Shown here: one piece after another, positions 1 to 64,000 of the stretch
Layout: each line of letters begins with the position of its first letter
Numbering within the stretch: the first letter of the stretch is position 1
Assembly (NCBI GenBank): GCA_019358915.1
Contig: JAHHIM010000065.1
Location: forward strand, 192,001-256,000
Source of the DNA: Trichormus sp. ATA11-4-KO1
GTDB taxonomy: Bacteria > Cyanobacteriota > Cyanobacteriia > Cyanobacteriales > Nostocaceae
Length of the DNA: 64,000 nt
Reading direction: 5' to 3'
Notes under the pieces: generated by a model
Database searches by the model: none
Told to the model about the DNA's origin: nothing
What the model saw: the letters and a program-made list of their open reading frames with translations, nothing else
Position numbers and translations under genes: made by a program

Positions 1-122
1 TCCTATCCGCTTCAAGACTCATCAGGCATGGATTTTAGTCCCGCTTAAGCATTGCTAATAAATCCTGAGTGCTGAATAAAGATAGCACCTGCGGTGCTTA
101 CTGAAAAGCCTTTTACTTCTTT

Positions 123-1823
123 CTACTCAGCACTCAGCACTTGGTCATTTTTGAGTGTGACAAAAATGTCATAGCGAGTACTGCGATGATCACTGACAGC
201 TGTTGTCACCCCAATTGAGCGTGTGGCATCTAGAAAAATTTGTTGGTTAGGGAATAAAGTATTTAAAGTAAAGTTTTTAACAGTTCGTTCCATATCCAAG
301 AAAAATTGACCATTTGTGGGATTGGGTTCTGTGGGAACTGTTTGTTGAAATGGTAGGGAACTAGCTAGTGTGTTATCAGGTTTGGGAACGATTTTATCTG
401 TGATGGGAGCACCCACTACTAAAAAAGCGATATTTTCATCTAACCATCCGTGGGTAGCGGTTAAGGTGTTAAAGGGTGTAATCCAGTTAACAACTGGTTT
501 ACCTGCGACCGTGCCTGGTTTAATTTGGAACTGGTATTGATTTTCCATCACCTCATCCAGCTTTTTTAAGGATGCTTCAGCTGATTGGCGATCGCTGGCC
601 TTTACCATGAATACCAAACCCGCTCGAAAATTCTTTGAGGCATCATCTTTTGAGTTATTGGGAATCACGGAAACGGAAAACTCACCTTGCATCCAACTGA
701 GCAAATCCTGATCTAAATCTAAGTTGGTCAGAGATTTTACACCACTGCGTAACTGTTCTGGTGATATGGGCGAGAGGGGATTTTTTTGCGATGTGGAAAC
801 GTAATCTTCCCACAACCGCTTTAAGTTTCCACCAGAAAGCATCATTAAGGTGTCAGCAGGTACACGGTTTTGCATTGTCCCGGCTTTGTTTTCCACCGCT
901 AGCACACGCTGACTACGAGGATTGAGCCAGGAAATGCCCTTTAAGCGTATCCCTTCTGGCTCCAAAGTCATCGTTCCCGCTAAGCCTTGGTTGTTCTGAA
1001 GTTGAGTTAAAACCTGCGCAGGTAAACGGCGACTGGGAGAAGCAGCCGCTATTTTGGCAGCTATGGGCACATTCACGTAAAACTGGGCAAAGGTTCTGTA
1101 ACTGGAGACTTTTGGGAAATTTTCAGCAAAGCCGCCTACTCTTGCTAGGGATGTTTTACTCTTGTAAGCATCAATTGCTCGTTCTGTGGCTTGGGGATGA
1201 TCTGTGATCACTAAGAACCGTTCATCTAATAATGTGGCTGAAAGGTTTTCTCCTGCTTTTCCCTGACTTTGTTTAATAGTAATACCCTGATATGTGCGTT
1301 CCATCCATTTGCCTTGTTTAGGTTGTGCTAAGAGAGATTTGGCTGCTTTTGGGTTTTTTATGGGCAATACCATCACCATTGACTGCTGAGCACTAGCAAC
1401 ATCTGCATCGGTGGCTACTGGTTTGAGTGCAGGTTGATTTGTTGATGGGGCTAAAATTGCTAGGGTAACTTGATCCCCTATCCAAGGGGCGATATCTTTG
1501 TGGAAGTCATAGCCATTATTGGTCAGAAAGCGATCGCGCAACTGCGCTAAATTTTTCTTGACTTCCGCTTGGGTTTGTTTTGTCCCCAACTCCTGCAATT
1601 TCTGCCATTGTTGGGTATCTGTCGTTAAAGAAACTGTAAACAGAGCATCTTGAGGGATAATATTTGCACCCACTGGCAAGTTTCTAGACAATGTTTGTCT
1701 CTGAATTAAAAACCAGTGTGTTGCTGCGCCACCAACAATCAATAATCCAGCAGTCGAAAGCGTCAGCACCAGAGACGGTTTCTTTGTTTTCTTTTTTAAA
1801 ACAGACACAATAGGCAATGCCAT
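123..1823 (-). CDS. DUF3352-like membrane-anchored cyanobacterial protein
   Basis: 566-aa ORF with an N-terminal basic stretch, a TM helix and motifs such as GANIIPQDALF and DIAPWIGD typical of this family (recognised from memory). Confidence 0.75.
   Translation of the reverse strand: MALPIVSVLKKKTKKPSLVLTLSTAGLLIVGGAATHWFLIQRQTLSRNLPVGANIIPQDALFTVSLTTDTQQWQKLQELGTKQTQAEVKKNLAQLRDRFLTNNGYDFHKDIAPWIGDQVTLAILAPSTNQPALKPVATDADVASAQQSMVMVLPIKNPKAAKSLLAQPKQGKWMERTYQGITIKQSQGKAGENLSATLLDERFLVITDHPQATERAIDAYKSKTSLARVGGFAENFPKVSSYRTFAQFYVNVPIAAKIAAASPSRRLPAQVLTQLQNNQGLAGTMTLEPEGIRLKGISWLNPRSQRVLAVENKAGTMQNRVPADTLMMLSGGNLKRLWEDYVSTSQKNPLSPISPEQLRSGVKSLTNLDLDQDLLSWMQGEFSVSVIPNNSKDDASKNFRAGLVFMVKASDRQSAEASLKKLDEVMENQYQFQIKPGTVAGKPVVNWITPFNTLTATHGWLDENIAFLVVGAPITDKIVPKPDNTLASSLPFQQTVPTEPNPTNGQFFLDMERTVKNFTLNTLFPNQQIFLDATRSIGVTTAVSDHRSTRYDIFVTLKNDQVLSAE
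1530..1537. repeat. HIP1 octamer GCGATCGC (example copy; dozens occur across the window, e.g. 37975-37982)
   Basis: The palindromic octamer is seen repeatedly in coding and non-coding DNA; it is a known cyanobacterial signature. Confidence 0.95.
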
Positions 1824-2219
1824 TGAAATCTATACCTCATATCTTGCGAACTGATTACTTGACCAATCAAGCAAGTAAACCAAAATTTTTTCTGTTTCTA
1901 GGGCAGTTAATTAGATGAATTTCTCTACCCCTGATGTCATTGCTGCTTCAGCAATCCACTTTACTTTGGTCACACTTTCAAAATAAGTTTTTTGTAATTA
2001 GTTAACTTTTCTAACATGCTCTGTTGCATTTAGCAGGCGAGTTTTTGGGAACAGTTCTGTCATCTGAGAATATAACTAACTTAAAAAAGCTGCAAGTGTT
2101 CATCATAGGCAGACTTATATGTATGGACACAACTTCCATTTGTTGGATTTAATTTGACCAATTCAGAATTATTCAATTATCAGATAGGGTATCCAAAGCA
2201 ACAAGTTCCCTCCCTTTGT

Positions 2220-2849
2220 TCATGTTTTCCCATTAGAGGAACTCATCTGTGCAGATCCCAAATATTTCGTTAAATAAGGCGAAAAAACTTCATAAATCAA
2301 GGTTAAGGGCTGTCCATGATGCCAAAACAAGTAGTGGCGACCCCAAAAAGGGCCAGCCACCTCAAACCCTAACTCTAGGGCAGCAGAGTAGCCGTAGTAA
2401 ATTCCTTGAATATCCCGATATAACTCTGTGCGGATCTGAGCTAAACTTGCCCAAATCGGTAGTGAACGATTTTGCAAATAATCATCTATGTGACTAGCTT
2501 CCCACCATGAGGTAGCGTAACCCAATCGCTGACCTGAGGCAGTACGTAACCACACCTGTCGTCGTAGTCTTGGCCCTGGTACAGCTTTAATTAGATCAGG
2601 GGCATCATCTAAATCCATGTCAATTAAAGACATATCAATGACATCGACCTCTGTTGGTTCACCTGTCAGCAATTGTAAGTGCCTTGTCGGCGAGCCGTCA
2701 CCTAACAATAACAATTGCCAAGCTGGTGCTAGCTGAGTGTGAGGCAAACTTTTTTGTATGACTTCCTCCCCACCTTGCCAAATCGGCGTGAGGCGATGCC
2801 ATGCTACTGGCAGTGTTGATTTGTTTGTTTCTGTAAAACTTGCAGTCAA
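2220..2849 (-). CDS. ubiC: chorismate lyase (UbiC-like, DUF98)
   Basis: Motifs LLLGDGSPTRHL, RRQVWL, YATSWW and IYEVF; start codon uncertain (TTG). Confidence 0.8.
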   Translation of the reverse strand: MTASFTETNKSTLPVAWHRLTPIWQGGEEVIQKSLPHTQLAPAWQLLLLGDGSPTRHLQLLTGEPTEVDVIDMSLIDMDLDDAPDLIKAVPGPRLRRQVWLRTASGQRLGYATSWWEASHIDDYLQNRSLPIWASLAQIRTELYRDIQGIYYGYSAALELGFEVAGPFWGRHYLFWHHGQPLTLIYEVFSPYLTKYLGSAQMSSSNGKT

Positions 2850-2978
2850 TTTTCTTTACAAAAGTTCACCTATTTCTATAAAAGCATAAAAAACCCAGGC
2901 GTTCCAATAAGAAGCCAGTAAAAATAGAGAACTAAGAAAAAACACTCCTTAACTACTCAGCACTCAGCACTAAAAAAA

Positions 2979-3059
2979 TGCGGATGGCGAGACTCGAACT
3001 CGCAAGGCAAAGCCACACGCACCTCAAGCGTGCGCGTATACCAATTCCGCCACATCCGC
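2979..3059 (-). tRNA. tRNA-Leu(GAG)
   Basis: Reverse complement reads GCGGATGTGGCGGAATTGGTATACGCG-CACGC TTGAGGT GCGTG-variable arm-GCGAGTTCGAGTCTCGC-CATCCGCA; anticodon GAG; CCA not encoded. Confidence 0.95.
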
Positions 3060-3477
3060 GTTAGTTGTCCAGTAAGTCATTATAGCATAAAAAATAAAAA
3101 TAGTGAGGAAAAACTTAAATTTCCCAAAATTCACTAAAAATTTAAAATTACGTGGTCACAAGTTTCCCGGAGGCGGATATAAGACGGACAGAAATATAGT
3201 AGCTCCACAAGTGATATTAAAAAGGGTATAGCTACTGTGAAATGCAAAATGCACTCACAAAAGCCTAGTTCGGGAAACTGGCAGAAACTAGCAAATCCAA
3301 AATCCAATATTGTTAGTCTAGTTAAGCCCCGTAGAGGCAGGAGCCAAATCCTATCTAAACTCTGTAAGGATGAGGCTGGAAAAACTCCTGTCATAATTTG
3401 AGATAAAGCGAAAGCATTGTTGCAAATGGGATAGGAGACAATGACTATCTACTGGTACTAGTATCGAAGCTAAAATA

Positions 3478-4821
3478 ATGAAGTTTGACAAAATATTAAT
3501 TGCCAATCGGGGAGAAATCGCCCTTCGTATTCTCCGAGCCTGTGAAGAAATGGGAATAGCGACGGTTGCGGTTCACTCCACTGTTGACCGTAATGCTCTC
3601 CACGTCCAACTTGCCGATGAAGCAGTTTGCATTGGCGAACCTGCTAGCGGTAAAAGTTATTTGAATATTCCCAATATTATTGCTGCTGCTCTGACACGCA
3701 ATGCCAGCGCTATTCATCCTGGTTATGGATTTTTAGCAGAAAATGCCCGCTTTGCGGAAATCTGTGCCGACCATCATATTGCATTTATTGGCCCAACTCC
3801 CGAAGCCATTAGGCTGATGGGAGATAAAGCCACTGCCAAAGAAACCATGCAAAAAGCTCTGGTACCAACTGTACCAGGTAGTGATGGGTTGGTAGAATCT
3901 GAGCAAGAAGGATTAGTCATCGCCAAGGATATGGGTTATCCGGTGATGATCAAAGCCACGGCTGGTGGCGGTGGGCGAGGTATGCGTTTGGTACGTTCGG
4001 AAACCGAATTTGTCAAACTTTTCTTGGCTGCTCAAGGCGAAGCAGGAGCAGCTTTTGGCAATTCTGGCGTTTATATCGAAAAATTTATTGAACGTCCACG
4101 CCACATTGAATTTCAAATTTTGGCAGATAATTACGGCAACGTCATCCACTTAGGCGAACGGGATTGCTCAATTCAGCGCCGTAATCAAAAACTGTTAGAA
4201 GAAGCTCCCAGTCCTGCGCTCAACCCAGAGCTACGAGAAAAAATGGGACAGGCTGCTGTCAGAGCTGCTCAGTTTATCAACTTTACTGGAGCTGGCACAA
4301 TTGAGTTTCTCCTGGATAGATCCGGTAAATTCTACTTTATGGAGATGAACACCCGGATTCAAGTTGAGCATCCTGTCACAGAGATGATTACTGGAGTGGA
4401 CTTGGTTGCCGAACAAATTCGGATTGCCCAAGGGGAAAGAATGAAGCTGACCCAAGACCAAATAGTCTTGCGGGGTCATGCGATCGAATGTCGCATTAAT
4501 GCTGAAGACCCCGACCATGACTTTCGCCCCGCCCCTGGACGTATTAGTGGTTATCTTCCTCCTGGTGGTCCCGGCGTCCGCATTGATTCCCACGTTTACA
4601 CCGATTACCAAATTCCTCCCTATTATGACTCCTTAATTGGTAAGTTAATTGTCTGGGGTTCAGACCGCTCCACTGCTATTAACCGCATGAAACGCGCACT
4701 GCGGGAGTGTGCCATTACCGGGCTACCCACTACTATTGGGTTCCATCAAAAAATTATGGAAAACCCACAATTTTTGCAAGGTAACGTCTACACCAATTTT
4801 GTGCAGGAGATGAATATTTAG
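3478..4821 (+). CDS. accC: acetyl-CoA carboxylase biotin carboxylase subunit
   Basis: [32 protein letters not shown]. Confidence 0.97.
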
Positions 4822-4877
4822 GGACAAGGAGACAAGGGGACAAGGGGACAAGGAAATTTCCCCCTACTCCCTACTCC

Positions 4878-5171
4878 TTAATTCACATGAGACATCATAG
4901 TCAGCAATCCTTGCTGACCTAAAAGAATTTCCCGTAACAAGCTGAAAATTCCCACCCAAAGAATAGGGGTAATGTCTACCCCACCTATAGGTGGCACTAG
5001 CTTCCGCAACGGCACTAAGAAAGGTTCAGTAGGCCAAGCTATGAGATTAAAGGGCAAACGATTGAGGTCTACTTGTGGATACCAAGTGAGAATGATGCGG
5101 AAAATAAACAAAAAGGTCATTAGTCCCAATACAGGGCCAAGAATCCAAACGGTCAGGTTAACACCAGTCAT
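4878..5171 (-). CDS. YggT/Ycf19 family membrane protein
   Basis: TEPFLxPLRKLVPPIGGVDITP motif. Confidence 0.9.
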   Translation of the reverse strand: MTGVNLTVWILGPVLGLMTFLFIFRIILTWYPQVDLNRLPFNLIAWPTEPFLVPLRKLVPPIGGVDITPILWVGIFSLLREILLGQQGLLTMMSHVN

Positions 5172-5431
5172 CTGTTTGAGCTAATAATTTAGTGAACTAA
5201 GAAATAACTTAGGTGAAAGCCGGAAAATCTCACGCTTTGTTAAGTATTGTTCCTTTAATTTTAACTAATTGAACCAAGAAGACTTTTTTTACTCAGCAAT
5301 CAGACGTTCGGCGAAGCTACTTCGACAAGGCTCAGTACAAGTCAGTCGAGCCGCACTCAGGAAGAAAGCACGTTTTTGGTGGTACACCATATTAGAATTA
5401 TGATGAAGTGTGTAAAAAAAGGTTGAGAACT

Positions 5432-5551
5432 ATGACGCCTTCTTTAGCAAATTTTCTTTGGAGTCTGCTTTGGGGTACTGCAATTGTAGTTATCCCTGCT
5501 ACAGTAGCGCTGATTTTCATTAGCCAGAAAGATAAAATCCAGCGTTCATAA
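5432..5551 (+). CDS. psbX: photosystem II protein PsbX (39 aa; absent from the ORF track)
   Basis: Hand translation gives [39 protein letters not shown]; it sits upstream of ycf66. Confidence 0.93.
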
Positions 5552-5810
5552 TGAATGTTTGAGCGAGTCAATTAGACTCCCCCAACCTATTGTCTGTCAG
5601 TTGTTTTCCTACATTGCCCTAAAAGCATAAAGTTCTTCTACTGAAGGCGAGGTATACTTAGCTGACAGACGTAGGCAGTTTTAGCTTTCGGTAAATAGCT
5701 TCAAAAGCTCTCTTTGCCAGATGCTTTGAAGCTTAAATATATTGTGCCTGATTAGAGTAGTGATTTTAATTGTGACTCGTTAATATAGATTTGATATTGG
5801 GAAAAGAACA

Positions 5811-6716
5811 ATGATAAATTTTGGGCTGAACTCAGCCAGCGTTCTGGCTCAGGTCAACTTTGGAGCGAACTCAGCCAGTATTCTAGGAATTTTCCTGGCT
5901 GTGTCTGGGGCAGCACTGTATTTTCTGCGGACTGTACGTCCAGAACTGTCAAGAGATCAAGATATCTTTTTTGCAGCTGTGGGCTTACTCTGCGGCTTTA
6001 TTCTTATTTTCCAGGGATGGCGTTTAGACCCGATTTTGCAATTTGGTCAGCTGCTTTTAGTCGGCTCAACTGTGTTTTTTGCCGTTGAGAGTATTCGTCT
6101 ACGAGGTATAGCTACCCAGCAAGCCAAGCGCAACACTCAGATTGTGGATGACGAGCGAGAGGTGAGCAGAAATTATTCCTATAAGAGGGGATATCAGGCT
6201 GAGGTAGAGGAAGATTTAGAACCACTGCCTTATGAAGAGGAAGAACCCCCAGTGCGTCCTCGGATTCGGGGTGGCAGGGATACTCGTTCCTCTCGTGATG
6301 AATATTATGAGGATCAACCACCTCGTCGTCCCGAACGCCGCACTAGTAGGGAAAGGCCAGAAACGGCAGAAAAAAGGCGTCGTCCTCCTAGTTCTGAGCG
6401 TCCTGTAAGTCGTAGCCCTGAGAGATATGAAGAAGAAGATTGGAGTTCTTCTGTTAGGGAAGTTGATGATTGGGACAGTTCAGGTGAGGAAGTAAGGAAA
6501 TCTTCTCGTCGTGAGAGTAATAGACCACCGCGCCCGGACACTCGTGACCAGGATATATCTGCCAGACCCAGAAAACGTCGTCCGCCTGCTGATTCAGGTT
6601 CGCGCAGACCGCGTGAGGATGATGATGCCATACCAACTGAATACGTACCATATAATCCGATTGAAAAGCCCAATGATGAGCCTGATAATTCAACCAATTT
6701 GGATGAAGATATTTAA
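5811..6716 (+). CDS. ycf66: Ycf66 family protein
   Basis: RPELSRDQDIFFAAVGLLCG and WRLDPILQFGQ, followed by a long R/E/D-rich tail. Confidence 0.9.
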   Translation: MINFGLNSASVLAQVNFGANSASILGIFLAVSGAALYFLRTVRPELSRDQDIFFAAVGLLCGFILIFQGWRLDPILQFGQLLLVGSTVFFAVESIRLRGIATQQAKRNTQIVDDEREVSRNYSYKRGYQAEVEEDLEPLPYEEEEPPVRPRIRGGRDTRSSRDEYYEDQPPRRPERRTSRERPETAEKRRRPPSSERPVSRSPERYEEEDWSSSVREVDDWDSSGEEVRKSSRRESNRPPRPDTRDQDISARPRKRRPPADSGSRRPREDDDAIPTEYVPYNPIEKPNDEPDNSTNLDEDI

Positions 6717-6763
6717 AATAGTTGGGCTAGAAGTAGGTTTAGAGGCAACGGAAAACGGTTGAG

Positions 6764-7327
6764 GTGAAACAAATTACGCCTAGATTTCGGCTCCAACGAC
6801 CTATTCATTGGAGCCTGGTTTTTAGCTTTGCTAGTTTGCTGTTATCTTGCAATTCCAATGAAATACCCATAGGCCCTACTTCTTCCCTTAACAGTCGCTA
6901 CACGGAAGAGCAACCGGCATTGAGTGGGAATGGGCGCTTTTTAGCATTTATTTCTCATCGTAATGGCAGCCATCAACTGCTGGTGTACGACTTGGCAGAA
7001 CAACAGTTTATTCGCACACCAGGCTTAAATAGACCACAGACTATTGCCGAAAGTCCTAGTTTGAGCTATACCGGGCGTTATATTGCCTATCTTACTAGTG
7101 ACCAAGGTAGACCTGTGGTAGCACTTTACGATCGCGCTATGCAAAAGTCACAAATTCTCACTCCAACTTATCGTGGCTGGATCAGAAATCCTGGTATTAG
7201 TCCAGATGGGCGTTATGTTGTATTTGAAACAGCCAGTCGTGGTCAATGGGATATTGAAGTTTTAGACAGAGGCCCGAATATTGAGTTAGATATTCCCAAC
7301 GGTGCAACGGTGAGTGTGTCTCCATAG
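6764..7327 (+). CDS. TolB-like PD40-repeat lipoprotein
   Basis: Lipobox LLLSC; repeats PALSGNGRFLAF and PGISPDGRYVVF. Confidence 0.85.
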   Translation: MKQITPRFRLQRPIHWSLVFSFASLLLSCNSNEIPIGPTSSLNSRYTEEQPALSGNGRFLAFISHRNGSHQLLVYDLAEQQFIRTPGLNRPQTIAESPSLSYTGRYIAYLTSDQGRPVVALYDRAMQKSQILTPTYRGWIRNPGISPDGRYVVFETASRGQWDIEVLDRGPNIELDIPNGATVSVSP

Positions 7328-7384
7328 AGAAGTGCTGAGCTGAGTGTTGAGTATTAACCCTTTTATTTCAAGGCTTTGAGCAGT

Positions 7385-7468
7385 TATAGCAGGGAACAGG
7401 CTGGAAAATCTCTGTGTCCAGGTTTAATGATTAGTTTATGTTTTAAGCTATGTGGCAACTGCTATAAA
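7385..7468. mobile_element. small MITE-like element with TTATAGC...GCTATAA ends (related copy at about 18093-18199)
   Basis: Terminal inverted repeats; both copies share a similar right subterminal sequence (...CTATGTG-N6-GCTATAA). Confidence 0.45.
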
Positions 7469-7547
7469 TAGGGGAAAATGGGAAAAATTATGTATTATTT
7501 GTGATTAGTTATTAGTCTTATGACCATTGACTAATGACCAATGACTA

Positions 7548-8090
7548 ATGACTAATAACCAAATGACTAATCGAGCTATTTTTATATCTGTGTTTGCTAG
7601 CTTGAGCTTGTTAAGTAGCTGTGTGGGCTACCCTCGCTTGGTTAGTTATCCCTTTGATCCGGGGGGACGAAGTATCAACAGTCCAGCTGCGGAACTAAAT
7701 CCCCAAATTTCTGGAAGATATATTGTTTTTACTAGCGATCGCCGGGGCAGCCAAGACGTTTATGTGTTTGATACACTGACTCGCAGTTTGGTTGATTTAC
7801 CAGGTTTAAATTCCTTAGATACAATCGCCTCTCATCCTAGTGTTTCTGAAAATGGTCGTTATGTTGTTTTTGCTGCTAGTCGTCAGGGGCGATCTACTAT
7901 TTTTCTCTACGACCGAGAAACACGCCAATCACGAAATTTAACTGCTAACCTGCAATCGGAAGTCCGCAACCCTACTATTAGCGCTGATGGTAGTAGGATT
8001 GCTTTTGAGTCCAATAATAATGGGCAGTGGGATATTTTAGTCTATGAACGTTCTGGACAACCGTTGAATATATCTCAAAATCCGCGTTGA
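7548..8090 (+). CDS. TolB-like PD40-repeat lipoprotein (paralog)
   Basis: Lipobox LLSSC; repeats PSVSENGRYVVF and PTISADGSRIAF. Confidence 0.85.
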   Translation: MTNNQMTNRAIFISVFASLSLLSSCVGYPRLVSYPFDPGGRSINSPAAELNPQISGRYIVFTSDRRGSQDVYVFDTLTRSLVDLPGLNSLDTIASHPSVSENGRYVVFAASRQGRSTIFLYDRETRQSRNLTANLQSEVRNPTISADGSRIAFESNNNGQWDILVYERSGQPLNISQNPR

Positions 8091-8130
8091 GAATGGGGAA
8101 TGGGGAGTAAATCACTCCCTACTCAGCACT

Positions 8131-8160
8131 CCCCTTCGACTTCGCTCAGGGCGAGCGCAC
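8131..8160. repeat. 30-bp small dispersed repeat (copies at 20211-20240 and 40599-40628, both inverted)
   Basis: CCCCTTCGACTTCGCTCAGGGC(A/G)AGCGCAC is near-identical at three loci, each next to ACTCAGC heptamers. Confidence 0.85.
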
Positions 8161-9162
8161 TCAGCACTCAGCACTTTCCTTGATAGATTCAATGAGCGAT
8201 CGCACCTGTTGAGTTCCTGGAGAAGGTTCAAAGGTTAAAGGAAATTTTCCTCGACATAACATCCGCAAACCAAGGGGTGCAAGACTAAGTAATCCTTTAA
8301 GGTCTTTGAAGTAATTACCAACGACTTGTAAACCAAATTGACGTTCATCAATCCAACCACCTGCTTTCACCAAATCTACTAATACTTTCCGATGGCGAAT
8401 TGAGCGACTGTCGTTAGCTTGTTTGCGTGCGAGAATTTCTTGTTTAATTTTAGTAATTTGTTCTAATGGAGCTACGTCCATTGGACAAACTGAATCACAG
8501 TAAAAACAACGGGTACAACCCCACACTCCTTTAGTACCTTCGTTGTAATTTTCTAAGCGATTTTCAGTTTCACTATCACGAGAGTCGGCGACCATGCGAT
8601 AAGCTTTCGCCAGTGCATGGGGGCCAACAAAATCTGAATTAACTTCACGGGCATTACATTCTGAGTAGCAAGCACCACACATGATACAATTGCCAGTCTG
8701 ATCGAGACGCGATCGCTCTAGTGGTGTTTGTAAAAACTCCCTTTCTGGAACTTGTCGTGCTGCCGTACTTACATAAGGAGCTACAGCCTCTAAGTTATGC
8801 CAAAAACTACTCATATCTACGACTAAATCTTTAATCACTGGCATATTGCCTAGAGGAGCTATTGTAATTTCTGAAATAACGGTTGCTTTATTTTCTGGCG
8901 AAGGTATATGTTGTAATCTGGCAAGTTCACTGCCAACATTTTCCTTACAAGCTAAAGCCGAACGCCCATTAATTCGCATAGCACAGCTACCACAAATTGT
9001 ATTGCGGCAATTTTTGCGAAATGCTAGTGTTCCATCTTGCTCCCACTTAATTTGATTAAGGCAGTCCAAGATAGTATTGCCAGGTTCTACCTGCAAAAGG
9101 TAAGTTTTTAGAACAGGGGAGGAATTTTGTTGTTGCCGAACGATCTTAAAAATAACTTCCAT
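8161..9162 (-). CDS. sdhB: succinate dehydrogenase/fumarate reductase Fe-S subunit
   Basis: CRNTICGSC, CIMCGAC and CTRCFYCDSVCP clusters; likely start MEVIFK at 9162. Confidence 0.93.
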   Translation of the reverse strand: MEVIFKIVRQQQNSSPVLKTYLLQVEPGNTILDCLNQIKWEQDGTLAFRKNCRNTICGSCAMRINGRSALACKENVGSELARLQHIPSPENKATVISEITIAPLGNMPVIKDLVVDMSSFWHNLEAVAPYVSTAARQVPEREFLQTPLERSRLDQTGNCIMCGACYSECNAREVNSDFVGPHALAKAYRMVADSRDSETENRLENYNEGTKGVWGCTRCFYCDSVCPMDVAPLEQITKIKQEILARKQANDSRSIRHRKVLVDLVKAGGWIDERQFGLQVVGNYFKDLKGLLSLAPLGLRMLCRGKFPLTFEPSPGTQQVRSLIESIKESAEC

Positions 9163-10585
9163 TACTACCAACCAAAGTCTTAAAATTGCCTCACCAGCCT
9201 CAGAAATCGTGAGTAAAGGCAGGTGGTTGCACAAATTGAGCTATACTCTGGTTGCCCTTAATTCAAAGCCAGTATTAATAGGCTGATGATCAAAGAGCAG
9301 CTGATTCTAGTTTAAGGATAACCATTAAAATTTCATTTGCAGAAGCGTTACAGGTAAGATTAGTGTCAAGCTCTAAAACTAAACACCAAACAGGTAATCA
9401 TGGCTTCGCATTTCATTTACCTGTTTGGGAGTACGAAGACAAGTAGGTTGATGAGGAGCAAGACTGACGTTTATCTCTTGCATAGTGAAAATATCCAAAT
9501 TAAATGCACTAATAGTTTTGATTACATCTTGATGTCAACAGCAGTCTGAGCCATTGGTGGGAAAAATCTCTGATATCGTCACGTAGGAGAGATTTTTGTT
9601 TATATAGAAGCGTGACAACTGTTGACCAACATCTAGTGGTGGTAACAAAGTATTGGGAAGATATGGGAAAATATGGGAAAATTTATTCTTCCCACAGACA
9701 GACGTATAGAATATTTGACCACTTTTTGTCTAGTGACAATAAACCGAGAGGATTTCCTCTCGGTTTATTGTCTGTACTCAATCAAGAAAATCTTGGCTTT
9801 AACTCACATGTCAAAACTGCTTGTCTAAATTTAGATTAATTTTTATAAAAGCTATGCTGCAATAATCACTAGGGCAAAAAGCGGGAGGAAAATCCTCACC
9901 GCTTTTTGTCTTCTCAAGGTCAGAGATTTAGATAAAAGTTTAGCAGCAAGTTAAATTAAAAATTCAACAACAATTTTGCTATTATTAGTCCATGCTAGTA
10001 TTTAATATAAAATTACGAAGTAACAAATCCAGTATCAATAGCCGCATAAGCGCGGTTAATGCTGATTTGTTTATTTGTAATGTAGAGACAAGAAAATTCA
10101 CGTCTCTACAGGCAGGACAAAAGGGTGTATGTCCGTCAGTCCCTATTCAAATACTATGCTGTCCTAAGCTTGAGAGTCAGAGTAGGGAAAACCTAACAAC
10201 TCTGGAGCAATAAAGGCAAGCAGTGAAAGTTGAAAGCCTGCAATTTATTGGGTCTACAACTTATTTGTAGTAGAACTCAAACAACTTGTGAAGGTGGCTT
10301 AAAGTTACACCGCTACAGTAGCGCCAAAAGAGAAAAAAAATAATTTCCGATGGCGAATAATGGTTAAAAGTGCCGTAAAATCACCGAAATTAATGTCTGT
10401 GATCACCATGACTCTAGTCTGTTGTGGGCATCCATAATATAAGCGCTTGTAGCTCACCCTATAAGCAGGAATTCACCCTTCACCCTAGGGTTGTGATTAG
10501 CTCTGTACAGATGCTAAAAAGTCAAATACTGGCATGAAACGACATCGTTTATCAGTTTGGAGAGAGTAAGGAAAATTTGAGCGTA

Positions 10586-11023
10586 ATGACTGAAACTGCA
10601 ACCGCACCATTAACTGGAAAAGCATTGCTTGCTAAGGTAAAAGAACTTTCTAATTTACCACGCCGAGAAAGAGCCAAGCAGTGTGGCTATTACACCGTTA
10701 CTAAGAATAATCAGGTTCGCGTCAATCTCACAGATTTTTATGATGCCTTGCTATCGGCTAGAGGAATTCCTCTCAGTCCAGAAGCACCTAAAGATGGTCG
10801 TGGTCGTGAACCGACATATCGAGTTAGCGTTCATCAAAACGGTCAAATTGTGATTGGTGCTACCTACACCAAGGCAATGAACTTAAAGCCTGGAGATGAG
10901 TTTGAAATCAGACTGGGATATAAGCATATTCACTTGATTCAACTCGGTGAAACTGATAAAAAATTAACCCAGGAAGATGTAGATTCCGACGAATCAGACG
11001 AAGATTTGGAAGACGAAGAGTAA
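10586..11023 (+). CDS. cyanobacterial AbrB-like transcriptional regulator (cyAbrB)
   Basis: PLTGKALLAKVKEL, GRGREPTYRVSV and acidic tail; ATG at 10586. Confidence 0.92.
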   Translation: MTETATAPLTGKALLAKVKELSNLPRRERAKQCGYYTVTKNNQVRVNLTDFYDALLSARGIPLSPEAPKDGRGREPTYRVSVHQNGQIVIGATYTKAMNLKPGDEFEIRLGYKHIHLIQLGETDKKLTQEDVDSDESDEDLEDEE

Positions 11024-11201
11024 GTTTACTGATGGTAGGGATAAGTTTCAGGTGAATGCTTTACAACTTATTCCTACCGATACAGTAAATTAGTAATTCT
11101 GTTTAAAGAATTTACAGTAAAAATACGATTAGACCGCTTGCAGAAATCACAGCCTTTGGTAGAGTCTTGATGAATAAGCAAGAAGTCTATCGTGTTTTTT
11201 T

Positions 11202-12074
11202 GTGTCTATTTTGATTAATTACCTTCAGCCATTAGTCAATGCCCTACTAGCATTTATGGAAGATGCATCAGTACTGGTTGTAGTGATGGCATTTTTCATT
11301 GGCTGGATAGGATGCTGGTTACCAATAGCAGCCATAACAGCGATGGTACTCAATTGGCAACCGAATAAACCTTTACAACCAGAGCAAAAATTACCTTTAT
11401 TAGTGCCACTCTACCTATTAGCCCCCCTAGTTCTTTGGGGAATGATTTGGCTGAGTAATAAATCTTTTGCAGATTACGGCTTTGCGGGAAATCTGGCGAT
11501 GCTGGGTTCCTTATCACTGGGTTTTGGTTTGGGAGTAATCAGCCTAGCGATGATGTTTATCTGTCAATTCTGGCTAGGCTGGTGCTATTTGGAAAAGTCA
11601 AATATCAAGTTAATACCATCCATCTTGCCATCTATTCTATTAATAGCGTTATTAGTTGGAGGCATAGAAGAGTTAGTGTTTCGGGGTTTCTTGTTAACTG
11701 AATTAGAGCGGGATTATCCTATTTGGGCAGCAGGGGCAATTTCTAGCTTAATTTTTGCTGTTCTGCATCTGGTTTGGGAACAACGTGAAACCATACCCCA
11801 ACTGCCTGGATTATGGCTAATGGGAATGATGCTGGTATTAGCCAGGATTGCCGATCGCGGCAGCTTGGGTATAGCTTGGGGACTACACGCAGCATTGGTA
11901 TGGGCGATCGCTACCGTAGATACAGCAGAACTAATTACCTACACTGGTAGAACTTCGGAGTGGTTGACTGGAAAAAACAAAAAACCCCTGGCTGGGGCGG
12001 CGGGAATTATTTGTGTATTTGTTACTGGGTTAATTCTTTGGCTGCTTTCTCAGTATTTTCCGCTTAAGTACTAA
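11202..12074 (+). CDS. CPBP/CAAX intramembrane metalloprotease (Abi family)
   Basis: EELVFRG, FAVLH and GLH motifs; multiple TM helices. Confidence 0.88.
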   Translation: MSILINYLQPLVNALLAFMEDASVLVVVMAFFIGWIGCWLPIAAITAMVLNWQPNKPLQPEQKLPLLVPLYLLAPLVLWGMIWLSNKSFADYGFAGNLAMLGSLSLGFGLGVISLAMMFICQFWLGWCYLEKSNIKLIPSILPSILLIALLVGGIEELVFRGFLLTELERDYPIWAAGAISSLIFAVLHLVWEQRETIPQLPGLWLMGMMLVLARIADRGSLGIAWGLHAALVWAIATVDTAELITYTGRTSEWLTGKNKKPLAGAAGIICVFVTGLILWLLSQYFPLKY

Positions 12075-12370
12075 ATATTTCTATGTGTTAGCAAAATTAA
12101 CATGAAGAAACCAGCAAACTTTCTATCGGCGTTATCTTCATAAATATAATGCTAGTTGCACGCACTTGGTTTTATATGCTCCTACTAGCTTTTGTTTGTT
12201 TTTAGGACAGCGATTAAGAGTTATGGGTGATGTAATTTGTTATGAACGATTCGGCCCTAGAAATTACCAACCTGCGCTCAAGCTGAGTACAGGTTAAAAA
12301 AGTTATTTAAATTGTGGATTGCTGAAAATGCGATCGCGTTGGCTATGATGGCGCGATCACATTTAATTCT

Positions 12371-13324
12371 TCAGCCAATTAAGTGCAGCTGACTAATCAC
12401 CGCACTAATCACATGATGGGTAATGGGGAGGCTATCAATTACCATACCCAGGCATAACAGCATCATGTAAGAGATGGAATACAAAAACAACTCTCTAGCC
12501 ACGGCGCGATCCTCCGGGTTTTGCAACAAACGCCAAGATTTATGGATAAATAATCCACCCAAACTTATGGCGATCGCTGCATAGACAAATCCACTGGCGT
12601 GTAAAGGATAAACCAGTAACAGAGTGGCACCAACTGTAACCAGTGTGTAGTACCAAATCTGCCGGACTGTTGCTGTATCACCTGCAACTACAGGTAGCAT
12701 AGGTATGCCAACTTTAGCGTAGTCATCGCGAATCATTAACGCTAACGCCCAGAAATGGGGAGGTGTCCACAAAAAGACGATGGCAAAAATTAACCATGCT
12801 GCCCAGCTTAAAGTATCTGTCACAGCCGCCCAACCTACTAAAGCGGGAATTGCCCCAGCTGCCCCACCAATGACAATATTTTGGGTGCTATGGCGTTTCA
12901 GCCAGTGGGTATAGACCAAAATATAAAAGATGATGCCAGAAAATGCTAAACACGCCGCCAGTAAATTTGCGAATACTGCTAGTAACGTAAATGACATTAC
13001 AGCTAAGGCGATCGCAAAAATGAGCGCATCACGCGGCTGCACCTTGCCGGAAGGCAGAGGACGATGGCGCGTCCGCTCCATATCATAATCAATATCCCGG
13101 TCATAGATACAATTAATTGTCTGGGCGCTAGCAGCAGCTAACGTGCCACCAGTAAGAGTTACTAACAACAACAATGGGTCTACTTGTCCCTGAGCAGCAA
13201 TCCACATACTCCCAGCTGTGGTAATCAAAAGCAACGGGATAATCCGGGGCTTTGTGAGCTGATAGTAACTGTGGATCACCTGTAGAAATGTTTGGTGGTG
13301 GCGAGAGACATTAGTCTCAATCAT
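12371..13324 (-). CDS. ctaB: heme o synthase (protoheme IX farnesyltransferase)
   Basis: LTKPRII, [22 protein letters not shown]. Confidence 0.95.
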
Positions 13325-13765
13325 GTTGGCTTTGGTTCCTTATTTTTCAACAGCTTATATGCAGCCCCCATTGAAGAGGAAAGGGGGCAGGGCTTCCGCC
13401 TTGAGCGTTCGACTGAGCGCTCACGCCGAAGTCCGAACGGTGCAGGGGAGAGAACCCCTTAAATAAATTTGGGAGATTGAAACCGACATAGTAGGATTAA
13501 TTTTTTCGCCCTTGCTTCCTTCCTGAGTAAAAATACTAATCCCTAGTCCCCAATTCCCAGTCCCTCTTTCACGAGTTTCATCAGGACTGCCTTGTAATTT
13601 CTTGGAGGCGCAGGCGGTTTTGGTTTGATGCTTTCACTACTTCTAGTTACTAGATGTGATGTCAAGTTCGTTTCCTCACTAAATGACTGATGGCTAATGT
13701 CTCATTGCCATTAGTCATCAGTCATCATAGTGATAATAGCAATAGGAAAACGAACCTGAGTTCAG

Positions 13766-14749
13766 TTAGAAATTTGTGCCATTTACTTGTGTGCTTGTAA
13801 TATTTGTTGTGAAACCAACGGGGTAAGCATTGATTTCACGGTTAGTTGCCCAGTCGCGGACTGCGAGAACAGTGAAACCCACTAAAGCACCCAGTAAAGC
13901 GGCTCCTACAGCTTGATGAGAAACTGTCAGAGGCTCGACTTGGAGATGTAATCGGAAAGTGGCAACTCCCAACAATATTTGTAGTATCAACAAAGCACCA
14001 GCCATATTTGCCAATCGTCGCAAGGCTGGATGCAGTGCTGGTGTACGCCAGGAAATAAATACCACTGCTAAGGTAGCTAAAGTTGGCGGTACTAAGCCAA
14101 AAATATGGCTGTACATCACACTGCAAAGTTGAGAACCGCCAAAGCATTGGTGTAACGCCCAGCGAGACCCGACTAAAGCACCTAATAAACTTTGTAGGTA
14201 AACCAATATAGCCGCAGTCAAACCCACCCAAGGTAACTTTCCCACGGTGCCAGTTCCTTGATATGGGGTCAGGGCTACGCCGACAATCAGTAAGGTAGTG
14301 AAAAACAACAGCGCCGTTCCCAAATGAGCGGTCACGATATCAAACCGCAAAAGTTCGGTAACGGTGAGTCCTCCCAAAATACCTTGGAAGACAATTAAAA
14401 ATAGGGCAAATGTGGATGCCCAAGGTAGCCAGGTGGGTAAAGCACGACGGTGCCACCAGGACAAACCAGCAAGAGCGATCGCGCTTAAGCCAATCAACCC
14501 TGCATCCAATCTGTGAAACCACTCCAAAAACACTTGGAGATTCATTTGTTTGGCTGGCACAAGTTCTCCGTAGCACAATGGCCAGTCTGGGCAAGCAAGT
14601 CCAGCATTCATCACACGGGTGGCACTGCCTATGGCCATCAAAATCAAGGTGGCTATGCACATTTTCCACACCAAGCGACGAATCACTTCCTTGGGCTGTC
14701 GCTGCTCAGTTGCCGCTTCATTTTGTTGTTCTAGGACAAATTTGTTCAT
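13766..14749 (-). CDS. ctaA: heme A synthase
   Basis: AGLACPDWPLC and EWFHR; divergent from the cox operon. Confidence 0.93.
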   Translation of the reverse strand: MNKFVLEQQNEAATEQRQPKEVIRRLVWKMCIATLILMAIGSATRVMNAGLACPDWPLCYGELVPAKQMNLQVFLEWFHRLDAGLIGLSAIALAGLSWWHRRALPTWLPWASTFALFLIVFQGILGGLTVTELLRFDIVTAHLGTALLFFTTLLIVGVALTPYQGTGTVGKLPWVGLTAAILVYLQSLLGALVGSRWALHQCFGGSQLCSVMYSHIFGLVPPTLATLAVVFISWRTPALHPALRRLANMAGALLILQILLGVATFRLHLQVEPLTVSHQAVGAALLGALVGFTVLAVRDWATNREINAYPVGFTTNITSTQVNGTNF

Positions 14750-15154
14750 GAACAGTACCTTCTGCCCGCTCTTGGTGGTAGTTCTCTTAAACTTTTCAAT
14801 TTTTAGTACCGACCCATCTCCACCCTAGCGTATGGGCCAGAGTTTAAAAGATTGGCTTGCACTTATACTTTGGATCACTCTAGCCACTTTTAGCCGGAGC
14901 TTTAGGTATTTTTTAAGTTGTTAGCAATTGATAAATGATAATTTGTGGGAATATTCTAAATTTTTTCTTAAATTTCTCCACGGATTTACGTCTAATTTTG
15001 GCAGTATCTAATAAATCTCTTGTACTCAAAATTTGTAAATTAGCTGAAAAAATTAATAAAAATTTCAGACCATGAGACTTTATCTTTCATCACCTGCACT
15101 ACCTTAGTAAGTGAGTAGCATAGAGATAACGTAGTAAATTCATTTAAGTAAACC

Positions 15155-16252
15155 GTGAAGATTCCAAGTTCGATCTGGACATTACTAATTGGCATTGTGC
15201 TAACGCTAGTCAGCCTTTGGTACGGTCAAAATCACGGTCTGTTGCCAACAGCCGCCACCGATGAAGCCGTTTTGGTGGATGGTTTGTTTAACACAATGAT
15301 GATCGTTTCCACAGGTATATTTCTACTTGTTGAAGGTATTTTGATTTACTCTGCAATTAAATACCGGAGACGTGCAGGTGACAATGAAGACGGGCCACCA
15401 ATTGAGGGTAATGTACCTCTAGAAATCCTCTGGACGGCGATCCCAGCAATTATCGTTATTGGTATTTCTGTCTATAGTTTTGAGGTTTACAATGACATCG
15501 GTGGATTTGATCCCCACTCTGTCCATGAAGCTCCGATGACTGAGGATTTTTCGATGACAATGCCAGGAGCAGCGATCGCCGCAACTTTAAGCGATACGCC
15601 TCCTAGTACAGGAGCCAACCTCAATCAAGAAAAATCTGATGAGGCGATGCAAGACCCGGCCACAGCAGCAGTCCGCAATGCTGACCAAATTCCCCAAAAG
15701 CGCAATGCTCCTGGGGTGGGTAGTGTCGCTCCTACCATTGGGGGTAGTCCTGAAAAAGCCGGCCAACCACCAGAATTACGGGTCAACGTCACTGGTTTAC
15801 AATACGCCTGGCTATTTACCTATCCTGAAACTGGAGTAACTACAGGTGAGTTACATGTTCCCGTCGGGCGCGAAGTCCAAATCAACATGACAGCCAATGA
15901 TGTCATTCACGCCTTCTGGGTACCAGAGTTCCGCTTGAAACAGGATGCGATCCCCGGTAGGCAAAGCGAGATTCGGTTCACGCCCAGAGTAGCGGGTAGT
16001 TATGACCTGATTTGTGCTGAACTTTGTGGCCCCTACCACGGTGCAATGAAAACCCAAGTAGTGGTGGAGACTCAAGCAGCTTATGACCAATGGATGCAAG
16101 AGCAATTAGTTGCCAGCAGCGAAACGCTCAATCAAGCCGTTGCTGTTAACTCTGCGGATTTGTCCCCAGATGAATTTCTCAATCCTTATACCAAGGACAT
16201 GGGAATACAACCAGAGATAATCAATCAAGTTCACACTGCTCATCACCACTAG
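15155..16252 (+). CDS. coxB: aa3-type cytochrome c oxidase subunit II
   Basis: DVIHAFW and the CuA motif CAELCGPYHGAM; cyanobacterial insertion loop. Confidence 0.95.
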   Translation: MKIPSSIWTLLIGIVLTLVSLWYGQNHGLLPTAATDEAVLVDGLFNTMMIVSTGIFLLVEGILIYSAIKYRRRAGDNEDGPPIEGNVPLEILWTAIPAIIVIGISVYSFEVYNDIGGFDPHSVHEAPMTEDFSMTMPGAAIAATLSDTPPSTGANLNQEKSDEAMQDPATAAVRNADQIPQKRNAPGVGSVAPTIGGSPEKAGQPPELRVNVTGLQYAWLFTYPETGVTTGELHVPVGREVQINMTANDVIHAFWVPEFRLKQDAIPGRQSEIRFTPRVAGSYDLICAELCGPYHGAMKTQVVVETQAAYDQWMQEQLVASSETLNQAVAVNSADLSPDEFLNPYTKDMGIQPEIINQVHTAHHH

Positions 16253-16329
16253 TCAGTGGTCAATGAAAAGTAATCAGTGAACAGACTGATAACTGCTAAT
16301 TGATAACTGATAACTGACAACTAATTCCT

Positions 16330-18066
16330 ATGACACAAGCTCAGTTGCAAGAAACAGCCAATATCCCTACTCATGTTGAAGAACCAGAGGAAAGACATTG
16401 GCGAGACTTCTTTGGTTTTAGTACCGACCATAAGGTGATTGGGATTCAATACCTAGTTACTTCATTTATTTTCTACTGCATTGGCGGTGTGATGGCTGAT
16501 TTGGTGCGTACAGAACTACGAACCCCAGATGTAGATTTTGTCACCCCAGAAGTTTACAACAGTCTATTCACGCTGCACGCCACAATTATGATTTTCTTGT
16601 GGATTGTGCCAGCCGGAGCCGGATTTGCTAATTATCTGATTCCCCTGATGATTGGGGCGAAAGATATGGCATTCCCCAAGCTGAACGCCGTGGCCTTTTG
16701 GATGATTCCCCCTGCGGGTTTGCTGCTAATTGCCAGTTTAGCGGTGGGTGATGCACCAGATGCTGGGTGGACTTCCTACCCTCCCTTAAGCTTGGTCACA
16801 GGTCAAGTGGGTGAAGGTATTTGGATCATGAGTGTCCTGCTGCTGGGTACATCGTCGATTTTGGGATCGATCAATTTCTTGGTCACCATGCTGAAGATGC
16901 GTATCCCTGGTATGAGTTTCCATCAAATGCCTTTGTTTTGTTGGGCAATGTTGGCAACCTCAGCGCTGGTGTTAGTCTCAACCCCAGTACTAGCAGCAGG
17001 TTTAATTCTGCTTTCCTTCGATTTATTGGCAGGAACAACATTTTTTAATCCCACAGGTGGTGGGGACCCGGTGGTATACCAGCATATGTTTTGGTTTTAC
17101 TCCCACCCGGCGGTATATATCATGATTTTGCCTTTCTTTGGGGCAATTTCGGAAATAATCCCGATTCATTCCCGCAAGCCGATTTTTGGCTATAAAGCGA
17201 TCGCCTATTCATCTTTGGCTATCAGCTTTTTAGGATTAATTGTCTGGGCACACCATATGTTTACCAGTGGTGTCCCCGGTTGGTTGCGGATGTTTTTTAT
17301 GATCACGACGATGATCATCGCCGTACCTACAGGGATTAAAATTTTCAGCTGGTTGGCAACCATGTGGGGCGGTAAAATCCAACTCAATAGCCCTATGCTA
17401 TTCGCTATCGGCTTTGTGGGCACTTTTGTAATTGGCGGGATCAGTGGTGTGATGTTGGCAGCAGTGCCCTTTGATATTCACGTCCACGACACTTATTTTG
17501 TGGTAGCACACCTGCACTACGTCCTATTTGGCGGTAGCGTGTTGGGTATTTTTGCGGCCATATACCACTGGTTCCCAAAAATGACGGGACGAATGATGAA
17601 CGAATTTTGGGGTAAGGTTCACTTTGCCTTGACAATCGTTGGTCTGAATATGACCTTCTTACCCATGCACAAACTGGGGTTAATGGGCATGAACCGTCGT
17701 ATTGCTCAATATGATCCCAAATTTGCCTTGTTGAATGAAATTTGCACTTATGGTTCTTACATACTGGCAGTTTCGACATTCCCCTTTATCATCAATGCAA
17801 TTTGGAGCTGGTTGTATGGTGAGAAAGCTGGTAATAATCCTTGGAGGGCATTGACCTTAGAGTGGATGACGACCTCACCGCCAGCGATCGAGAATTTTGA
17901 TAAAACCCCAGTATTGGCTACAGGCCCCTACGACTACGGCTTAGAAAAGGCTAACGATGATGTACCTTTATCTGACCCCAATCCAGTTTTATCTGCTGGC
18001 CCAAACTCGGTATTAAGAGCGGAACCTGACTCCATGGTTGCTGCCAATCCCGAAGACCGTAAATAA
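16330..18066 (+). CDS. coxA: cytochrome c oxidase subunit I
   Basis: WFYSHPAVY, WAHHMF, HDTYFVVAHLH. Confidence 0.97.
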   Translation: MTQAQLQETANIPTHVEEPEERHWRDFFGFSTDHKVIGIQYLVTSFIFYCIGGVMADLVRTELRTPDVDFVTPEVYNSLFTLHATIMIFLWIVPAGAGFANYLIPLMIGAKDMAFPKLNAVAFWMIPPAGLLLIASLAVGDAPDAGWTSYPPLSLVTGQVGEGIWIMSVLLLGTSSILGSINFLVTMLKMRIPGMSFHQMPLFCWAMLATSALVLVSTPVLAAGLILLSFDLLAGTTFFNPTGGGDPVVYQHMFWFYSHPAVYIMILPFFGAISEIIPIHSRKPIFGYKAIAYSSLAISFLGLIVWAHHMFTSGVPGWLRMFFMITTMIIAVPTGIKIFSWLATMWGGKIQLNSPMLFAIGFVGTFVIGGISGVMLAAVPFDIHVHDTYFVVAHLHYVLFGGSVLGIFAAIYHWFPKMTGRMMNEFWGKVHFALTIVGLNMTFLPMHKLGLMGMNRRIAQYDPKFALLNEICTYGSYILAVSTFPFIINAIWSWLYGEKAGNNPWRALTLEWMTTSPPAIENFDKTPVLATGPYDYGLEKANDDVPLSDPNPVLSAGPNSVLRAEPDSMVAANPEDRK

Positions 18067-18252
18067 AGTGATGAGTGAGGAGTTCAAGCCTTTTATAGCA
18101 AAGTGCTGAGTGCTGAGTGCTGAGTGCTGAGTATAAATCCAGTTGCTTCAGAGCTTTGAGCAATTAACACTGTCCTAACCTATGTGACTACGGCTATAAC
18201 TCCCCATTCCTCACTCTTGAGTCATCACTTGTCCTCTAGATATTAAAGATAC

Positions 18253-18879
18253 ATGCAAAGTCAAACTATTGACCCAGCTAAAACCGAACTAAATCATCAC
18301 CATACTGCCGAAGCAGGAGTTAGTCATCACGAAGCACATCCAGACCATCGTCTGTTTGGGTTATTTATCTTCCTGATTGCTGAAGGGATGATTTTTATGG
18401 GGTTGTTCGGAGCTTACCTCGCTTTCCGTGCTACCTTACCTGCGTGGCCCCCGGAAGGTACACCAGAATTAGAACTATTGTTACCGGGAGTCAACACCGT
18501 CAATCTGATTGCTAGCAGTTTTGTCATGCACAATGCTGACACTGCCATCAAAAAGAATGATGCAAAAGGTATGCGTACTTGGTTGGCAATTACTGCCGCA
18601 ATGGGTGCTATTTTCTTGGTGGGACAGGTATACGAATATACACACCTAGAATTTGGTTTAACTACCAATTTATTTGCCAGTGCATTTTACGTTTTAACTG
18701 GCTTTCACGGACTACACGTTACCATTGGTGTCTTGGCGATAGTTGCCGTATTGTGGCGATCGCGTGTTCAGGGTCACTACAGTAGCAAAAAGCACTTTGG
18801 TATTGAAGCTGCGGAAATCTACTGGCACTTTGTTGACGTGATTTGGATTATTCTGTTCGGATTACTTTATTTACTGTGA
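18253..18879 (+). CDS. coxC: cytochrome c oxidase subunit III
   Basis: TGFHGLHV and YWHFVDVIW. Confidence 0.95.
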   Translation: MQSQTIDPAKTELNHHHTAEAGVSHHEAHPDHRLFGLFIFLIAEGMIFMGLFGAYLAFRATLPAWPPEGTPELELLLPGVNTVNLIASSFVMHNADTAIKKNDAKGMRTWLAITAAMGAIFLVGQVYEYTHLEFGLTTNLFASAFYVLTGFHGLHVTIGVLAIVAVLWRSRVQGHYSSKKHFGIEAAEIYWHFVDVIWIILFGLLYLL

Positions 18880-18920
18880 GTATTAATTATTAGTTATTCA
18901 CTCCACGCGAATAGCTAAAT

Positions 18921-18945
18921 AAGCCCCCTTCTGGGGGTTTTTTTT
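18921..18945 (+). terminator. intrinsic terminator of coxBAC
   Basis: AAGCCCCC-TTCT-GGGGGTT hairpin followed by a T tract. Confidence 0.75.
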
Positions 18946-18949
18946 ATGG

Positions 18950-19435
18950 CTAAATTTCTAAAGCTATTTTAATGTTTTGCACTATTAGTTGCGGTGGCTC
19001 AGAAACATCTACACAAATAGCATCATCAGGCTCCTCAAGGGTATCTAATTGGCTGTTGAGGAGTTTTTCTGACATGAAATGATTTTGCCGTCCTAGGAGT
19101 CGTTGTTGGAGTAAATCTAAACTGCCTTGGAGGTAAACTAGCTTGATGTTTTCGTGGTCTAGTCGCAGGTATTGGCGATAATTAGCTTTGAGGGCAGAAC
19201 AGGCTAAGACTACATTGGCATTTTCTTTTAACCAAAGGGCGATCGCAGTTTGCAAATCTTTCAACCAGGGCTTCCTGTCGGCATCATTGAGGGGAATACC
19301 CAGCCGCATTTTTTCAATGTTATCTGTTGAGTGAAATTCATCAGCGTCTTTAAATTCCCAGTTTAATGAATCGGCTAACAGTTTCCCGATGGTTGTTTTG
19401 CCGGAACCGGAGACTCCCATGATGAGAATTATCAT
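18950..19435 (-). CDS. gntK: gluconokinase
   Basis: MGVSGSGKT, DADEFH, ACSALK, HFM and SQLDTLEEP. Confidence 0.9.
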   Translation of the reverse strand: MIILIMGVSGSGKTTIGKLLADSLNWEFKDADEFHSTDNIEKMRLGIPLNDADRKPWLKDLQTAIALWLKENANVVLACSALKANYRQYLRLDHENIKLVYLQGSLDLLQQRLLGRQNHFMSEKLLNSQLDTLEEPDDAICVDVSEPPQLIVQNIKIALEI

Positions 19436-19473
19436 TAGTTTTTAATGCAGAGGGACGCAAAGGTACGCTGAGA

Positions 19474-20202
19474 TTAAATTTTGAGTTTTGCTAAACCTAT
19501 GTAGCGTATGCCTTCTGGAGTTACATGAAAACGGCAGGGTAGGATTTCTAAGCCGAGGGCGATCGCATTTCGTAATAGTTTACCATATACGGGGTCTGTA
19601 ATGTCACCAGGGGCAAACTCAGTACAATCACTGCGGTTGATGAAGTACAGCATAACTGCACGAGTTTGGGGTAATAGTGCTGTGAGTTCCCGTAAGTGTT
19701 TTTGTCCTCTTGTGGTTTCTGTGTCGGGGAATAGTGCTAAAGTGCCTTGGGCCCAAGTTGTGTTTTTTACTTCTAAATATATTGGGGGTTCTGCGTCGCT
19801 ACCTGTGAGGTAAAAATCTACCCGACTTTTTTTATCTTGCCCATAAACTACCTCACCCTTAATTTGGCTATAGTCTCCCAATTGAGAGAAAAGGTGTTTT
19901 GCTAAGGCTAGTTTTACTATTTTATTGGGTAAAACAGTATTTATACCTACCCAGGTTGGCTCGTTGTCATTTACCTGAATTAACTCTAAGGTGTAGGCTA
20001 ATTTGCGCTGGGGATTATCACTTTGGGAAAGTTGTACTGCACTTCCAGGGGTGGAAACTCCTGTCATGGGGCCTGTGTTGGGACAGTGTGCTGTGACTAT
20101 TTCGCCAGAATCAAGTTGAATATCAGCAAAAAAGCGCTTGTAGCGCTTCAGTAAAATTCCCGAATACAAGGGTGGATAACAGTAAAGCCAGTCAATCATC
20201 AT
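19474..20202 (-). CDS. sfsA: DNA/RNA nuclease SfsA
   Basis: KRYKRFFAD, HCPNTGPM, EVKN and FPDTETTRGQKHL. Confidence 0.95.
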   Translation of the reverse strand: MMIDWLYCYPPLYSGILLKRYKRFFADIQLDSGEIVTAHCPNTGPMTGVSTPGSAVQLSQSDNPQRKLAYTLELIQVNDNEPTWVGINTVLPNKIVKLALAKHLFSQLGDYSQIKGEVVYGQDKKSRVDFYLTGSDAEPPIYLEVKNTTWAQGTLALFPDTETTRGQKHLRELTALLPQTRAVMLYFINRSDCTEFAPGDITDPVYGKLLRNAIALGLEILPCRFHVTPEGIRYIGLAKLKI

Positions 20203-20320
20203 TTTTCTAAGTGCGCTTGCCCTGAGCGAAGTCGAAGGGGAGTGCTGAGTAAAAATATTAGTTCTTAGTCTCTAGTCACTTTGTAAATATACGTTAATTT
20301 TTTACCTATTTTAAATGTTT

Positions 20321-20461
20321 TAAGTAGAACAGAGTAAATGATTAAAGGTTTGTAGTGAGAACTTTAGTTCTCAAATCAGGACTAAAGTCCTGACTACGAA
20401 CTGATTTTCGATAAATTTACATTACTTTACACAATTTGGTTTTTTCAAGTCGTTCTACTTA
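20321..20461. mobile_element. MITE-like element with 10-bp TIRs enclosing a REP-like double hairpin
   Basis: TAAGTAGAAC at 20321 and GTTCTACTTA at 20452; internal hairpins GAGAAC-TTTA-GTTCTC and CAGGAC-TAAA-GTCCTG. Confidence 0.55.
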
Positions 20462-20617
20462 CTTATTTGCTCCTATCTGCAAATATCTCACCAACGGTGA
20501 AGGAATTATATATCACAACTTGTCAATTTCTGTAGTCAATTTGACGACATATTAATAAAAAGTCGCATATACTCAGTGATATAAGCCTCTCATCCAGAAA
20601 GACAGGAGAGGATTGCA

Positions 20618-21310
20618 ATGTGTAAGCAGGTAAATCCTATGCAACAAGTATGGGAATCAACGGAATTAGAATATGCCTTTTTGTTTACTCTCAGAAAGGT
20701 TAATTCCATAAATCCAGAAGGTTTCAAGCCATTTTTTCATCATCTACCTGTTGATCCTTATATCAAAGGTAATTATCGTTTGAGACGATTATCTCGGTTC
20801 ATAGCTACGGGGGATAAGTTAATTAAGTTACCTCATGGCTACCTCTTCCAAGGTAAAGATTACAATCCATTATTGGGAGACATTAAACGAGAGTTTGCAG
20901 AATTAGAAGATGCACTTATAGAACTCGATATTTTTAAGAATCTTGTTTTAGCATTTAGTGATTCTTGTAAACTGCATCCTGAAGCTGAAATCGGGGTTCA
21001 TCAAATTAGAACTATCTGTTCTCCTCAAAATTTGGGTAATCCTGCGCCTGAAGGTATTCATCAAGATGGTACTGATTTTATTGGTATCTTCTCGGTAAAT
21101 CGCGATAATATTCAAGGTGGAGAAACTCATTTATATACTGCTAAAAAAGAGAAGCCTGTGTTTAGCAAGGTTTTAAATCCAGGTGAACTTTTATTAGTCA
21201 ATGATCATGAATTTTTCCACTTTACTACGCCGATAAAACCGCAAACTGATGGACAGGGAATTAGGGATGTTTTTGTATTGACTTCTCCTAGTTTATTGAT
21301 TGATTATTAA
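20618..21310 (+). CDS. 2OG-Fe(II) dioxygenase family protein
   Basis: PEGIHQDG (HxD), distal H in FFHFTTPI and RDV. Confidence 0.85.
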   Translation: MCKQVNPMQQVWESTELEYAFLFTLRKVNSINPEGFKPFFHHLPVDPYIKGNYRLRRLSRFIATGDKLIKLPHGYLFQGKDYNPLLGDIKREFAELEDALIELDIFKNLVLAFSDSCKLHPEAEIGVHQIRTICSPQNLGNPAPEGIHQDGTDFIGIFSVNRDNIQGGETHLYTAKKEKPVFSKVLNPGELLLVNDHEFFHFTTPIKPQTDGQGIRDVFVLTSPSLLIDY

Positions 21311-21311
21311 G

Positions 21312-22469
21312 TTAATCTACAGCAAAAATTTGACAATCTACCAGATATGGGGAATTGAATGCAGTCATTTCCCCAGCTTTTTTATGAGGGATGGGAAATA
21401 ATCTGGCTGATAGCGGTTTATTGAGTTTAATTGCTAAAGTTGCTAAATCTATTAATATTGCGGCAATTTTGTCAATGGTGATATTACCAGGAATTGGCAC
21501 TGTATCCAGTCCACAGCCACAAACTGCTGAATATAATAATAAATTAGTAATATCATAAGTTTGCTCATTAGCTCTAGTAGCTAATCCGACATCTTCGCAT
21601 ACTGGTAGCATCAAACCAGAGTAGCCACAGATTTTGACGGAAACACTTTTTAGAACACGAGTTAACATGCCAGAAATTGCTAAGGTTCCTGGATGTCCAA
21701 ATTTACCTTTTAGTAATTTTTCATAAGCAAAGGCAATACTATTTTGTTTATCTAAAGATGGTGCGAGAGATGTATCTATGCCGTTGTATTTTACAGCGAA
21801 TTTTGTTGATATTTCTGCGGCAATATTGGCGATTTTTGTGAGTTCTATTTCTAAAAGTGATTGCAGGTTTTTTTCGGCTGTTTGTAGATCATTCGCTTGA
21901 GAAAAAGCTTGGTTGACTAATTCAGCTAGTTCTAATCCAATAGCAAAAGCTGTATCGCCTACATGGTAAGAAGTTGGAAAAAATGGAATTCCTGGCTGGC
22001 AGTTGGCTGATGCACAATAGCGAAAGTTACCATAGCCATTTTCAGTTTCTTGGGAAATGCGTTTAATAGCTTTGGCTGATTCGTAAATATTTTCTAGATT
22101 GATGCCTGATTGTTGGTCACCAAGTTGGCTGGAAGAGTAAATAATTGACGTATGTTTGTTAATGTCGGGGATTAAAGCTATGGTTTCTGGTTGGTTGGCA
22201 TGACCGATATTGAAAAAGCTAATATCTAGATTGATACAGGTTTTTTCTAAATCTTGAATTTCTTTGAGAATATCAGTTTTTGATAAATCTGATAGATATT
22301 CTTGCCAAGAGTTAGTGGTAATTCTGGTTGTTTGAACTGCGTATCCTTGTTGTTCAAAGATTATTTTTGCTTGCTGATTAAATGCATGAGATTGTTTAAT
22401 TTTATCGGTGTCTTTGGGAGATTGTAGTGATATTCCTGTGGTGATGGTTCTAATTTTCATTTTTATCAA
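21312..22469 (-). CDS. DUF711 family protein
   Basis: MKIRTIT, PFFP, GIDTSLAP, GYSGLMLPVCED and VCGCGLDTVPIPG. Confidence 0.85.
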   Translation of the reverse strand: MIKMKIRTITTGISLQSPKDTDKIKQSHAFNQQAKIIFEQQGYAVQTTRITTNSWQEYLSDLSKTDILKEIQDLEKTCINLDISFFNIGHANQPETIALIPDINKHTSIIYSSSQLGDQQSGINLENIYESAKAIKRISQETENGYGNFRYCASANCQPGIPFFPTSYHVGDTAFAIGLELAELVNQAFSQANDLQTAEKNLQSLLEIELTKIANIAAEISTKFAVKYNGIDTSLAPSLDKQNSIAFAYEKLLKGKFGHPGTLAISGMLTRVLKSVSVKICGYSGLMLPVCEDVGLATRANEQTYDITNLLLYSAVCGCGLDTVPIPGNITIDKIAAILIDLATLAIKLNKPLSARLFPIPHKKAGEMTAFNSPYLVDCQIFAVD

Positions 22470-22589
22470 ACCGCCAAGGGAGGAAGTAGATTGAGATTTG
22501 GAAATTAGCTAAAGTGAAGGTGAATATTTAACATATAAAGTAGTAGAGCTATAAAATCGGCTACTAAGCTAGAGTTTTGGGAGTCAATT

Positions 22590-23858
22590 ATGAGCGACGA
22601 ATTTTATCATCGGGGACTAGCAAAGGCTAAACAACAAGACTATACGAGCGCTATTGAGGATTTTAACTATTGTTTACAGCAAACACCTGATTATGCTGAG
22701 GCTTTTTTACAACGGGGTTTGGCTTATTATGACTCAGGTGCTATTCACCAAGCTGTCTCAGATTATACTGAAGCTTTGAGGTTGAATCCCCAGAGTGTGG
22801 AGGCGTATTATTGTCGGGGATTGGCAAGGGTGGCGCTGAAAAATTTGCCGGGGGCGTTGGAGGATGTGGAAAGTGCGATTCGCCTCAATTACTATTATGC
22901 AGCTGCGTATAGTCTGCGGGGGATGGTGCGGCGCAAACAGGGGTTTATTCAAGATGCGATCGCTAATTTTAAAAAGGCGGCAGAATTATATTTAGAGCAA
23001 AAGGATACAGAAAATTGTCGTCTATGTCTAGAAAAAATTAAACAGCTACAACCACCAGCAAAACCAGTTGTCCAGTCACCTAGTTCTACTAGTGCGCCGA
23101 TATTATCGACAAATGCATATTTTACTCAGTTATTAGAAAAAGCCGAAAAAGGAGATACGCGGGAGGCGATCGCAGATTTAAACTGGATACTACAAGCTGA
23201 TCCGCAAGATGCCCAAGCCTATTGCTGTCGGGGAGTGGTACGCTGCAAAATGGGAAAATATCGCGAGGCGATCGCGGATTTTAATCAAGCATTACAATTA
23301 AACTTTCAAGATGCCATAGTTTATCGTAACCGAGGTAAAGCCCGTTCTCTGTTGGGGGATCATCAAGGGGCGATCGCCGATTTTCATCAAGCACTGAAAA
23401 TTCAACCCCAGGATGCTTTAATATATGTTGCTAGAGGTAATGTTTATCGGGTATCTGGTAATTATCTCGATGCCATTCAAGATTATAGTCAAGCACTGCA
23501 AATTAATCCAGATTACGCCCCAGCTTACTATCATCGGGGAATTGCTTATACTTGCTTAGAAGAAATGCAAAATGCTGTGGCAGATTATCAGCAAGCAGCG
23601 AGTATTTTCTGTGAAAATGAAGATTGGGAAAATTACCATCAAGTATTAGAAAGCTTGCAAAAAATCCAGACATTTAGTCCTGAGTCAAAACAGCAGAATC
23701 ACAACTTGCTGCGTCAGCGACTTTTACGGCTGGTGGGGGGATATTGGGAAATTGCTCAAAGGTTAATTGATCAAAAGGAAGAATACTATCCAGGGATGAC
23801 AGATGAATGGTATTTACAAAAAGTAATTGAAGATGTAGAACGCGATCGCGGTCGCTAA
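22590..23858 (+). CDS. tetratricopeptide repeat protein
   Basis: Multiple AYYxRG...AIxDFxxAL repeats. Confidence 0.92.
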   Translation: MSDEFYHRGLAKAKQQDYTSAIEDFNYCLQQTPDYAEAFLQRGLAYYDSGAIHQAVSDYTEALRLNPQSVEAYYCRGLARVALKNLPGALEDVESAIRLNYYYAAAYSLRGMVRRKQGFIQDAIANFKKAAELYLEQKDTENCRLCLEKIKQLQPPAKPVVQSPSSTSAPILSTNAYFTQLLEKAEKGDTREAIADLNWILQADPQDAQAYCCRGVVRCKMGKYREAIADFNQALQLNFQDAIVYRNRGKARSLLGDHQGAIADFHQALKIQPQDALIYVARGNVYRVSGNYLDAIQDYSQALQINPDYAPAYYHRGIAYTCLEEMQNAVADYQQAASIFCENEDWENYHQVLESLQKIQTFSPESKQQNHNLLRQRLLRLVGGYWEIAQRLIDQKEEYYPGMTDEWYLQKVIEDVERDRGR

Positions 23859-23936
23859 AAGCCACCAATAGCACCTGGAGAAGAATGGCGGATCTATCGA
23901 TGGGTTTAATGCGATGGTATGCTACAAAGCAAAATT

Positions 23937-25298
23937 CTAGATACTGGCTGGCTGCTTCTTTTCTGGAGTCTGGTAATGACTGCTATCGTTAACAGTTTTA
24001 TCTTCTAGAAAAGCTTCTCGACCTGTAATCAATCTAGAGCGACGATTACGAGTAATATAATTCCACGCCCACTGAATTACTACTACTAATTTAGTGTCAA
24101 ACTCAATTAAGAAGTAGATGTGAATTAATAGCCAAAATACCCAAGCAATGAACCCTTGGAGTTTGATTAAGCCTAAATCTACAACAGCTAGATTTTGCCC
24201 AATCATCGCCAAACTACCCACATCATTGTAACTAAATTGTGGCAAAGTACGACCTTGCAGCCGTAGTCGAATTAGTCGGGCTACATACTCTCCTTCTTGT
24301 TTAGCTACAGGTGCAACACCAGGTAAAGGTTGACCATTTTGATGAGAGAAGTTGGCTAAATCTCCAACTACAAAAATGTTTTGATAACCCTTAATAGTCA
24401 AGTCTGGTTCTACCATGACACGCCCGGCGCGATCGCATTCTACACCTGTACTGTCTGCTAAAATTTTACCCATTGCCGAAGCTTTTACACCTGCTGCCCA
24501 CAATATAGTTTTTGCAGGAATTTCTTGGACTGCATCACCTTGCTTGAAAGTAACGATGTCGTTTTCAATATTTGTCACCCTGGTGTTAGTTTGGATAACC
24601 ACACCCAACTTTTGCAAAGCAGCTGTTGCTGCTTGAGATAACTCTGGCGCAATGTATCGGAGGATGCGATTGCTCCCTTGCAATAGTAAAATTTTTGCTT
24701 CTGAGGTGTCGATGTTGCGGAAATCTTCTCGGAGAGTTTTGTGTGCCAACTCGGCGATCGCACCTGCTAATTCTACACCAGTGGGGCCACCACCCACAAT
24801 TACAAAAGTCAACAAAGCACGACGTTTTTCCGGATCAGTTTCTCTTTCTGCTGCTTCAAATGCCGAAAATATCCGACGACGTATTTCAATAGCATCTTCA
24901 ACAGTTTTCAAGCCAGGAGCAAAATCTTTCCAGTGGTCTTTACCAAGATAGGAATGATTAGCACCTGTGGCAACAATTAATGTATCATAAGGGATTAATT
25001 TATCACCCACTGTAACTTGTTGCGCTTTGGGATCAATATTATTTACTTCTCCCAACAACACCTGTGTATTCTTACTTTTTCTGAGTACAAATCGCAATGG
25101 TGAGGAAATATCAGCTGGTGATAGTGTACCTGTAGCAACTTGATATAAAAGCGGCTGAAATAGGTGAAAGTTACGTTTATCAATGAGAGTAACATTGACA
25201 TTCGCTTTAGCAAGAGTCTTTGCTGCATACAGTCCACCAAAGCCACCACCAACGATTACAACCTGATGTGGTGCATTCTTTTCGAGTGAGGCTACCAT
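23937..25298 (-). CDS. type II NAD(P)H dehydrogenase (NDH-2)
   Basis: GGGFGG, FQPLLYQVATG, GGGPTGVELAG and LPGVAPVAKQEG. Confidence 0.92.
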   Translation of the reverse strand: MVASLEKNAPHQVVIVGGGFGGLYAAKTLAKANVNVTLIDKRNFHLFQPLLYQVATGTLSPADISSPLRFVLRKSKNTQVLLGEVNNIDPKAQQVTVGDKLIPYDTLIVATGANHSYLGKDHWKDFAPGLKTVEDAIEIRRRIFSAFEAAERETDPEKRRALLTFVIVGGGPTGVELAGAIAELAHKTLREDFRNIDTSEAKILLLQGSNRILRYIAPELSQAATAALQKLGVVIQTNTRVTNIENDIVTFKQGDAVQEIPAKTILWAAGVKASAMGKILADSTGVECDRAGRVMVEPDLTIKGYQNIFVVGDLANFSHQNGQPLPGVAPVAKQEGEYVARLIRLRLQGRTLPQFSYNDVGSLAMIGQNLAVVDLGLIKLQGFIAWVFWLLIHIYFLIEFDTKLVVVIQWAWNYITRNRRSRLITGREAFLEDKTVNDSSHYQTPEKKQPASI

Positions 25299-25457
25299 AA
25301 TAATATTTCCTGTGTTAAGAGAGTTGTAACTATTCTTAACAAGAATGTAACAAAAACATGCGAAATGTTACCGTTTATTTAGAACATTTGCAAAAATAAT
25401 AAAAGTAGTCAAAGTTATCTTAAAGAAATATCAAGTATGTGGTTGAAAAAAACTACC

Positions 25458-28094
25458 CTACTCATCTATATTTTGCAGCCCCATCGCAATCTTACTATGC
25501 TTCTCAATCTGACCCATAACTTGTTTTGCCCGTTGAATCACCACATCTGGTAAACCCGCCAAACGTCCCGCTTCAATTCCATAGGATTTATCTGCACCCC
25601 CCGGATGAACTTGGTGCAAAAAGATAATTTGGTCGGGTAATTCTTTCACAGTCACTTGATAATTAGCGACATTCGGTAGAATGCTAGCCAGTTCATTTAA
25701 CTCATGATAATGAGTGGCAAAAATCGTCCGCGCCCGAATCTCTACAGCTATATACTCTGCTACCGCCCAAGCAATCGAAAGACCATCAAATGTGGCGGTT
25801 CCTCGGCCAATTTCATCTAACAACACCAATGACCTAGAAGTAGCATGATTGAGAATATTCGCCGTTTCATTCATCTCCACCATAAAAGTAGATTGACCAG
25901 TTGCCAAATCATCAACTGCACCTACACGAGTGAAAATGCGATCGCACACTCCCAACTTAGCAAACCTCGCCGGCACAAAACTACCAATTTGCGCCATTAA
26001 CTGAATCAACCCCACCTGACGCAAATAACAACTCTTACCACTAGCATTCGGCCCAGTCAGAATTACTAAATCCGGCTTCTCCTGTGCGTCCTCTGCACCT
26101 TCTCTTCGAGACGCTTCGCGTTCGCGTAGCGTTCCGAAGGAAAGGCGGTTCGTTTCCTCACTCCCCAACTGAGTTGAATTCGGCACAAAAAACCCCGACG
26201 GTAAAGACTGTTCCACCACCGGATGACGACCATCCACAATCATAATTTCCCGCCCTGAAACCATCTCTGGACAACAGTAACCTTGCTGTACGGCCAACTC
26301 AGCCAAGCCACACAACACATCCGCCGCCGCCACAGCACGAGAAAGATTACGAATGACCTCAGCCTGTTCCCCTACCTCTTCCCGCAACTCCACAAAAATT
26401 TCATATTCCAACTGATTTAAATCATCCCGCGCTGTGAGAATCCGCGCTTCTCGTTCCTTCAACTCTGGGGTGATATAACGTTCCTCATTGGTCAAGGTTT
26501 GCTTACGGATGTAATTAGACGGTACTTGGTCAGATTTAGCACGGGAAATACTAATGTAGTAACCAAAGGTTTTATTAAATCCTACCTTCAAAGTAGGAAC
26601 TCCTGTTCTCGCCCGTTCATCAACTTCTAAATTGGCAATCCATTGTTGGTCTGACTCTACCGTGGCCTTTCTCTCATCCAACATGGGATTGATCCCCGAA
26701 CGAATTAACCCCCCTTCTTTAATATGTATCGGCGGTGATTCTACTAAATGGGCGTGTAATTTTTGTGCCAATTCTGATAATACAGTTGGGACTTTTTGCA
26801 AAGCTTTCAAAAAAGGCGATCGCGCATCAGCTACTAAGAGCGATAATTCTGGTAAGCGGGACAGGGAATCCGCCAAAGCCACTAAATCTTTAGCATTAGC
26901 AGTTCCCGAACCAGCCCTACCTGTCAACCGTTCCAAGTCGTAAATCTGCCGTAATAATTGCCGCAAATCCTGACGCAGAGGTGTATTTTCCATCAATTCT
27001 TGGATGGTGTCTTGCCGCGCCCGAATGCCTTTAATATCGAGTAGCGGTTGTAATAACCACCGCCGCAACGCCCGTCCTCCCATTGCTGTGCTAGTTCTAT
27101 TTAATGCCCACAACAAAGAACCATGAAATGTACCATCGCGGACTGTTTGCGTAATTTCCAGGTTACGTCGGGTTTGACTATCAACAATCAAATAATCAGT
27201 AATGGTATAGGTGCGTAACCTTTGCAACGAAACAGTGTTTTCTTTTTGGGTATCTTCTACATATTCCAACAAACCCCCAGCCGCCCGCACAGCCAGAGGA
27301 AGATGATCACAACCGAGTCCTTCGAGCGATCGCACTTTAAATTTCTGCAATAATGTGGATCTGGCTTCGGCTTGGGAAAACGGCACTTGCGATCGCAAAC
27401 TATAACAAAATGATGGTGGTAAACATTGAGGGAGATGGGGCGAAGTTTCTCCAGGACGCAGCAAACTACCTAAATCAGGGGCGTTCGTAGGAACCAGCAC
27501 CTCGGCAGGTTGCAACCGCATTAATTCCTGAGTTAAATGTTCTAAATCACTACCTTGCGTAGTTAGGAATTCTCCGGTAGAGATATCTGCATAAGCTAAA
27601 CCCCAGTGATTTACCGCAATTACCACAGCCGCTAAGTAATTATTGCGACTAGATTTTAGCATTCCCTCTTCCAGCAAAGTACCAGGTGTGAGGATACGTG
27701 TCACCTCACGCCTTACCAAACCCACAGCTTCAGATGAGTCTTCTACTTGGTCGCAAATTACCACTGCGTAGCCTTTTTCTACCAATTGGGTAGTGTAGCG
27801 TTCCCAGGCGTGATGAGGTACACCAGTCATAGCTACACGACCAACTTCGCCGCCGTGTTTGCTGGTAAGTACGAGTTCCAATTCTCTAGATACAGTTACA
27901 GCATCTTGGAAAAAAGTTTCAAAAAAATCTCCCACCCGATACAGCAGTAAAGCATGAGGATACTTATCCTTGACTTCCACATAATGCTGGTACATCTTAC
28001 TCAGCTTACTGCGGTCTACCAATTTAGTATCGGCGTGAGGCGTATCAGGTTTATTGGGTTCCGTTGGTTGAGATTCAGAATGAGAAGCGGTCAT
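25458..28094 (-). CDS. mutS: DNA mismatch repair protein MutS
   Basis: [24 protein letters not shown] and DEIGRGT; small repeat-derived insert before Walker A. Confidence 0.97.
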
Positions 28095-28262
28095 AAGTAG
28101 ATGCTAGGAGTTACGCACGGAAAAGCCACAATATCCGATGATAACGTGATGTGAAAATTTAGGGGCGATCGCTCAAAGTTTTGTTATCTTCTCGGTTAGA
28201 GTTGTAAATAGGCGAACTGACAAGTCAGTGCTGGCGCTATCGCAGTTTCAGGAAGTGTTGAG

Positions 28263-28868
28263 ATGAGTATCCCACTTTTAGAGCAGCCGACAACAGAAAA
28301 ATTGGTTACTTTGCGCGGTATTTCTTGGGAACAGTTCAAAATTATCTCAGCACAGTTAGAGAATAATCGAGAAGTCCGCTTAACTTATTTAGCAGGAGTG
28401 ATGGAAATTATGTCTCCTGTAGGAGATAAGCATGAGTATGTAAAAACAACTCTCGGTTATTTGTTAGAAGCTTACATGAGAGAATTGGGTATCCGCTTCT
28501 ACGGTCGCGGTGGTTTTACTCTGGAAGAACCGGGGTATGCTTCTGGTACACCTGATGAATCTTACTATATTGGCAGCAATAAAGAAACGCCAGATATTGT
28601 AATTGAAGTTATTGTCACCAGTGGGACAATTAACAGAAAGGAGTTATACAAACCTTCTAAAGTACCTGAAGTTTGGTTCTGGAAGTCTAACCGGATACAA
28701 ATATTTCGTTTGCATCAGTCTGGTGAGTATGAACAAGTAGACCGAAGTGAGTTTTTCCCTGATTTAGACCCAACGTTACTGTTGCGTTACCTCACTATGC
28801 CTGACCAGTATGATGCTGTGCAAGAATTTGTGCAGGTTATCCGCAATCAACAACAAAGTCGGGAATAA
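28263..28868 (+). CDS. Uma2 family (PD-(D/E)xK) endonuclease-like protein
   Basis: ISWEQF, EIMSP, PDESY, PDIVIEV and VPEVWFW. Confidence 0.9.
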   Translation: MSIPLLEQPTTEKLVTLRGISWEQFKIISAQLENNREVRLTYLAGVMEIMSPVGDKHEYVKTTLGYLLEAYMRELGIRFYGRGGFTLEEPGYASGTPDESYYIGSNKETPDIVIEVIVTSGTINRKELYKPSKVPEVWFWKSNRIQIFRLHQSGEYEQVDRSEFFPDLDPTLLLRYLTMPDQYDAVQEFVQVIRNQQQSRE

Positions 28869-28883
28869 TCGCTCAAGGTTTTG

Positions 28884-29408
28884 TCATGCTTTCCTGCGAC
28901 TGCTGCGGCGTGTGGGTGGTGGAGTGATTGGTTCATAAGCTTTCAAGCCTTGATCACCCGTGAAAATTTCTACTTTCAAGGTGCTACTGGTTTTAGCATA
29001 ATACTCGGCTACCGTCTTAATTGTTGCATCTCCAATAGAAATCTTTCTAGATGCTAGAATAGGCCATTCAGTAGCCAACTGTTTCAATTGTTCTGAACTC
29101 CACAGTTCATCCACTTCAGTTGTAAAAACTTTCCAAGGGATAACTCCATCTGCTACTTTCACTAAAATATCAGCAAAAGCTTGAGCAATTTCATATCGTC
29201 TAGAATTAGCTTGTGCTATGTGATTACCAGTTTCTATAATTGTCGCTAGTGGTAGTATAAACTGCGTACCTTGTTCCTTTTCTAGTTGAAAACATGATTC
29301 AACCCTGTTTTTATCCCATTTGTCATTATCAGTACCACAAGTTTCTTTACCAGGAACATTTAAATAAACGCAAAGTATTGATGTGTCAATAATCAGAACC
29401 TTGTTCAT
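28884..29408 (-). CDS. PIN-domain protein, putative nuclease partner of the upstream ATPase
   Basis: Acidic tetrad pattern IIDTS / IIETGN / SIGDATI / TGDQGL; start overlaps the ATPase stop (ATGA). Confidence 0.7.
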   Translation of the reverse strand: MNKVLIIDTSILCVYLNVPGKETCGTDNDKWDKNRVESCFQLEKEQGTQFILPLATIIETGNHIAQANSRRYEIAQAFADILVKVADGVIPWKVFTTEVDELWSSEQLKQLATEWPILASRKISIGDATIKTVAEYYAKTSSTLKVEIFTGDQGLKAYEPITPPPTRRSSRRKA

Positions 29409-30676
29409 ATTCTCTGGTTCTTCTTATCAGAGAGGCTTCTTTCAATTGCTCCTTTGGTTGCTAGTCTACCCAAAGTACCTGATGCTAGTAAAAGAGGAAG
29501 ATTATCAATCTCTTCTAAAATAGAGAGTTTACTTTCTCCTGTTTCTGAATCTCGATGTGCAACAACTACAAATGGCACTATTTCCGGGCCTAAAGCATCT
29601 AGTAAAGCTGGATTGTGAGTGGTAAGTAAAATATCAATATTTCTTTTGCTGCCAATTTCTCGGAGGATTTTAACTAGCAAATTTGCACGGGAAGGATGCA
29701 AACCATTATCTATTTCCTCAATAACAAGTTGGCTGCCTTCAGGTCGTGTAAGTAGTGCTGTAAGAATTGCTAGAAATCGTAAAGTTCCATCTGACATACT
29801 TCTAGCATCAATTTCTGTGATTTCTCCAGGTTTCCACTCTTCTTGACAGTAAAGCATGGCATCTGTGCCAAATCTACCTACTTTTTCTGCCCAGACTTTT
29901 TTAATATCGCCTTCTGGTAAATCTTTGATGTATGTAGATAAAATTGATTCTATTTTTAATTTTTGCTCTTCAGGTAATGCTGCTAGTACACCGGCTATAT
30001 TTGAAGCATCACTTTCAAGCTTATTAGAAATTTGTGAATAATTACGCATTTTAGAAGGTACAGGGTTTAGAATTAAAAGTTGTTCTAAAGTGGAAATAAT
30101 CAAATTAGTTACTTTGTCTTTCAAAGGAAAATAATAATTATTTAATATCTCTACAGTGTCCTTATCTAGTAGTAAATTTGCTTTAGAAAATTGCTTTAAT
30201 TCCATGAATTCTTTAACAGAAATCTTAATACTAAGAGCTTTTAAACCACTTTTATTAGGAAAATTAAATTTTTTTATATAAAAGACTTGTGCTTGCTCAA
30301 TTTCACTATTTTCGTGTAAAAATTGAAATTCAATGTATTCTTCTATCACTCTCACTTCAGGTATTGTTTGTATTTGAATAACATATAAATAATCTGTTGT
30401 TTCCTCCTCACCCTGAACTAGCACTTTTAATGTGAATTGAGTTACCGGTTTACGTGCAGCCCACTCTACACCACCGCGAATAGAAGCAAGTGTTTTATCA
30501 CCTGCTAAAGCAGCTTCAATATTTTCGCCTTGCGCTATTCTCTGTAAAAATTCCAAAGCTTCAACCACATTAGATTTACCACTGGCATTTGTCCCAATTA
30601 AAACAGTTAATGGGTCAAGTGGAAGTTCTGCATAACGGAAACTTTTCCAATTTTCTAGGATGAGTTGCTTCAGCAT
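29405..30676 (-). CDS. ABC-type (AAA_21/AAA_15-like) ATPase without TM domains
   Basis: Walker A GTNASGKS, signature MSDGT, Walker B LVIEEIDNGLHP, H-loop LTTHNP. Confidence 0.9.
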   Translation of the reverse strand: MLKQLILENWKSFRYAELPLDPLTVLIGTNASGKSNVVEALEFLQRIAQGENIEAALAGDKTLASIRGGVEWAARKPVTQFTLKVLVQGEEETTDYLYVIQIQTIPEVRVIEEYIEFQFLHENSEIEQAQVFYIKKFNFPNKSGLKALSIKISVKEFMELKQFSKANLLLDKDTVEILNNYYFPLKDKVTNLIISTLEQLLILNPVPSKMRNYSQISNKLESDASNIAGVLAALPEEQKLKIESILSTYIKDLPEGDIKKVWAEKVGRFGTDAMLYCQEEWKPGEITEIDARSMSDGTLRFLAILTALLTRPEGSQLVIEEIDNGLHPSRANLLVKILREIGSKRNIDILLTTHNPALLDALGPEIVPFVVVAHRDSETGESKLSILEEIDNLPLLLASGTLGRLATKGAIERSLSDKKNQRI

Positions 30677-30798
30677 GACCCACTCCAAAACTCTAAAATT
30701 TTAGTTCTCTTATTTAGTTAATATAAACCGAAAAACAAAAAGCCAGCAGATAGAATAACTCTATCTTACTGGCTACATTAAGCTAAATTGTGGAAAAT

Positions 30799-32427
30799 TT
30801 ATGCTTCTGGTGGTAAATCTTGGCTATAGATAATTTGCCCAGCTAAATTACGCAGTGTTACCGTCATCACTTTGGTATAAGCATCAATCTTGACTCCACC
30901 AAAGAATTGTAAACCTTCACTGGGGGGTCGATTTGGTCTCATCCCTGGAGGATTACTTTGGAACATTAATTGTGGGCCAAAGGTATTCTCTAATTGTCCT
31001 GGGCCAAATGTCCCGGAATTGAGAGGCCCGGCGACAAACTCCCAGAACGGCTTGAAGTCTTGAAACTGTGCTTTATTGGGGTCGTAATAGTGTGCTGCTG
31101 CATAATGTACATCAGCAGTTAACCAAACAACGTTTTTAATATTCCTGTTTTTGATAAATCGTAGCAAGTCAGCTATTTCTAATTCTCTTCCCAAGGGGCG
31201 ACCATTATCTGCGTTAGCCCAAGCTTCAAAAGCGGTAGCACCATCTCGAACTATTAACCCCAAAGGCATATCACTAGCAATTACTTTCCATGTTGCTTTT
31301 GATTTCAGCAATTGCACTTTTAACCATTGTACTTGTGATTTGCCCAGCATATCTGTTTCGTCACTTTGCACAGGTTGAAGATTTTCACTGTTTGGCCCTC
31401 GATGAGTGCGTTCATCCAACATGAAAATATCAAGTAATGGGCCATGTTGGAAGGAGCGATAAATTCTCGATCTGTCGGCATCAAATCTTGTTTTATAGCG
31501 AATGGGCATATACTCAAAAAATGCTTGTCTTGCCCTTTGTGCTAACAAGTTAACATCTTTGATTATATAGCGGTCATCGTTGAGAAGAAATTCGCCAGGA
31601 TACCAGTTGTTTGTGGTTTCGTGGTCGTCCCATTGCGCCAACATCGGCACTTCAGCGTTAAAACGCTTCACATTTTCATCCAGCAAATTGTATTTATAAT
31701 TACCACGAAATTCTGTGAGCGTTTCTGCTACTTTTGATTTTTCTTCGATGGTGATGTTTCGCCAGATTGTGCCATCATCTAATGTTCTTTCTGCTTCGAT
31801 GGGATTATCAGCATAAACAGTATCACCAGAATGAATGAAAAAGTCAGGATTAAGTTGACGCATGGTTTCGTAAATTTTCATCCCACCGAAATCGGGATTA
31901 ATCCCCCATCCTTGACCTGCTGTATCTCCACTCCAAACAAAGAAAATATCTCGTCCAATTATGGGAGGTGTGCGGAATGTACCGCTTACAGGTTCGCTGT
32001 AGACGTTTTGATAGTCTAAATCTTGGAAACTTACCCGATAGAATATTTGTTGGTCTGGAGGTAAGTTTTGGAGAGTAAATCGAGCTGTAAAATCGTTATC
32101 TTCTAAAGCCCTGGGGCCAAAAACACGCCGTACATTGCTAAAAGATTCACTGGTGGAATATTCAATTAACATTCTGGCAGGGCGATCGCTGCGACTCCAA
32201 ATGACGATACTATTATCGCTGATATCTCCACTGGCAATGCCATAAGGTATGCTAGGGCGCATTTTGTCAGAGGTAATAATTCCAGGTGCTTGTCCAAAAA
32301 CTGGTGATTTTGATACAAGATTGGTAGTAATAATTCCACCTGCGGTCACAGCAGAATTTAGTAAAAACTGGCGGCGGTTAAACTTCAATGGATTATTGGA
32401 TTTCATACTCATTATTAGCAAACTCAA
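30799..32427 (-). CDS. phoD: alkaline phosphatase D, Tat-exported
   Basis: NRRQFL Tat motif, HSGDTVYAD, WDDHE and TADVH; start may be a few codons downstream. Confidence 0.92.
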   Translation of the reverse strand: MSLLIMSMKSNNPLKFNRRQFLLNSAVTAGGIITTNLVSKSPVFGQAPGIITSDKMRPSIPYGIASGDISDNSIVIWSRSDRPARMLIEYSTSESFSNVRRVFGPRALEDNDFTARFTLQNLPPDQQIFYRVSFQDLDYQNVYSEPVSGTFRTPPIIGRDIFFVWSGDTAGQGWGINPDFGGMKIYETMRQLNPDFFIHSGDTVYADNPIEAERTLDDGTIWRNITIEEKSKVAETLTEFRGNYKYNLLDENVKRFNAEVPMLAQWDDHETTNNWYPGEFLLNDDRYIIKDVNLLAQRARQAFFEYMPIRYKTRFDADRSRIYRSFQHGPLLDIFMLDERTHRGPNSENLQPVQSDETDMLGKSQVQWLKVQLLKSKATWKVIASDMPLGLIVRDGATAFEAWANADNGRPLGRELEIADLLRFIKNRNIKNVVWLTADVHYAAAHYYDPNKAQFQDFKPFWEFVAGPLNSGTFGPGQLENTFGPQLMFQSNPPGMRPNRPPSEGLQFFGGVKIDAYTKVMTVTLRNLAGQIIYSQDLPPEA

Positions 32428-32484
32428 ACAAAGTCATACAAAATAGGTAAATACCACATTCTGTAATACCAATGAGTAAAGCTT

Positions 32485-32514
32485 AAGTTATCCAAAGGTT
32501 ATAAAAAGGTTGTT
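32485..32514 (-). promoter_or_regulatory. putative SphR (PhoB) Pho box, three 11-bp-periodic repeats
   Basis: Minus strand AACAACCT-ttt-TATAACCT-ttg-GATAACTT upstream of phoD; resembles the cyanobacterial PyTTAAPyPy(T/A) box. Confidence 0.55.
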
Positions 32515-32760
32515 ATATTATTGTTAAAATAATAAATAATTAATTAAAATTAAAGCTATTATATCAATTTAATTTCAGCTTAAATCTGCTGCAACTTTCT
32601 GATTTACGCGCTCAAAACTCCAATTATTACCAGCAGTTTATTTACCAGGAAATTGTAAACAAACGCATAAAAATGCTGTCAGAATGAGTTGCTTAAGCAT
32701 GACCAACCCTACAAACTTTAACAACATACTATTCCTCTTTCCACCCACTTCATCTTAAAA

Positions 32761-32940
32761 CTCTGCGCTCCTCCGCGTTTCCCTCCGCGCACGACAGTCG
32801 CTACAAGTCGGCAAAGCCTTATGCCTACGGCACGCTACGCGGTAAGCGCAGCTATGCCCGTTAGGGCTTTACGGCAGTTCCTCTTTGGGGAAACCACCAA
32901 GACCGGACTGCCTCACCAACGAGCTGTCTCCCCTTTGCGT
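32761..32940. repeat. cluster of nested GC-rich small dispersed repeats
   Basis: GC-rich palindromic modules (e.g. GCCTACGGCACGCTACGCG, CAGTCGCTACAAGTCGGC) in an AT-rich intergenic region. Confidence 0.6.
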
Positions 32941-33034
32941 TAAAACTCCATCTTCAACCTCCCCATAAGCCAACTATCTGTCATATCCTTAAATAAAACT
33001 AGCAGTCAGGAAATCAACACCAATACCTGGTATT

Positions 33035-33466
33035 TTGCTACGATCGCTATCTTATTGTAGGAACTATGCTAGTAGTAAATTGATTGGGAATATGTTGACC
33101 AAACGCAAAAGTCGCAGCATCGCCGCAATTTTAGCTTTATCCGGTACGTTGACAATTTCCGGATTACATAAATTTTATCTGGGACAGCCGTTGTGGGGCA
33201 TCTTGTACGTCTTACTCTCCTGGACGCCTATCCCCAAAGTAGCAAGCGCCATTGAGGGAGTTTGGTACTTAGCACAAGATGAAGAAGCATTTGATCGTCA
33301 TTTTAATTTAGGTAAGTCAGCAGTTAGGAATGCACAGCAAACGGGTAATCAGGTAAGTGCGATCGCTGAGGCTTTGCGTGAATTAGATACTCTGCGCCAA
33401 GATGGACTGATTTCTGAGTACGAATTTGAGCAAAAGCGCCGCCAGCTGCTAGACCAAATCTCTTGA
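33035..33466 (+). CDS. TM2/NINE membrane protein with C-terminal SHOCT domain
   Basis: GLHKFYLG and LRQDGLISEYEFEQKRRQLL; likely start MLTKRK at about 33092. Confidence 0.85.
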   Translation: MLRSLSYCRNYASSKLIGNMLTKRKSRSIAAILALSGTLTISGLHKFYLGQPLWGILYVLLSWTPIPKVASAIEGVWYLAQDEEAFDRHFNLGKSAVRNAQQTGNQVSAIAEALRELDTLRQDGLISEYEFEQKRRQLLDQIS

Positions 33467-34011
33467 TGCAAGCAAAAATGATGAACTGGCTACCTTTGAA
33501 CCCCAAGTTGCAAAAACTCCGCGCCAAACTCCTTAATGACCCCTACTATCGACTACAGTCTGGGGAAGAAATTCAGCTAGCTGCAAAACTGGGTATCCGC
33601 ATTGATGCTAATCAAGCGACTGTAGACGATTGGTTACGTCTTCCTGGGTTGTCAATTCACCAAGCGCGATCGCTTGTGGAACTTTCACGCTCTGGTGTTA
33701 AATTTTACTGTATTGAAGATATCGCTGCGGCTTTAGCTATGCCAGCACAGCGACTAGAACCATTAAAGGCTTTGCTAAGTTTTATTTACTATGACAATGA
33801 ATCTCTAGACCATCCTACACAGTTAGTTAACCCGAACACAGCCACAGTGGAACAGTTAGCAAAAATTCCCTTTATAGATGCGTCTCTAGCCGAAGCAGTA
33901 GTGCAAAATCGACTATCAGCTGGGTCTTATCGTAACTTAGCCGATTTCCAATGCAGATTGGATATATCTGGTGAAGCGATCACCCAGCTGATGTATTTTC
34001 TCCGATTTTAG
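33463..34011 (+). CDS. ComEA-like helix-hairpin-helix protein
   Basis: IDANQAT..WLRLPG and VNPNTAT..LAKIP HhH motifs. Confidence 0.85.
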   Translation: MMQAKMMNWLPLNPKLQKLRAKLLNDPYYRLQSGEEIQLAAKLGIRIDANQATVDDWLRLPGLSIHQARSLVELSRSGVKFYCIEDIAAALAMPAQRLEPLKALLSFIYYDNESLDHPTQLVNPNTATVEQLAKIPFIDASLAEAVVQNRLSAGSYRNLADFQCRLDISGEAITQLMYFLRF

Positions 34012-34014
34012 CTT

Positions 34015-34593
34015 CTAGCCTTGAATAAACCCAATCCTGTCGGGAGGCCAAAAGCGAAATGTTGCCCGACCAATGATATTTTGTCTAGGTAAAAATCCCC
34101 AGTAGCGAGAATCGTTACTATCGTTGCGGTTGTCTCCCATGACAAAGAACTCACCTTCGGGAACTTGTACGGCTGGGAATGGCTGACTTGGGGGTTCAGC
34201 GATGTAGTCTTCCGCTAATGGTTGACCGTCGAGGTAAACTGTACCGTTAGTCACTTTGAGTATTTTTCCAGGGACACCAATCACCCGCTTAATAAAAGCT
34301 TGGTCTTGAGGATATCCCCGACGTTGTAATTCTTCAGGTGGCTGAAAAACGATAATATCCCCAATTGCGGGAGGGTGAAAACGGTAAGAGACTTTTTCTA
34401 CCACCAAGCGATCGCCTGTGTGTAGTGTAGGTAACATGGAATCTGATGGAATGTAGCGAGGTTCAGCAATAAAAGTCCTGATGAGGAGTGCCAAACATAA
34501 GGCGATCGCAATGAGTGTAAGATTTTCTTGCCAACTACTCCATCCTTTAGATGACGTAGCAGCTTGTTTGGCATCACTTTCGTGAGGATTCAT
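34015..34593 (-). CDS. lepB: signal peptidase I
   Basis: IPSDSMLPTL, FIKRVIG and GDNRNDSNDSRYWG. Confidence 0.95.
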   Translation of the reverse strand: MNPHESDAKQAATSSKGWSSWQENLTLIAIALCLALLIRTFIAEPRYIPSDSMLPTLHTGDRLVVEKVSYRFHPPAIGDIIVFQPPEELQRRGYPQDQAFIKRVIGVPGKILKVTNGTVYLDGQPLAEDYIAEPPSQPFPAVQVPEGEFFVMGDNRNDSNDSRYWGFLPRQNIIGRATFRFWPPDRIGFIQG

Positions 34594-34873
34594 AAAAATT
34601 TTCAGCCAGTTCAAAAAGTGGAACGCATACCTTGATTATTTTGACGCTAAAGGTATGCTTTTGGCACTCTCACCCTTTGAGTGGGTGAATATTCTCAAGT
34701 TTTCCTACTTTTGAGAATACCAGAAATCATCTGTTTTAATAAATTTTCATTTTTCTTGTGTGAAAGTGTCTGTTAATTATTAACTTTAGTAGTTATCGGG
34801 GAAATATGAAAAGGAAAAAGTTAGCCGTATAAATGAATTAAAATAAAAATCAAATAAATTCAGATAACCTCTC

Positions 34874-35095
34874 ATGACATTACAAGAATTGCAAAAACAA
34901 GTACTGCAATTACCAACAAGTCAACGCTGGCAATTAGTACATACTCTGTTAGAATCACTACAACAAGAAATTCAACCAGTATCAAAAAAAAGGAACTTGT
35001 CTCGACTGCGTGGTATTGCTAAAGATGCCAATATATCCAATGATGAAAATATGACGGCAGATTATGTTACTTATTTGACAGAAAAATACCAGTAA
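34874..35095 (+). CDS. putative antitoxin of a PIN-toxin TA pair
   Basis: 73 aa (LQLPTSQRWQLV...YLTEKYQ); its stop overlaps the PIN start (TAATG). Confidence 0.65.
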   Translation: MTLQELQKQVLQLPTSQRWQLVHTLLESLQQEIQPVSKKRNLSRLRGIAKDANISNDENMTADYVTYLTEKYQ

Positions 35096-35280
35096 TGCAA
35101 GTTTTAATTGATACAAATGTCGTTCTTGATTTTTTACTTGAACGAGAGCCTTTTGTAGAAGATGCAGTCAAAATCTTTGCAAAAATTGATGCAGGTGCGA
35201 TTGAAGGGTTTATTACTGCCACTACAATTACTAATATTTATTACATCATTCGTAAAGCCGCCGATGCATTATTGGCATAA
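35095..35280 (+). pseudogene. truncated PIN (VapC-like) toxin
   Basis: VLIDTNVVLD...TITNIYYIIRK, only 61 aa; it ends at the sequence repeated downstream of clpC and lacks the C-terminal acidic residues. Confidence 0.8.
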
Positions 35281-35611
35281 AAAATCTCCCCAACACTAAG
35301 GGAGATAAAAATTAAAAATTTTTTAATAAAAAAACGGTAGAGAACCGAAATCCTCCACCGCTTATTTAATTTAAAAAATTCTAATTAAGATTCAGCACCT
35401 TGGGGCATTAATTCCCGACGCTGTTGAGAACTAACTTGGACAACGCCATTTTCATCAACATCAACTAAGGCTGTATCGCCGTCCTTGATGCGACCAGACA
35501 AAATTTCTTCTGCTAGGCTATCTTCTAACAAGCGCATAATTGCTCGACGTAATGGTCTAGCACCGTAGCTAGGACTGTAACCTTCCTCAATCAAACGATC
35601 TTTGAAGCGAT
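35270..35611. repeat. direct duplicate of the clpC 3' end, terminator and downstream DNA (second copy split as 36451-36484 + 37664-37979)
   Basis: Base-by-base match with two coding substitutions and a few intergenic differences. Confidence 0.95.
35385..35611 (-). pseudogene. clpC: orphan clpC 3' fragment
   Basis: The encoded peptide is identical to the ClpC C-terminus (...[16 protein letters not shown]...QGAES). Confidence 0.9.
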
Positions 35612-35842
35612 TCAGTTACTTAATTCCGCAGCTAGAAGCCTACCTTCAATTGGTTCATACTCATCTTCAAGTAACCATAACTTAGCAATATCGTAGCTAT
35701 TGCTAGAAAATACAACTTTATAACCCTGCGCTGGATCATAAATTTTACAGTTTTCTTGACCGTCACAAAGCAACAAAAGAATATATGGAGGCGATAACAT
35801 TGGATCTATCCATACTTCCGTAAATTCCCAGTTATTCTTCAC
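35612..35842 (-). CDS. small acidic hypothetical protein, putative antitoxin/immunity
   Basis: A GTG start at 35842 overlaps the upstream gene's end; 76 aa ([13 protein letters not shown]...[14 protein letters not shown]). Confidence 0.65.
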
Positions 35843-36167
35843 TAGGTCTGGTGCGGGGGATGACGTGGTATTGGTTGTCTGCATTGATTTTTATCTCCCC
35901 ATAATAAAGTAGAATATGGCTACCATCTGGACTGATTCTATAACCTATTGGTTCATTAAAAAACATTCCGTAGCGTTCATAACCGCGAATGATTCCAGTG
36001 AACTGTCCATTTTCTATGGCTTGGGCAACTTGATTCATGGTAGTTTCATCGTTAAATACATGAGCTGCCAGTCCTCGTTTAAGAAGTCTTTGCATTTGAG
36101 GTGTACCAGCTATGTGCTTGGCAACTTGTCTAATATCAAGCATAATTTGACGATTTATTTCGCTCAT
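35832..36167 (-). CDS. small hypothetical protein, putative RNase toxin (Ntox50-like motifs)
   Basis: KHIAGT near the N-terminus, PIGY, and terminal YHVIPR; likely start MSEINR. Confidence 0.6.
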   Translation of the reverse strand: MSEINRQIMLDIRQVAKHIAGTPQMQRLLKRGLAAHVFNDETTMNQVAQAIENGQFTGIIRGYERYGMFFNEPIGYRISPDGSHILLYYGEIKINADNQYHVIPRTRPSEE

Positions 36168-36246
36168 TATTAAGTACCTACGCATAAATATTTAGACATT
36201 TTTCCACACGAATGAAATCGCTGTATTCCAATACTGTCACCTGTCA

Positions 36247-36274
36247 CCGTTCGGCTGACGCTCACGGCGAAGCC
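36247..36274 (+). repeat. small dispersed repeat CCGTTCGGCTGACGCTCACGGCGAAGCC (copy inside lysA at 41844; variant at 13406)
   Basis: Near-identical sequence at 36247 and 41844. Confidence 0.85.
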
Positions 36275-36476
36275 TGTCCCCTTTCCTAGCTAGGTAATTT
36301 ATTTTGCACGACTACTTAATATGTCTTGTATATTGTTGATATCACCAGCTTGCCTAGCTAGCTAATTCAGTCTGAATAGCAGAATACCGCCTTAAAGGTA
36401 CGGTTATTACTCTATTTAGAGGTAAAAAATTATTCTGTACACTGCCACCTTATTTGCATAAAACATCTCCCCAACA

Positions 36477-37663
36477 CTAAGGGATGGTGAATTCGCTGTT
36501 ATCAAGCGGGGTGGGGTCGATGAACCAGCCGATACCGTTGGCGTTGTGGTCGATGAGGATTGTGCCTCCGTTGGGGTGACCGAGGGGGTCGAATTGGGTT
36601 AGTTGAGCTTCTGCTAGTTGTCCGGTGGGGAGGTCGGTGATTTGGAAGGAGATGTTTAAGGTGGGGTCGAAAAGGGATGGCCACAGATCAGTAGCACTAT
36701 ATTTAAGATCGGAAAATAAGTTGGAGGTTAAATTATGGTTTGGAGAATTACTACTGATGAATTGTTGGCGCGTTATAAAGCTGGGGAGCTTAACTTTAAT
36801 GGGATTGAGTTGATTCGCATTGTTGGCGAAATGGGCGAAAGAGATGGGATCGATGGTCAGATTACTGGGCTTGAAGGTGCTGACTTGCGAGGTATTAGCC
36901 TGCGGGGAGCTAATCTTGAAGATGTCGATTTGAGTGGGGCTAATTTGACTGGATCTGATTTGTTCGGAGCTTATCTGGGTGGGGCTGGTTTGGTAAAAAC
37001 TATTCTCAGGGATGCTAACTTGTTCTCCGCCAACCTGAATCATGCCACTCTGACCGGAGGTGATTTGACCGGGGCTAATTTGAGCCATGTAAACGCGATT
37101 AGCACTGTTTTCATTGGTGCTAAAGTTGGACACTTTGAATACGCCGATTTGACTCAGGCTAATTTCCGAGATTCTACTGCTAATGCGTATGGTCTCTGTC
37201 GTAGTTTCAATCTGATCTGGCGTACTATTATGCCCGACGGTAGCATCGAAGAAGGTCCCTACTATAAATGGAGATAGTTCTTTTTCTGTTGCAGCCATTA
37301 AAGGGGCTGGTTCAATAATGTTAATTCTTGTTCTAATATCTGTAACATTGCGATTTTCAATTGCTTGTTGAATATCTGTAGGAATATTGGACAAAAAATT
37401 ATAGCCAGTTATATCTTCAAGTTGTTTAACATTAAATAGTCCAAATGTTTTTCCATTAAGTGTAAAGTTTTGTTCCCAATGCTCATCAGGGTCTTGCCCT
37501 TTACGATTTGCATCAAGGGTATTGGGTAAATAAATACCAACTTCCAAACACTTTCGGAGACACTGATTTTATTGTTAAGTAGAAGAGGATTGCCAGAACT
37601 ATCTATTGCTTGTCCCTCTCTTCCTGCAATGACATACAGTTCTTTATTATGCTTATTTCACGT
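36477..37663 (-). pseudogene. internal fragment of a large protein gene: C-terminal part of a DNA/RNA non-specific (NucA-like) endonuclease domain, a periodic linker, and the start of an LPTGQLAEA...GWFIDPTP domain
   Basis: NKELYVIAG...NKISVSESVWK in one frame (about 37654-37540), then GIYLPN...VKQLEDITGYNFLSNIPTDIQQAIE in the ORF frame; truncated at both ends. Confidence 0.75.
36735..37277 (+). CDS. pentapeptide repeat protein, nested antisense to the nuclease-fragment frame
   Basis: GGAGG at 36723-36727, 7 nt before ATG; typical ELLARYKAGE start, A(D/N)Lxx repeats and IMPDGS end. Confidence 0.88.
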   Translation: MVWRITTDELLARYKAGELNFNGIELIRIVGEMGERDGIDGQITGLEGADLRGISLRGANLEDVDLSGANLTGSDLFGAYLGGAGLVKTILRDANLFSANLNHATLTGGDLTGANLSHVNAISTVFIGAKVGHFEYADLTQANFRDSTANAYGLCRSFNLIWRTIMPDGSIEEGPYYKWR

Positions 37664-37693
37664 TAAGGGAGATAAAAATTAAAAATTTTTTAA

Positions 37694-37730
37694 TAAAAAA
37701 ACGGTAGAGAACCGAAATCCTCCACCGCTT
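37694..37730 (-). terminator. clpC intrinsic terminator (duplicated at about 35327-35363)
   Basis: Minus strand CGGTGGAGGA-TTTCGG-TTCTCTACCG followed by a T7 tract. Confidence 0.7.
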
Positions 37731-37752
37731 ATTTAATTTTTAAAAATCCTAA

Positions 37753-40224
37753 TTAAGATTCAGCACCTTGGGGCATTAATTCCCGACGCTGTTGAGAACT
37801 AACTTGGACAACGCCATTTTCATCAACATCAACTAAGGCTGTATCGCCGTCCTTGATGCGACCAGACAGAATTTCTTCTGCTAGGCTATCTTCTAACAAG
37901 CGCATAATCGCTCGACGTAATGGTCTAGCACCGTAGCTAGGACTGTAACCTTCCTCAATCAAACGATCTTTGAAGCGATCGCTCACTTCTAGGGTGATAC
38001 CTTTTTCTGTTAGGCGACCAAATACTTCCTTGAGCATGATCTCCGCAATTTGTGTCACCTCTGGCTTGCTCAACTGACGGAAGACGATAATTTCATCTAG
38101 ACGGTTGAGGAACTCTGGACGGAAGTATTGCTTCAGTTCTTCGTTCACCAAGGAGCGAATACGGTTGTATTGTGACTCGCTAGCATCGTCGGCGAATTCA
38201 AAGCCGATACCGCCGCCGCCTTTTTCAATTACCTTGGAACCAATGTTAGAAGTCAAAATCAGCAAGGTGTTCTTGAAGTCTACTGTGCGTCCTTTGGCAT
38301 CGGTTAAGCGACCGTCTTCCAAAATTTGCAGCAGCATGTTGAAGACATCGGGGTGAGCTTTTTCGATTTCATCGAATAGCACCACAGTATAAGGTCGCCG
38401 TCTGACAGCTTCAGTTAATTGACCGCCTTCGTTATATCCAACATAACCAGGAGGTGAACCAATCAACTTGCTGACGGTGTGGCGTTCCATGTATTCGGAC
38501 ATATCCAAACGGATCATTGCTTCTTCGGAACCGAAGAAGTATGAAGCCAAGGATTTCGCCAATTCTGTTTTACCTACGCCGGTCGGCCCGGAGAAGACAA
38601 AACTAGCAATAGGTCGATTGGGATTTTTCAACCCGACACGAGCGCGACGAATTGCTCGTGAAACTGCTTTGACTGCATCTTCTTGACCAATTAAGCGTTG
38701 ATGCAAGGTGTCTTCCATGTGCAGCAACTTCTCGGATTCTGATTCGGTGAGCTTGTTCACCGGTACACCAGTCCAGGAAGCGACGATGTGAGCAATGTCC
38801 TCTTCGTCTACTACAGGTTCTTCACCTTCATTGCCAGAAGCATTGGTTTTGCTTTGAGCGATCGCGCGAATTTCGGCTTTGATTTCCATCTCGCGATCAC
38901 GCAGTTCACCAGCTCTATCGAAGTCTTGGGAGCGTACAGCGTCGTCTTTTTCTTTTAAGATTTGCCGTAGTTCTTTGTCTAACTCTTTGGCTGCGGGTGG
39001 CAGTTGGGAGTTAATCAAACGTACCCGAGAACCAGCTTCATCGATTAAGTCGATGGCTTTGTCTGGGAGGTAGCGATCGCTTATGTAACGGTCAGATAAT
39101 TTTGCCGCCGCCACCAAGGCTTCGTCAGAAATTTTCAGCTTGTGGTGCTGCTCGTAGCGTTCGCGCAACCCGTGCAAGATTTCAATGGTTTCGTCAACTG
39201 ATGGTTCACCCACCATTACTGGCTGGAAGCGTCGCTCTAGGGCTGCATCTCGCTCGATGTGCTTGCGGTATTCATCCAGGGTTGTGGCGCCAATACACTG
39301 CAATTCGCCTCTAGCCAAAGCTGGCTTGAGGATATTTGCTGCGTCAATGGCTCCTTCAGCCGCACCTGCACCAATCAGGGTGTGTACCTCGTCAATTACC
39401 AGAATGACGTTACCCGCAGAGCGGATTTCATCCATGATTTTTTTGAGGCGTTCTTCAAATTCACCCCGGTACTTGGTTCCTGCTACCAGCAAACCAATAT
39501 CTAGTGTGACTACGCGTTTATCTTCCAGGATGTCGGGGACATCTTTGTTGGCAATGCGCGATGCTAGACCTTCGGCGATCGCTGTTTTACCAACCCCTGG
39601 TTCACCAATCAGCACTGGGTTATTTTTAGTCCGGCGACCCAAAATTTGGATCACCCGCTCAATTTCTTTGGCGCGTCCGACAACTGGGTCTAGCTTGTTG
39701 TCTGCTGCCATTTGGGTCAGGTTTGAGCCAAATTCATCCAAGGTTGGAGTTTTGGTGCGTCCCGATTGTCCAGTGGCTGAAACCTCTGCTGTTTCGCCCA
39801 GCATACGGATGACTTGGGTTCTGACTTTAGATAAATCCACCCCGAGGTTTTCTAGCACCCTGGCTGCTACACCTTCCCCTTCCCGGATCAGGCCCAACAG
39901 CAGATGCTCGGTGCCAATGTAGTTATGCCCTAATTGGCGCGCTTCTTCCAAGGATAGTTCTAAAACTCGCTTTGCCCGTGGCGTAAACGGAATTTCCACG
40001 GCCACAAAGCCCGAACCCCGGCCTATGATTTTTTCTACCTCAATGCGGGCATCTTTCAGATTGACACCCATTGATTTCAACACTTTGGCCGCGACTCCCG
40101 TACCTTCCCCAATCAGACCCAGGAGGATCTGTTCGGTTCCGACGAAGTTGTGACCTAAGCGGCGGGCCTCTTCTTGGGCCAGCATGATTACCTTAATGGC
40201 TTTTTCTGTGAAGCGTTCAAACAT
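37753..40224 (-). CDS. clpC: ATP-dependent Clp protease ATP-binding subunit ClpC
   Basis: [25 protein letters not shown]; two AAA+ modules ([16 protein letters not shown]). Confidence 0.98.
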
Positions 40225-40668
40225 GGCATTTTTCCCATCACCTGCGTCGTGCCGGTATGCTGATTTTAGCACAGGCTCAGAGTTTGGATGCCTGTATAAA
40301 GATTATAGACATCCAATCATCATCGCCCAAGGTGATGGCGTAATTATTAACTTTTTATTACTTTTTGTGTGGCTGCTATACTGAGGAGCTTGAGTTTACC
40401 AGTGTTTCTGGGCTTGACTACATGCAACAGGCCACTATAGTTAGATACTTTTTAACCAGTCACAAATATTAATTATTAGCATAGTTATAATACTTTAGTC
40501 AAGATAAGAGTCAATTTATATCTTTTTTAAAAGCTAAAAGTTTTACTTATTAATTATTTTAATCAAATCAGTCGCTTTTCTGAGTGCTTCCTTCCTGAGT
40601 GCGCTTGCCCTGAACGAAGTCGAAGGGGAATGCTGAGTAAAAGCCAAAAATATAAACTTGACCAATGA

Positions 40669-41184
40669 CTAATGACTAATGAGCATTTGTAAATCTGGTA
40701 GCCAAAGTACAAGGGCATCTTCCCCGTTATCTTGGTAATAATGCCGACGTCGCCCTGCTGTTTTAAAGCCAAATTTTTGATATAAAGATATGGCTGCTAA
40801 ATTAGAAGCGCGGACTTCGAGAGTAGCTCGCTCCAAGCCGCGATCGCTAGCTGTCTTCAGCAAAAAATGTAGTAAAGCCTGTCCCAATCCTTGACGGTGA
40901 TATTGAGGATGAACCGCCAAAATTGTAATGTGTGCTTCTTCTAAAATTGACCAAAAGCAACCCATTGCCAACAGTTTTGGACTAGCGACAGGGGAAAATA
41001 TACCCAATAATTCACTGTTAGGACTATCTAACTCGCGTTGGTAACCCTCCAGAGTCCACAGACCACCAAAACAAGCTTGATCCAGTTCCAGTATGGCACT
41101 GAGATCCGCAAAAGTCAGTGATTTAAATTTTAAGTCGGATGAAATCACATTTATTTTGGATAAGATAACAAGGTCTTTGTACAC
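40669..41184 (-). CDS. rimI: ribosomal protein S18 alanine N-acetyltransferase
   Basis: EAHITILAVHP..RQGLG, TLEVRASN and YYQDNGEDA; start possibly GTG at 41148. Confidence 0.9.
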   Translation of the reverse strand: MYKDLVILSKINVISSDLKFKSLTFADLSAILELDQACFGGLWTLEGYQRELDSPNSELLGIFSPVASPKLLAMGCFWSILEEAHITILAVHPQYHRQGLGQALLHFLLKTASDRGLERATLEVRASNLAAISLYQKFGFKTAGRRRHYYQDNGEDALVLWLPDLQMLISH

Positions 41185-41242
41185 TGGGAATCAGGAGACT
41201 TACTCACACCCGTAATTTGAGCAAGGATAATTAATAATAGCT

Positions 41243-42754
41243 ATGGTATCGACTCACCCCACTGGGGTTCAACATGCTGGTAGCCAGTATTTACCTCAAA
41301 GGCGCAACACAAATGCCCAAGAAAATTGGAACTTTTCGCCTAACCAGGAACTTTTGCCTTTGACCGCCAAAGTTAACGATCAAGACATCCTGGAAATTGG
41401 TGGGTGTGATGTCACAACCCTAGTTCAGCAGTTTGGTTCACCTTTGTATATTTTAGATGAAGAAACCCTGCGAACAGCTTGTCAGCAATATCGAGATACA
41501 TTTAAGCAATATTACCAAGGTGAATCTCAGGTATTATATGCCTCCAAAGCCTGGAATTGTTTAGCTGTTTGCGCGATCGCGGCATCTGAAGGGTTAGGAA
41601 TAGATGTAGTATCGGGAGGCGAACTTTTCACGGCTCTCAGCGCTGGTGTTAGTCCTGATAAAATTTACCTCCACGGTAATAATAAATCTCATGAAGAGCT
41701 AGTTTTCGCAATTGAATCCGGTGTCACCATTGTGGTAGATAACTGGCAAGAATTGCGTATTTTGGTGAAGATAGCCGAGGAGCAAAAGAGTAGAGGAACA
41801 GAGGAGAAAGAAGAAATAGATTTTATTGCACCACTATCTACTCCCGTTCGGCTGACGCTCACGGCGAAAGCCCCCTCCCTACTCCCCATCCGCATCATGT
41901 TGCGGCTAACACCGGGGATTGAATGCCATACCCACGAATACATTCGCACGGGACATTTAGATAGTAAGTTTGGCTTTGATCCCAATGATTTGGATGAGGT
42001 TTTTATTTTTGTTAGTCAGCAACCTTGTTTAAACTGTGTGGGGTTACACGCTCATATTGGTTCCCAAATCTTTGAGCGCCAACCACATCAGGATTTGGCT
42101 GCTGTCATGGTGCAGTGGTTGCAGAAGTCGGCAAATTACGGTTTAACTGTCACGGAATTGAATGTTGGTGGTGGTTTAGGAATTAGGTACACCGAATCGG
42201 ATGATCCCCCCAGCATTGAAGAGTGGGTCAAGGCAATTTGTCAAGTTGTTCAAGAAGCCTGTGCCGCCGAAAATCTCCCTTTGCCAAAATTACTGTGTGA
42301 ACCGGGGCGATCGCTTATTGCCACAGCATGCATCACCGCCTATACTATTGGATCATCGAAAGTTGTACCAGGAATTCGTACCTACTTGTCCGTTGATGGC
42401 GGTATGTCCGATAATCCCCGTCCGATTACTTATCAGTCAGTTTATCGGGCAATAGTTGCCAACAGGGTATCTGCTCCTTTTACAGAAACAGTAACAATTG
42501 CTGGTAAGCATTGTGAATCCGGGGATATTCTCATCAAAAATGCCCAAGTGCCAAAAACTGCACCGGGGGATATTCTCGTGATTATGGGAACTGGTGGGTA
42601 CAATTACAGTATGGCATCTAACTATAACCGCTTACCCCGGCCAGCAGCCGTTGTAGTGGCAAATGGTGAAGCAAATTTGATTTTGCGCCGTGAAACTTAT
42701 CAGGACTTGATTCGGCAAGATTGTCTACCAGACAGACTAAACGCGCAAAAATGA
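41243..42754 (+). CDS. lysA: diaminopimelate decarboxylase
   Basis: YASKA PLP lysine, HIGSQ, EPGRS and HCESGD; repeat-derived in-frame insert. Confidence 0.96.
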   Translation: MVSTHPTGVQHAGSQYLPQRRNTNAQENWNFSPNQELLPLTAKVNDQDILEIGGCDVTTLVQQFGSPLYILDEETLRTACQQYRDTFKQYYQGESQVLYASKAWNCLAVCAIAASEGLGIDVVSGGELFTALSAGVSPDKIYLHGNNKSHEELVFAIESGVTIVVDNWQELRILVKIAEEQKSRGTEEKEEIDFIAPLSTPVRLTLTAKAPSLLPIRIMLRLTPGIECHTHEYIRTGHLDSKFGFDPNDLDEVFIFVSQQPCLNCVGLHAHIGSQIFERQPHQDLAAVMVQWLQKSANYGLTVTELNVGGGLGIRYTESDDPPSIEEWVKAICQVVQEACAAENLPLPKLLCEPGRSLIATACITAYTIGSSKVVPGIRTYLSVDGGMSDNPRPITYQSVYRAIVANRVSAPFTETVTIAGKHCESGDILIKNAQVPKTAPGDILVIMGTGGYNYSMASNYNRLPRPAAVVVANGEANLILRRETYQDLIRQDCLPDRLNAQK

Positions 42755-42966
42755 AGAGTGCTGAGTGCTGTAGACGCTTCTGCGGCTGACCGCAGGGTGG
42801 AACCAGTGACGTGTACGTAGGGGTCTCCCCCTCCGTAGGATGCGCGCAGCGCTGTAGTGGAGCATCTGGCGTTGCTGAGTGCTGAGTTAAGCGTTAACCT
42901 TTGATGCATAAACATGCCAGATTAATGACAAACTATTGAGGCAGAACAGAGAGTAATCCAGATGTC

Positions 42967-43890
42967 ATGAGAGATTCGTGGAAGCAATGGCTGACAAACC
43001 TGGGATGGTCACAGTCCTTGCTGCTTGGGACTCTGGATATCGTGTTAGTACTGGCGCTGACGTACATGATACTAGTTATCATTAGTGAGCGCCGGACATT
43101 ATGGATGGTGCGGGGATTTATTATTTTGATGCTAGCCTCAGCACTCAGTGGCAGAATGGGTTTACCACTACTAAATTTTGTTTTGGAAAAGCTGGTGATT
43201 GGCTGCGCTGTAGCGATGGCAGTTGCTCTACAGTCAGAGTTTCGCCGATTTTTGGAGCAAGTAGGACGTGGTGAATTCCAACAGTTGTTTAAACCATCCA
43301 ATCTCACAATCCCCAAGTCTGATAGTGTAATTGATGAAATTGTGGATGCGGTTAAAGAACTCTCGAAAAACCGAATAGGAGCTTTGCTGATTTTGGAAAC
43401 AACTGGCCCGATTGACGAGCGGGATTTTTCCGTACCTGGAGTTAAGCTGAATGCTGACGTTTCTAAGGAACTAATACAAACAATTTTCCAGCCGAAAACT
43501 TTACTACACGATGGGGCGACGTTGATTCGTGGCTCGCGTATTGTTTCATCAGGTATAATTTTACCACTTTCGGAACGCACAGCCTCGCGCCAGTTGGGAA
43601 CACGCCATCGGGCAGCAATGGGAATTACTGAGCGGGTCAAAAATTGCATCTGTGTCGTTGTATCAGAAGAAACGGGTTCTATTTCCTTAGCGGAAAGGGG
43701 AACCCTAAATAGACCACTGACGATTAGGACGCTGAAAGAGTCATTAGAGGCTCGATTATCGCCAACAGTAGATCGGGAAGCTGTTGCTCCAGGTTTATTC
43801 ATTTTGGGTCGTCAGATGGGTGGTAAGGCACTAGTACTTGTTTCACGTTTACTCGGTTTACCATCGACCGCTTCTCGAAATAAAAAATGA
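42967..43890 (+). CDS. cdaA: diadenylate cyclase
   Basis: LHDGA, GTRHRAA and VVSEETG; three N-terminal TM helices. Confidence 0.95.
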
Positions 43891-44636
43891 CAGCACAACC
43901 AACTGAACTGCAATATTTGCCCCCTGACTTGAAACGAGAACTACTGCCAAAGCACGTTGCAGTGATTATGGATGGCAATGGTCGATGGGCTAAACGTCAA
44001 GGTCTACCCAGAATTATGGGACATAAGCGAGGAGTTGATGCCCTGAAGGATTTGCTGCGCTGTTGTAGAGATTGGGGCATTCAGGCACTAACGGCTTATG
44101 CTTTTTCCACTGAGAATTGGAAAAGACCCCAGGAAGAAGTAGATTTTTTAATGACTCTGTTTCAAAGGGTTTTGCGCCAAGAATTGCGGGAAATGGTTGA
44201 GGAAAATGTGCAAATTCAGTTTGTGGGAAATTTGCCAGCTTTGCCATTATCGCTCCAACAGGAAATTTCCCGTTCTATGGCAGAAACTCAGCATAATCGT
44301 GGTATTCGGTTTTCTGTGGCCACAAATTATGGCGGACGCCAGGAAATTTTACAAGCTTGCCGGGCGATCGCCCAAAAAGTGCAGCAAGGTGTCCTCAAAC
44401 CTGATGAAATTGATGAAGAGTTATTTGAGCGCCACTTGTACACAGCCGGAATTACTGACCCAGATTTATTAATCCGTACCAGTGGCGAAATGCGGCTTTC
44501 TAATTTCCTCCTTTGGCAAATGGCTTATGGGGAAATTTATATCACTGATACTCTTTGGCCAGATTTTGACCGCAATGAATTTCACCGCGCCTTGTGTGCC
44601 TATCAGCAAAGAGAGCGGAGATTTGGGAAAATTTGA
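43887..44636 (+). CDS. uppS: isoprenyl transferase (undecaprenyl diphosphate synthase)
   Basis: [17 protein letters not shown] and [15 protein letters not shown]. Confidence 0.96.
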
Positions 44637-44647
44637 AGAATTAAACA

Positions 44648-44842
44648 TAGGACTTACGCAAAATTTGCCAAAAAGCTGAATTTATCAAACCGCCCTTCTC
44701 CTGTCGGAGACGCTACGCGAACGGGTTCACCAGTCGCCTAGGTTGGGAGACCCGCCTACAGCGCTGGTTCACCAAGGCGCCCGCGCGCAGCGATCGTCAG
44801 GGCTGTAGACGCCAAGAATTCGTTGAGTGTGCGTAAGTCCTA
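44648..44842. mobile_element. MITE with GGACTTACGCA TIRs, expanded by nested small repeats
   Basis: Same ends and subterminal sequence as the 84-bp copy at 53788-53871, plus about 110 bp of GC-rich inserts. Confidence 0.8.
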
Positions 44843-44879
44843 AAAAATTTTTAATTTTTAATTCTTAATTTTTAATTGT

Positions 44880-45152
44880 TTACGGGCCAGAAAACACGGC
44901 TTCTTCTATATCTTCCCGGCTAAGAGAATACTTAAATGAGCGTTGAATATCTTGCCCATTTTCCCCAGATTGGACATATCGCACGATGATTTGCTCAATA
45001 TCGAGCCAAATTTCAGCTTCCCAAGTAGGGCGCTGCACACGCCAGCAATGCAGCTGTGTTTCATCTTGTTGACATCCTTGGTCTTTTAACCATTGCTCTA
45101 TTTGCGGTAGTGGATGACTATATAGGGGGGTATCTGAGGAAAGAATAGACAT
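44880..45152 (-). CDS. DUF3143-like cyanobacterial protein
   Basis: TPLYSHPLPQIEQWL and RSFKYSLSREDIEEAVFSGP. Confidence 0.8.
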   Translation of the reverse strand: MSILSSDTPLYSHPLPQIEQWLKDQGCQQDETQLHCWRVQRPTWEAEIWLDIEQIIVRYVQSGENGQDIQRSFKYSLSREDIEEAVFSGP

Positions 45153-45164
45153 AGGAATTATGGA

Positions 45165-45740
45165 TTAAATAATTTTTGAGGGAAAATTTTTAATTTCCCA
45201 AAAAGTTGTTGATGTTGACAGGTGGCTAATCTGTCTGTTGACTGTGAAAGTTGGTTGTAGCAATTGCGTCTGGAAAGCAGCTTCACCACGAGTTAAGCCT
45301 ATGGCGATCGCTAGCAGCAGACAACCTACAAAGGTTAATACCAAAATAAATACAGCAAAAATTTCACCAGATGAGAGCGGGCGATCGCTTGCGTCTAGAT
45401 AAGCCGATTTCGACCATTTGGGTGCACGGGAAACAGGACGATTTAAGTCAGATGGTGGTTGAATTACCGTAAATCGGTAATAGCGAATTTTTTGGTCATA
45501 GCTTTGTCGCCGTTCTGGGCTGCTAAGGGTGGCGTAGGCTTCGTTAAGTTGCTGAAATTTAGTAGTGGCGACGGCAGTAGGCAAATCTGTAGTATCAGGA
45601 TGATAGCGTTTACTTAGTTCCCGATAAGCGCGACGAATTTCTATTACTGATGCTGAGGGATGTAGTCCTAGCAGGGAGTAATAAGTGGGTTCACTGCATT
45701 TTGGCATTGCCCCATTGTGATTCACGGCTGTTTGAGTCAC
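45165..45740 (-). CDS. J-domain protein with C-terminal TM helix
   Basis: YYSLLGL...YHPD...LNEAY and DRPLSSGE followed by a TM segment. Confidence 0.9.
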   Translation of the reverse strand: MTQTAVNHNGAMPKCSEPTYYSLLGLHPSASVIEIRRAYRELSKRYHPDTTDLPTAVATTKFQQLNEAYATLSSPERRQSYDQKIRYYRFTVIQPPSDLNRPVSRAPKWSKSAYLDASDRPLSSGEIFAVFILVLTFVGCLLLAIAIGLTRGEAAFQTQLLQPTFTVNRQISHLSTSTTFWEIKNFPSKII

Positions 45741-45864
45741 CTTGCAATCGAGTTTTTTTTATATTGTAAACCCCCTGAACCTACGTCAGGTGAACTGTCT
45801 GTGTCTTGCTGAAGCTGATAATCTTTGTGGAAAACTATCAAGCTGCTGATGCAATCAATATTGA

Positions 45865-45980
45865 TAGGACTTACGCAAGAACTCTCTGAAACCCTCTTTT
45901 CTTCTGCTCTTTGTGTCCTTCGTGGTATGCGCTGCGCGCACGCTTCACGAACGTTTTTTCATGATTTTGCGTAAGTCCTG
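45865..45980. mobile_element. MITE with GGACTTACGCA TIRs and ATTGA target duplication, at the edge of a higB remnant
   Basis: attga|TAGGACTTACGCA...TGCGTAAGTCCTG|attga. Confidence 0.8.
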
Positions 45981-45981
45981 A

Positions 45982-46056
45982 TTGATTTACATCAAACATA
46001 TTCTTACTTATGCTAAATATGATCAGGAGGAATGGAAAAATGACCCTTATTTTTAA
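45982..46056 (+). pseudogene. higB: C-terminal remnant of a HigB toxin
   Basis: Translates as LIYIKHILTYAKYDQEEWKNDPYF* and overlaps the higA start, as in intact higBA pairs. Confidence 0.75.
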
Positions 46057-46441
46057 TCAAGATAAATATAAAGAATTATTAATTAAATATCAACCAAAGT
46101 TAATTAAAAATGAAGCAGAAAATGAAAAGGCTTTGGCTATAGTTGAAGAACTGATGTATATTCAAAATCGTAGTCCAGAAGAAAATGAACTTTATGAACT
46201 GCTAATTACGTTAATTGAAAAATTTGAACAAGAATACTATTCACCAGGTAAAGAATCTACACCTCATTCTATGTTGCTTTTTTTGATGGAGCAAAAGAAT
46301 TTACAACAGTCAGATTTAGTAGATATTTTTGGTTCTAATAATATTGTCTTGGAAGTTATGAATGGTCAGCGAGAGATTAGCAGATCCCAAGCTCAGGCTT
46401 TAAGTGATGTTTTTCATGTTGACCCTGGTGTGTTTATTTAA
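46040..46441 (+). CDS. higA: HigA-like HTH antitoxin
   Basis: PKLIKNEAENEKAL, LITLIEKFEQ and HTH region LMEQKNLQQSDLVDIFGS..EVMNGQR. Confidence 0.85.
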   Translation: MTLIFNQDKYKELLIKYQPKLIKNEAENEKALAIVEELMYIQNRSPEENELYELLITLIEKFEQEYYSPGKESTPHSMLLFLMEQKNLQQSDLVDIFGSNNIVLEVMNGQREISRSQAQALSDVFHVDPGVFI

Positions 46442-46606
46442 TTTATTTTTCTATAAAAAAGAAAAACGCAGAGAAGGCGAAATTTTGGTACCATTTGTGA
46501 ATTTGTGATGAGCTTTTACCTTACTCAGTGCTGAGTGCTGAGTGCTGAGTGCTGAGTCAAAAGAAGAAGGAAGGACTTTCGCACTGCACTCTTCATCACT
46601 TACCAT

Positions 46607-46864
46607 TTAGCTTTCATCACCATAATCTAATCTATGCCGAATATCCAAAATCAGGACAATTTTCTGTCCATCTTGAACTTCGTAAATCACACGATAATCA
46701 TCAACATATATACGCCATCCTTCAGTACCCGATACTCTTAGAGCATTTGCAGGTATAGGTGTTGCTGCAAGAGCATCAATCTGTCTCCCGACTTCTCTTT
46801 GAGTAGGCTCAAATAAATTTAGGAACTGGTGATTAGCTTTGGGAAAAATCCAAATAGTATACAT
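46607..46864 (-). CDS. RelE/ParE-family toxin
   Basis: GWRIYVDDYRVIYEVQD..VLILDIRHR; GGAG RBS overlaps the upstream CHAT stop. Confidence 0.82.
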   Translation of the reverse strand: MYTIWIFPKANHQFLNLFEPTQREVGRQIDALAATPIPANALRVSGTEGWRIYVDDYRVIYEVQDGQKIVLILDIRHRLDYGDES

Positions 46865-46872
46865 CAATGCTC

Positions 46873-47712
46873 CTATTTAATTTGAGAATAGAAGCGAATA
46901 GGCTCATCTTTTGAAGCTTTAGCAGCTTGATAGGCATGAATGGCAGCCAATTCTTCCAAAACTGCTTGCTCAACTTGAATAGCCTTACCTCCAGAAGCCT
47001 TGGCAGCTTTATGGACGTTATGGGATTTGAGTTTTTCCTGAAATCTTGGATCGAATGGAAATGGAATGGCATCGTCTATACAAGTCTTAGCTTGTTTATA
47101 GACATAAATAGCTCTCCATTCTTCCAAAATTATTTTCGGATTCTTTATCAGATGTGGGATTTGGTAGTTGGGAATAGGTGAAAACTGAAGCGCATTCCGA
47201 GCCATGTTGAAAGCGAACTCAATAGGCGAACCTGCACAAAATGCGGGGTGATATCCTGCTAGACCATCATAAAAGCCAACAGCAAAAGCGATCGCAGCGT
47301 CGTCCGCAATCGAATCATCCATGCCAATTACGTAGTTTACATTTTGGGCAATTGCCTCTGCTTGAAAACTCGAATAACAGGCATTGAGAATCACACATTC
47401 TCTTGGTTGAGAAAACAGACCAAATAATCCAGCTAATGCGTCTCCTGATACTAGCTGTTCTTTTCCTGTTTCATCTTCCAGAATTAATCCGTGCTTTCCT
47501 GCGCCATGTCCAGAAAAGTGGACTATATCTGGTTGACAGTCTAACAAAGCGCGACGAATATCTCTCGGACGAACTGCCCACCTCTGCTCCAAGATAAAAT
47601 TATCCCGATACTTAGATCGCCTCAAGGCATCCTCAATTTCTCGCACTTCCCGTCCTAACCCTAGCCGTGCTGTTTGGCTGGGATTTGCAGCCAAAAACAA
47701 GATTTTTTTCAT
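46873..47712 (-). CDS. CHAT (caspase-like) protease domain fused to three antitoxin-like repeats
   Basis: MKKILFLAANP, VHFSGHG (His) and VILNACYS (Cys); three 22-aa repeats at the C-terminus. Confidence 0.88.
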   Translation of the reverse strand: MKKILFLAANPSQTARLGLGREVREIEDALRRSKYRDNFILEQRWAVRPRDIRRALLDCQPDIVHFSGHGAGKHGLILEDETGKEQLVSGDALAGLFGLFSQPRECVILNACYSSFQAEAIAQNVNYVIGMDDSIADDAAIAFAVGFYDGLAGYHPAFCAGSPIEFAFNMARNALQFSPIPNYQIPHLIKNPKIILEEWRAIYVYKQAKTCIDDAIPFPFDPRFQEKLKSHNVHKAAKASGGKAIQVEQAVLEELAAIHAYQAAKASKDEPIRFYSQIK

Positions 47713-47983
47713 CTAATTAAGTTTGTGCAGGGTGAATATCAGCTGCTTTACCCCCCCTTCTATCATTCTCTTGAGATGAAAACTGTAATCTTGATGTCAA
47801 AGGATTTTTACTTATTAAGAAAGCCTTCAACAAATATTTAGAAAAAATTATCTATAAGTAGCTAAAAAATTTAGTACATCTAAAAATGAACAAAGAAAAG
47901 CAATAAAAAATAAATTAAGTAGAAATGCTTAATTATGTGTAAGATGTGTAATTCTCTCAATAAAGCATTAAATCCTTGACCAG

Positions 47984-48014
47984 CATGGGTTAGCGTAGCA
48001 TAACCCATCCTACG
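47984..48014. repeat. REP-like palindrome
   Basis: ATGGGTTA-GCGTAGCA-TAACCCAT followed by CCTAC (GTAG-type end on the minus strand). Confidence 0.55.
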
Positions 48015-48088
48015 TTTAATTCAACTCACTTACTTAAATGGGCTATTGTGACTGAGGCTAAAATAAGCATGAAGCGAGTTCAGAAAAT

Positions 48089-48319
48089 ATGACTAACATA
48101 TCTATCATCGACGAAGTAATCGAGCAATTAAGAGCTATGCCGCAGCACTTACAATGGCAGGTATTAGAGTTTGCCCAATCACTGGCCAAATCTCAAGTCC
48201 GAGGGACGCCAGGAAAACATCTGCTGCGGTTTGCAGGTTCAATACCACCTGAAGACCTGCAATTAATACGTGAAGTAATTGAGCAAGACTGTGAACAGGT
48301 AGACATCAATGAATGGTAG
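48089..48319 (+). CDS. putative VapB-like antitoxin
   Basis: GTPGKHLLRFAGSI and CEQVDINEW; overlaps the PIN start. Confidence 0.75.
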   Translation: MTNISIIDEVIEQLRAMPQHLQWQVLEFAQSLAKSQVRGTPGKHLLRFAGSIPPEDLQLIREVIEQDCEQVDINEW

Positions 48320-48356
48320 GTACTTGCTGGATACCAATATCATCATTGCTCTCTTT
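48309..48356 (+). pseudogene. 16-codon VapC/PIN N-terminal stub
   Basis: MNGRYLLDTNIIIALF, then runs directly into the dnaJ stop region. Confidence 0.75.
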
Positions 48357-48359
48357 TAT

Positions 48360-49361
48360 TTAACGCAACAAATCAGCGCGGGGTTTAAAGGTTTCAATTT
48401 GTTTAATTTTTTCGTATAATTCTCGTTCTTCAGGACTAATCTCTTTGGGTGTAACTATCTGAATTTCTACTAATTGATCGCCACGTTGACCGTTATCGTT
48501 GGGGTAGCCTTTATTGGCGAGGCGGAATCGTTGACCAGACCTAACTCCTGGTGGGATTGTCATTTTTACTGGGCCATCCAGAGTTGGTGCTTCTACCTGT
48601 CCTCCCAAAACTGCTTCACTGGGAGTCACTGGTACTTGGCAGAATATATTGGCACCTTCTAGCTTAAATAAGGAATGAGGCTCGACGGTAATTTTTAGGT
48701 ATAAGTCGCCGCCACCAATACCTTGGTTTCGCAGACGGATAGTTTGACCTGTTACCATACCTGGGGGCATAGTCACTTCTAGCGATCGCCCGTCTTCGAG
48801 GCGGATGCGTTCGTTACCACCTTGATAAGCTTTTTCTAGTGGTAGGGTTAATCTAGCTTCAATATCTCGACGAACGGGGCGTGGGGGATTTTTCGGTACG
48901 GTATATTCAACTCTGCTTTTCGGGGAACGAAATGGATCTTTACTTGTGCTGCTACTACCTCCATTTCTGCTATCTTTGCGCGCACCACCTACACCAATAA
49001 CTTGATTAATAAAGCTTTCAAAATCGGAAAATTGGCTGGGATCTACTTCCTGAGTGCTATTACGACCATTTGCGGCACCTGACCAGCTTTTAGGCTTGGG
49101 TGCCTTGTTACTGACAAAGCCTTTTTGTTTCCAGTAGCGACTAAACTGATCGTACTGCGATCGCCTGGCTGTGTCGGAAAGGACTTCGTAAGCCTCACCG
49201 ATATCTTTAAATTTTTCTTCTGCTGACTTATTTCCGGGATTGAGGTCGGGGTGGTACTGCCTTGCTAACCGCCGATAAACCTTTTTTATTTCCTCACCGG
49301 AGGCATCCTTAGGTACTCCTAAAATTTCGTAGTAATCGCGAAAATTCTGCAAATTTTGCAT
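48360..49361 (-). CDS. dnaJ: DnaJ-class chaperone (J domain + C-terminal domain, no Zn finger)
   Basis: [19 protein letters not shown] and [10 protein letters not shown]. Confidence 0.92.
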
Positions 49362-49446
49362 AGTTCAGTTTATTTAACTTTAAATTTAGATTTTGGTAAT
49401 AGGGACAAGGGGATAGAGGAATCAGGGAGCAACTAATGACTAATGA

Positions 49447-51525
49447 TTACAACCAATCATCTTCATCATCCCAGTTATCTTGGTAGCTGGGACGAGACGA
49501 TTTGCGAGCAGAACGGTTGTCGTAGGATGGGTAACGGCTATCTCTGCCATAGTCTCTGTCGTAGTCTTTGCCATAATCTTTGCCGTAGGAATCACGTTCT
49601 CGATATGAATCTCGGGAAAAATCGCGTTCCCGTTCCCGTTCTTTTTCTTTGTCACCACCGGTAAAAATGTCCCGAATAGTACCAAACAAGTCTTCGTCTT
49701 CATCTTCAGCGTAATACTCGCGGACTTCCCGGTTTAGTTCATATAAAGCATCTTGTAAGTCGGCATAGGCTTGATCAATGCCGCGATCGTCGTTTTCTTG
49801 TAAACTTTCTTTCAGTTCCCGGCAAATACTATCAATTCGCTGGCGGCGGCTGCGGGCAAACTGCATACCAAATTCTAGTGCTATTTCTCGCAGTTGTCGT
49901 TCTGCTTGTAAAATCAAAGCTTCTGAACGAGTGCGCTTTTCTACTCTTTCTTTGCGTTCGCGATCGACATCGGCGTATTTTTGGGCGTCCTGAATCATGC
50001 GATTCACTTCTGATTCGCTTAAGGTAGAAGCACCTTGAATTGTAATACTTTGTTCTCGTCCGGTAGTTCTATCTAAGGCTGTTACCTGCAAAATCCCGTT
50101 AGCATCGATATCAAAGGATACTTGAACCTGGGGAATGCCTCGTGGTGCTGGGGGGATGCCATAAAGCTTAAATCTTCCTAGGGACTTATTATTGGATGCC
50201 ATGTCCCGTTCACCCTGGACTACATGAATTTCCACGGTGTTTTGGTTATTTTCTGAAGTGGAAAAAATGTCAGAACGGCGGACGGGGATGGTAGTGTTGC
50301 GGGGAATCAATTTTTTCATCACACCGCCGATGGTTTCCAATCCCAAAGATAAAGGTGTCACATCCAAAAGCAGCACATCTTTGAGTTCACCTGCGAGAAT
50401 GCCTGCTTGAATGGCTGCACCCACGGCTACCACTTCATCAGGATTGACATTTTCGTTAGGTTCTATCCCAATTAAGTCGCGTACTAGCTGCTTCACCATT
50501 GGCATCCGTGTAGAACCGCCCACTAATACCACTTCTTCAATGTCTACGGGTGACAATCCAGCATCTTTTAATGCCCGTTTGACTGGTGTGCGTATCCGTC
50601 CTACTAAGTCAACGCACAAACCCTCAAATTGGGAACGAGTCAGGCGGGTTTCTAGATGCTTGGGGCCATCTTCCGTAGCAGTGATAAAAGGTAAATTAAT
50701 ATCGGTGACGCTGACAGCCGAAAGTTCAATTTTGGCTTTTTCTGCGGCTTCCATCAATCGTTGCAGTGCTTGGCGATCGCGTCTTAAGTCTACACCTTCA
50801 GCTTCCAGAAATTGCTGTGCCAACCAATCGACAATTTGTTTGTCAAAGTCATTACCACCTAGTTGCGTATCTCCACTGGTAGCTTTGACTTCAAATATGC
50901 CATCACCCACTTCTAAAATTGACACATCAAATGTGCCACCACCCAAGTCAAATACCAGGATAGTTTCAGTTGTACCCCGATCTAATCCATAAGCCAAAGA
51001 TGCAGCAGTTGGTTCATTGAGAATCCGCAACACTTCTAAACCGGCAATTCTGCCAGCATCACGGGTTGCCTGTCTTTGAGAATCATTAAAATAAGCGGGA
51101 ACTGTAATTACTGCCCCTGTGACTGGTTCACCCAAATAGCGGCTGGCATCCTCTGCCAATTTTTTCATCACCATTGCCGAAATTTCTTCTGGGGCGAAAT
51201 CCCGCTTGAGGCGAGGACAGGGAATTTTAATATTACCTAATTCGTCTTTGCGGATGGTGTAGGGTACACGCTTAGATTCCTGGCTCAGTTCACTATACTT
51301 GCGCCCAATGAAGCGTTTAACAGCAAAAAATGTATTTTGTGGGTTGAGGACGGTTTGTCGCCGTGCCATTTGCCCAACTACCCTTTCACCTTCTTTACTG
51401 AAGCCGACTACGGAGGGGGTTGTTCGCATTCCTTCCGCATTGGCAATCACCACCGGCTTGCCACCCTCCATCACGGCGACTACTGAGTTGGTTGTACCCA
51501 AGTCGATGCCGACTACCTTGCCCAT
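49447..51525 (-). CDS. dnaK: Hsp70 chaperone DnaK with long D/R/Y-rich tail
   Basis: [21 protein letters not shown] and [10 protein letters not shown]. Confidence 0.97.
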
Positions 51526-51841
51526 GCGTTACTCTTCTCCTAGCGTGTCTTGTACATTTATAATTAAACGGGACTACCTCTAGCTGTTTGCTATCGGATG
51601 AAAACACCTCAATATGATGATAGTCATCATGAAGAAAAGAAGTAGAGGAGCTTAAGCTTGAGGAGCTAGTTGCAAGACTAGGATAACATTGACAATGCTT
51701 CGTATGTCCAAGCAGCCTCAAATCTTATAGTCTAAATACTAAACCTCATTCTCTCTTAGAGTTGGGAAATCCACCCTCGTAAAAGTTGCTTTTCCCTTCT
51801 TCTTGACACAAGAATGCTAATATTGCAACTGATTTAAACAT

Positions 51842-52690
51842 TTGAATTTAAAAGAGCGATTACAAACTCATTTGAGGGAGATAGCGCGAGAACGCGATCC
51901 TTACATGGCGACAGCTGGGCATTTTTTTGTCCAAGAATATATCCGTCAACAATTTGCTCAATGGGGAAGTGTGGAAATCCACACCTTTCCAGTCAGCAGT
52001 AAAACCTATAGTAATTTCATCCTCGATTTACCCTCTCAAACTGCAACAAAAAAAGGGAATCTACCACCAATTTTAATTGCTGCCCATTATGATGCTGTAC
52101 CTGGAACACCAGGGGCAGATGATAATGCTACAGGTGTAGCAGTTTTGTTGGAATTAGCCAGAAAATTTGCTGCGGAACCAGCTAGATATCCTTTAAAGCT
52201 AGTGGCTTTCGATATGGAAGAGTATGGCTTGTTGGGTAGTACTGCATATGCAGCCTTGCTACATCAACAACAGCAACCACTACGCTTAATGATGTCTCTG
52301 GAAATGTTGGGGTATCGTAATTTTGCCCCTGGTTCTCAAAGTTATCCATCTCCTCTAGAACGCTTTTATCCCAATCGTGGCGACTTTATTGCTTTAATTG
52401 GTAATTTAAGGACAATTCGTGACTTAATCGGCATGAGTCAAAGTATTCGCCAAGTTGGTGTATCAAGTCAGTGGTTACCAGTACCAAATCGAGGTGTAAT
52501 TGTCCCTCAAACCAGACAAAGTGATCATGCACCGTTTTGGGATTTGGGTTATCCAGCAATGATGGTGACAGATACGGCGTTTTTAAGGAATCCCCATTAT
52601 CACAAATCTAGTGATGCGATCGCTACTTTAGATTTGGACTTTCTCACAGGCGTTTGTGAAGGTTTAGAACTTGCAATTCGGAAGTTGTAG
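51842..52690 (+). CDS. M28 family metallopeptidase
   Basis: AAHYD, GADDNATG, FDMEE, SDHAPFW and YH. Confidence 0.9.
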   Translation: MNLKERLQTHLREIARERDPYMATAGHFFVQEYIRQQFAQWGSVEIHTFPVSSKTYSNFILDLPSQTATKKGNLPPILIAAHYDAVPGTPGADDNATGVAVLLELARKFAAEPARYPLKLVAFDMEEYGLLGSTAYAALLHQQQQPLRLMMSLEMLGYRNFAPGSQSYPSPLERFYPNRGDFIALIGNLRTIRDLIGMSQSIRQVGVSSQWLPVPNRGVIVPQTRQSDHAPFWDLGYPAMMVTDTAFLRNPHYHKSSDAIATLDLDFLTGVCEGLELAIRKL

Positions 52691-52871
52691 GAATTTAGAA
52701 ACCATATCACTTGAGATTTTAGATGATGTTCGCGCAGCATCTAGTAAAACCCTTTCGGCAGTTCTAGAATCCCCCGAATTTAGCGCAAGCGGATTCGGGG
52801 GATGAGTCAAAATCACTAGATATTTCTGCCAAAGTGAGATACTCCCAAAACCATCTCGCCAAGTATCCGTT

Positions 52872-53585
52872 TTACAAAATAGAGTTCATTCCTAGACTTG
52901 CACGAATTTCACTAATTTGTACATCCCAATATTGATCCCATTTTTGAGCAATAAACTTACCTGAAGTCTGGGAACCTAGTCTGTAACCACGAGAAATTTC
53001 AGACATTAAATATTTGAATTTAGTTGGTTGATAAAGACTAATCATCACCAGGCCAAAACTCACAATCATTACACTGATGGGAATTGGTGTCTGACCAATT
53101 ACAAAAGCTTGCAGTCCAATTTCCCCAATTTCATCAGTATCAAATCCCGCAACTACATGATAAATATCATGGGTACTTCTCCAAAGCATTTTGAGATAGG
53201 AGATATCATCAACGACAGGAACTTTCTTGTAAAAGTAGGGATTGTAGCCTCTGGACTGAATTTTATGAGCATAAACATGACCTAAAGTACCTTCTGGAAG
53301 CTGACTTAATTCATCCAGATTAAAAGGAGCAGGAAGCCAGCGTTCTTTAAACAGGATGTTTACCTCAGGAATTTTTTTTAGCTCATCAACAGCTAGTTGA
53401 GCCATTTCTGTTTGATCAAGTGCGTCTTCAAAATCAAACACTGGATCAGTGCTACCATCTTCACTTTTTAGAGTACTAGATGCGAGAAATTGAATAATGT
53501 AGGTCAGGAGTCCTTTATCGGTGTTGCAGGTAATTACATTGACCATAGTGATTTTCTGTGTTGAAATATAGCTTTGCCAATTCAA
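52872..53585 (-). CDS. Coq4 family protein
   Basis: LPEGTLG and HDIYHVVAGF...GE (HDxxH...E); true start probably MVNVIT at about 53546. Confidence 0.8.
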   Translation of the reverse strand: MNWQSYISTQKITMVNVITCNTDKGLLTYIIQFLASSTLKSEDGSTDPVFDFEDALDQTEMAQLAVDELKKIPEVNILFKERWLPAPFNLDELSQLPEGTLGHVYAHKIQSRGYNPYFYKKVPVVDDISYLKMLWRSTHDIYHVVAGFDTDEIGEIGLQAFVIGQTPIPISVMIVSFGLVMISLYQPTKFKYLMSEISRGYRLGSQTSGKFIAQKWDQYWDVQISEIRASLGMNSIL

Positions 53586-53787
53586 ATTCGAGGTGCATTA
53601 GTTAGAATTTATGCTTTGCCAATAAAAAAAGAATAAGCCCTATTTAGTTGTGATAAAAATAATTCTACTTTTCATGGATCTTCAGAGGGATTCATGAATA
53701 CATAAATTGTTGTTTATTGAAAGATTGAAGTTAAATGCTCAATTTGACTTAATGTGTAAATTCAAGCTCAAAAATTCAGTAAATAAT

Positions 53788-53871
53788 TCGGACTTACGCA
53801 AAATTTGCCAAAAAGCTTAATTTATCCAACCGCCAAGACGCCAAGAATTCGTTGAGTGTGCGTAAGTCCTA
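53788..53871. mobile_element. minimal 84-bp MITE with GGACTTACGCA TIRs and AATAAT flanking repeat
   Basis: aataat|TCGGACTTACGCA...TGCGTAAGTCCTA|aataat. Confidence 0.8.
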
Positions 53872-54074
53872 AATAATCAAATATTTGTAAATTAAGTGTT
53901 GTTTGCCATTTTGGCAATAAAGTAAAAAAATCCAGTAATTGGCATTATTTTCAGCTATTATACATAATATAAAAAGTATAAAATAATCCAATTTTAACTA
54001 TTACTTAATCTTTGAGTAATAATTGAATTCAAACCAAATCATCAACTTTATTTATACCTAAAGACAGTAAAGTT

Positions 54075-54190
54075 ATGTTAGACCCCGTACAAACTTTTAC
54101 CATAGCCAATCAAGTCATTTTTGATGAAGGATAACCGGGTGATTATATGTACGGTGTGCTAGAAGGAAAAGTTGATTTATCGGTGAAGTT
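54075..54190 (+). pseudogene. cyclic-nucleotide-binding domain remnant
   Basis: MLDPVQTFTIANQVIFDEG*PGDYMYGVLEGKVDLSV, with an in-frame stop and truncation. Confidence 0.65.
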
Positions 54191-54221
54191 TTGCACCACG
54201 AATACTCAAAACCGTATTGAG

Positions 54222-55064
54222 TTATACAGAATATTGATGTTTTTCCATTAGCCAAGCATACCAATTATCTAAACCCACACCAGTCGTTGCAGAAACTTGA
54301 AAAATCTGCATTTGTGGATTGACGTGTCGTGCATATTCTATACATTTTTGTACATCAAACTGCACATAAGGTAGTAAATCTATTTTGGTAAGAATCATTA
54401 TCTCGCTAGCACGGAACATATGAGGGTATTTAATTGGCTTATCTTCTCCTTCTGTCACAGAGAGAATTACTACTTTTGCTTGTTCACCCAAATCGAATAA
54501 AGCTGGACAAACCAAATTACCCACATTTTCAATCATCACTACCGAGTCTAGCGGTGGGTTTAGTTGTTGTAAACCCCTGTTGATCATGGAAGCATCCAAA
54601 TGGCAACCTGTACCTGTATTGATTTGAACAACCTTACAACCAGTTTCTTTGATTTTTTGGGCATCATTTACCGTTTCTTGGTCGCCTTCAATCACATTAA
54701 TAAATAACTGATTTTTTAAATCATTGATAGTACGAGTTAAAAGAGTTGTTTTTCCCGCACCAGGAGAACTCATTAAATTTAATGCTAAAATGTTTCGACC
54801 TTTAAACCAACCGCGATTTTGGGCTGCTATCAAGTTATTTTTAGCTAAAATATCCTGTTCTAAAGATATGGTTGTATTATGTATTTTGGCATGAAGTTGA
54901 GATGCTTCATGGTGAGTGTCATGATGGTGGGAATGAGTAATGATAGTACTATCGGGTAAAGTGTGAGTATGATGATGGTGATGGAGATTGGCTTCAACTT
55001 CACCTGTTTCTAGATTAGTAATTTTGCCTTCAGCATCATCAGAACAACCGCAGGTTACACACAT
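54222..55064 (-). CDS. hypB: hydrogenase nickel incorporation GTPase
   Basis: MCVTCGC, His-rich tract, SSPGAGKT and ENVGNLVCP. Confidence 0.96.
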   Translation of the reverse strand: MCVTCGCSDDAEGKITNLETGEVEANLHHHHHTHTLPDSTIITHSHHHDTHHEASQLHAKIHNTTISLEQDILAKNNLIAAQNRGWFKGRNILALNLMSSPGAGKTTLLTRTINDLKNQLFINVIEGDQETVNDAQKIKETGCKVVQINTGTGCHLDASMINRGLQQLNPPLDSVVMIENVGNLVCPALFDLGEQAKVVILSVTEGEDKPIKYPHMFRASEIMILTKIDLLPYVQFDVQKCIEYARHVNPQMQIFQVSATTGVGLDNWYAWLMEKHQYSV

Positions 55065-55396
55065 AATTCTTCTATTTCTATTTCCTTAATTTTTAGTTCT
55101 TCCCCAGCTATTAAATCTAATTGCCAGCTACCACAATTACAAATGCCAAAAGGTTTATCTAAAGTTACTTCTGCACCACATTGACGACATTTTGCTAAAC
55201 CAGGGATTTCTTTAATTTCTAATATTGCCCCTGCTAAAACTGTACCTTGAGTACAAATATCAAAACAAAATTGTATAGCGTCTGGCAGAATAGCTGAGAG
55301 TAAACCAATTTCTAATACTACACGGCGCACTTTTGAACCTTGAGCATGTTCGCTAACAATTGCTACAATATTTTGTGTGATTCCTAATTCGTGCAT
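55055..55396 (-). CDS. hypA: hydrogenase nickel metallochaperone
   Basis: MHE start, CRQC and CNC. Confidence 0.95.
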   Translation of the reverse strand: MHELGITQNIVAIVSEHAQGSKVRRVVLEIGLLSAILPDAIQFCFDICTQGTVLAGAILEIKEIPGLAKCRQCGAEVTLDKPFGICNCGSWQLDLIAGEELKIKEIEIEELCV

Positions 55397-55426
55397 AGAA
55401 TTTATCTAAATTTAAAATGAGGTTCA

Positions 55427-55457
55427 GATCCCCGACTTCTACCAGAAGTCGGGGATA
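55427..55457. repeat. REP-like palindrome between hypE and hypA
   Basis: ATCCCCGACTTCT-ACC-AGAAGTCGGGGAT. Confidence 0.7.
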
Positions 55458-55467
55458 TTTTTTTCAT

Positions 55468-56571
55468 TTAACAAATCCTTGGTAATTGTTCTCCTACCAA
55501 CATATCTACAATTCGTGCAGTACCAAAAGCTGTTGTTAACAAAACAACTCCCGGAGGTGAAGCAATAACTTCGCCAATTATACAAGCATCTTTCCCGGCT
55601 GAATGTAACTTCATAGCTGATAAAACGGTTTCTGCATGTTCACGTTTTACCACTACAACTAATTTACCTTCATTTGCTAAATATAAAGGATCTAAACCGA
55701 GAATTTCGCAGAAACCTTTGACTTCTTCCCGCACTGGTATAGATTCTTCATCAAGGCGAATTCCTACATGAGAACTTAACGCAAACTCATTTAACACAGT
55801 AGCTAAACCACCCCGTGTAGCATCCCGCATAGCATGAATTTCGGGACAAACATTCAAAATAGTTGCGACTAAACTATGTAACGGCTGACAGTCACTTTCT
55901 ATATTAGTTTCTAATGCCAATTCCCCACGGGCAATTAAAATTGCTGCCCCATGATTACCCAACTCGCCATTAATAATTACTACATCTCCAGCTTGGATAT
56001 TGTGAGCAGAAATGTTAACTCCTGGTGGAATTACACCAATCCCACTAGTATTAATAAATATTTTATCAGCAGCACCACGATGAACAACTTTTGTGTCACC
56101 AGTCACAATTTGTACACCAGCATTTTGTGCGGTTAGTTTCATGCTAGCAGCGACACGCCGCAAGGTATCTACTGGCAATCCTTCTTCCAAAATGACGCTA
56201 CAAGTTAGATATAAAGGTTTAGCACCACTGACTGCTAAATCATTAACTGTGCCATTAACGGCTAATTCACCAATATCACTTCCAGGAAAAAATAGCGGGT
56301 CTACAACATAAGAATCAGTAGTAAAAGCTAATCTATCTCCATGTTGTAAAAGACTAGTTAAATTGAAACTGGCTTGGTCTTCTAATTGTGAGAGGATGGG
56401 ATTATCAAAAGTACTAACAAAGATATCGTCAATTAAATCGCGCATGGCTTTACCACCGCTACCGTGGGCGAGAGTGATATGAGTATCTCGCACTTTTGCT
56501 TGGCGTTGACGGGCTTTTTCTATTTTTTGGAATATGGGGTTTTGGGTTTGCTTGTGGGAGGTAAAATTCAT
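55468..56571 (-). CDS. hypE: hydrogenase maturation protein HypE
   Basis: HGSGG, TTDSYVV, MRDATRGG and C-terminal PRIC. Confidence 0.96.
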   Translation of the reverse strand: MNFTSHKQTQNPIFQKIEKARQRQAKVRDTHITLAHGSGGKAMRDLIDDIFVSTFDNPILSQLEDQASFNLTSLLQHGDRLAFTTDSYVVDPLFFPGSDIGELAVNGTVNDLAVSGAKPLYLTCSVILEEGLPVDTLRRVAASMKLTAQNAGVQIVTGDTKVVHRGAADKIFINTSGIGVIPPGVNISAHNIQAGDVVIINGELGNHGAAILIARGELALETNIESDCQPLHSLVATILNVCPEIHAMRDATRGGLATVLNEFALSSHVGIRLDEESIPVREEVKGFCEILGLDPLYLANEGKLVVVVKREHAETVLSAMKLHSAGKDACIIGEVIASPPGVVLLTTAFGTARIVDMLVGEQLPRIC

Positions 56572-56650
56572 TTTTAATAACGAGATGAGAAAGGTGAAAT
56601 AATTTTAAACACCAAGTAAACCAACCTCATACACTAACGCGCAATCTCTT

Positions 56651-57805
56651 TCAAACTCTTAATTCTTTGTGCCCTTTGCGGTTCGTTTTCCCTTTACCTA
56701 TAGGCATAGCAAATCGCCCATATTTGTAATAAGCTGCACAAGCGCCTTCAGAAGACACCATGCAAGTACCAATGGGTGTTTCTGGTGTGCAAGCTGTACC
56801 AAATACTTTACATTGCCAAGGTTTTAAAACTCCTTTGAGAATTTCGCCACATTGACAGGCTTTATGGTCGGCTACTTTAATATTAAGAATAATAAATTTA
56901 AGTTCGGCATCAAATTGGGCATATTCAGGACGAATTTTTAAACCTGATTCTGGTATTTCACCTAAGCCACGCCAATCGAAGTTTTCTCGCACTGCAAAAA
57001 CTTGATTGATAGCTTGCAATGCTACTAAATTTCCGGCTGATTCTACTAACCTGTTATATTGATTTTCTACTTCACAGCGATTTTCTCTTAGTTGCTGTAA
57101 TAGCATCCAAATAGATTGGAGAATATCTAAAGGTTCAAATCCGGAAACAACGATTGGTTTATGATATTTTTGGGAAATAAATTTATAAGGATCTGTACCA
57201 ATTACCATACTGACATGACCAGGCCCGACAAATCCATCTAGTTGCAGGTCGGGATTTTCTAGTAATGCTTGGAGGGCGGGAATCACGAGGACGTGATTGC
57301 AAAACATACTAAAGTTAGTAATGTTTTCGGCGGCTGCTTGGAGGATGGTGAGGGCGGTACTGGGGGCTGTGGTTTCAAAGCCTAAAGCAAAGAATACTAC
57401 TTCTTTAAGGGGGTTATCTCTGGCTATTTGTAGGCTATCGAGGGGGGAATACACCATACGAATATCTGCGCCTGTGGCTTTGGCTTGCAGGAGGTTGGTG
57501 TGGGAACCGGGAACGCGCATGATGTCGCCAAATGTGGCGAGGATGACGTTATGATTTTGGGAGATGGCGATCGCATCGTCTAATCTCCCTTTTGGCATGA
57601 CGCAGACTGGACAGCCAGGCCCGTGAATGAGTTCTAGGTTGTGGGGTAAGATTTCTTCGATGCCGTATTTAAATATGGAGTGGGTATGTCCGCCGCATAC
57701 TTCCATGATTTTGATGGGTTTTTTGAGTTGTTGGCAAAGTTGGGCGATTTGCTTTTGTAGGGCTGCGGCTTTTTCGGGTTCTCGGAATTCGTCTATGTAT
57801 TTCAT
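56651..57805 (-). CDS. hypD: hydrogenase maturation protein HypD
   Basis: MEVCGGHT, GPGCPVC, GFETT and CMVSSEGAC. Confidence 0.96.
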   Translation of the reverse strand: MKYIDEFREPEKAAALQKQIAQLCQQLKKPIKIMEVCGGHTHSIFKYGIEEILPHNLELIHGPGCPVCVMPKGRLDDAIAISQNHNVILATFGDIMRVPGSHTNLLQAKATGADIRMVYSPLDSLQIARDNPLKEVVFFALGFETTAPSTALTILQAAAENITNFSMFCNHVLVIPALQALLENPDLQLDGFVGPGHVSMVIGTDPYKFISQKYHKPIVVSGFEPLDILQSIWMLLQQLRENRCEVENQYNRLVESAGNLVALQAINQVFAVRENFDWRGLGEIPESGLKIRPEYAQFDAELKFIILNIKVADHKACQCGEILKGVLKPWQCKVFGTACTPETPIGTCMVSSEGACAAYYKYGRFAMPIGKGKTNRKGHKELRV

Positions 57806-57884
57806 GGGGAGATTTTGGCTGGTGGTTGAGGTTTTTTTTAACGAACCGCAAAGGGCGCGAAGGACACAAAGGAAGAAGTTTTAG

Positions 57885-58145
57885 TTAGTTAGTTATTGTT
57901 GCTTGGGCGGTGGCTAGTTCTTGTAGTAGTTGTAATGTTTCGGCTGCTTGTTGTTCGTTGATGCGATTCATGGCGAAGCCGACGTGAACTAATACCCAAT
58001 TTCCTATGCAGGTTTCGGGGGGATGTTGTTCGTCTACTATGCAGGCTATGTTGACTTGGCGTTTGACTCCCGCTATGTTGACGATGGCTAATTTGTTGTT
58101 AATGTCGCTGATTTCAATTATTTGTCCGGGAATTCCTAAGCACAT
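57885..58145 (-). CDS. hypC: hydrogenase chaperone HypC
   Basis: MCLGIPG start at 58145 and WVLVHVGFA. Confidence 0.95.
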   Translation of the reverse strand: MCLGIPGQIIEISDINNKLAIVNIAGVKRQVNIACIVDEQHPPETCIGNWVLVHVGFAMNRINEQQAAETLQLLQELATAQATITN

Positions 58146-58199
58146 TTTTGTTTCTGGGGATAAACGAACCACAAAGACGCGGAGAATGCAGAGAGAATT

Positions 58200-60548
58200 T
58201 TAAGAGTCAGTTATTAATTGTGCAGCTGTAATAATGGCTTGACCTAGGGATATATTGCCATCGTTAGGAGGGACTAAGTTGTGAGTTAGTACGTTTATTC
58301 CTAAGTTTTGTAAGTGTTTGGTGACTTGTGTTAATAAAATACAGTTTTGAAATACTCCTCCTGTTAAAATTACTTGTTTAATGAGGTTTTCTTGACAAAG
58401 ACGTTTGATTAAATCAACAATAGTTTGAGCTAAACTTAGATGAAATTTTGTGGCTATTACTGATGGAGAAATCTGCTGTTGCAGGTCATGAAGTAAGGCT
58501 TGCCACATTGGTTTGGGGTCTATACAATAAATGCTATCTAAGAAGCTAAAGTTAAAAGGATAAATTAGCGTTTCTTTATGATAATTTAAACTGTGAATAT
58601 CAACTAAGGCTTCCATTGCGATCGCAGCTTGTCCTTCATAGCTAAATTCTTCTGGATAAATACCGATAGTCGCCGCTACTGCATCGAACAATCGTCCTAC
58701 TGATGAGGCTGGAGGTGAATTAATTCCCTGTTCAATCAGTTGATTGAGTAGTTTTAGGGGCTGTTTCTGCAAAAATTTGACAATTTCTAAATCAGTATAT
58801 TTTTGTTGGCAATTATCCCAAAGGTTGGCAGTTACTAAGTGGGCATAGGTGTTACGCCAAGGTTGATAAATTGCTTTTTCGCCGCCAATCATAGGTACAG
58901 GTTTAAATGTGGCGAGTCGTTGAAATTGGCGATAGTCTGCTAATAAAAATTCTCCTCCCCAAAGGTTACCATCTGCACCGTAACCCAAGCCATCTAAAGC
59001 AATACCTAAAACTGGGGGCGCATCTAATGGAATATTATTTTCTGCCATGCAAGCGGCAATATGAGCATGATGATGTTGGATAGAGTAAAGTTTAATTTGA
59101 TTGGTACTTGCTAATTCTTTACCTAGTTTACTGGCAAGATACTCTGGGTGTTTATCTATTGCTATAACTTCTGGTTGATGTGCAAATAAATTTAAGTATA
59201 ACTTTAGTGTATCTTGATAGGCATTAAACGCCGTAGAATTTTCTAAATCACCCAAATGTTGAGAGAGAATTGCTTCACTTTCTCGCAACAAGCAAAAGGT
59301 ATTTTTTAACTCACTACCCATTGCTAAAATTGGCGGCACATGATGAAATCCTGGTGGTAACTTAATTGGTGCTGGTGCGTATCCTCTAGCACGGCGAATT
59401 ATTTGCACTTTATCATTAACCACCCGTACAACTGAATCATCTACTCGGTTGACAATCTCCCGATTGTGAACAAGAAAATAATCAGCAATTTTTCCTAATT
59501 TTTCCCTAGCTTCTTCGTTATCAATACATTGTGGTTCATCAGCAACATTACCGCTAGTTAACACAATCGGCCGATTCATTCGCCTCAGAATTAAATGATG
59601 TAAAGGCGTATAAGGTAACATAAAACCGAGAGTATTTTGTCCCGGTGCAACTGATGCTGCTAATTGCTTTTTCCTCGTTACCTTTAGTAGAACAATTGGC
59701 GCGGCTGGACTTGTTAATAATTCTTTTTCCTTATTATTGATGGTGCAATATTCGTCAATTAATGCCAAATCTCGCGCCATCAAAGCAAAAGGCTTGTGAT
59801 ATCTTCTTTTACGCTGACGCAGTTTTTGTACAGCCGCTTCCTGAGTTGCATCACAAGCTAAATGAATACCACCCAAGCCCTTAATGGCGACAATTTCACC
59901 CTTCTGCAACAAAGTACAGACAGCATCCACATCATCCATCATCGAAAACATAGAAGCCGTCACAGGCTTACCATCAGCACGTTCTAACCAAGCTGTCGGG
60001 CCGCAAGTATGACAAGCTACAGGCTGGGCATGAAAACGCCGATTTTCCACATCATCATATTCCCTCTCACATTCCGCACACATAGCAAACGCAGACATAC
60101 TGGTATTGCATCTGTCGTAAGGAATGGCACGAATAATACTCAAACGAGGGCCGCAATGGGTACAGTTAGTAAAAGGATAACGATAAAAGCGACTAAACGG
60201 GTCGAAAATTTCTTGTTGACATTGCAGACAAGTAGCCGCATCCGAGGCAATTTCTGTGTTTCTAGAATTACTCACACTACTAGAAATGACAAAATCACTA
60301 AAATTAACTTCACCCTCATAACTACTTCTCGTTATTTCCTGAATTTTTGCCAAAGGAGGACATTCTTCATACAATCGCCTCACAAACTCAGTTATCGCCA
60401 CCTCACTTCCAGACACCCGAATTAAAACACCCTCACCATCATTACAAACATCCCCACACAACCCACAAGCCTTCGCCAAACGATACACAGTAGGACGAAA
60501 ACCCACACCCTGAACAGTCCCCCGAACCCTAACTTCTTCCGTTACCAT
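58200..60548 (-). CDS. hypF: carbamoyltransferase HypF
   Basis: GTVQGVGFRP, zinc fingers, QHHHAH, DGLGYG and PPNDGNISLGQ; start MVTEEV at 60548. Confidence 0.96.
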   Translation of the reverse strand: MVTEEVRVRGTVQGVGFRPTVYRLAKACGLCGDVCNDGEGVLIRVSGSEVAITEFVRRLYEECPPLAKIQEITRSSYEGEVNFSDFVISSSVSNSRNTEIASDAATCLQCQQEIFDPFSRFYRYPFTNCTHCGPRLSIIRAIPYDRCNTSMSAFAMCAECEREYDDVENRRFHAQPVACHTCGPTAWLERADGKPVTASMFSMMDDVDAVCTLLQKGEIVAIKGLGGIHLACDATQEAAVQKLRQRKRRYHKPFALMARDLALIDEYCTINNKEKELLTSPAAPIVLLKVTRKKQLAASVAPGQNTLGFMLPYTPLHHLILRRMNRPIVLTSGNVADEPQCIDNEEAREKLGKIADYFLVHNREIVNRVDDSVVRVVNDKVQIIRRARGYAPAPIKLPPGFHHVPPILAMGSELKNTFCLLRESEAILSQHLGDLENSTAFNAYQDTLKLYLNLFAHQPEVIAIDKHPEYLASKLGKELASTNQIKLYSIQHHHAHIAACMAENNIPLDAPPVLGIALDGLGYGADGNLWGGEFLLADYRQFQRLATFKPVPMIGGEKAIYQPWRNTYAHLVTANLWDNCQQKYTDLEIVKFLQKQPLKLLNQLIEQGINSPPASSVGRLFDAVAATIGIYPEEFSYEGQAAIAMEALVDIHSLNYHKETLIYPFNFSFLDSIYCIDPKPMWQALLHDLQQQISPSVIATKFHLSLAQTIVDLIKRLCQENLIKQVILTGGVFQNCILLTQVTKHLQNLGINVLTHNLVPPNDGNISLGQAIITAAQLITDS

Positions 60549-60600
60549 ATACACCTCACCTTCTCCTCTCTGCGCCTCTGCGCCTTTGCGTGAGACACTT

Positions 60601-61788
60601 TTACCTAACACCCCACAACAAAACCCGATTATTACCAGAATCAGCAATCACCGCAGTATCACCACACACCTTCACCCCATAACACCAATTCAAACTATCG
60701 CGCTTAGGCAAACCAAAATTGTGATTTTCACCCTTACTTTGAAAATCCTTTTGTCCCACAACTGCATTTGCCTTTACCCCTGGTTTTCTCCATCCCAATA
60801 ACCGCGAATTAGCAGTATCAGCAACTATCAACCAATCATCAGCCACACCCACACCATAAGGCATACTTAAACTACTGGCATTAGGAAAATAAACACCTTG
60901 ATTCATTTCTACACAATCAAAGTTTTTTTGTCCTAACACTACTGTACAAAGGGCATTATTTTCTGTAGGTATTCCTTGCCAAATCATCACACGATTATTA
61001 CCCGCATCAGTGACAACTAAATTACCTCCCCAAACAGTAATATCATGACACCAGCGCATACTCGCAGCCGTGGGAGAACCGCCGCCATTTTCATTACGAG
61101 ATATCATATCTGGTTGTCCCAAAACCAAATCGGCAGGTTGACCATTTTCTGTTGGTAATTGCTGCCAAATTAATACTCGGCGATTTCCTGTATCTGCTAC
61201 AAATAATCTTCCTTGGTAATAGAAAACACCATAAGGCCAATGCATAGTATTTGCAGCTGCTACTTGACTACCCCGGTTTGATTCATTATTAATAAAATCA
61301 GCTTGTCCTAACACCAAATCAGCCGGAACATTACTATCTTCTGGTAAAGTTTTCCAAATTAAAACTCGATGATTCCAAGCATCTGCTACAGCTAATCCTG
61401 CACCACAAGCACAAATCCCCGTTGGTACATTAAAAGTTGCCTTTCCCGGTGTACCTTTAGCATTTTGTCCTTCATGGTAAAAGTCTGGCTGTCCTATTAC
61501 CCAATCAGCCGGTTGACTATCTCGGGTGGGTAAGTTTTGCCATCCTAATAATCGATGATGTCCTGTATCTGATACCCATAGTGACCCCGTTGTCGATAAT
61601 AAACAAGCACCACGAGGGCCAAACATAGATACAGGACTAGGTGCTATGGGTATAGCTAATATTTCTGGTTCAATAATGTTACCTAAAATCACCTCTGCAC
61701 CATGAGGAGATAAAGGGAAAGTTGAGGGGTTGATTGTTGCTTCTGGCGGCAAGTTTGGTGTGGGATTAATACTAACGGGAATATCCAT
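60601..61788 (-). CDS. NHL-repeat beta-propeller protein (hydrogenase-cluster accessory)
   Basis: Repeated VADxxNxRVLxW and ADLVLGQ. Confidence 0.88.
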   Translation of the reverse strand: MDIPVSINPTPNLPPEATINPSTFPLSPHGAEVILGNIIEPEILAIPIAPSPVSMFGPRGACLLSTTGSLWVSDTGHHRLLGWQNLPTRDSQPADWVIGQPDFYHEGQNAKGTPGKATFNVPTGICACGAGLAVADAWNHRVLIWKTLPEDSNVPADLVLGQADFINNESNRGSQVAAANTMHWPYGVFYYQGRLFVADTGNRRVLIWQQLPTENGQPADLVLGQPDMISRNENGGGSPTAASMRWCHDITVWGGNLVVTDAGNNRVMIWQGIPTENNALCTVVLGQKNFDCVEMNQGVYFPNASSLSMPYGVGVADDWLIVADTANSRLLGWRKPGVKANAVVGQKDFQSKGENHNFGLPKRDSLNWCYGVKVCGDTAVIADSGNNRVLLWGVR

Positions 61789-61865
61789 GAACCGCAGATG
61801 AACACTGATAACCATTTAAATTCATCGGCGAATATCAGCGTGTATCGCTAGTTGCAATTTGGCCA

Positions 61866-62720
61866 TTAAATTGAATATTTTGGCAATTTCACAAAAACCT
61901 TATCACCTTTAATCTGTACTGGATATGAATGCAACGAAATATCAGGAGTAGTTAAACATTCACCTGTTGCTAAATTGTACTGAAATCCATGTCCAGAACA
62001 AGTAATGATGCTATTATTTAACTTACCCATATCCAGAGGAGATGCTAGGTGTGGGCAAGCATTACGGTAACAGTTAACATTAACACCTTGTCGATATAAA
62101 ATCAGCAAATTATTACCGATTTCACCTGTCAATATCCCAGATTCGGGAATTTGATCAATAGTTGTCACTTTTACCCAAGTAGCAGTTTCCTGTGGAGAAA
62201 ATGGACTTATGAAACTAGAATTACTACTAGTAACCTGATGGGTATCATTAACTGCAACTACTTTAGTAATTTCAGGACAATGATTTTTAATTGCCTGTTC
62301 CACGCCGTGAGATAATGTCAAAGTAGAAGCCGGACAACTACTGCAAGTTCCTATCAATCTAACTTCTACCGTATCTGGCGGTTTAATTGCTACTAATTCC
62401 ACATCTCCGTTATGGCTTTTTAAACCTGGACGCACTTCTTCAAGGGCTGTTTGAATTCGTTGTATTAATGGCGTTTGTGGTGGTTTGACTAATTCATGAT
62501 AAAGCAGTACAGCGTACACTAATTCATCAGCAACTGCATGACGCAAAGCTGACATCGATTCTTGTTTTAGGCTTTTAATCAAACTAGTTAAAGCTGCTTT
62601 ATGTAATGCTTCAATTGCTCTTTTTAGTCCTACTGCTACACACCGTTGACTTTCATCCCATTCCGATATAATTGCCTCAAAACGGTTAATTTCTTGAACT
62701 AGTTCTTCAAGGTTGGTCAT
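61866..62720 (-). CDS. NifU-C plus Rieske-type Fe-S protein (hydrogenase-cluster accessory)
   Basis: VRPGLKSHNGDVEL...GTCSSCP and Rieske ligands CPH...CSGH. Confidence 0.88.
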   Translation of the reverse strand: MTNLEELVQEINRFEAIISEWDESQRCVAVGLKRAIEALHKAALTSLIKSLKQESMSALRHAVADELVYAVLLYHELVKPPQTPLIQRIQTALEEVRPGLKSHNGDVELVAIKPPDTVEVRLIGTCSSCPASTLTLSHGVEQAIKNHCPEITKVVAVNDTHQVTSSNSSFISPFSPQETATWVKVTTIDQIPESGILTGEIGNNLLILYRQGVNVNCYRNACPHLASPLDMGKLNNSIITCSGHGFQYNLATGECLTTPDISLHSYPVQIKGDKVFVKLPKYSI

Positions 62721-62778
62721 TAGTCATTATTCATTGGTCAGTAAACAGTAAACAGTAAAGATTAATCAGAATGATAAA

Positions 62779-63003
62779 TTACTTCATTTTGAAATCTTTT
62801 AGGAGAAAAGGCATAATTAATCCTGTGACTAAGCTAGATACTGATATGGTTAGCCATAAGGGAATATTGGCTTGTGCTAGCAATACTAATATTAGCGAAC
62901 CTATACTACTAGCAATTGTAATTTGCTTGACAAAATACACTGGATCTCTTATGAGCTTGCCTTTGAGAAACAACTTTGCAGAAAACCACCCTATTTCCAA
63001 CAT
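62779..63003 (-). CDS. small membrane protein of the extended hyp cluster
   Basis: MLEIGWFSAKLFLKGKLIRDP...MPFLLKDFKMK; two TM helices. Confidence 0.75.
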   Translation of the reverse strand: MLEIGWFSAKLFLKGKLIRDPVYFVKQITIASSIGSLILVLLAQANIPLWLTISVSSLVTGLIMPFLLKDFKMK

Positions 63004-63011
63004 AATTACTC

Positions 63012-63278
63012 CTAATAACTTGCTATAAAATTCAACACAATTAACCCTAAAAGGATAGCAGGAATTACACCAGCAGGCGCAAATAATGCCCCCAACATTG
63101 CTGAAAAACGATAACCTATATCTTTTCCAGCTAATAGCATTCCGCCAATAGCACCACCAACTAAAGATAAGGCGATCGCTAGTATCACCCATACAATATC
63201 TGTAGCAAGATTTAAGTCACCAGCTACTAAGCTATTGCATAAATCTATGACATGATGTTTCACTAAAATTTCTCTCAT
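63012..63278 (-). CDS. small Gly-rich membrane protein of the extended hyp cluster
   Basis: LSLVGGAIGGMLLAGKDIG...GALFAPAG. Confidence 0.75.
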   Translation of the reverse strand: MREILVKHHVIDLCNSLVAGDLNLATDIVWVILAIALSLVGGAIGGMLLAGKDIGYRFSAMLGALFAPAGVIPAILLGLIVLNFIASY

Positions 63279-63335
63279 GTTTCATATCCTCCCAATTACT
63301 GATTGTCTTCGTGTTTTTACTACCAAAAACAATAT

Positions 63336-64000
63336 TTAATGATTTTTATTCCCTATCTCCACAGCTAATTCTTGCAAGGCTTGGGCAACTATTTTTGCTT
63401 GTTCTGTTTGTTGATATTGGTGAAAAATTTCCCAAGCTTCTTGATAGTAATCTCGTGCTTTTAAAAGATTTTGAAAATTACCTGCTTCCGGTTTTTCCGG
63501 GTCATCAGGTAAGTTGAATAAGGCATTGGCTTTGTTAGAAATTGTATTAGCATACTCTAAAGGTGTATCTTTGGAGTTACGCACTTTTAAGGCTTCATCG
63601 TAAGCTGCGATCGCTCGTAAGTTATTCTCTATAGGATGGGAACTGACTAAATATTGCAAAGCATTACCCAAGTTGTTTTGCAACATCGCATATTCCCTGG
63701 AATGCTCAATTAAGTTAATATGCTTCAATGCCACCTCAAAGGACTGCACAGCCAACCCCTGACGTAAATATTCCCGTTCTGAAGCCATCGGCATAGAAAG
63801 ATAAGCGATCGCAATATTGTTGTATAAAATCGCGTATTCTTGTGGGTAATTTTCCCAGGTAAACACCCGCAAGGCTTCGTGATATGCTTGGATGCTATCT
63901 GTTATCCGTGCCAAATTGAACGGTACAAGCGACTGCAACGCTAAACCAAAGTTCATCTGTGCCTCTGCCACTTCTTCCGGTGAGGCTAATTGTTGTAAAA
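63336..64000 (-). CDS. TPR-like protein of the extended hyp cluster (5' end outside the window)
   Basis: Repeats EYAxxxNNxAxA...AYxEAL; the frame stays open to the window edge. Confidence 0.8.
   Translation of the reverse strand, partial: LQQLASPEEVAEAQMNFGLALQSLVPFNLARITDSIQAYHEALRVFTWENYPQEYAILYNNIAIAYLSMPMASEREYLRQGLAVQSFEVALKHINLIEHSREYAMLQNNLGNALQYLVSSHPIENNLRAIAAYDEALKVRNSKDTPLEYANTISNKANALFNLPDDPEKPEAGNFQNLLKARDYYQEAWEIFHQYQQTEQAKIVAQALQELAVEIGNKNH

Follow-up and report, generated by a model that had tools for sequence, protein, structure and literature searches.

The window analysed here, a stretch of 64,000 nucleotides from the cyanobacterium Trichormus sp. ATA11-4-KO1, carries an intact gene for a pentapeptide-repeat protein (PRP) that lies antisense within the remains of a gene for a giant nuclease-bearing protein. 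Our preferred reading, to which we assign a probability of about 70%, is that the pair belongs to a polymorphic nuclease-toxin system in which a PRP immunity gene sits in the slot that NuiA occupies beside ordinary NucA nucleases and is nested by read-through of the toxin frame. A sequence-only reading of the window had proposed dual coding, a giant nuclease-bearing host and an orphan status of the window copy, all of which hold up in the comparative data below, and also an immunity role, which is favoured by genomic context.

The PRP gene (positions 36735 to 37277, plus strand) encodes 180 amino acids, matches Pfam PF00805 (Pentapeptide, E 6e-24) and 46 database proteins at E≤1e-40, and is a candidate orphan immunity gene of a giant-embedded nuclease. 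The strong GGAGG ribosome-binding site claimed for it is present at 36723 to 36727 (plus strand, 7 nt before the ATG), where the host strand reads Thr-Ser, and a putative -10 hexamer of the form TAnnnT lies 37 nt 5' of the start (36698 to 36703, plus strand). As described from the sequence alone, the gene falls wholly inside a minus-strand frame of the same triplet register, a fragment of the giant host ORF (36477 to 37568; 356 codons from TTG, 363 from stop to stop). A Pfam search recognised no domain in this frame, and its nuclease and HExxH parts were located with profiles built from homologues. They confirm that a NucA-like tail and an LPTGQLAEA segment are joined in one minus frame, which contains the C-terminal tail of a NucA-like nuclease without catalytic residues (37341 to 37541, minus strand; residues 10 to 76 of the frame; profile A1 positions 208 to 269, E 3e-10), a linker that is the antisense of the PRP gene, and the first third of a matrixin-like LPTGQLAEA..GWFID..HExxH domain (36486 to 36647, minus strand; residues 308 to 361; profile E 2e-27) that lacks the HExxH motif itself. 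A preceding piece of the nuclease lies in another frame (37529 to 37654, minus strand; profile A1 positions 149 to 191, E 1e-6), and DNA alignment with the copies on contig C41 and in locus L081 shows that the two pieces are parted by a 64-nt deletion that shifted the frame. The nuclease is thus indeed broken beside an intact antisense gene, with its catalytic half missing and 64 nt deleted relative to the C41 copy.

The same genome encodes an intact parent in the form of a 10,408-codon ORF on contig C41, with which the window's minus frame shares 61% identity over 359 aa; with a 780-codon fragment on contig C36 it shares 56%. The C41 ORF has near its start a matrixin-like HExxH domain that scores as Pfam Peptidase_M10 and is paralogous to a second HExxH domain further along, and continues through 24 CARDB stretches and PA14, Ig-like (He_PIG, Big_9), cadherin-like, RHS and dockerin domains; later follow, in this order, an Endonuclease_NS domain, the antisense of a gene for a 174-residue PRP, the second HExxH domain and further Ig/PKD domains. 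The endonuclease (about residues 9153 to 9443; PF01223, E 5e-34) carries the ERGH..N..E motif with the catalytic His, Asn and Glu, and the catalytic His is invariant in 27/27 host nucleases; the closest solved structure to the giant-type nuclease is secreted NucA (PDB 2O3B/1ZM8, E 7e-76). With about 965 residues following the nuclease, the toxin domain of the C41 giant is internal and not at the extreme C-terminus; in 17 non-nested relatives, or fragments of them, the nuclease is C-terminal. At the loci examined, no consistent neighbouring secretion genes were found around the giants. A PPIase gene of the kind seen in type I secretion operons lies downstream of the giant in only two of these loci and the C-termini vary, so that type I secretion is not established as the reason for an internal toxin. 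Annotation can hide such systems: a giant on a NIES-22 plasmid appears as one "polymorphic membrane protein" without an inner CDS in the (incomplete) PLSDB table. Some nested PRPs carry RefSeq protein accessions under a generic name; an exact look-up of ten PRPs in a protein collection matched five, and the five unmatched ones may reflect start-site differences.

The window copy itself is supported as an orphan cassette inserted behind clpC, with the antidote intact and the poison half broken. Comparison of its junctions with an uninterrupted site at about 35269 to 35303 and with C41 and C36 delimits a cassette of 1.18 kb (36485 to 37663) in a hairpin downstream of clpC, with one copy of a 7-bp direct repeat on either side (36478 to 36484 and 37664 to 37670). 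The cassette starts past the catalytic residues and stops short of the HExxH motif, and the minus frame takes its stop codon from the insertion site. The left edge of a variable island is marked by a second, 316-bp copy of the clpC 3' end (35297 to 35611, minus strand; blastn 98.4% to 37664 to 37979), and a genome of the same genus (G001) has different DNA behind clpC. The island holds a second pair of small genes, one for a DUF6972 protein (35832 to 36185, minus strand; Pfam E 1e-49) and one for a conserved cyanobacterial protein of 90 aa (35612 to 35884, minus strand). This pair, for which the ESM Atlas gives unnamed cyanobacterial clusters at 0.93 to 0.95, is possibly another remnant of a toxin tip with its immunity gene. 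Since the window PRP is only 53% identical to the nested C41 PRP (48% to that of C36), it derives from a different variant; the window copy would retain the antidote alone, against a nuclease variant that this genome does not encode whole. Among the metagenome matches listed, none is an intact cognate host of the window PRP, and the two closest of them (71% and 69% identical to it) are both orphans, one of them with a nuclease tail.

Nesting of this kind is widespread in cyanobacteria. A query spanning nuclease, linker and HExxH domain matched 140/401 genomes of the order at E≤1e-30, a count that takes in ordinary NucA genes, and yielded 54 loci in a species-representative collection, with named records from Nostoc, Tolypothrix, Calothrix, Rivularia, Dolichospermum, Chamaesiphon, Waterburya and Prochloron; the antisense segment was part of the query behind the first 84 loci. 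For codon analyses we used 28 PRPs flanked upstream by 250 or more open host codons and downstream by 200 or more, after removal of three duplicate loci and of ORFs cut by locus ends. The host frame is stop-free through the PRP in all 28 of these long hosts across cyanobacteria, so that these homologous loci show none of the minus-frame stops that would speak against dual coding, and position, orientation and register of the nested PRP are constant across cyanobacterial families. These PRPs have 0/582 Leu codons as TTA/CTA and 0/334 Ser codons as TCA, where about 245 stops would be expected at the codon use of free PRPs. On the host strand, TTA/CTA/TCA are found 0 times in 4,955 nested codons compared to 5.3% of 12,600 flanking codons, a figure that is partly circular because the PRP is defined as an ORF.

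As a control, we took all ORFs of the genome that match the PRP profile, 30 in total, of which three are nested and 27 free. The free ones use TTA/CTA for 262/720 Leu codons (36%, near the roughly 40% that the sequence-only reading had assumed) and TCA for 33/332 Ser codons (10%), and not one of them is without all three codons, as all three nested copies are. The codon counts given earlier for the window PRP (0/22 Leu as TTA/CTA, 0/9 Ser as TCA) are correct and have a chance of 1.9e-5 at free-PRP codon use, and the stop-codon avoidance is therefore no general property of the PRPs of this genome. TTG makes up 62% of Leu codons in nested PRPs and 21% in free ones. Provided that the giant ORFs are translated through the segment, we see practically no room for the view that codon bias in the PRP alone opened the antisense frame, or that the PRP is a chance passenger in a giant gene. 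Stop-free antisense segments do occur in some ordinary PRP stretches and long antisense frames in one unrelated metagenome PRP cluster, but none of the 27 free PRPs is stop-free, the placement of the nested PRP does not vary between families in position, orientation or register, and convergent, non-nested members of this PRP family do contain antisense stops. The latter is seen in a genus whose convergent PRPs show ordinary codons and 2 to 19 antisense stops (mostly 8 to 19).

Several features mark the inner gene as real. The host His residue opposite the PRP start is invariant, encoded by CAT in 26/27 loci and by CAC (GTG start) in 1/27, compared to CAT at 194/335 (58%) of other host His codons; these 27 loci are those of alignments A1 to A3, from which L024 was excluded because its nuclease start is missing. 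TAnnnT stands at offset -37 from the PRP start in 19/27 nested loci (runner-up offset 5/27); a scan for sigma-70 two-hexamer promoters found nothing above shuffles and did not call the TAnnnT of the window. A 4/6 or 5/6 match to AGGAGG precedes 24/28 nested PRPs, a count with no null model behind it. The dN/dS of the PRP is 0.23 [0.19–0.30] in four disjoint nested pairs and 0.19 [0.13–0.25] in eight orphan pairs. Values of about 0.2 indicate purifying selection on the PRPs, which outlive their host frame. That both overlapping frames are real genes is in our view highly probable.

The product of the host strand across the PRP is best read as a disordered linker that is kept free of stops, on the following grounds from composition and structure prediction. 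Its 5-periodicity, noticed from the sequence alone, is real and is explained by the PRP codons, with Leu TTG becoming Gln, Asp/Asn becoming Ile/Val and Ala becoming Ser/Gly on the host strand, which gives a Ser/Ile/Thr/Gln-rich segment. AlphaFold2 predicts this segment in context at a pLDDT of 22 to 35 with the flanking nuclease and HExxH domain folded, and alone (55 sequences) at a pLDDT of 46 without secondary structure, though the shallow alignments, with repeats possibly out of register, make this a weak test. An ESM Atlas search with the antisense product gave no usable match, and the alignment of the segment holds no invariant column. A second beta-helix from the antisense strand thus found no support in the two AlphaFold2 runs, weak as they are as a test of folding. 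It seems very improbable to us that the segment folds into a variable beta-helix within the giant, with both strands encoding solenoids and the host product under selection. Such a domain would fit the 5-periodicity with Ile/Val at every fifth residue and an overlap-aware host-frame dN/dS of 0.62 [0.51–0.74] in live hosts, yet this value is no sign of constraint because it is lower still (0.34) in orphans whose host frame is dead, and both the low predicted confidence and the missing invariant column speak against it. Comparing dN/dS in both frames, as the sequence-only reading had suggested, hence reveals purifying selection on the PRP and, in the host, only the avoidance of stops.

The association of PRP and nuclease was tallied over 85 distinct near-complete nuclease domains by taking whichever PRP or NuiA gene comes first within 700 nt. 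The first partner is a PRP for 53 nucleases (36 nested antisense, 16 convergent and separate, 1 on the same strand), NuiA for 22 and neither for 10. All 22 NuiA genes are convergent and directly downstream (identity confirmed by Pfam for 13), and NuiA is the first neighbour of 0/53 PRP-linked nucleases. The 32 nucleases with NuiA or no partner are short standalone NucA ORFs of 263 to 447 codons; conversely, each of the 44 nucleases with the giant-type upstream motif has a PRP, so that giant-type and standalone nucleases show no overlap in partner type. The genome of the window also has a separate nucA on contig C13 with its own NuiA-like gene. At locus L184, a PRP that looks unrelated lies about 800 nt from a standalone NucA. 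To control for retrieval bias, 401 genomes of the phylum were searched with the nuclease profile alone, which matched 40 genomes with 57 places listed. Here all 21 giant-type places have a PRP behind them (7 nested, 13 convergent, 1 on the same strand), with all 14 non-nested places coming from one genus, so that these loci are not independent. In this genus, the one with antisense stops mentioned above, the giant terminates with the nuclease and a convergent, non-overlapping PRP comes next, with tandem nuclease-PRP units and arrays of PRPs beyond it. The giant of locus L121 contains two nucleases and a nested PRP for each of them, and two giants that show no nuclease in the stretches covered also lack a nested PRP there. 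That the PRP is a dedicated partner of the nuclease is, in our view, very likely.

In a tree of 55 nucleases, 18 standalone NucAs form one short-branched clade (100/100), and the 37 PRP-linked nucleases lie outside it on long branches. Five non-nested nucleases stand at five separate places among nested ones in this tree, from which the direction between nested and separate states is not readable because it is midpoint-rooted. Net charge, as the excess of Asp and Glu per 100 aa, is 3.9 for the window PRP, with medians of 4.6 for nested and 3.4 for free PRPs; there is no clear charge complementarity, since the giant-type nuclease domains also have an acidic net charge and the PRPs exceed free ones in acidity only modestly. 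A complex prediction for the C41 nuclease and PRP, with the controls not folded, scored 0.00 against a mark of 0.32 and counts neither for nor against binding. Inhibition by DNA mimicry is a tentative idea that we hold to be rather doubtful; its precedents are PRP mimicry aimed at gyrase (PMC8145042, in the part of the paper covered) and, in the literature part covered, an acidic inhibitor of EndoG.

Nuclease and PRP are exchanged as a unit between conserved flanks. Across the 27 aligned hosts, the median identities of nuclease, PRP and downstream domain are 0.36, 0.37 and 0.59, and loci with nucleases at 0.35 can have downstream domains as similar as 0.92. Nearest neighbours agree between nuclease and PRP in 11 loci, between nuclease and downstream domain in none and between PRP and downstream domain in one. 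The nearest neighbours of nuclease and PRP differ in the other 16/27 loci, and recombination breakpoints also fall inside the PRP, giving chimeric PRPs such as that seen between C41 and L058 (0.96 to 0.99 identity in the N-terminal two thirds, 0.61 to 0.67 in the C-terminal third), which argues against a strict one-to-one specificity of the whole protein. Orphan cassettes include the window and C36 fragments and five cassettes in L065, and tandem nuclease-PRP units occur in L192, L195 and L197 and five PRP ORFs in L126. Among 27 PRP ORFs with fewer than 60 open host codons on both sides, a set that includes one maybe unrelated free PRP and one frameshifted piece, 19 have host-frame stops (1 to 4 each). 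Six Nostoc orphans that were inspected share one chromosomal site beside a gene that, from reading its translation, we take to be recQ, and therefore point to one acquisition kept over time. The earlier statement that toxin and inhibitor cannot be separated was too strong: 17/53 PRP partners are not nested, orphans are common and recombination occurs inside the PRP.

An inhibitor or immunity function of the PRP is probable from these genomic patterns, because it adjoins each giant-type nuclease, fills the NuiA slot, co-varies with the nuclease and forms orphan arrays. We consider it quite unlikely that the PRP is a dedicated partner of another kind, either a chaperone or export factor of the nuclease or a protector of DNA or gyrase like Qnr and MfpA. 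PRPs are known in gyrase protection and scaffolding (PMC8145042, in the part covered), and the existence of chimeric PRPs would also agree with such a role. However, an orphan chaperone would be useless, yet orphans persist under selection, and the mutual exclusion with NuiA suggests the same job. The window PRP moreover scores below every curated NCBIfam cut-off, and far below those of Qnr, MfpA and HetL (32 bits against a cut-off of 360 for the MfpA model; 20 to 24 against 240 to 500 for the Qnr models).

Under the polymorphic toxin reading, the parent would be an exported or surface protein of about 10,000 residues that bears a hypervariable, catalytically intact NucA-type nuclease, and its partner a cytoplasmic PRP whose role would most likely be to bind the nuclease and neutralise it, like NuiA with ordinary NucA. 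The start state would be a convergent tail-to-tail pair like NucA/NuiA; once the nuclease turned internal, the host frame would be read through the reverse strand of the PRP into the downstream conserved domain. For this the PRP would have to lose TTA, CTA and TCA, for which synonymous changes such as TTA/CTA to TTG would suffice, while it would retain its own promoter and ribosome site, and the reverse-strand product would be a tolerated Ser/Ile/Thr/Gln-rich linker. Nesting would then allow an internal toxin domain and its antidote to be swapped jointly by recombination in the flanks. A broader version, in which nuclease toxins acting between cells occur at the scale of the phylum, have cognate PRP beta-helix immunity genes antisense within the toxin ORF and became nested repeatedly from convergent pairs, we hold to be only a little likelier than even; the nested state would be reached repeatedly because the PRP reverse strand translates as a harmless linker.

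Variation of the nuclease and the orphans make a use between cells likely, and on balance we lean toward delivery of the nuclease into other cells. The PRP could instead be a self-safeguard that mops up mis-sorted nuclease as NuiA does, with the giant being a surface adhesin whose tethered nuclease digests extracellular DNA for nutrition, biofilm or motility. The giant does consist mostly of adhesin-type repeats, its nuclease is nearest to secreted NucA among solved structures, the PRP takes the convergent slot of NuiA and no delivery apparatus was found at the loci examined. We nevertheless regard this explanation as unlikely, as it predicts neither hypervariable long-branch nucleases and cassette swapping nor tandem orphan cassettes and selected PRPs without an adjacent nuclease.

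For many of the pentapeptide proteins of cyanobacteria no role is known. If the toxin-immunity reading is true, it would give a function to a large block of them and add a fold that is new among immunity proteins and might imitate DNA to block a nuclease, as well as a natural and ancient case of gene entanglement. "Immunity to nuclease toxins" becomes testable for a defined PRP subfamily with matched partners, and the system points to overlooked cell-to-cell competition in bloom-, mat- and lichen-forming cyanobacteria. The existence of fully embedded antisense genes in bacteria is disputed, and the cases that have been accepted are young and lack a known function, whereas the present one is shared across cyanobacterial families and offers built-in controls, in that the pair occurs in a nested, a convergent and an orphan state, plus a testable purpose. 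A literature search, with most subscription papers and supplements outside its scope, found no published description of a PRP nested antisense in a nuclease giant.

The comparisons that follow refer to the parts of the cited texts covered here. Like the polymorphic toxin systems of Zhang et al. 2012 (PMC3482391), the giants combine a large repeat-rich RHS carrier with a hypervariable nuclease, an adjoining small partner gene, swapped cassettes and tandem partner arrays, but their toxin domain is usually internal and the partner is nested antisense in the toxin ORF. The Tox-NucA partners listed there are SUKH, Imm36 and Imm-NTF2, and repeat-type immunity proteins for other toxins are of the HEAT, ankyrin and LRR kinds; "pentapeptide", "NuiA" and "CARDB" do not occur in its main text, last part and supplements aside. 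NucA and NuiA of Anabaena, where NuiA is a cytosolic safeguard against mis-sorted NucA (PMC13522737, PMC2790893), share the nuclease family and a convergent partner gene directly downstream. That NucA is a small, standalone, conserved protein in a clade of its own, whereas the present nuclease evolves fast as one domain within a giant and is partnered by a PRP without a NuiA domain. A NucA-peptidase system (PMC7159879) is alphaproteobacterial and trypsin-coupled. The DNA-mimic PRPs MfpA, Qnr and AlbG belong to the same repeat family, PF00805, but have gyrase as their target (PMC8145042); in the text of that paper covered here, "immunity", "antisense" and "overlap" are absent and "nuclease" appears once in an unrelated sense, and PMC12419801 mentions PRPs in another context.

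In gene topology, the nested PRP resembles olg1/tle3 and olg2/PA1383 of Pseudomonas aeruginosa (PMC8850804), likewise full-length genes embedded antisense in register, with olg1 even lying within an antibacterial effector gene; pop/ompA (PMC7103648) is a further embedded antisense gene grouped with them. However, olg1 and olg2 are young, species-restricted ORFs without a known function that arose by overprinting, while the inner PRP is a member of an old family, its overlap is common to cyanobacterial families and the improvised frame is the outer one. Synthetic alternate-frame insertion (OAFI, bioRxiv 10.1101/2024.11.07.622342) has the same read-through topology, but is engineered. The HNH insertion of ShiLan in phage methylase genes (PMC11855218) is a natural parallel, in that the outer gene translates the inner one as a tolerated loop; unlike this selfish homing nuclease, the inner PRP appears to serve the nuclease of its outer gene.

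In the island behind clpC that harbors the orphan pentapeptide-repeat protein (PRP) cassette, a DUF6972 gene overlaps a conserved cyanobacterial gene encoding 90 amino acids (window 35612-36185, minus strand), and this pair is possibly the remnant of a second toxin tip and its partner. An antitoxin-like gene and a PIN-domain gene (34874-35280, plus strand), the latter truncated at the hairpin, form a module that is also found about 1 kb behind clpC in the same-genus genome G001, which makes the 3' side of clpC a variable insertion site. A short dispersed repeat with many copies genome-wide lies at 36170-36320. Elsewhere in the window, long antisense ORFs opposite a diadenylate-cyclase-like gene (42933-43802, minus strand) and opposite clpC (39185-39922, plus strand) are probably shadows.

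The third cassette of this genome (contig C36:406523-409229; L022) is a mosaic of segments resembling either the giant ORF on contig C41 or comparison locus L058, and it is preceded by an additional nuclease-tail remnant. The intact C41 giant itself follows a gene of 243 amino acids (C41:678-1421; L112:690-1418) that matched no Pfam or NCBIfam family. Giants of the C41 type are carried by plasmids in Calothrix brevissima NIES-22 and Tolypothrix tenuis PCC 7101 (L148:5922-37211; L061); the NIES-22 plasmid giant is likewise preceded by a gene 54% identical to the 243-amino-acid gene, and a similar gene adjoins the giant at locus L115. This gene may be a conserved component of the system.

On the 3' side of the giants, a PPIase gene is present at loci L024 and L066, with an additional cNMP-binding ABC-transporter-like gene at L024; at these two loci only, the downstream genes suggest type I secretion. 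Locus L126 features five PRP ORFs and, between fragments of giant ORFs, an ankyrin-repeat gene (L126:1380-3449) that possibly represents another type of immunity gene. At least six PRP genes of another subfamily form a tandem array on a metagenome contig (L228), and one of them has long open antisense frames.

Follow-up and report, generated by a model that had tools for sequence, protein, structure and literature searches.

What could a RelE-like protein do when its gene follows that of a caspase-like protease ending in antitoxin-like repeats? This question is raised by a two-gene locus on the reverse strand of the window, i.e., the whole stretch of 64,000 nt that was analyzed. The source of the window is a filamentous cyanobacterium; its family was sampled by 301 genomes, and the named relatives belong to the Nostocales. 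An earlier note on this DNA had described two open reading frames, a CHAT domain with a His/Cys dyad, a RelE-like gene 8 nt downstream, and a GGAG motif overlapping the stop codon, and the open reading frames and Pfam bore out this description. The first gene (46873-47712, reverse strand, like all features below) encodes a protein of 279 amino acids, for which orthologues were found, and it joins a CHAT domain to three repeats that derive from an antitoxin. Its stop codon (46875-46873) overlaps the GGAG ribosome-binding site (together 46870-46875), and the ATG of the RelE-like gene (46607-46864) lies 8 nt past the stop. From this ATG, an acidic protein of 85 amino acids with a pI of 5.2 and a predicted RelE fold is encoded.

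Pfam detected only one domain in the 279-aa protein, CHAT (PF12770), which covered residues 21-153 with an E value of 5.1e-10, above the cut-off. Together, Pfam, a profile, Foldseek, and a confident model delimit the caspase-like domain to residues 1 to about 191 (47140-47712). The profile, built from 60 rows, matched one solved structure, SAVED-CHAT (PDB 8TL0), with an E value of 1.8e-27, and the same structure was again the first match when Foldseek was run with the predicted model (E 8e-13, 28% identity). The motifs HFSGHG and ILNAC start at residues 65 and 108, respectively, and include the putative catalytic residues His69 (47506-47508), which aligns with the GHG histidine of SAVED-CHAT, and Cys112 (47377-47379), which is invariant across the 60-row alignment. 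The two residues align with a His and a Cys of 8TL0 that are 47 residues apart, the spacing of the catalytic pair H375/C422. The dyad is kept in 9 of 9 fused proteins, and the dN/dS of the domain is 0.197 across the six genomes with the fused pair, showing that the CHAT domain is under purifying selection. By profile, fold, and dyad, the 279-aa protein is classed as a putative CHAT (caspase HetF associated with TPR) peptidase.

The subfamily is modular, and the same junction leads into many different tails in the 78 genome loci that were kept from 128 relatives. Pfam scans of four relatives with alternative tails revealed TIR, AAA_35, GUN4, and EAD9 in the C-terminal position, and stand-alone CHAT proteins exist elsewhere. 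PADLOC 2.0.0 matched the CHAT domain alone (chat, E 3e-15; SAVED_CHAT, E 1e-4); it returned zero models for the RelE-like protein or the free pair and called no two-gene system. In the ESM Atlas, the whole protein led only to CHAT clusters, and the tail gave no usable match. No substrate gene, e.g., for a second caspase, was found in an adjacent position at any of the six fused loci.

The tail consists of three gap-free repeats of 22 amino acids (47124-46891), as had been claimed before, with pairwise identities of 7, 10, and 8 of 22 positions. Its best self-match scores 47, a value that none of 300 shuffled versions reached (maximum 34), and chance repeats were therefore rejected. A DNA repeat finder did not detect the repeats because they are too diverged. 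Against a background maximum of 23, repeat 1 (residues 197-218, 47059-47124) has a profile score of 42 and repeat 2 (residues 226-247, 46972-47037), the most degenerate copy, a score of 25. Repeat 3 (residues 253-274, 46891-46956) is the best-kept copy, with a score of 58 and a domain E value of 1.6e-7.

A short-protein search with the tail of a relative as the query led to a protein of 66 amino acids, and a small antitoxin of this type precedes each of the three closest unfused RelE genes of the family. A profile of five free antitoxin C-termini matched each of the three repeats (E 2.8e-14 for the entire protein, with 4,599 open reading frames searched), and among 93,283 six-frame genome segments, it matched nothing but the fused protein (E 5.6e-13). 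The resemblance to the C-terminus of RelE-partner antitoxins that had been suspected is thus real, and the statement that no separate small antitoxin gene precedes the RelE-like gene also holds. In the reverse direction, a profile of the fused tails hit 48 other genomes among 400 from the order; at the 30 loci that were read, the matches were mostly antitoxins of 50-110 amino acids, many of which were followed by RelE. When the 23 fused repeats, which include near-copies from three close proteins, were scored with 29 free cores as the reference, 22 reached 25-58 and one reached 17, and 364 background open reading frames did not exceed 23. The terminal Ile is present in all 23 repeats, and the aromatic and basic helix positions are present in 22 of them. 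These results identify the repeats as copies of the segment that forms the C-terminus of a RelB-like, RelE-partnering antitoxin of 66 amino acids.

From RelB biology, we take this segment to be the toxin-binding part of the antitoxin. The Foldseek matches of the RelE-like protein include 2KC8, a RelE with a bound C-terminal RelB peptide. One change at this interface is apparent, since an Asp that is found in 90% of the free antitoxin cores is missing in 23 of 23 fused repeats; the toxin interface has therefore changed. The donor antitoxin's N-terminal domain, PF18506 or a Phd/YefM-like domain, has no counterpart in the fused protein. The RelB-like domain PF18506 covers residues 3-35 of three free antitoxins that were scanned (two above the cut-off and one just under it), and it is absent from all four fused proteins scanned. 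A solved relative of the free antitoxin was not found by sequence (best E 0.61).

A search for the same gene order in other genomes, which the earlier note had suggested, revealed the fused pair in 6 of 301 family genomes from four genera, and an accident of one genome was therefore rejected. The tail has three repeats in G000, G011, and G136 and two repeats in G087, G141, and G203, and the gap between the protease gene and the RelE-like gene ranges from -4 to +8 nt at all six loci. Three further proteins have the tail: P0002 (Nodularia sp. CChRGM 3473), for which a RelE/ParE protein is present under the adjacent accession, and P0003 and P0005, which are known as proteins alone. All other occurrences had proteins identical to those already counted; these were the records L036-L039, of which L039 is the cultured strain Calothrix sp. 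NIES-2100, 4 of the 78 genome loci of CHAT relatives, and 2 of 80 metagenome loci (kept from 118). Outside the family, the fused form was not found in samples of 401 genomes from the order and 301 from the phylum, a sampling that left out 19 of 50 order matches and the matches of G025.

The wide occurrence of the donor pair in the order and the divergence of the repeats from one another, as in a set of baits, would fit a guard system, in which the repeats attract foreign RelE-type toxins brought in by incoming elements, and a bound toxin displaces the resident, defanged copy and activates the protease. However, the tail had no match among 72,556 plasmid and 50,697 phage records, and no positive selection was detected in it (2dL 0.03). 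Such a baiting role is regarded as highly improbable.

All six fused loci are located directly behind dnaK-dnaJ genes. In the window, the upstream edge of this variable slot is a dnaJ-type gene (48360-49361; DnaJ plus DnaJ_C), which was assigned by Pfam and synteny, and the downstream edge is a J-domain gene (45165-45740; Pfam), the synteny of which is retained in four of the six fused loci. The slot was sampled with 30 loci fetched from 61 genomes. Several were empty, and others contained a ParE/Phd pair, a TacA antitoxin, a PIN protein, a YafQ toxin, a DNA methylase, or an unrelated CHAT protein, showing that the slot behind dnaJ is a hotspot. A free antitoxin-RelE pair resides in the same slot of further genomes; the copies of G039, G053, and G119 are intact, those of G020, G174, G014, and G060 are broken, and the four decayed pairs that were read have deletions and frameshifts. 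Free, broken, and fused forms coexist within one genus.

The free and the fused forms can be aligned collinearly at the DNA level across the last repeat, the gene junction, and the toxin, and the overlap of the stop codon and the ribosome-binding site is thus inherited from the free pair. Repeat 3 corresponds to the end of the free antitoxin gene, but it is cut short, and the DNA alignment shows that the final helix of the free antitoxin was lost by a 9-nt deletion and an earlier stop. A RelE tree of 37 rows unites the six linked RelEs in a single group (99/98) within the free toxins residing in the slot (86/91), although its branches are long, and joins of that kind carry a warning from the tool. 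The synonymous distances of the CHAT domain from G000 to G011, G087, and G136 are 0.17, 0.60, and 0.75, respectively, and those of dnaJ are 0.12, 0.71, and 0.81. Because the CHAT distances track those of the flanking genes, a recent transfer of the pair between distant genomes was rejected, with the exception of G141/G203 (0.16 versus 0.34-0.44). The presence of the free pair in the same slot of other genomes shows that the fusion arose in place; it arose once and is an old allele that has been retained in the slot in a patchy manner. The proposal that the protease replaced the N-terminal domain of an antitoxin is supported by these comparisons, and this replacement took place at a locus where the free pair persists in other genomes.

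The fused loci share one further feature, a non-coding box upstream of the protease gene (47782-47810), which is a candidate promoter or operator. It contains TTGACA within the imperfect inverted repeat AATCCT-N8-AAGATT. The box is conserved 5' of all six fused loci, displaced in one of them, and absent from the four free-pair leaders that were compared. A promoter scan revealed no surplus over shuffled sequence (6 versus 5.7).

The RelE-like protein was predicted with high confidence (pLDDT 92), and the best Foldseek matches of the model were 2KHE, 9G12, 4FXE, and 1WMI; the underlying alignment held 14 free toxins, which favors a RelE fold. The BECR/RelE fold thus appears to be kept. Pfam assigned the 85-aa open reading frame to PF05016, ParE_toxin (E 1.2e-9). 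According to a review, this family also includes RNases (PMC11980606). An origin from gyrase-inhibiting ParE was rejected, because both the nearest relatives and the solved matches are of the RelE type.

The catalytic set K52, K54, R61, R81, and Y87 (E. coli numbering) was mapped by sequence alignment to E. coli RelE. At these positions, the copy in the window has R, Y, R, R, and G, and the residue that immediately precedes its Y87 position is a Tyr. The earlier note had mentioned the motif WRIYVDD as a warning sign, and this sign turned out to be general: the K54 equivalent is replaced by Tyr in five linked proteins and by Thr in one, and none of the six retains the Y87 equivalent, whereas both are kept in 14 of 14 free toxins, which are the aligned part of 24 unfused loci after near-copies and broken ones were left out. 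Of the toxins encoded beside donor-type antitoxins, 11 of 12 keep both motifs. The other positions are less affected, with the K52 and R61 equivalents each kept in five of six linked proteins and the R81 equivalent being Arg in four and Lys in two. The extreme case is the G087 copy, which has lost four of the five catalytic residues, the K52 and R61 equivalents among them.

Most linked proteins are no longer basic, with pI values of 4.7-8.5 compared to 6.7-9.8 for free toxins. Helices 1 and 2, which contact the 16S rRNA in E. coli RelE (PMC2807027), have 1-4 basic residues in the linked proteins, 6 in three donor toxins, and 3-7 in more distant free toxins. In E. coli RelE, K54A has little effect (PMC2807027) and Y87A lowers cleavage (PMC2807027, PMC12620021), and in M. 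tuberculosis RelE1, R60A (the K54 equivalent) and Y89A abolish toxicity (PMC2807027, PMC12620021). Part of the chemistry for RNA cleavage and ribosome binding thus appears to be gone from the linked RelE, and its fold, its reading frame, and the coupling of its gene to the one upstream appear to be kept.

These changes bear on the central proposal of the earlier note, the gated release of an active RelE. The tail would neutralize a RelE-fold protein that is still toxic, and the activated CHAT protease would cut or remodel its own tail and free the toxin; toxicity could be due to residual RNase activity or to non-enzymatic action on a new target, as in the case of ParE-type toxins. The proposal was weakened by the loss of the K54 and Y87 equivalents in all six linked proteins, as mutations of such residues lowered cleavage in E. 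coli RelE (Y87A) or abolished toxicity in M. tuberculosis RelE1 (R60A and Y89A), and by the state of the G087 copy. It retains some ground, since the window copy keeps the equivalents of K52, R61, and R81 and a nearby Tyr, and the gene order and junction of the free pair have been kept. A precedent exists in the cyanobacterial orthocaspase MaOC1, which cleaves the antitoxin of a neighboring ParE/RelE-like pair and thereby halts the growth of E. coli (PMC7935541), but only the free antitoxin was cut, and the complex remained uncut.

Selection on the two partners of the protease domain differs from that on the domain itself. The dN/dS is 0.75 for the linked RelE and 0.74 for the fused tail in the six genomes, and neither mean is distinct from 1 (p 0.12 and p 0.14, respectively). 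In contrast, the free toxins residing in the slot have values of 0.10-0.20, and the ends of the free antitoxins have values of 0.11-0.32. Selection on the linked RelE is thus relaxed or diversifying, whereas it is purifying in the free toxins. Such a high value, on very long branches, is unlike a conserved killing function, although fast change at the surface could also reflect a new target of a released toxin. On balance, toxin release is considered unlikely, but not far-fetched.

The linked RelE is nevertheless not a plain pseudogene, which was rejected on two grounds. All six frames are open, whereas none of 20,000 neutral simulations kept all six open, and about 39-41% of the sites are constrained in the linked RelE (about 39%) and the tail (p 8e-11 and 1.6e-4, respectively). 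Both the tail and the toxin gene were kept at all six loci, which are separated by about 1.8 synonymous changes per site. When the CHAT domain supplied the neutral rate, a class of sites with a dN/dS above 1 improved the fit for RelE (2dL 19.0), a gain reached in none of 200 null simulations, and about one-third of the RelE sites fit a dN/dS near 2, mostly in helices 1 and 2 and at the C-terminus. When the RelE tree length was freed, 2dL dropped to 11.0 or 7.6, and in a four-genome subset it was 3.1-3.2 and not significant. An independent M2a fit, which did not converge, gave no gain. The site tests were grid fits with home-made code on six sequences of an indel-rich region, and positive selection on the linked RelE is suggestive only.

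Much of this could be explained without sensing. The fusion may have abolished the autoregulation by DNA binding of the antitoxin, the toxin may afterwards have been blunted by selection, and the RelE-like protein would only cover a tail that is otherwise unfolded and prone to degradation and thereby stabilize the protease, which would be triggered in some other way. A conserved core with a nearly free surface is what such a tamed passenger would be expected to have, and it is in accordance with the AlphaFold2 model, in which the tail past residue 212 (residues 213-279) has no confident structure. The alignment is nine rows deep there, and the low model confidence therefore shows neither order nor disorder. 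The antitoxin segment is also fused to the unrelated proteins L152 and L148, which indicates that such fusions arise easily, and the slot is full of decaying toxin-antitoxin genes. A passenger should be dispensable, however, as the joint loss of tail and toxin would leave a stand-alone CHAT protein, and yet both have been kept in six of six cases; moreover, the tail has expanded to two or three units instead of being trimmed, and there is the partial sign of positive selection on RelE. Passive covering of the tail is therefore judged to be rather improbable.

Taken together, the protease is conserved, the core of RelE is kept, its chemistry is lost, and its surface changes fast, and this combination favors a regulatory or sensing subunit over a killing enzyme. 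The results suggest that an ordinary toxin-antitoxin pair has been turned into a control switch for a protease. We hypothesize that the pair was rebuilt with reversed roles, the protease being the effector and the defanged RelE a docking regulator or sensor, and assign a probability of about 45% to this reading. Several points weigh against it, namely the weak selection signal and its absence from the tail, the catalytic residues kept in the window copy, the small effect of K54A in E. coli RelE, the changed interface, the missing substrate gene beside the six loci, the PADLOC match to the CHAT domain alone, and the rarity of the system (6 of 301).

The reversal of roles could have proceeded in a few steps. 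The CHAT domain took the place of the N-terminal half of the antitoxin, and the toxin-binding part that was left multiplied to two or three units. The RelE-like protein would still dock on the repeats, as a non-nuclease regulatory subunit of the protease, and in the simplest version, it would cap the tail and keep the proteases apart and quiet. A trigger, probably an invader protein that meets the fast-changing outer helices, would strip off the RelE-like protein or cluster the complex. The CHAT domains would then associate and cut a host target, leading to growth arrest or to the death of one cell of the filament. Clustering was chosen as the activating step because SAVED-CHAT, the closest solved relative, works in this way. 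The more specific version, in which the RelE toxin was domesticated as a fast-evolving sensor that docks two or three times on the tail and switches the protease on in response to a phage or invader protein, is possible but doubtful.

How does this arrangement compare with known systems? It shares the CHAT subfamily and the aligned dyad with SAVED-CHAT from type III-B CRISPR-Cas of Haliangium ochraceum, and in both cases, the protease is joined to a second module that could control assembly. In SAVED-CHAT, the fused domain drives the formation of filaments and thereby the activation of CHAT, according to the preprint (bioRxiv 10.1101/2023.06.23.546230). The protein described here differs in that it has neither a SAVED domain nor a cyclic-nucleotide signal, the protease is N-terminal, and the control module consists of antitoxin segments in tandem, their RelE-fold partner being a protein of its own. 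The neighbors that were read at the six loci include no CRISPR, CD-NTase, or PCaspase gene but dnaK and dnaJ genes and small toxin-antitoxin genes. By analogy, the fused pair may work like SAVED-CHAT without being a member of that group.

The direct ancestors are the pairs of a RelB-like (PF18506) antitoxin and RelE, relatives of E. coli RelBE (4FXE) and of T. thermophilus RelE (2KHE), with which the fused pair shares the slot, the gene order, the junction, a homologous antitoxin C-terminus, and the RelE fold. It deviates from them in having a protease of 190 amino acids instead of the antitoxin N-terminal domain, two or three copies of the toxin-binding segment, and a mostly acidic toxin without the K54 and Y87 equivalents. 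The fused pair thus descends from a RelBE pair but lacks two of its defining features, namely an N-terminal antitoxin domain and a complete set of catalytic residues.

In Microcystis aeruginosa PCC 7806, a gene for a caspase-like protease, MaOC1, likewise directly precedes a module of the RelE/ParE family, IPF_1067/1065 (PMC7935541). MaOC1 is a separate orthocaspase, neither CHAT nor fused, the antitoxin is a folded helical dimer, and the toxin is active, and its authors saw the juxtaposition in one strain only (PMC7935541). The cyanobacterial CHAT proteins with TIR, AAA_35, GUN4, or EAD9 are similar in combining a constant caspase-like domain with a variable partner at the same junction in filamentous hosts, much like the caspase conflict systems that Kaur et al. 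described in 2020 and 2021 (PMC7159879, PMC8195603). Unlike in the other modular CHAT proteins, the variable part here is derived from an antitoxin and brings its own toxin-derived partner. Toxin-antitoxin parts within one defense unit are also found in CapRel, which is reportedly a fused toxin-antitoxin with the toxin as the effector and with sensing ascribed to the toxin-antitoxin interface. At the present locus, in contrast, the antitoxin segment is attached to a third party, the protease, and the toxin appears to be disarmed.

A CHAT protein with antitoxin repeats and a RelE partner was not found described in the openly accessible literature searched, with the supplements of the SAVED-CHAT preprint lying outside, in line with the earlier note, which did not know the architecture as a described system. 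The main texts of Kaur et al. 2020 and 2021 (PMC7159879, PMC8195603) contain no RelE, ParE, or CHAT, and the 2020 supplements contain no RelE, ParE, or RelB (PMC7159879). In the accessible part of the 2021 supplements, RelE-ParE neighbors occur in operon strings, and none of the matches listed is this system (PMC8195603). The accessible part of a review on multidomain RelE/ParE proteins, including three supplements, has no CHAT or caspase entry (PMC11980606). The parts are known, and the combination, which appears to be built from them, is apparently undescribed.

In summary, the fused pair is real, conserved, and rare, with an unusually clear origin, and as it is present in only 6 of 301 genomes, its weight is conceptual and not ecological. 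The locus bears on how caspase-like proteases of bacteria become wired to new sensors, an event that most such systems no longer reveal because of their age. At this single slot, the ancestral pair, decayed forms, and the fused form survive, which allows a direct comparison of the states before and after with only two small genes. Should the toxin still be active, the pair would be a hard-wired version of the MaOC1 arrangement. Should the disarmed RelE control the protease, immune proteases would be able to obtain regulatory or sensing modules from toxin-antitoxin interfaces, and proteins annotated as RelE/ParE toxins could be pseudo-toxins with another job. The roles would then be reversed, with the former toxin as the guard and the former antitoxin as the killer, and the birth of such a system would be readable step by step at one locus.

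The ATG of the fused protease gene is preceded by a G-rich stretch that resembles a ribosome-binding site and by a 13-codon former extension in the same frame (window 47713-47765, minus strand). This extension is an open frame in the family genomes G087 and G141; in the window, G011 and G136 it is closed by a stop codon immediately 5′ of the ATG. Because the extension is open in some genomes and stopped in others, the real start of the protease gene may not be the same in all of them. Further upstream, a conserved non-coding box (window 47782-47810, minus strand) contains TTGACA within an imperfect inverted repeat, and this box was found 5′ of the fused gene in all six loci. At the other end of the pair, immediately 3′ of the RelE-like gene, a short tandem run of the 7-nt unit CTCAGCA (minus-strand reading) occupies window 46524-46551. 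Short tandem repeats of this type are frequent in heterocystous cyanobacteria.

Throughout the family, the slot between the J-domain gene and dnaJ (window 45741-48359) turned out to be a hotspot for conflict genes, those of toxin-antitoxin type among them. In other genomes it contains ParE/Phd, TacA, PIN, YafQ, a DNA methylase or an unrelated CHAT-AAA protein. In the window, a plus-strand gene convergent with the RelE-like gene (46010-46441) encodes an HTH protein of 143 aa that looks HigA-like. It has a weak HTH_3 match, and it matched the N-terminus of the PADLOC model PD-Lambda-2_B (E 6e-21); no adjoining toxin partner was seen. Between the protease gene and dnaJ, in the window (48089-48319, plus strand) and likewise in G087, lies a gene for a VapB-like/DUF2281-like antitoxin of 76 aa, with weak matches and without a toxin.

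Other CHAT architectures were also observed. In a 921-aa open frame (L272-L275; region C37:19177-22332 of G025, a genome from the wider sampling), the C-terminal half of CHAT is matched three or more times in tandem, at a spacing of 663 nt. In locus L040, a CHAT-TIR gene (3935-5089) is followed 40 nt further on by a gene whose product starts like ClpC.

The antitoxin segment of the protease tail also occurs in other fusions. In locus L152 (2682-3533), a protein of 283 aa, which contains hydrophobic segments and has no match in Pfam, carries one copy at its C-terminal end, and its gene is followed by that of a RelE with intact motifs; this is a separate, independent fusion of the same segment. 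In L148 (988-1695), an in-frame fusion joins a complete RelB-like antitoxin to a GUN4 domain. Elsewhere, the antitoxin C-terminus is joined to various other small N-terminal domains (L142:185-376, L145:1285-1602, L153:1350-1667), and therefore, the segment is readily swapped.
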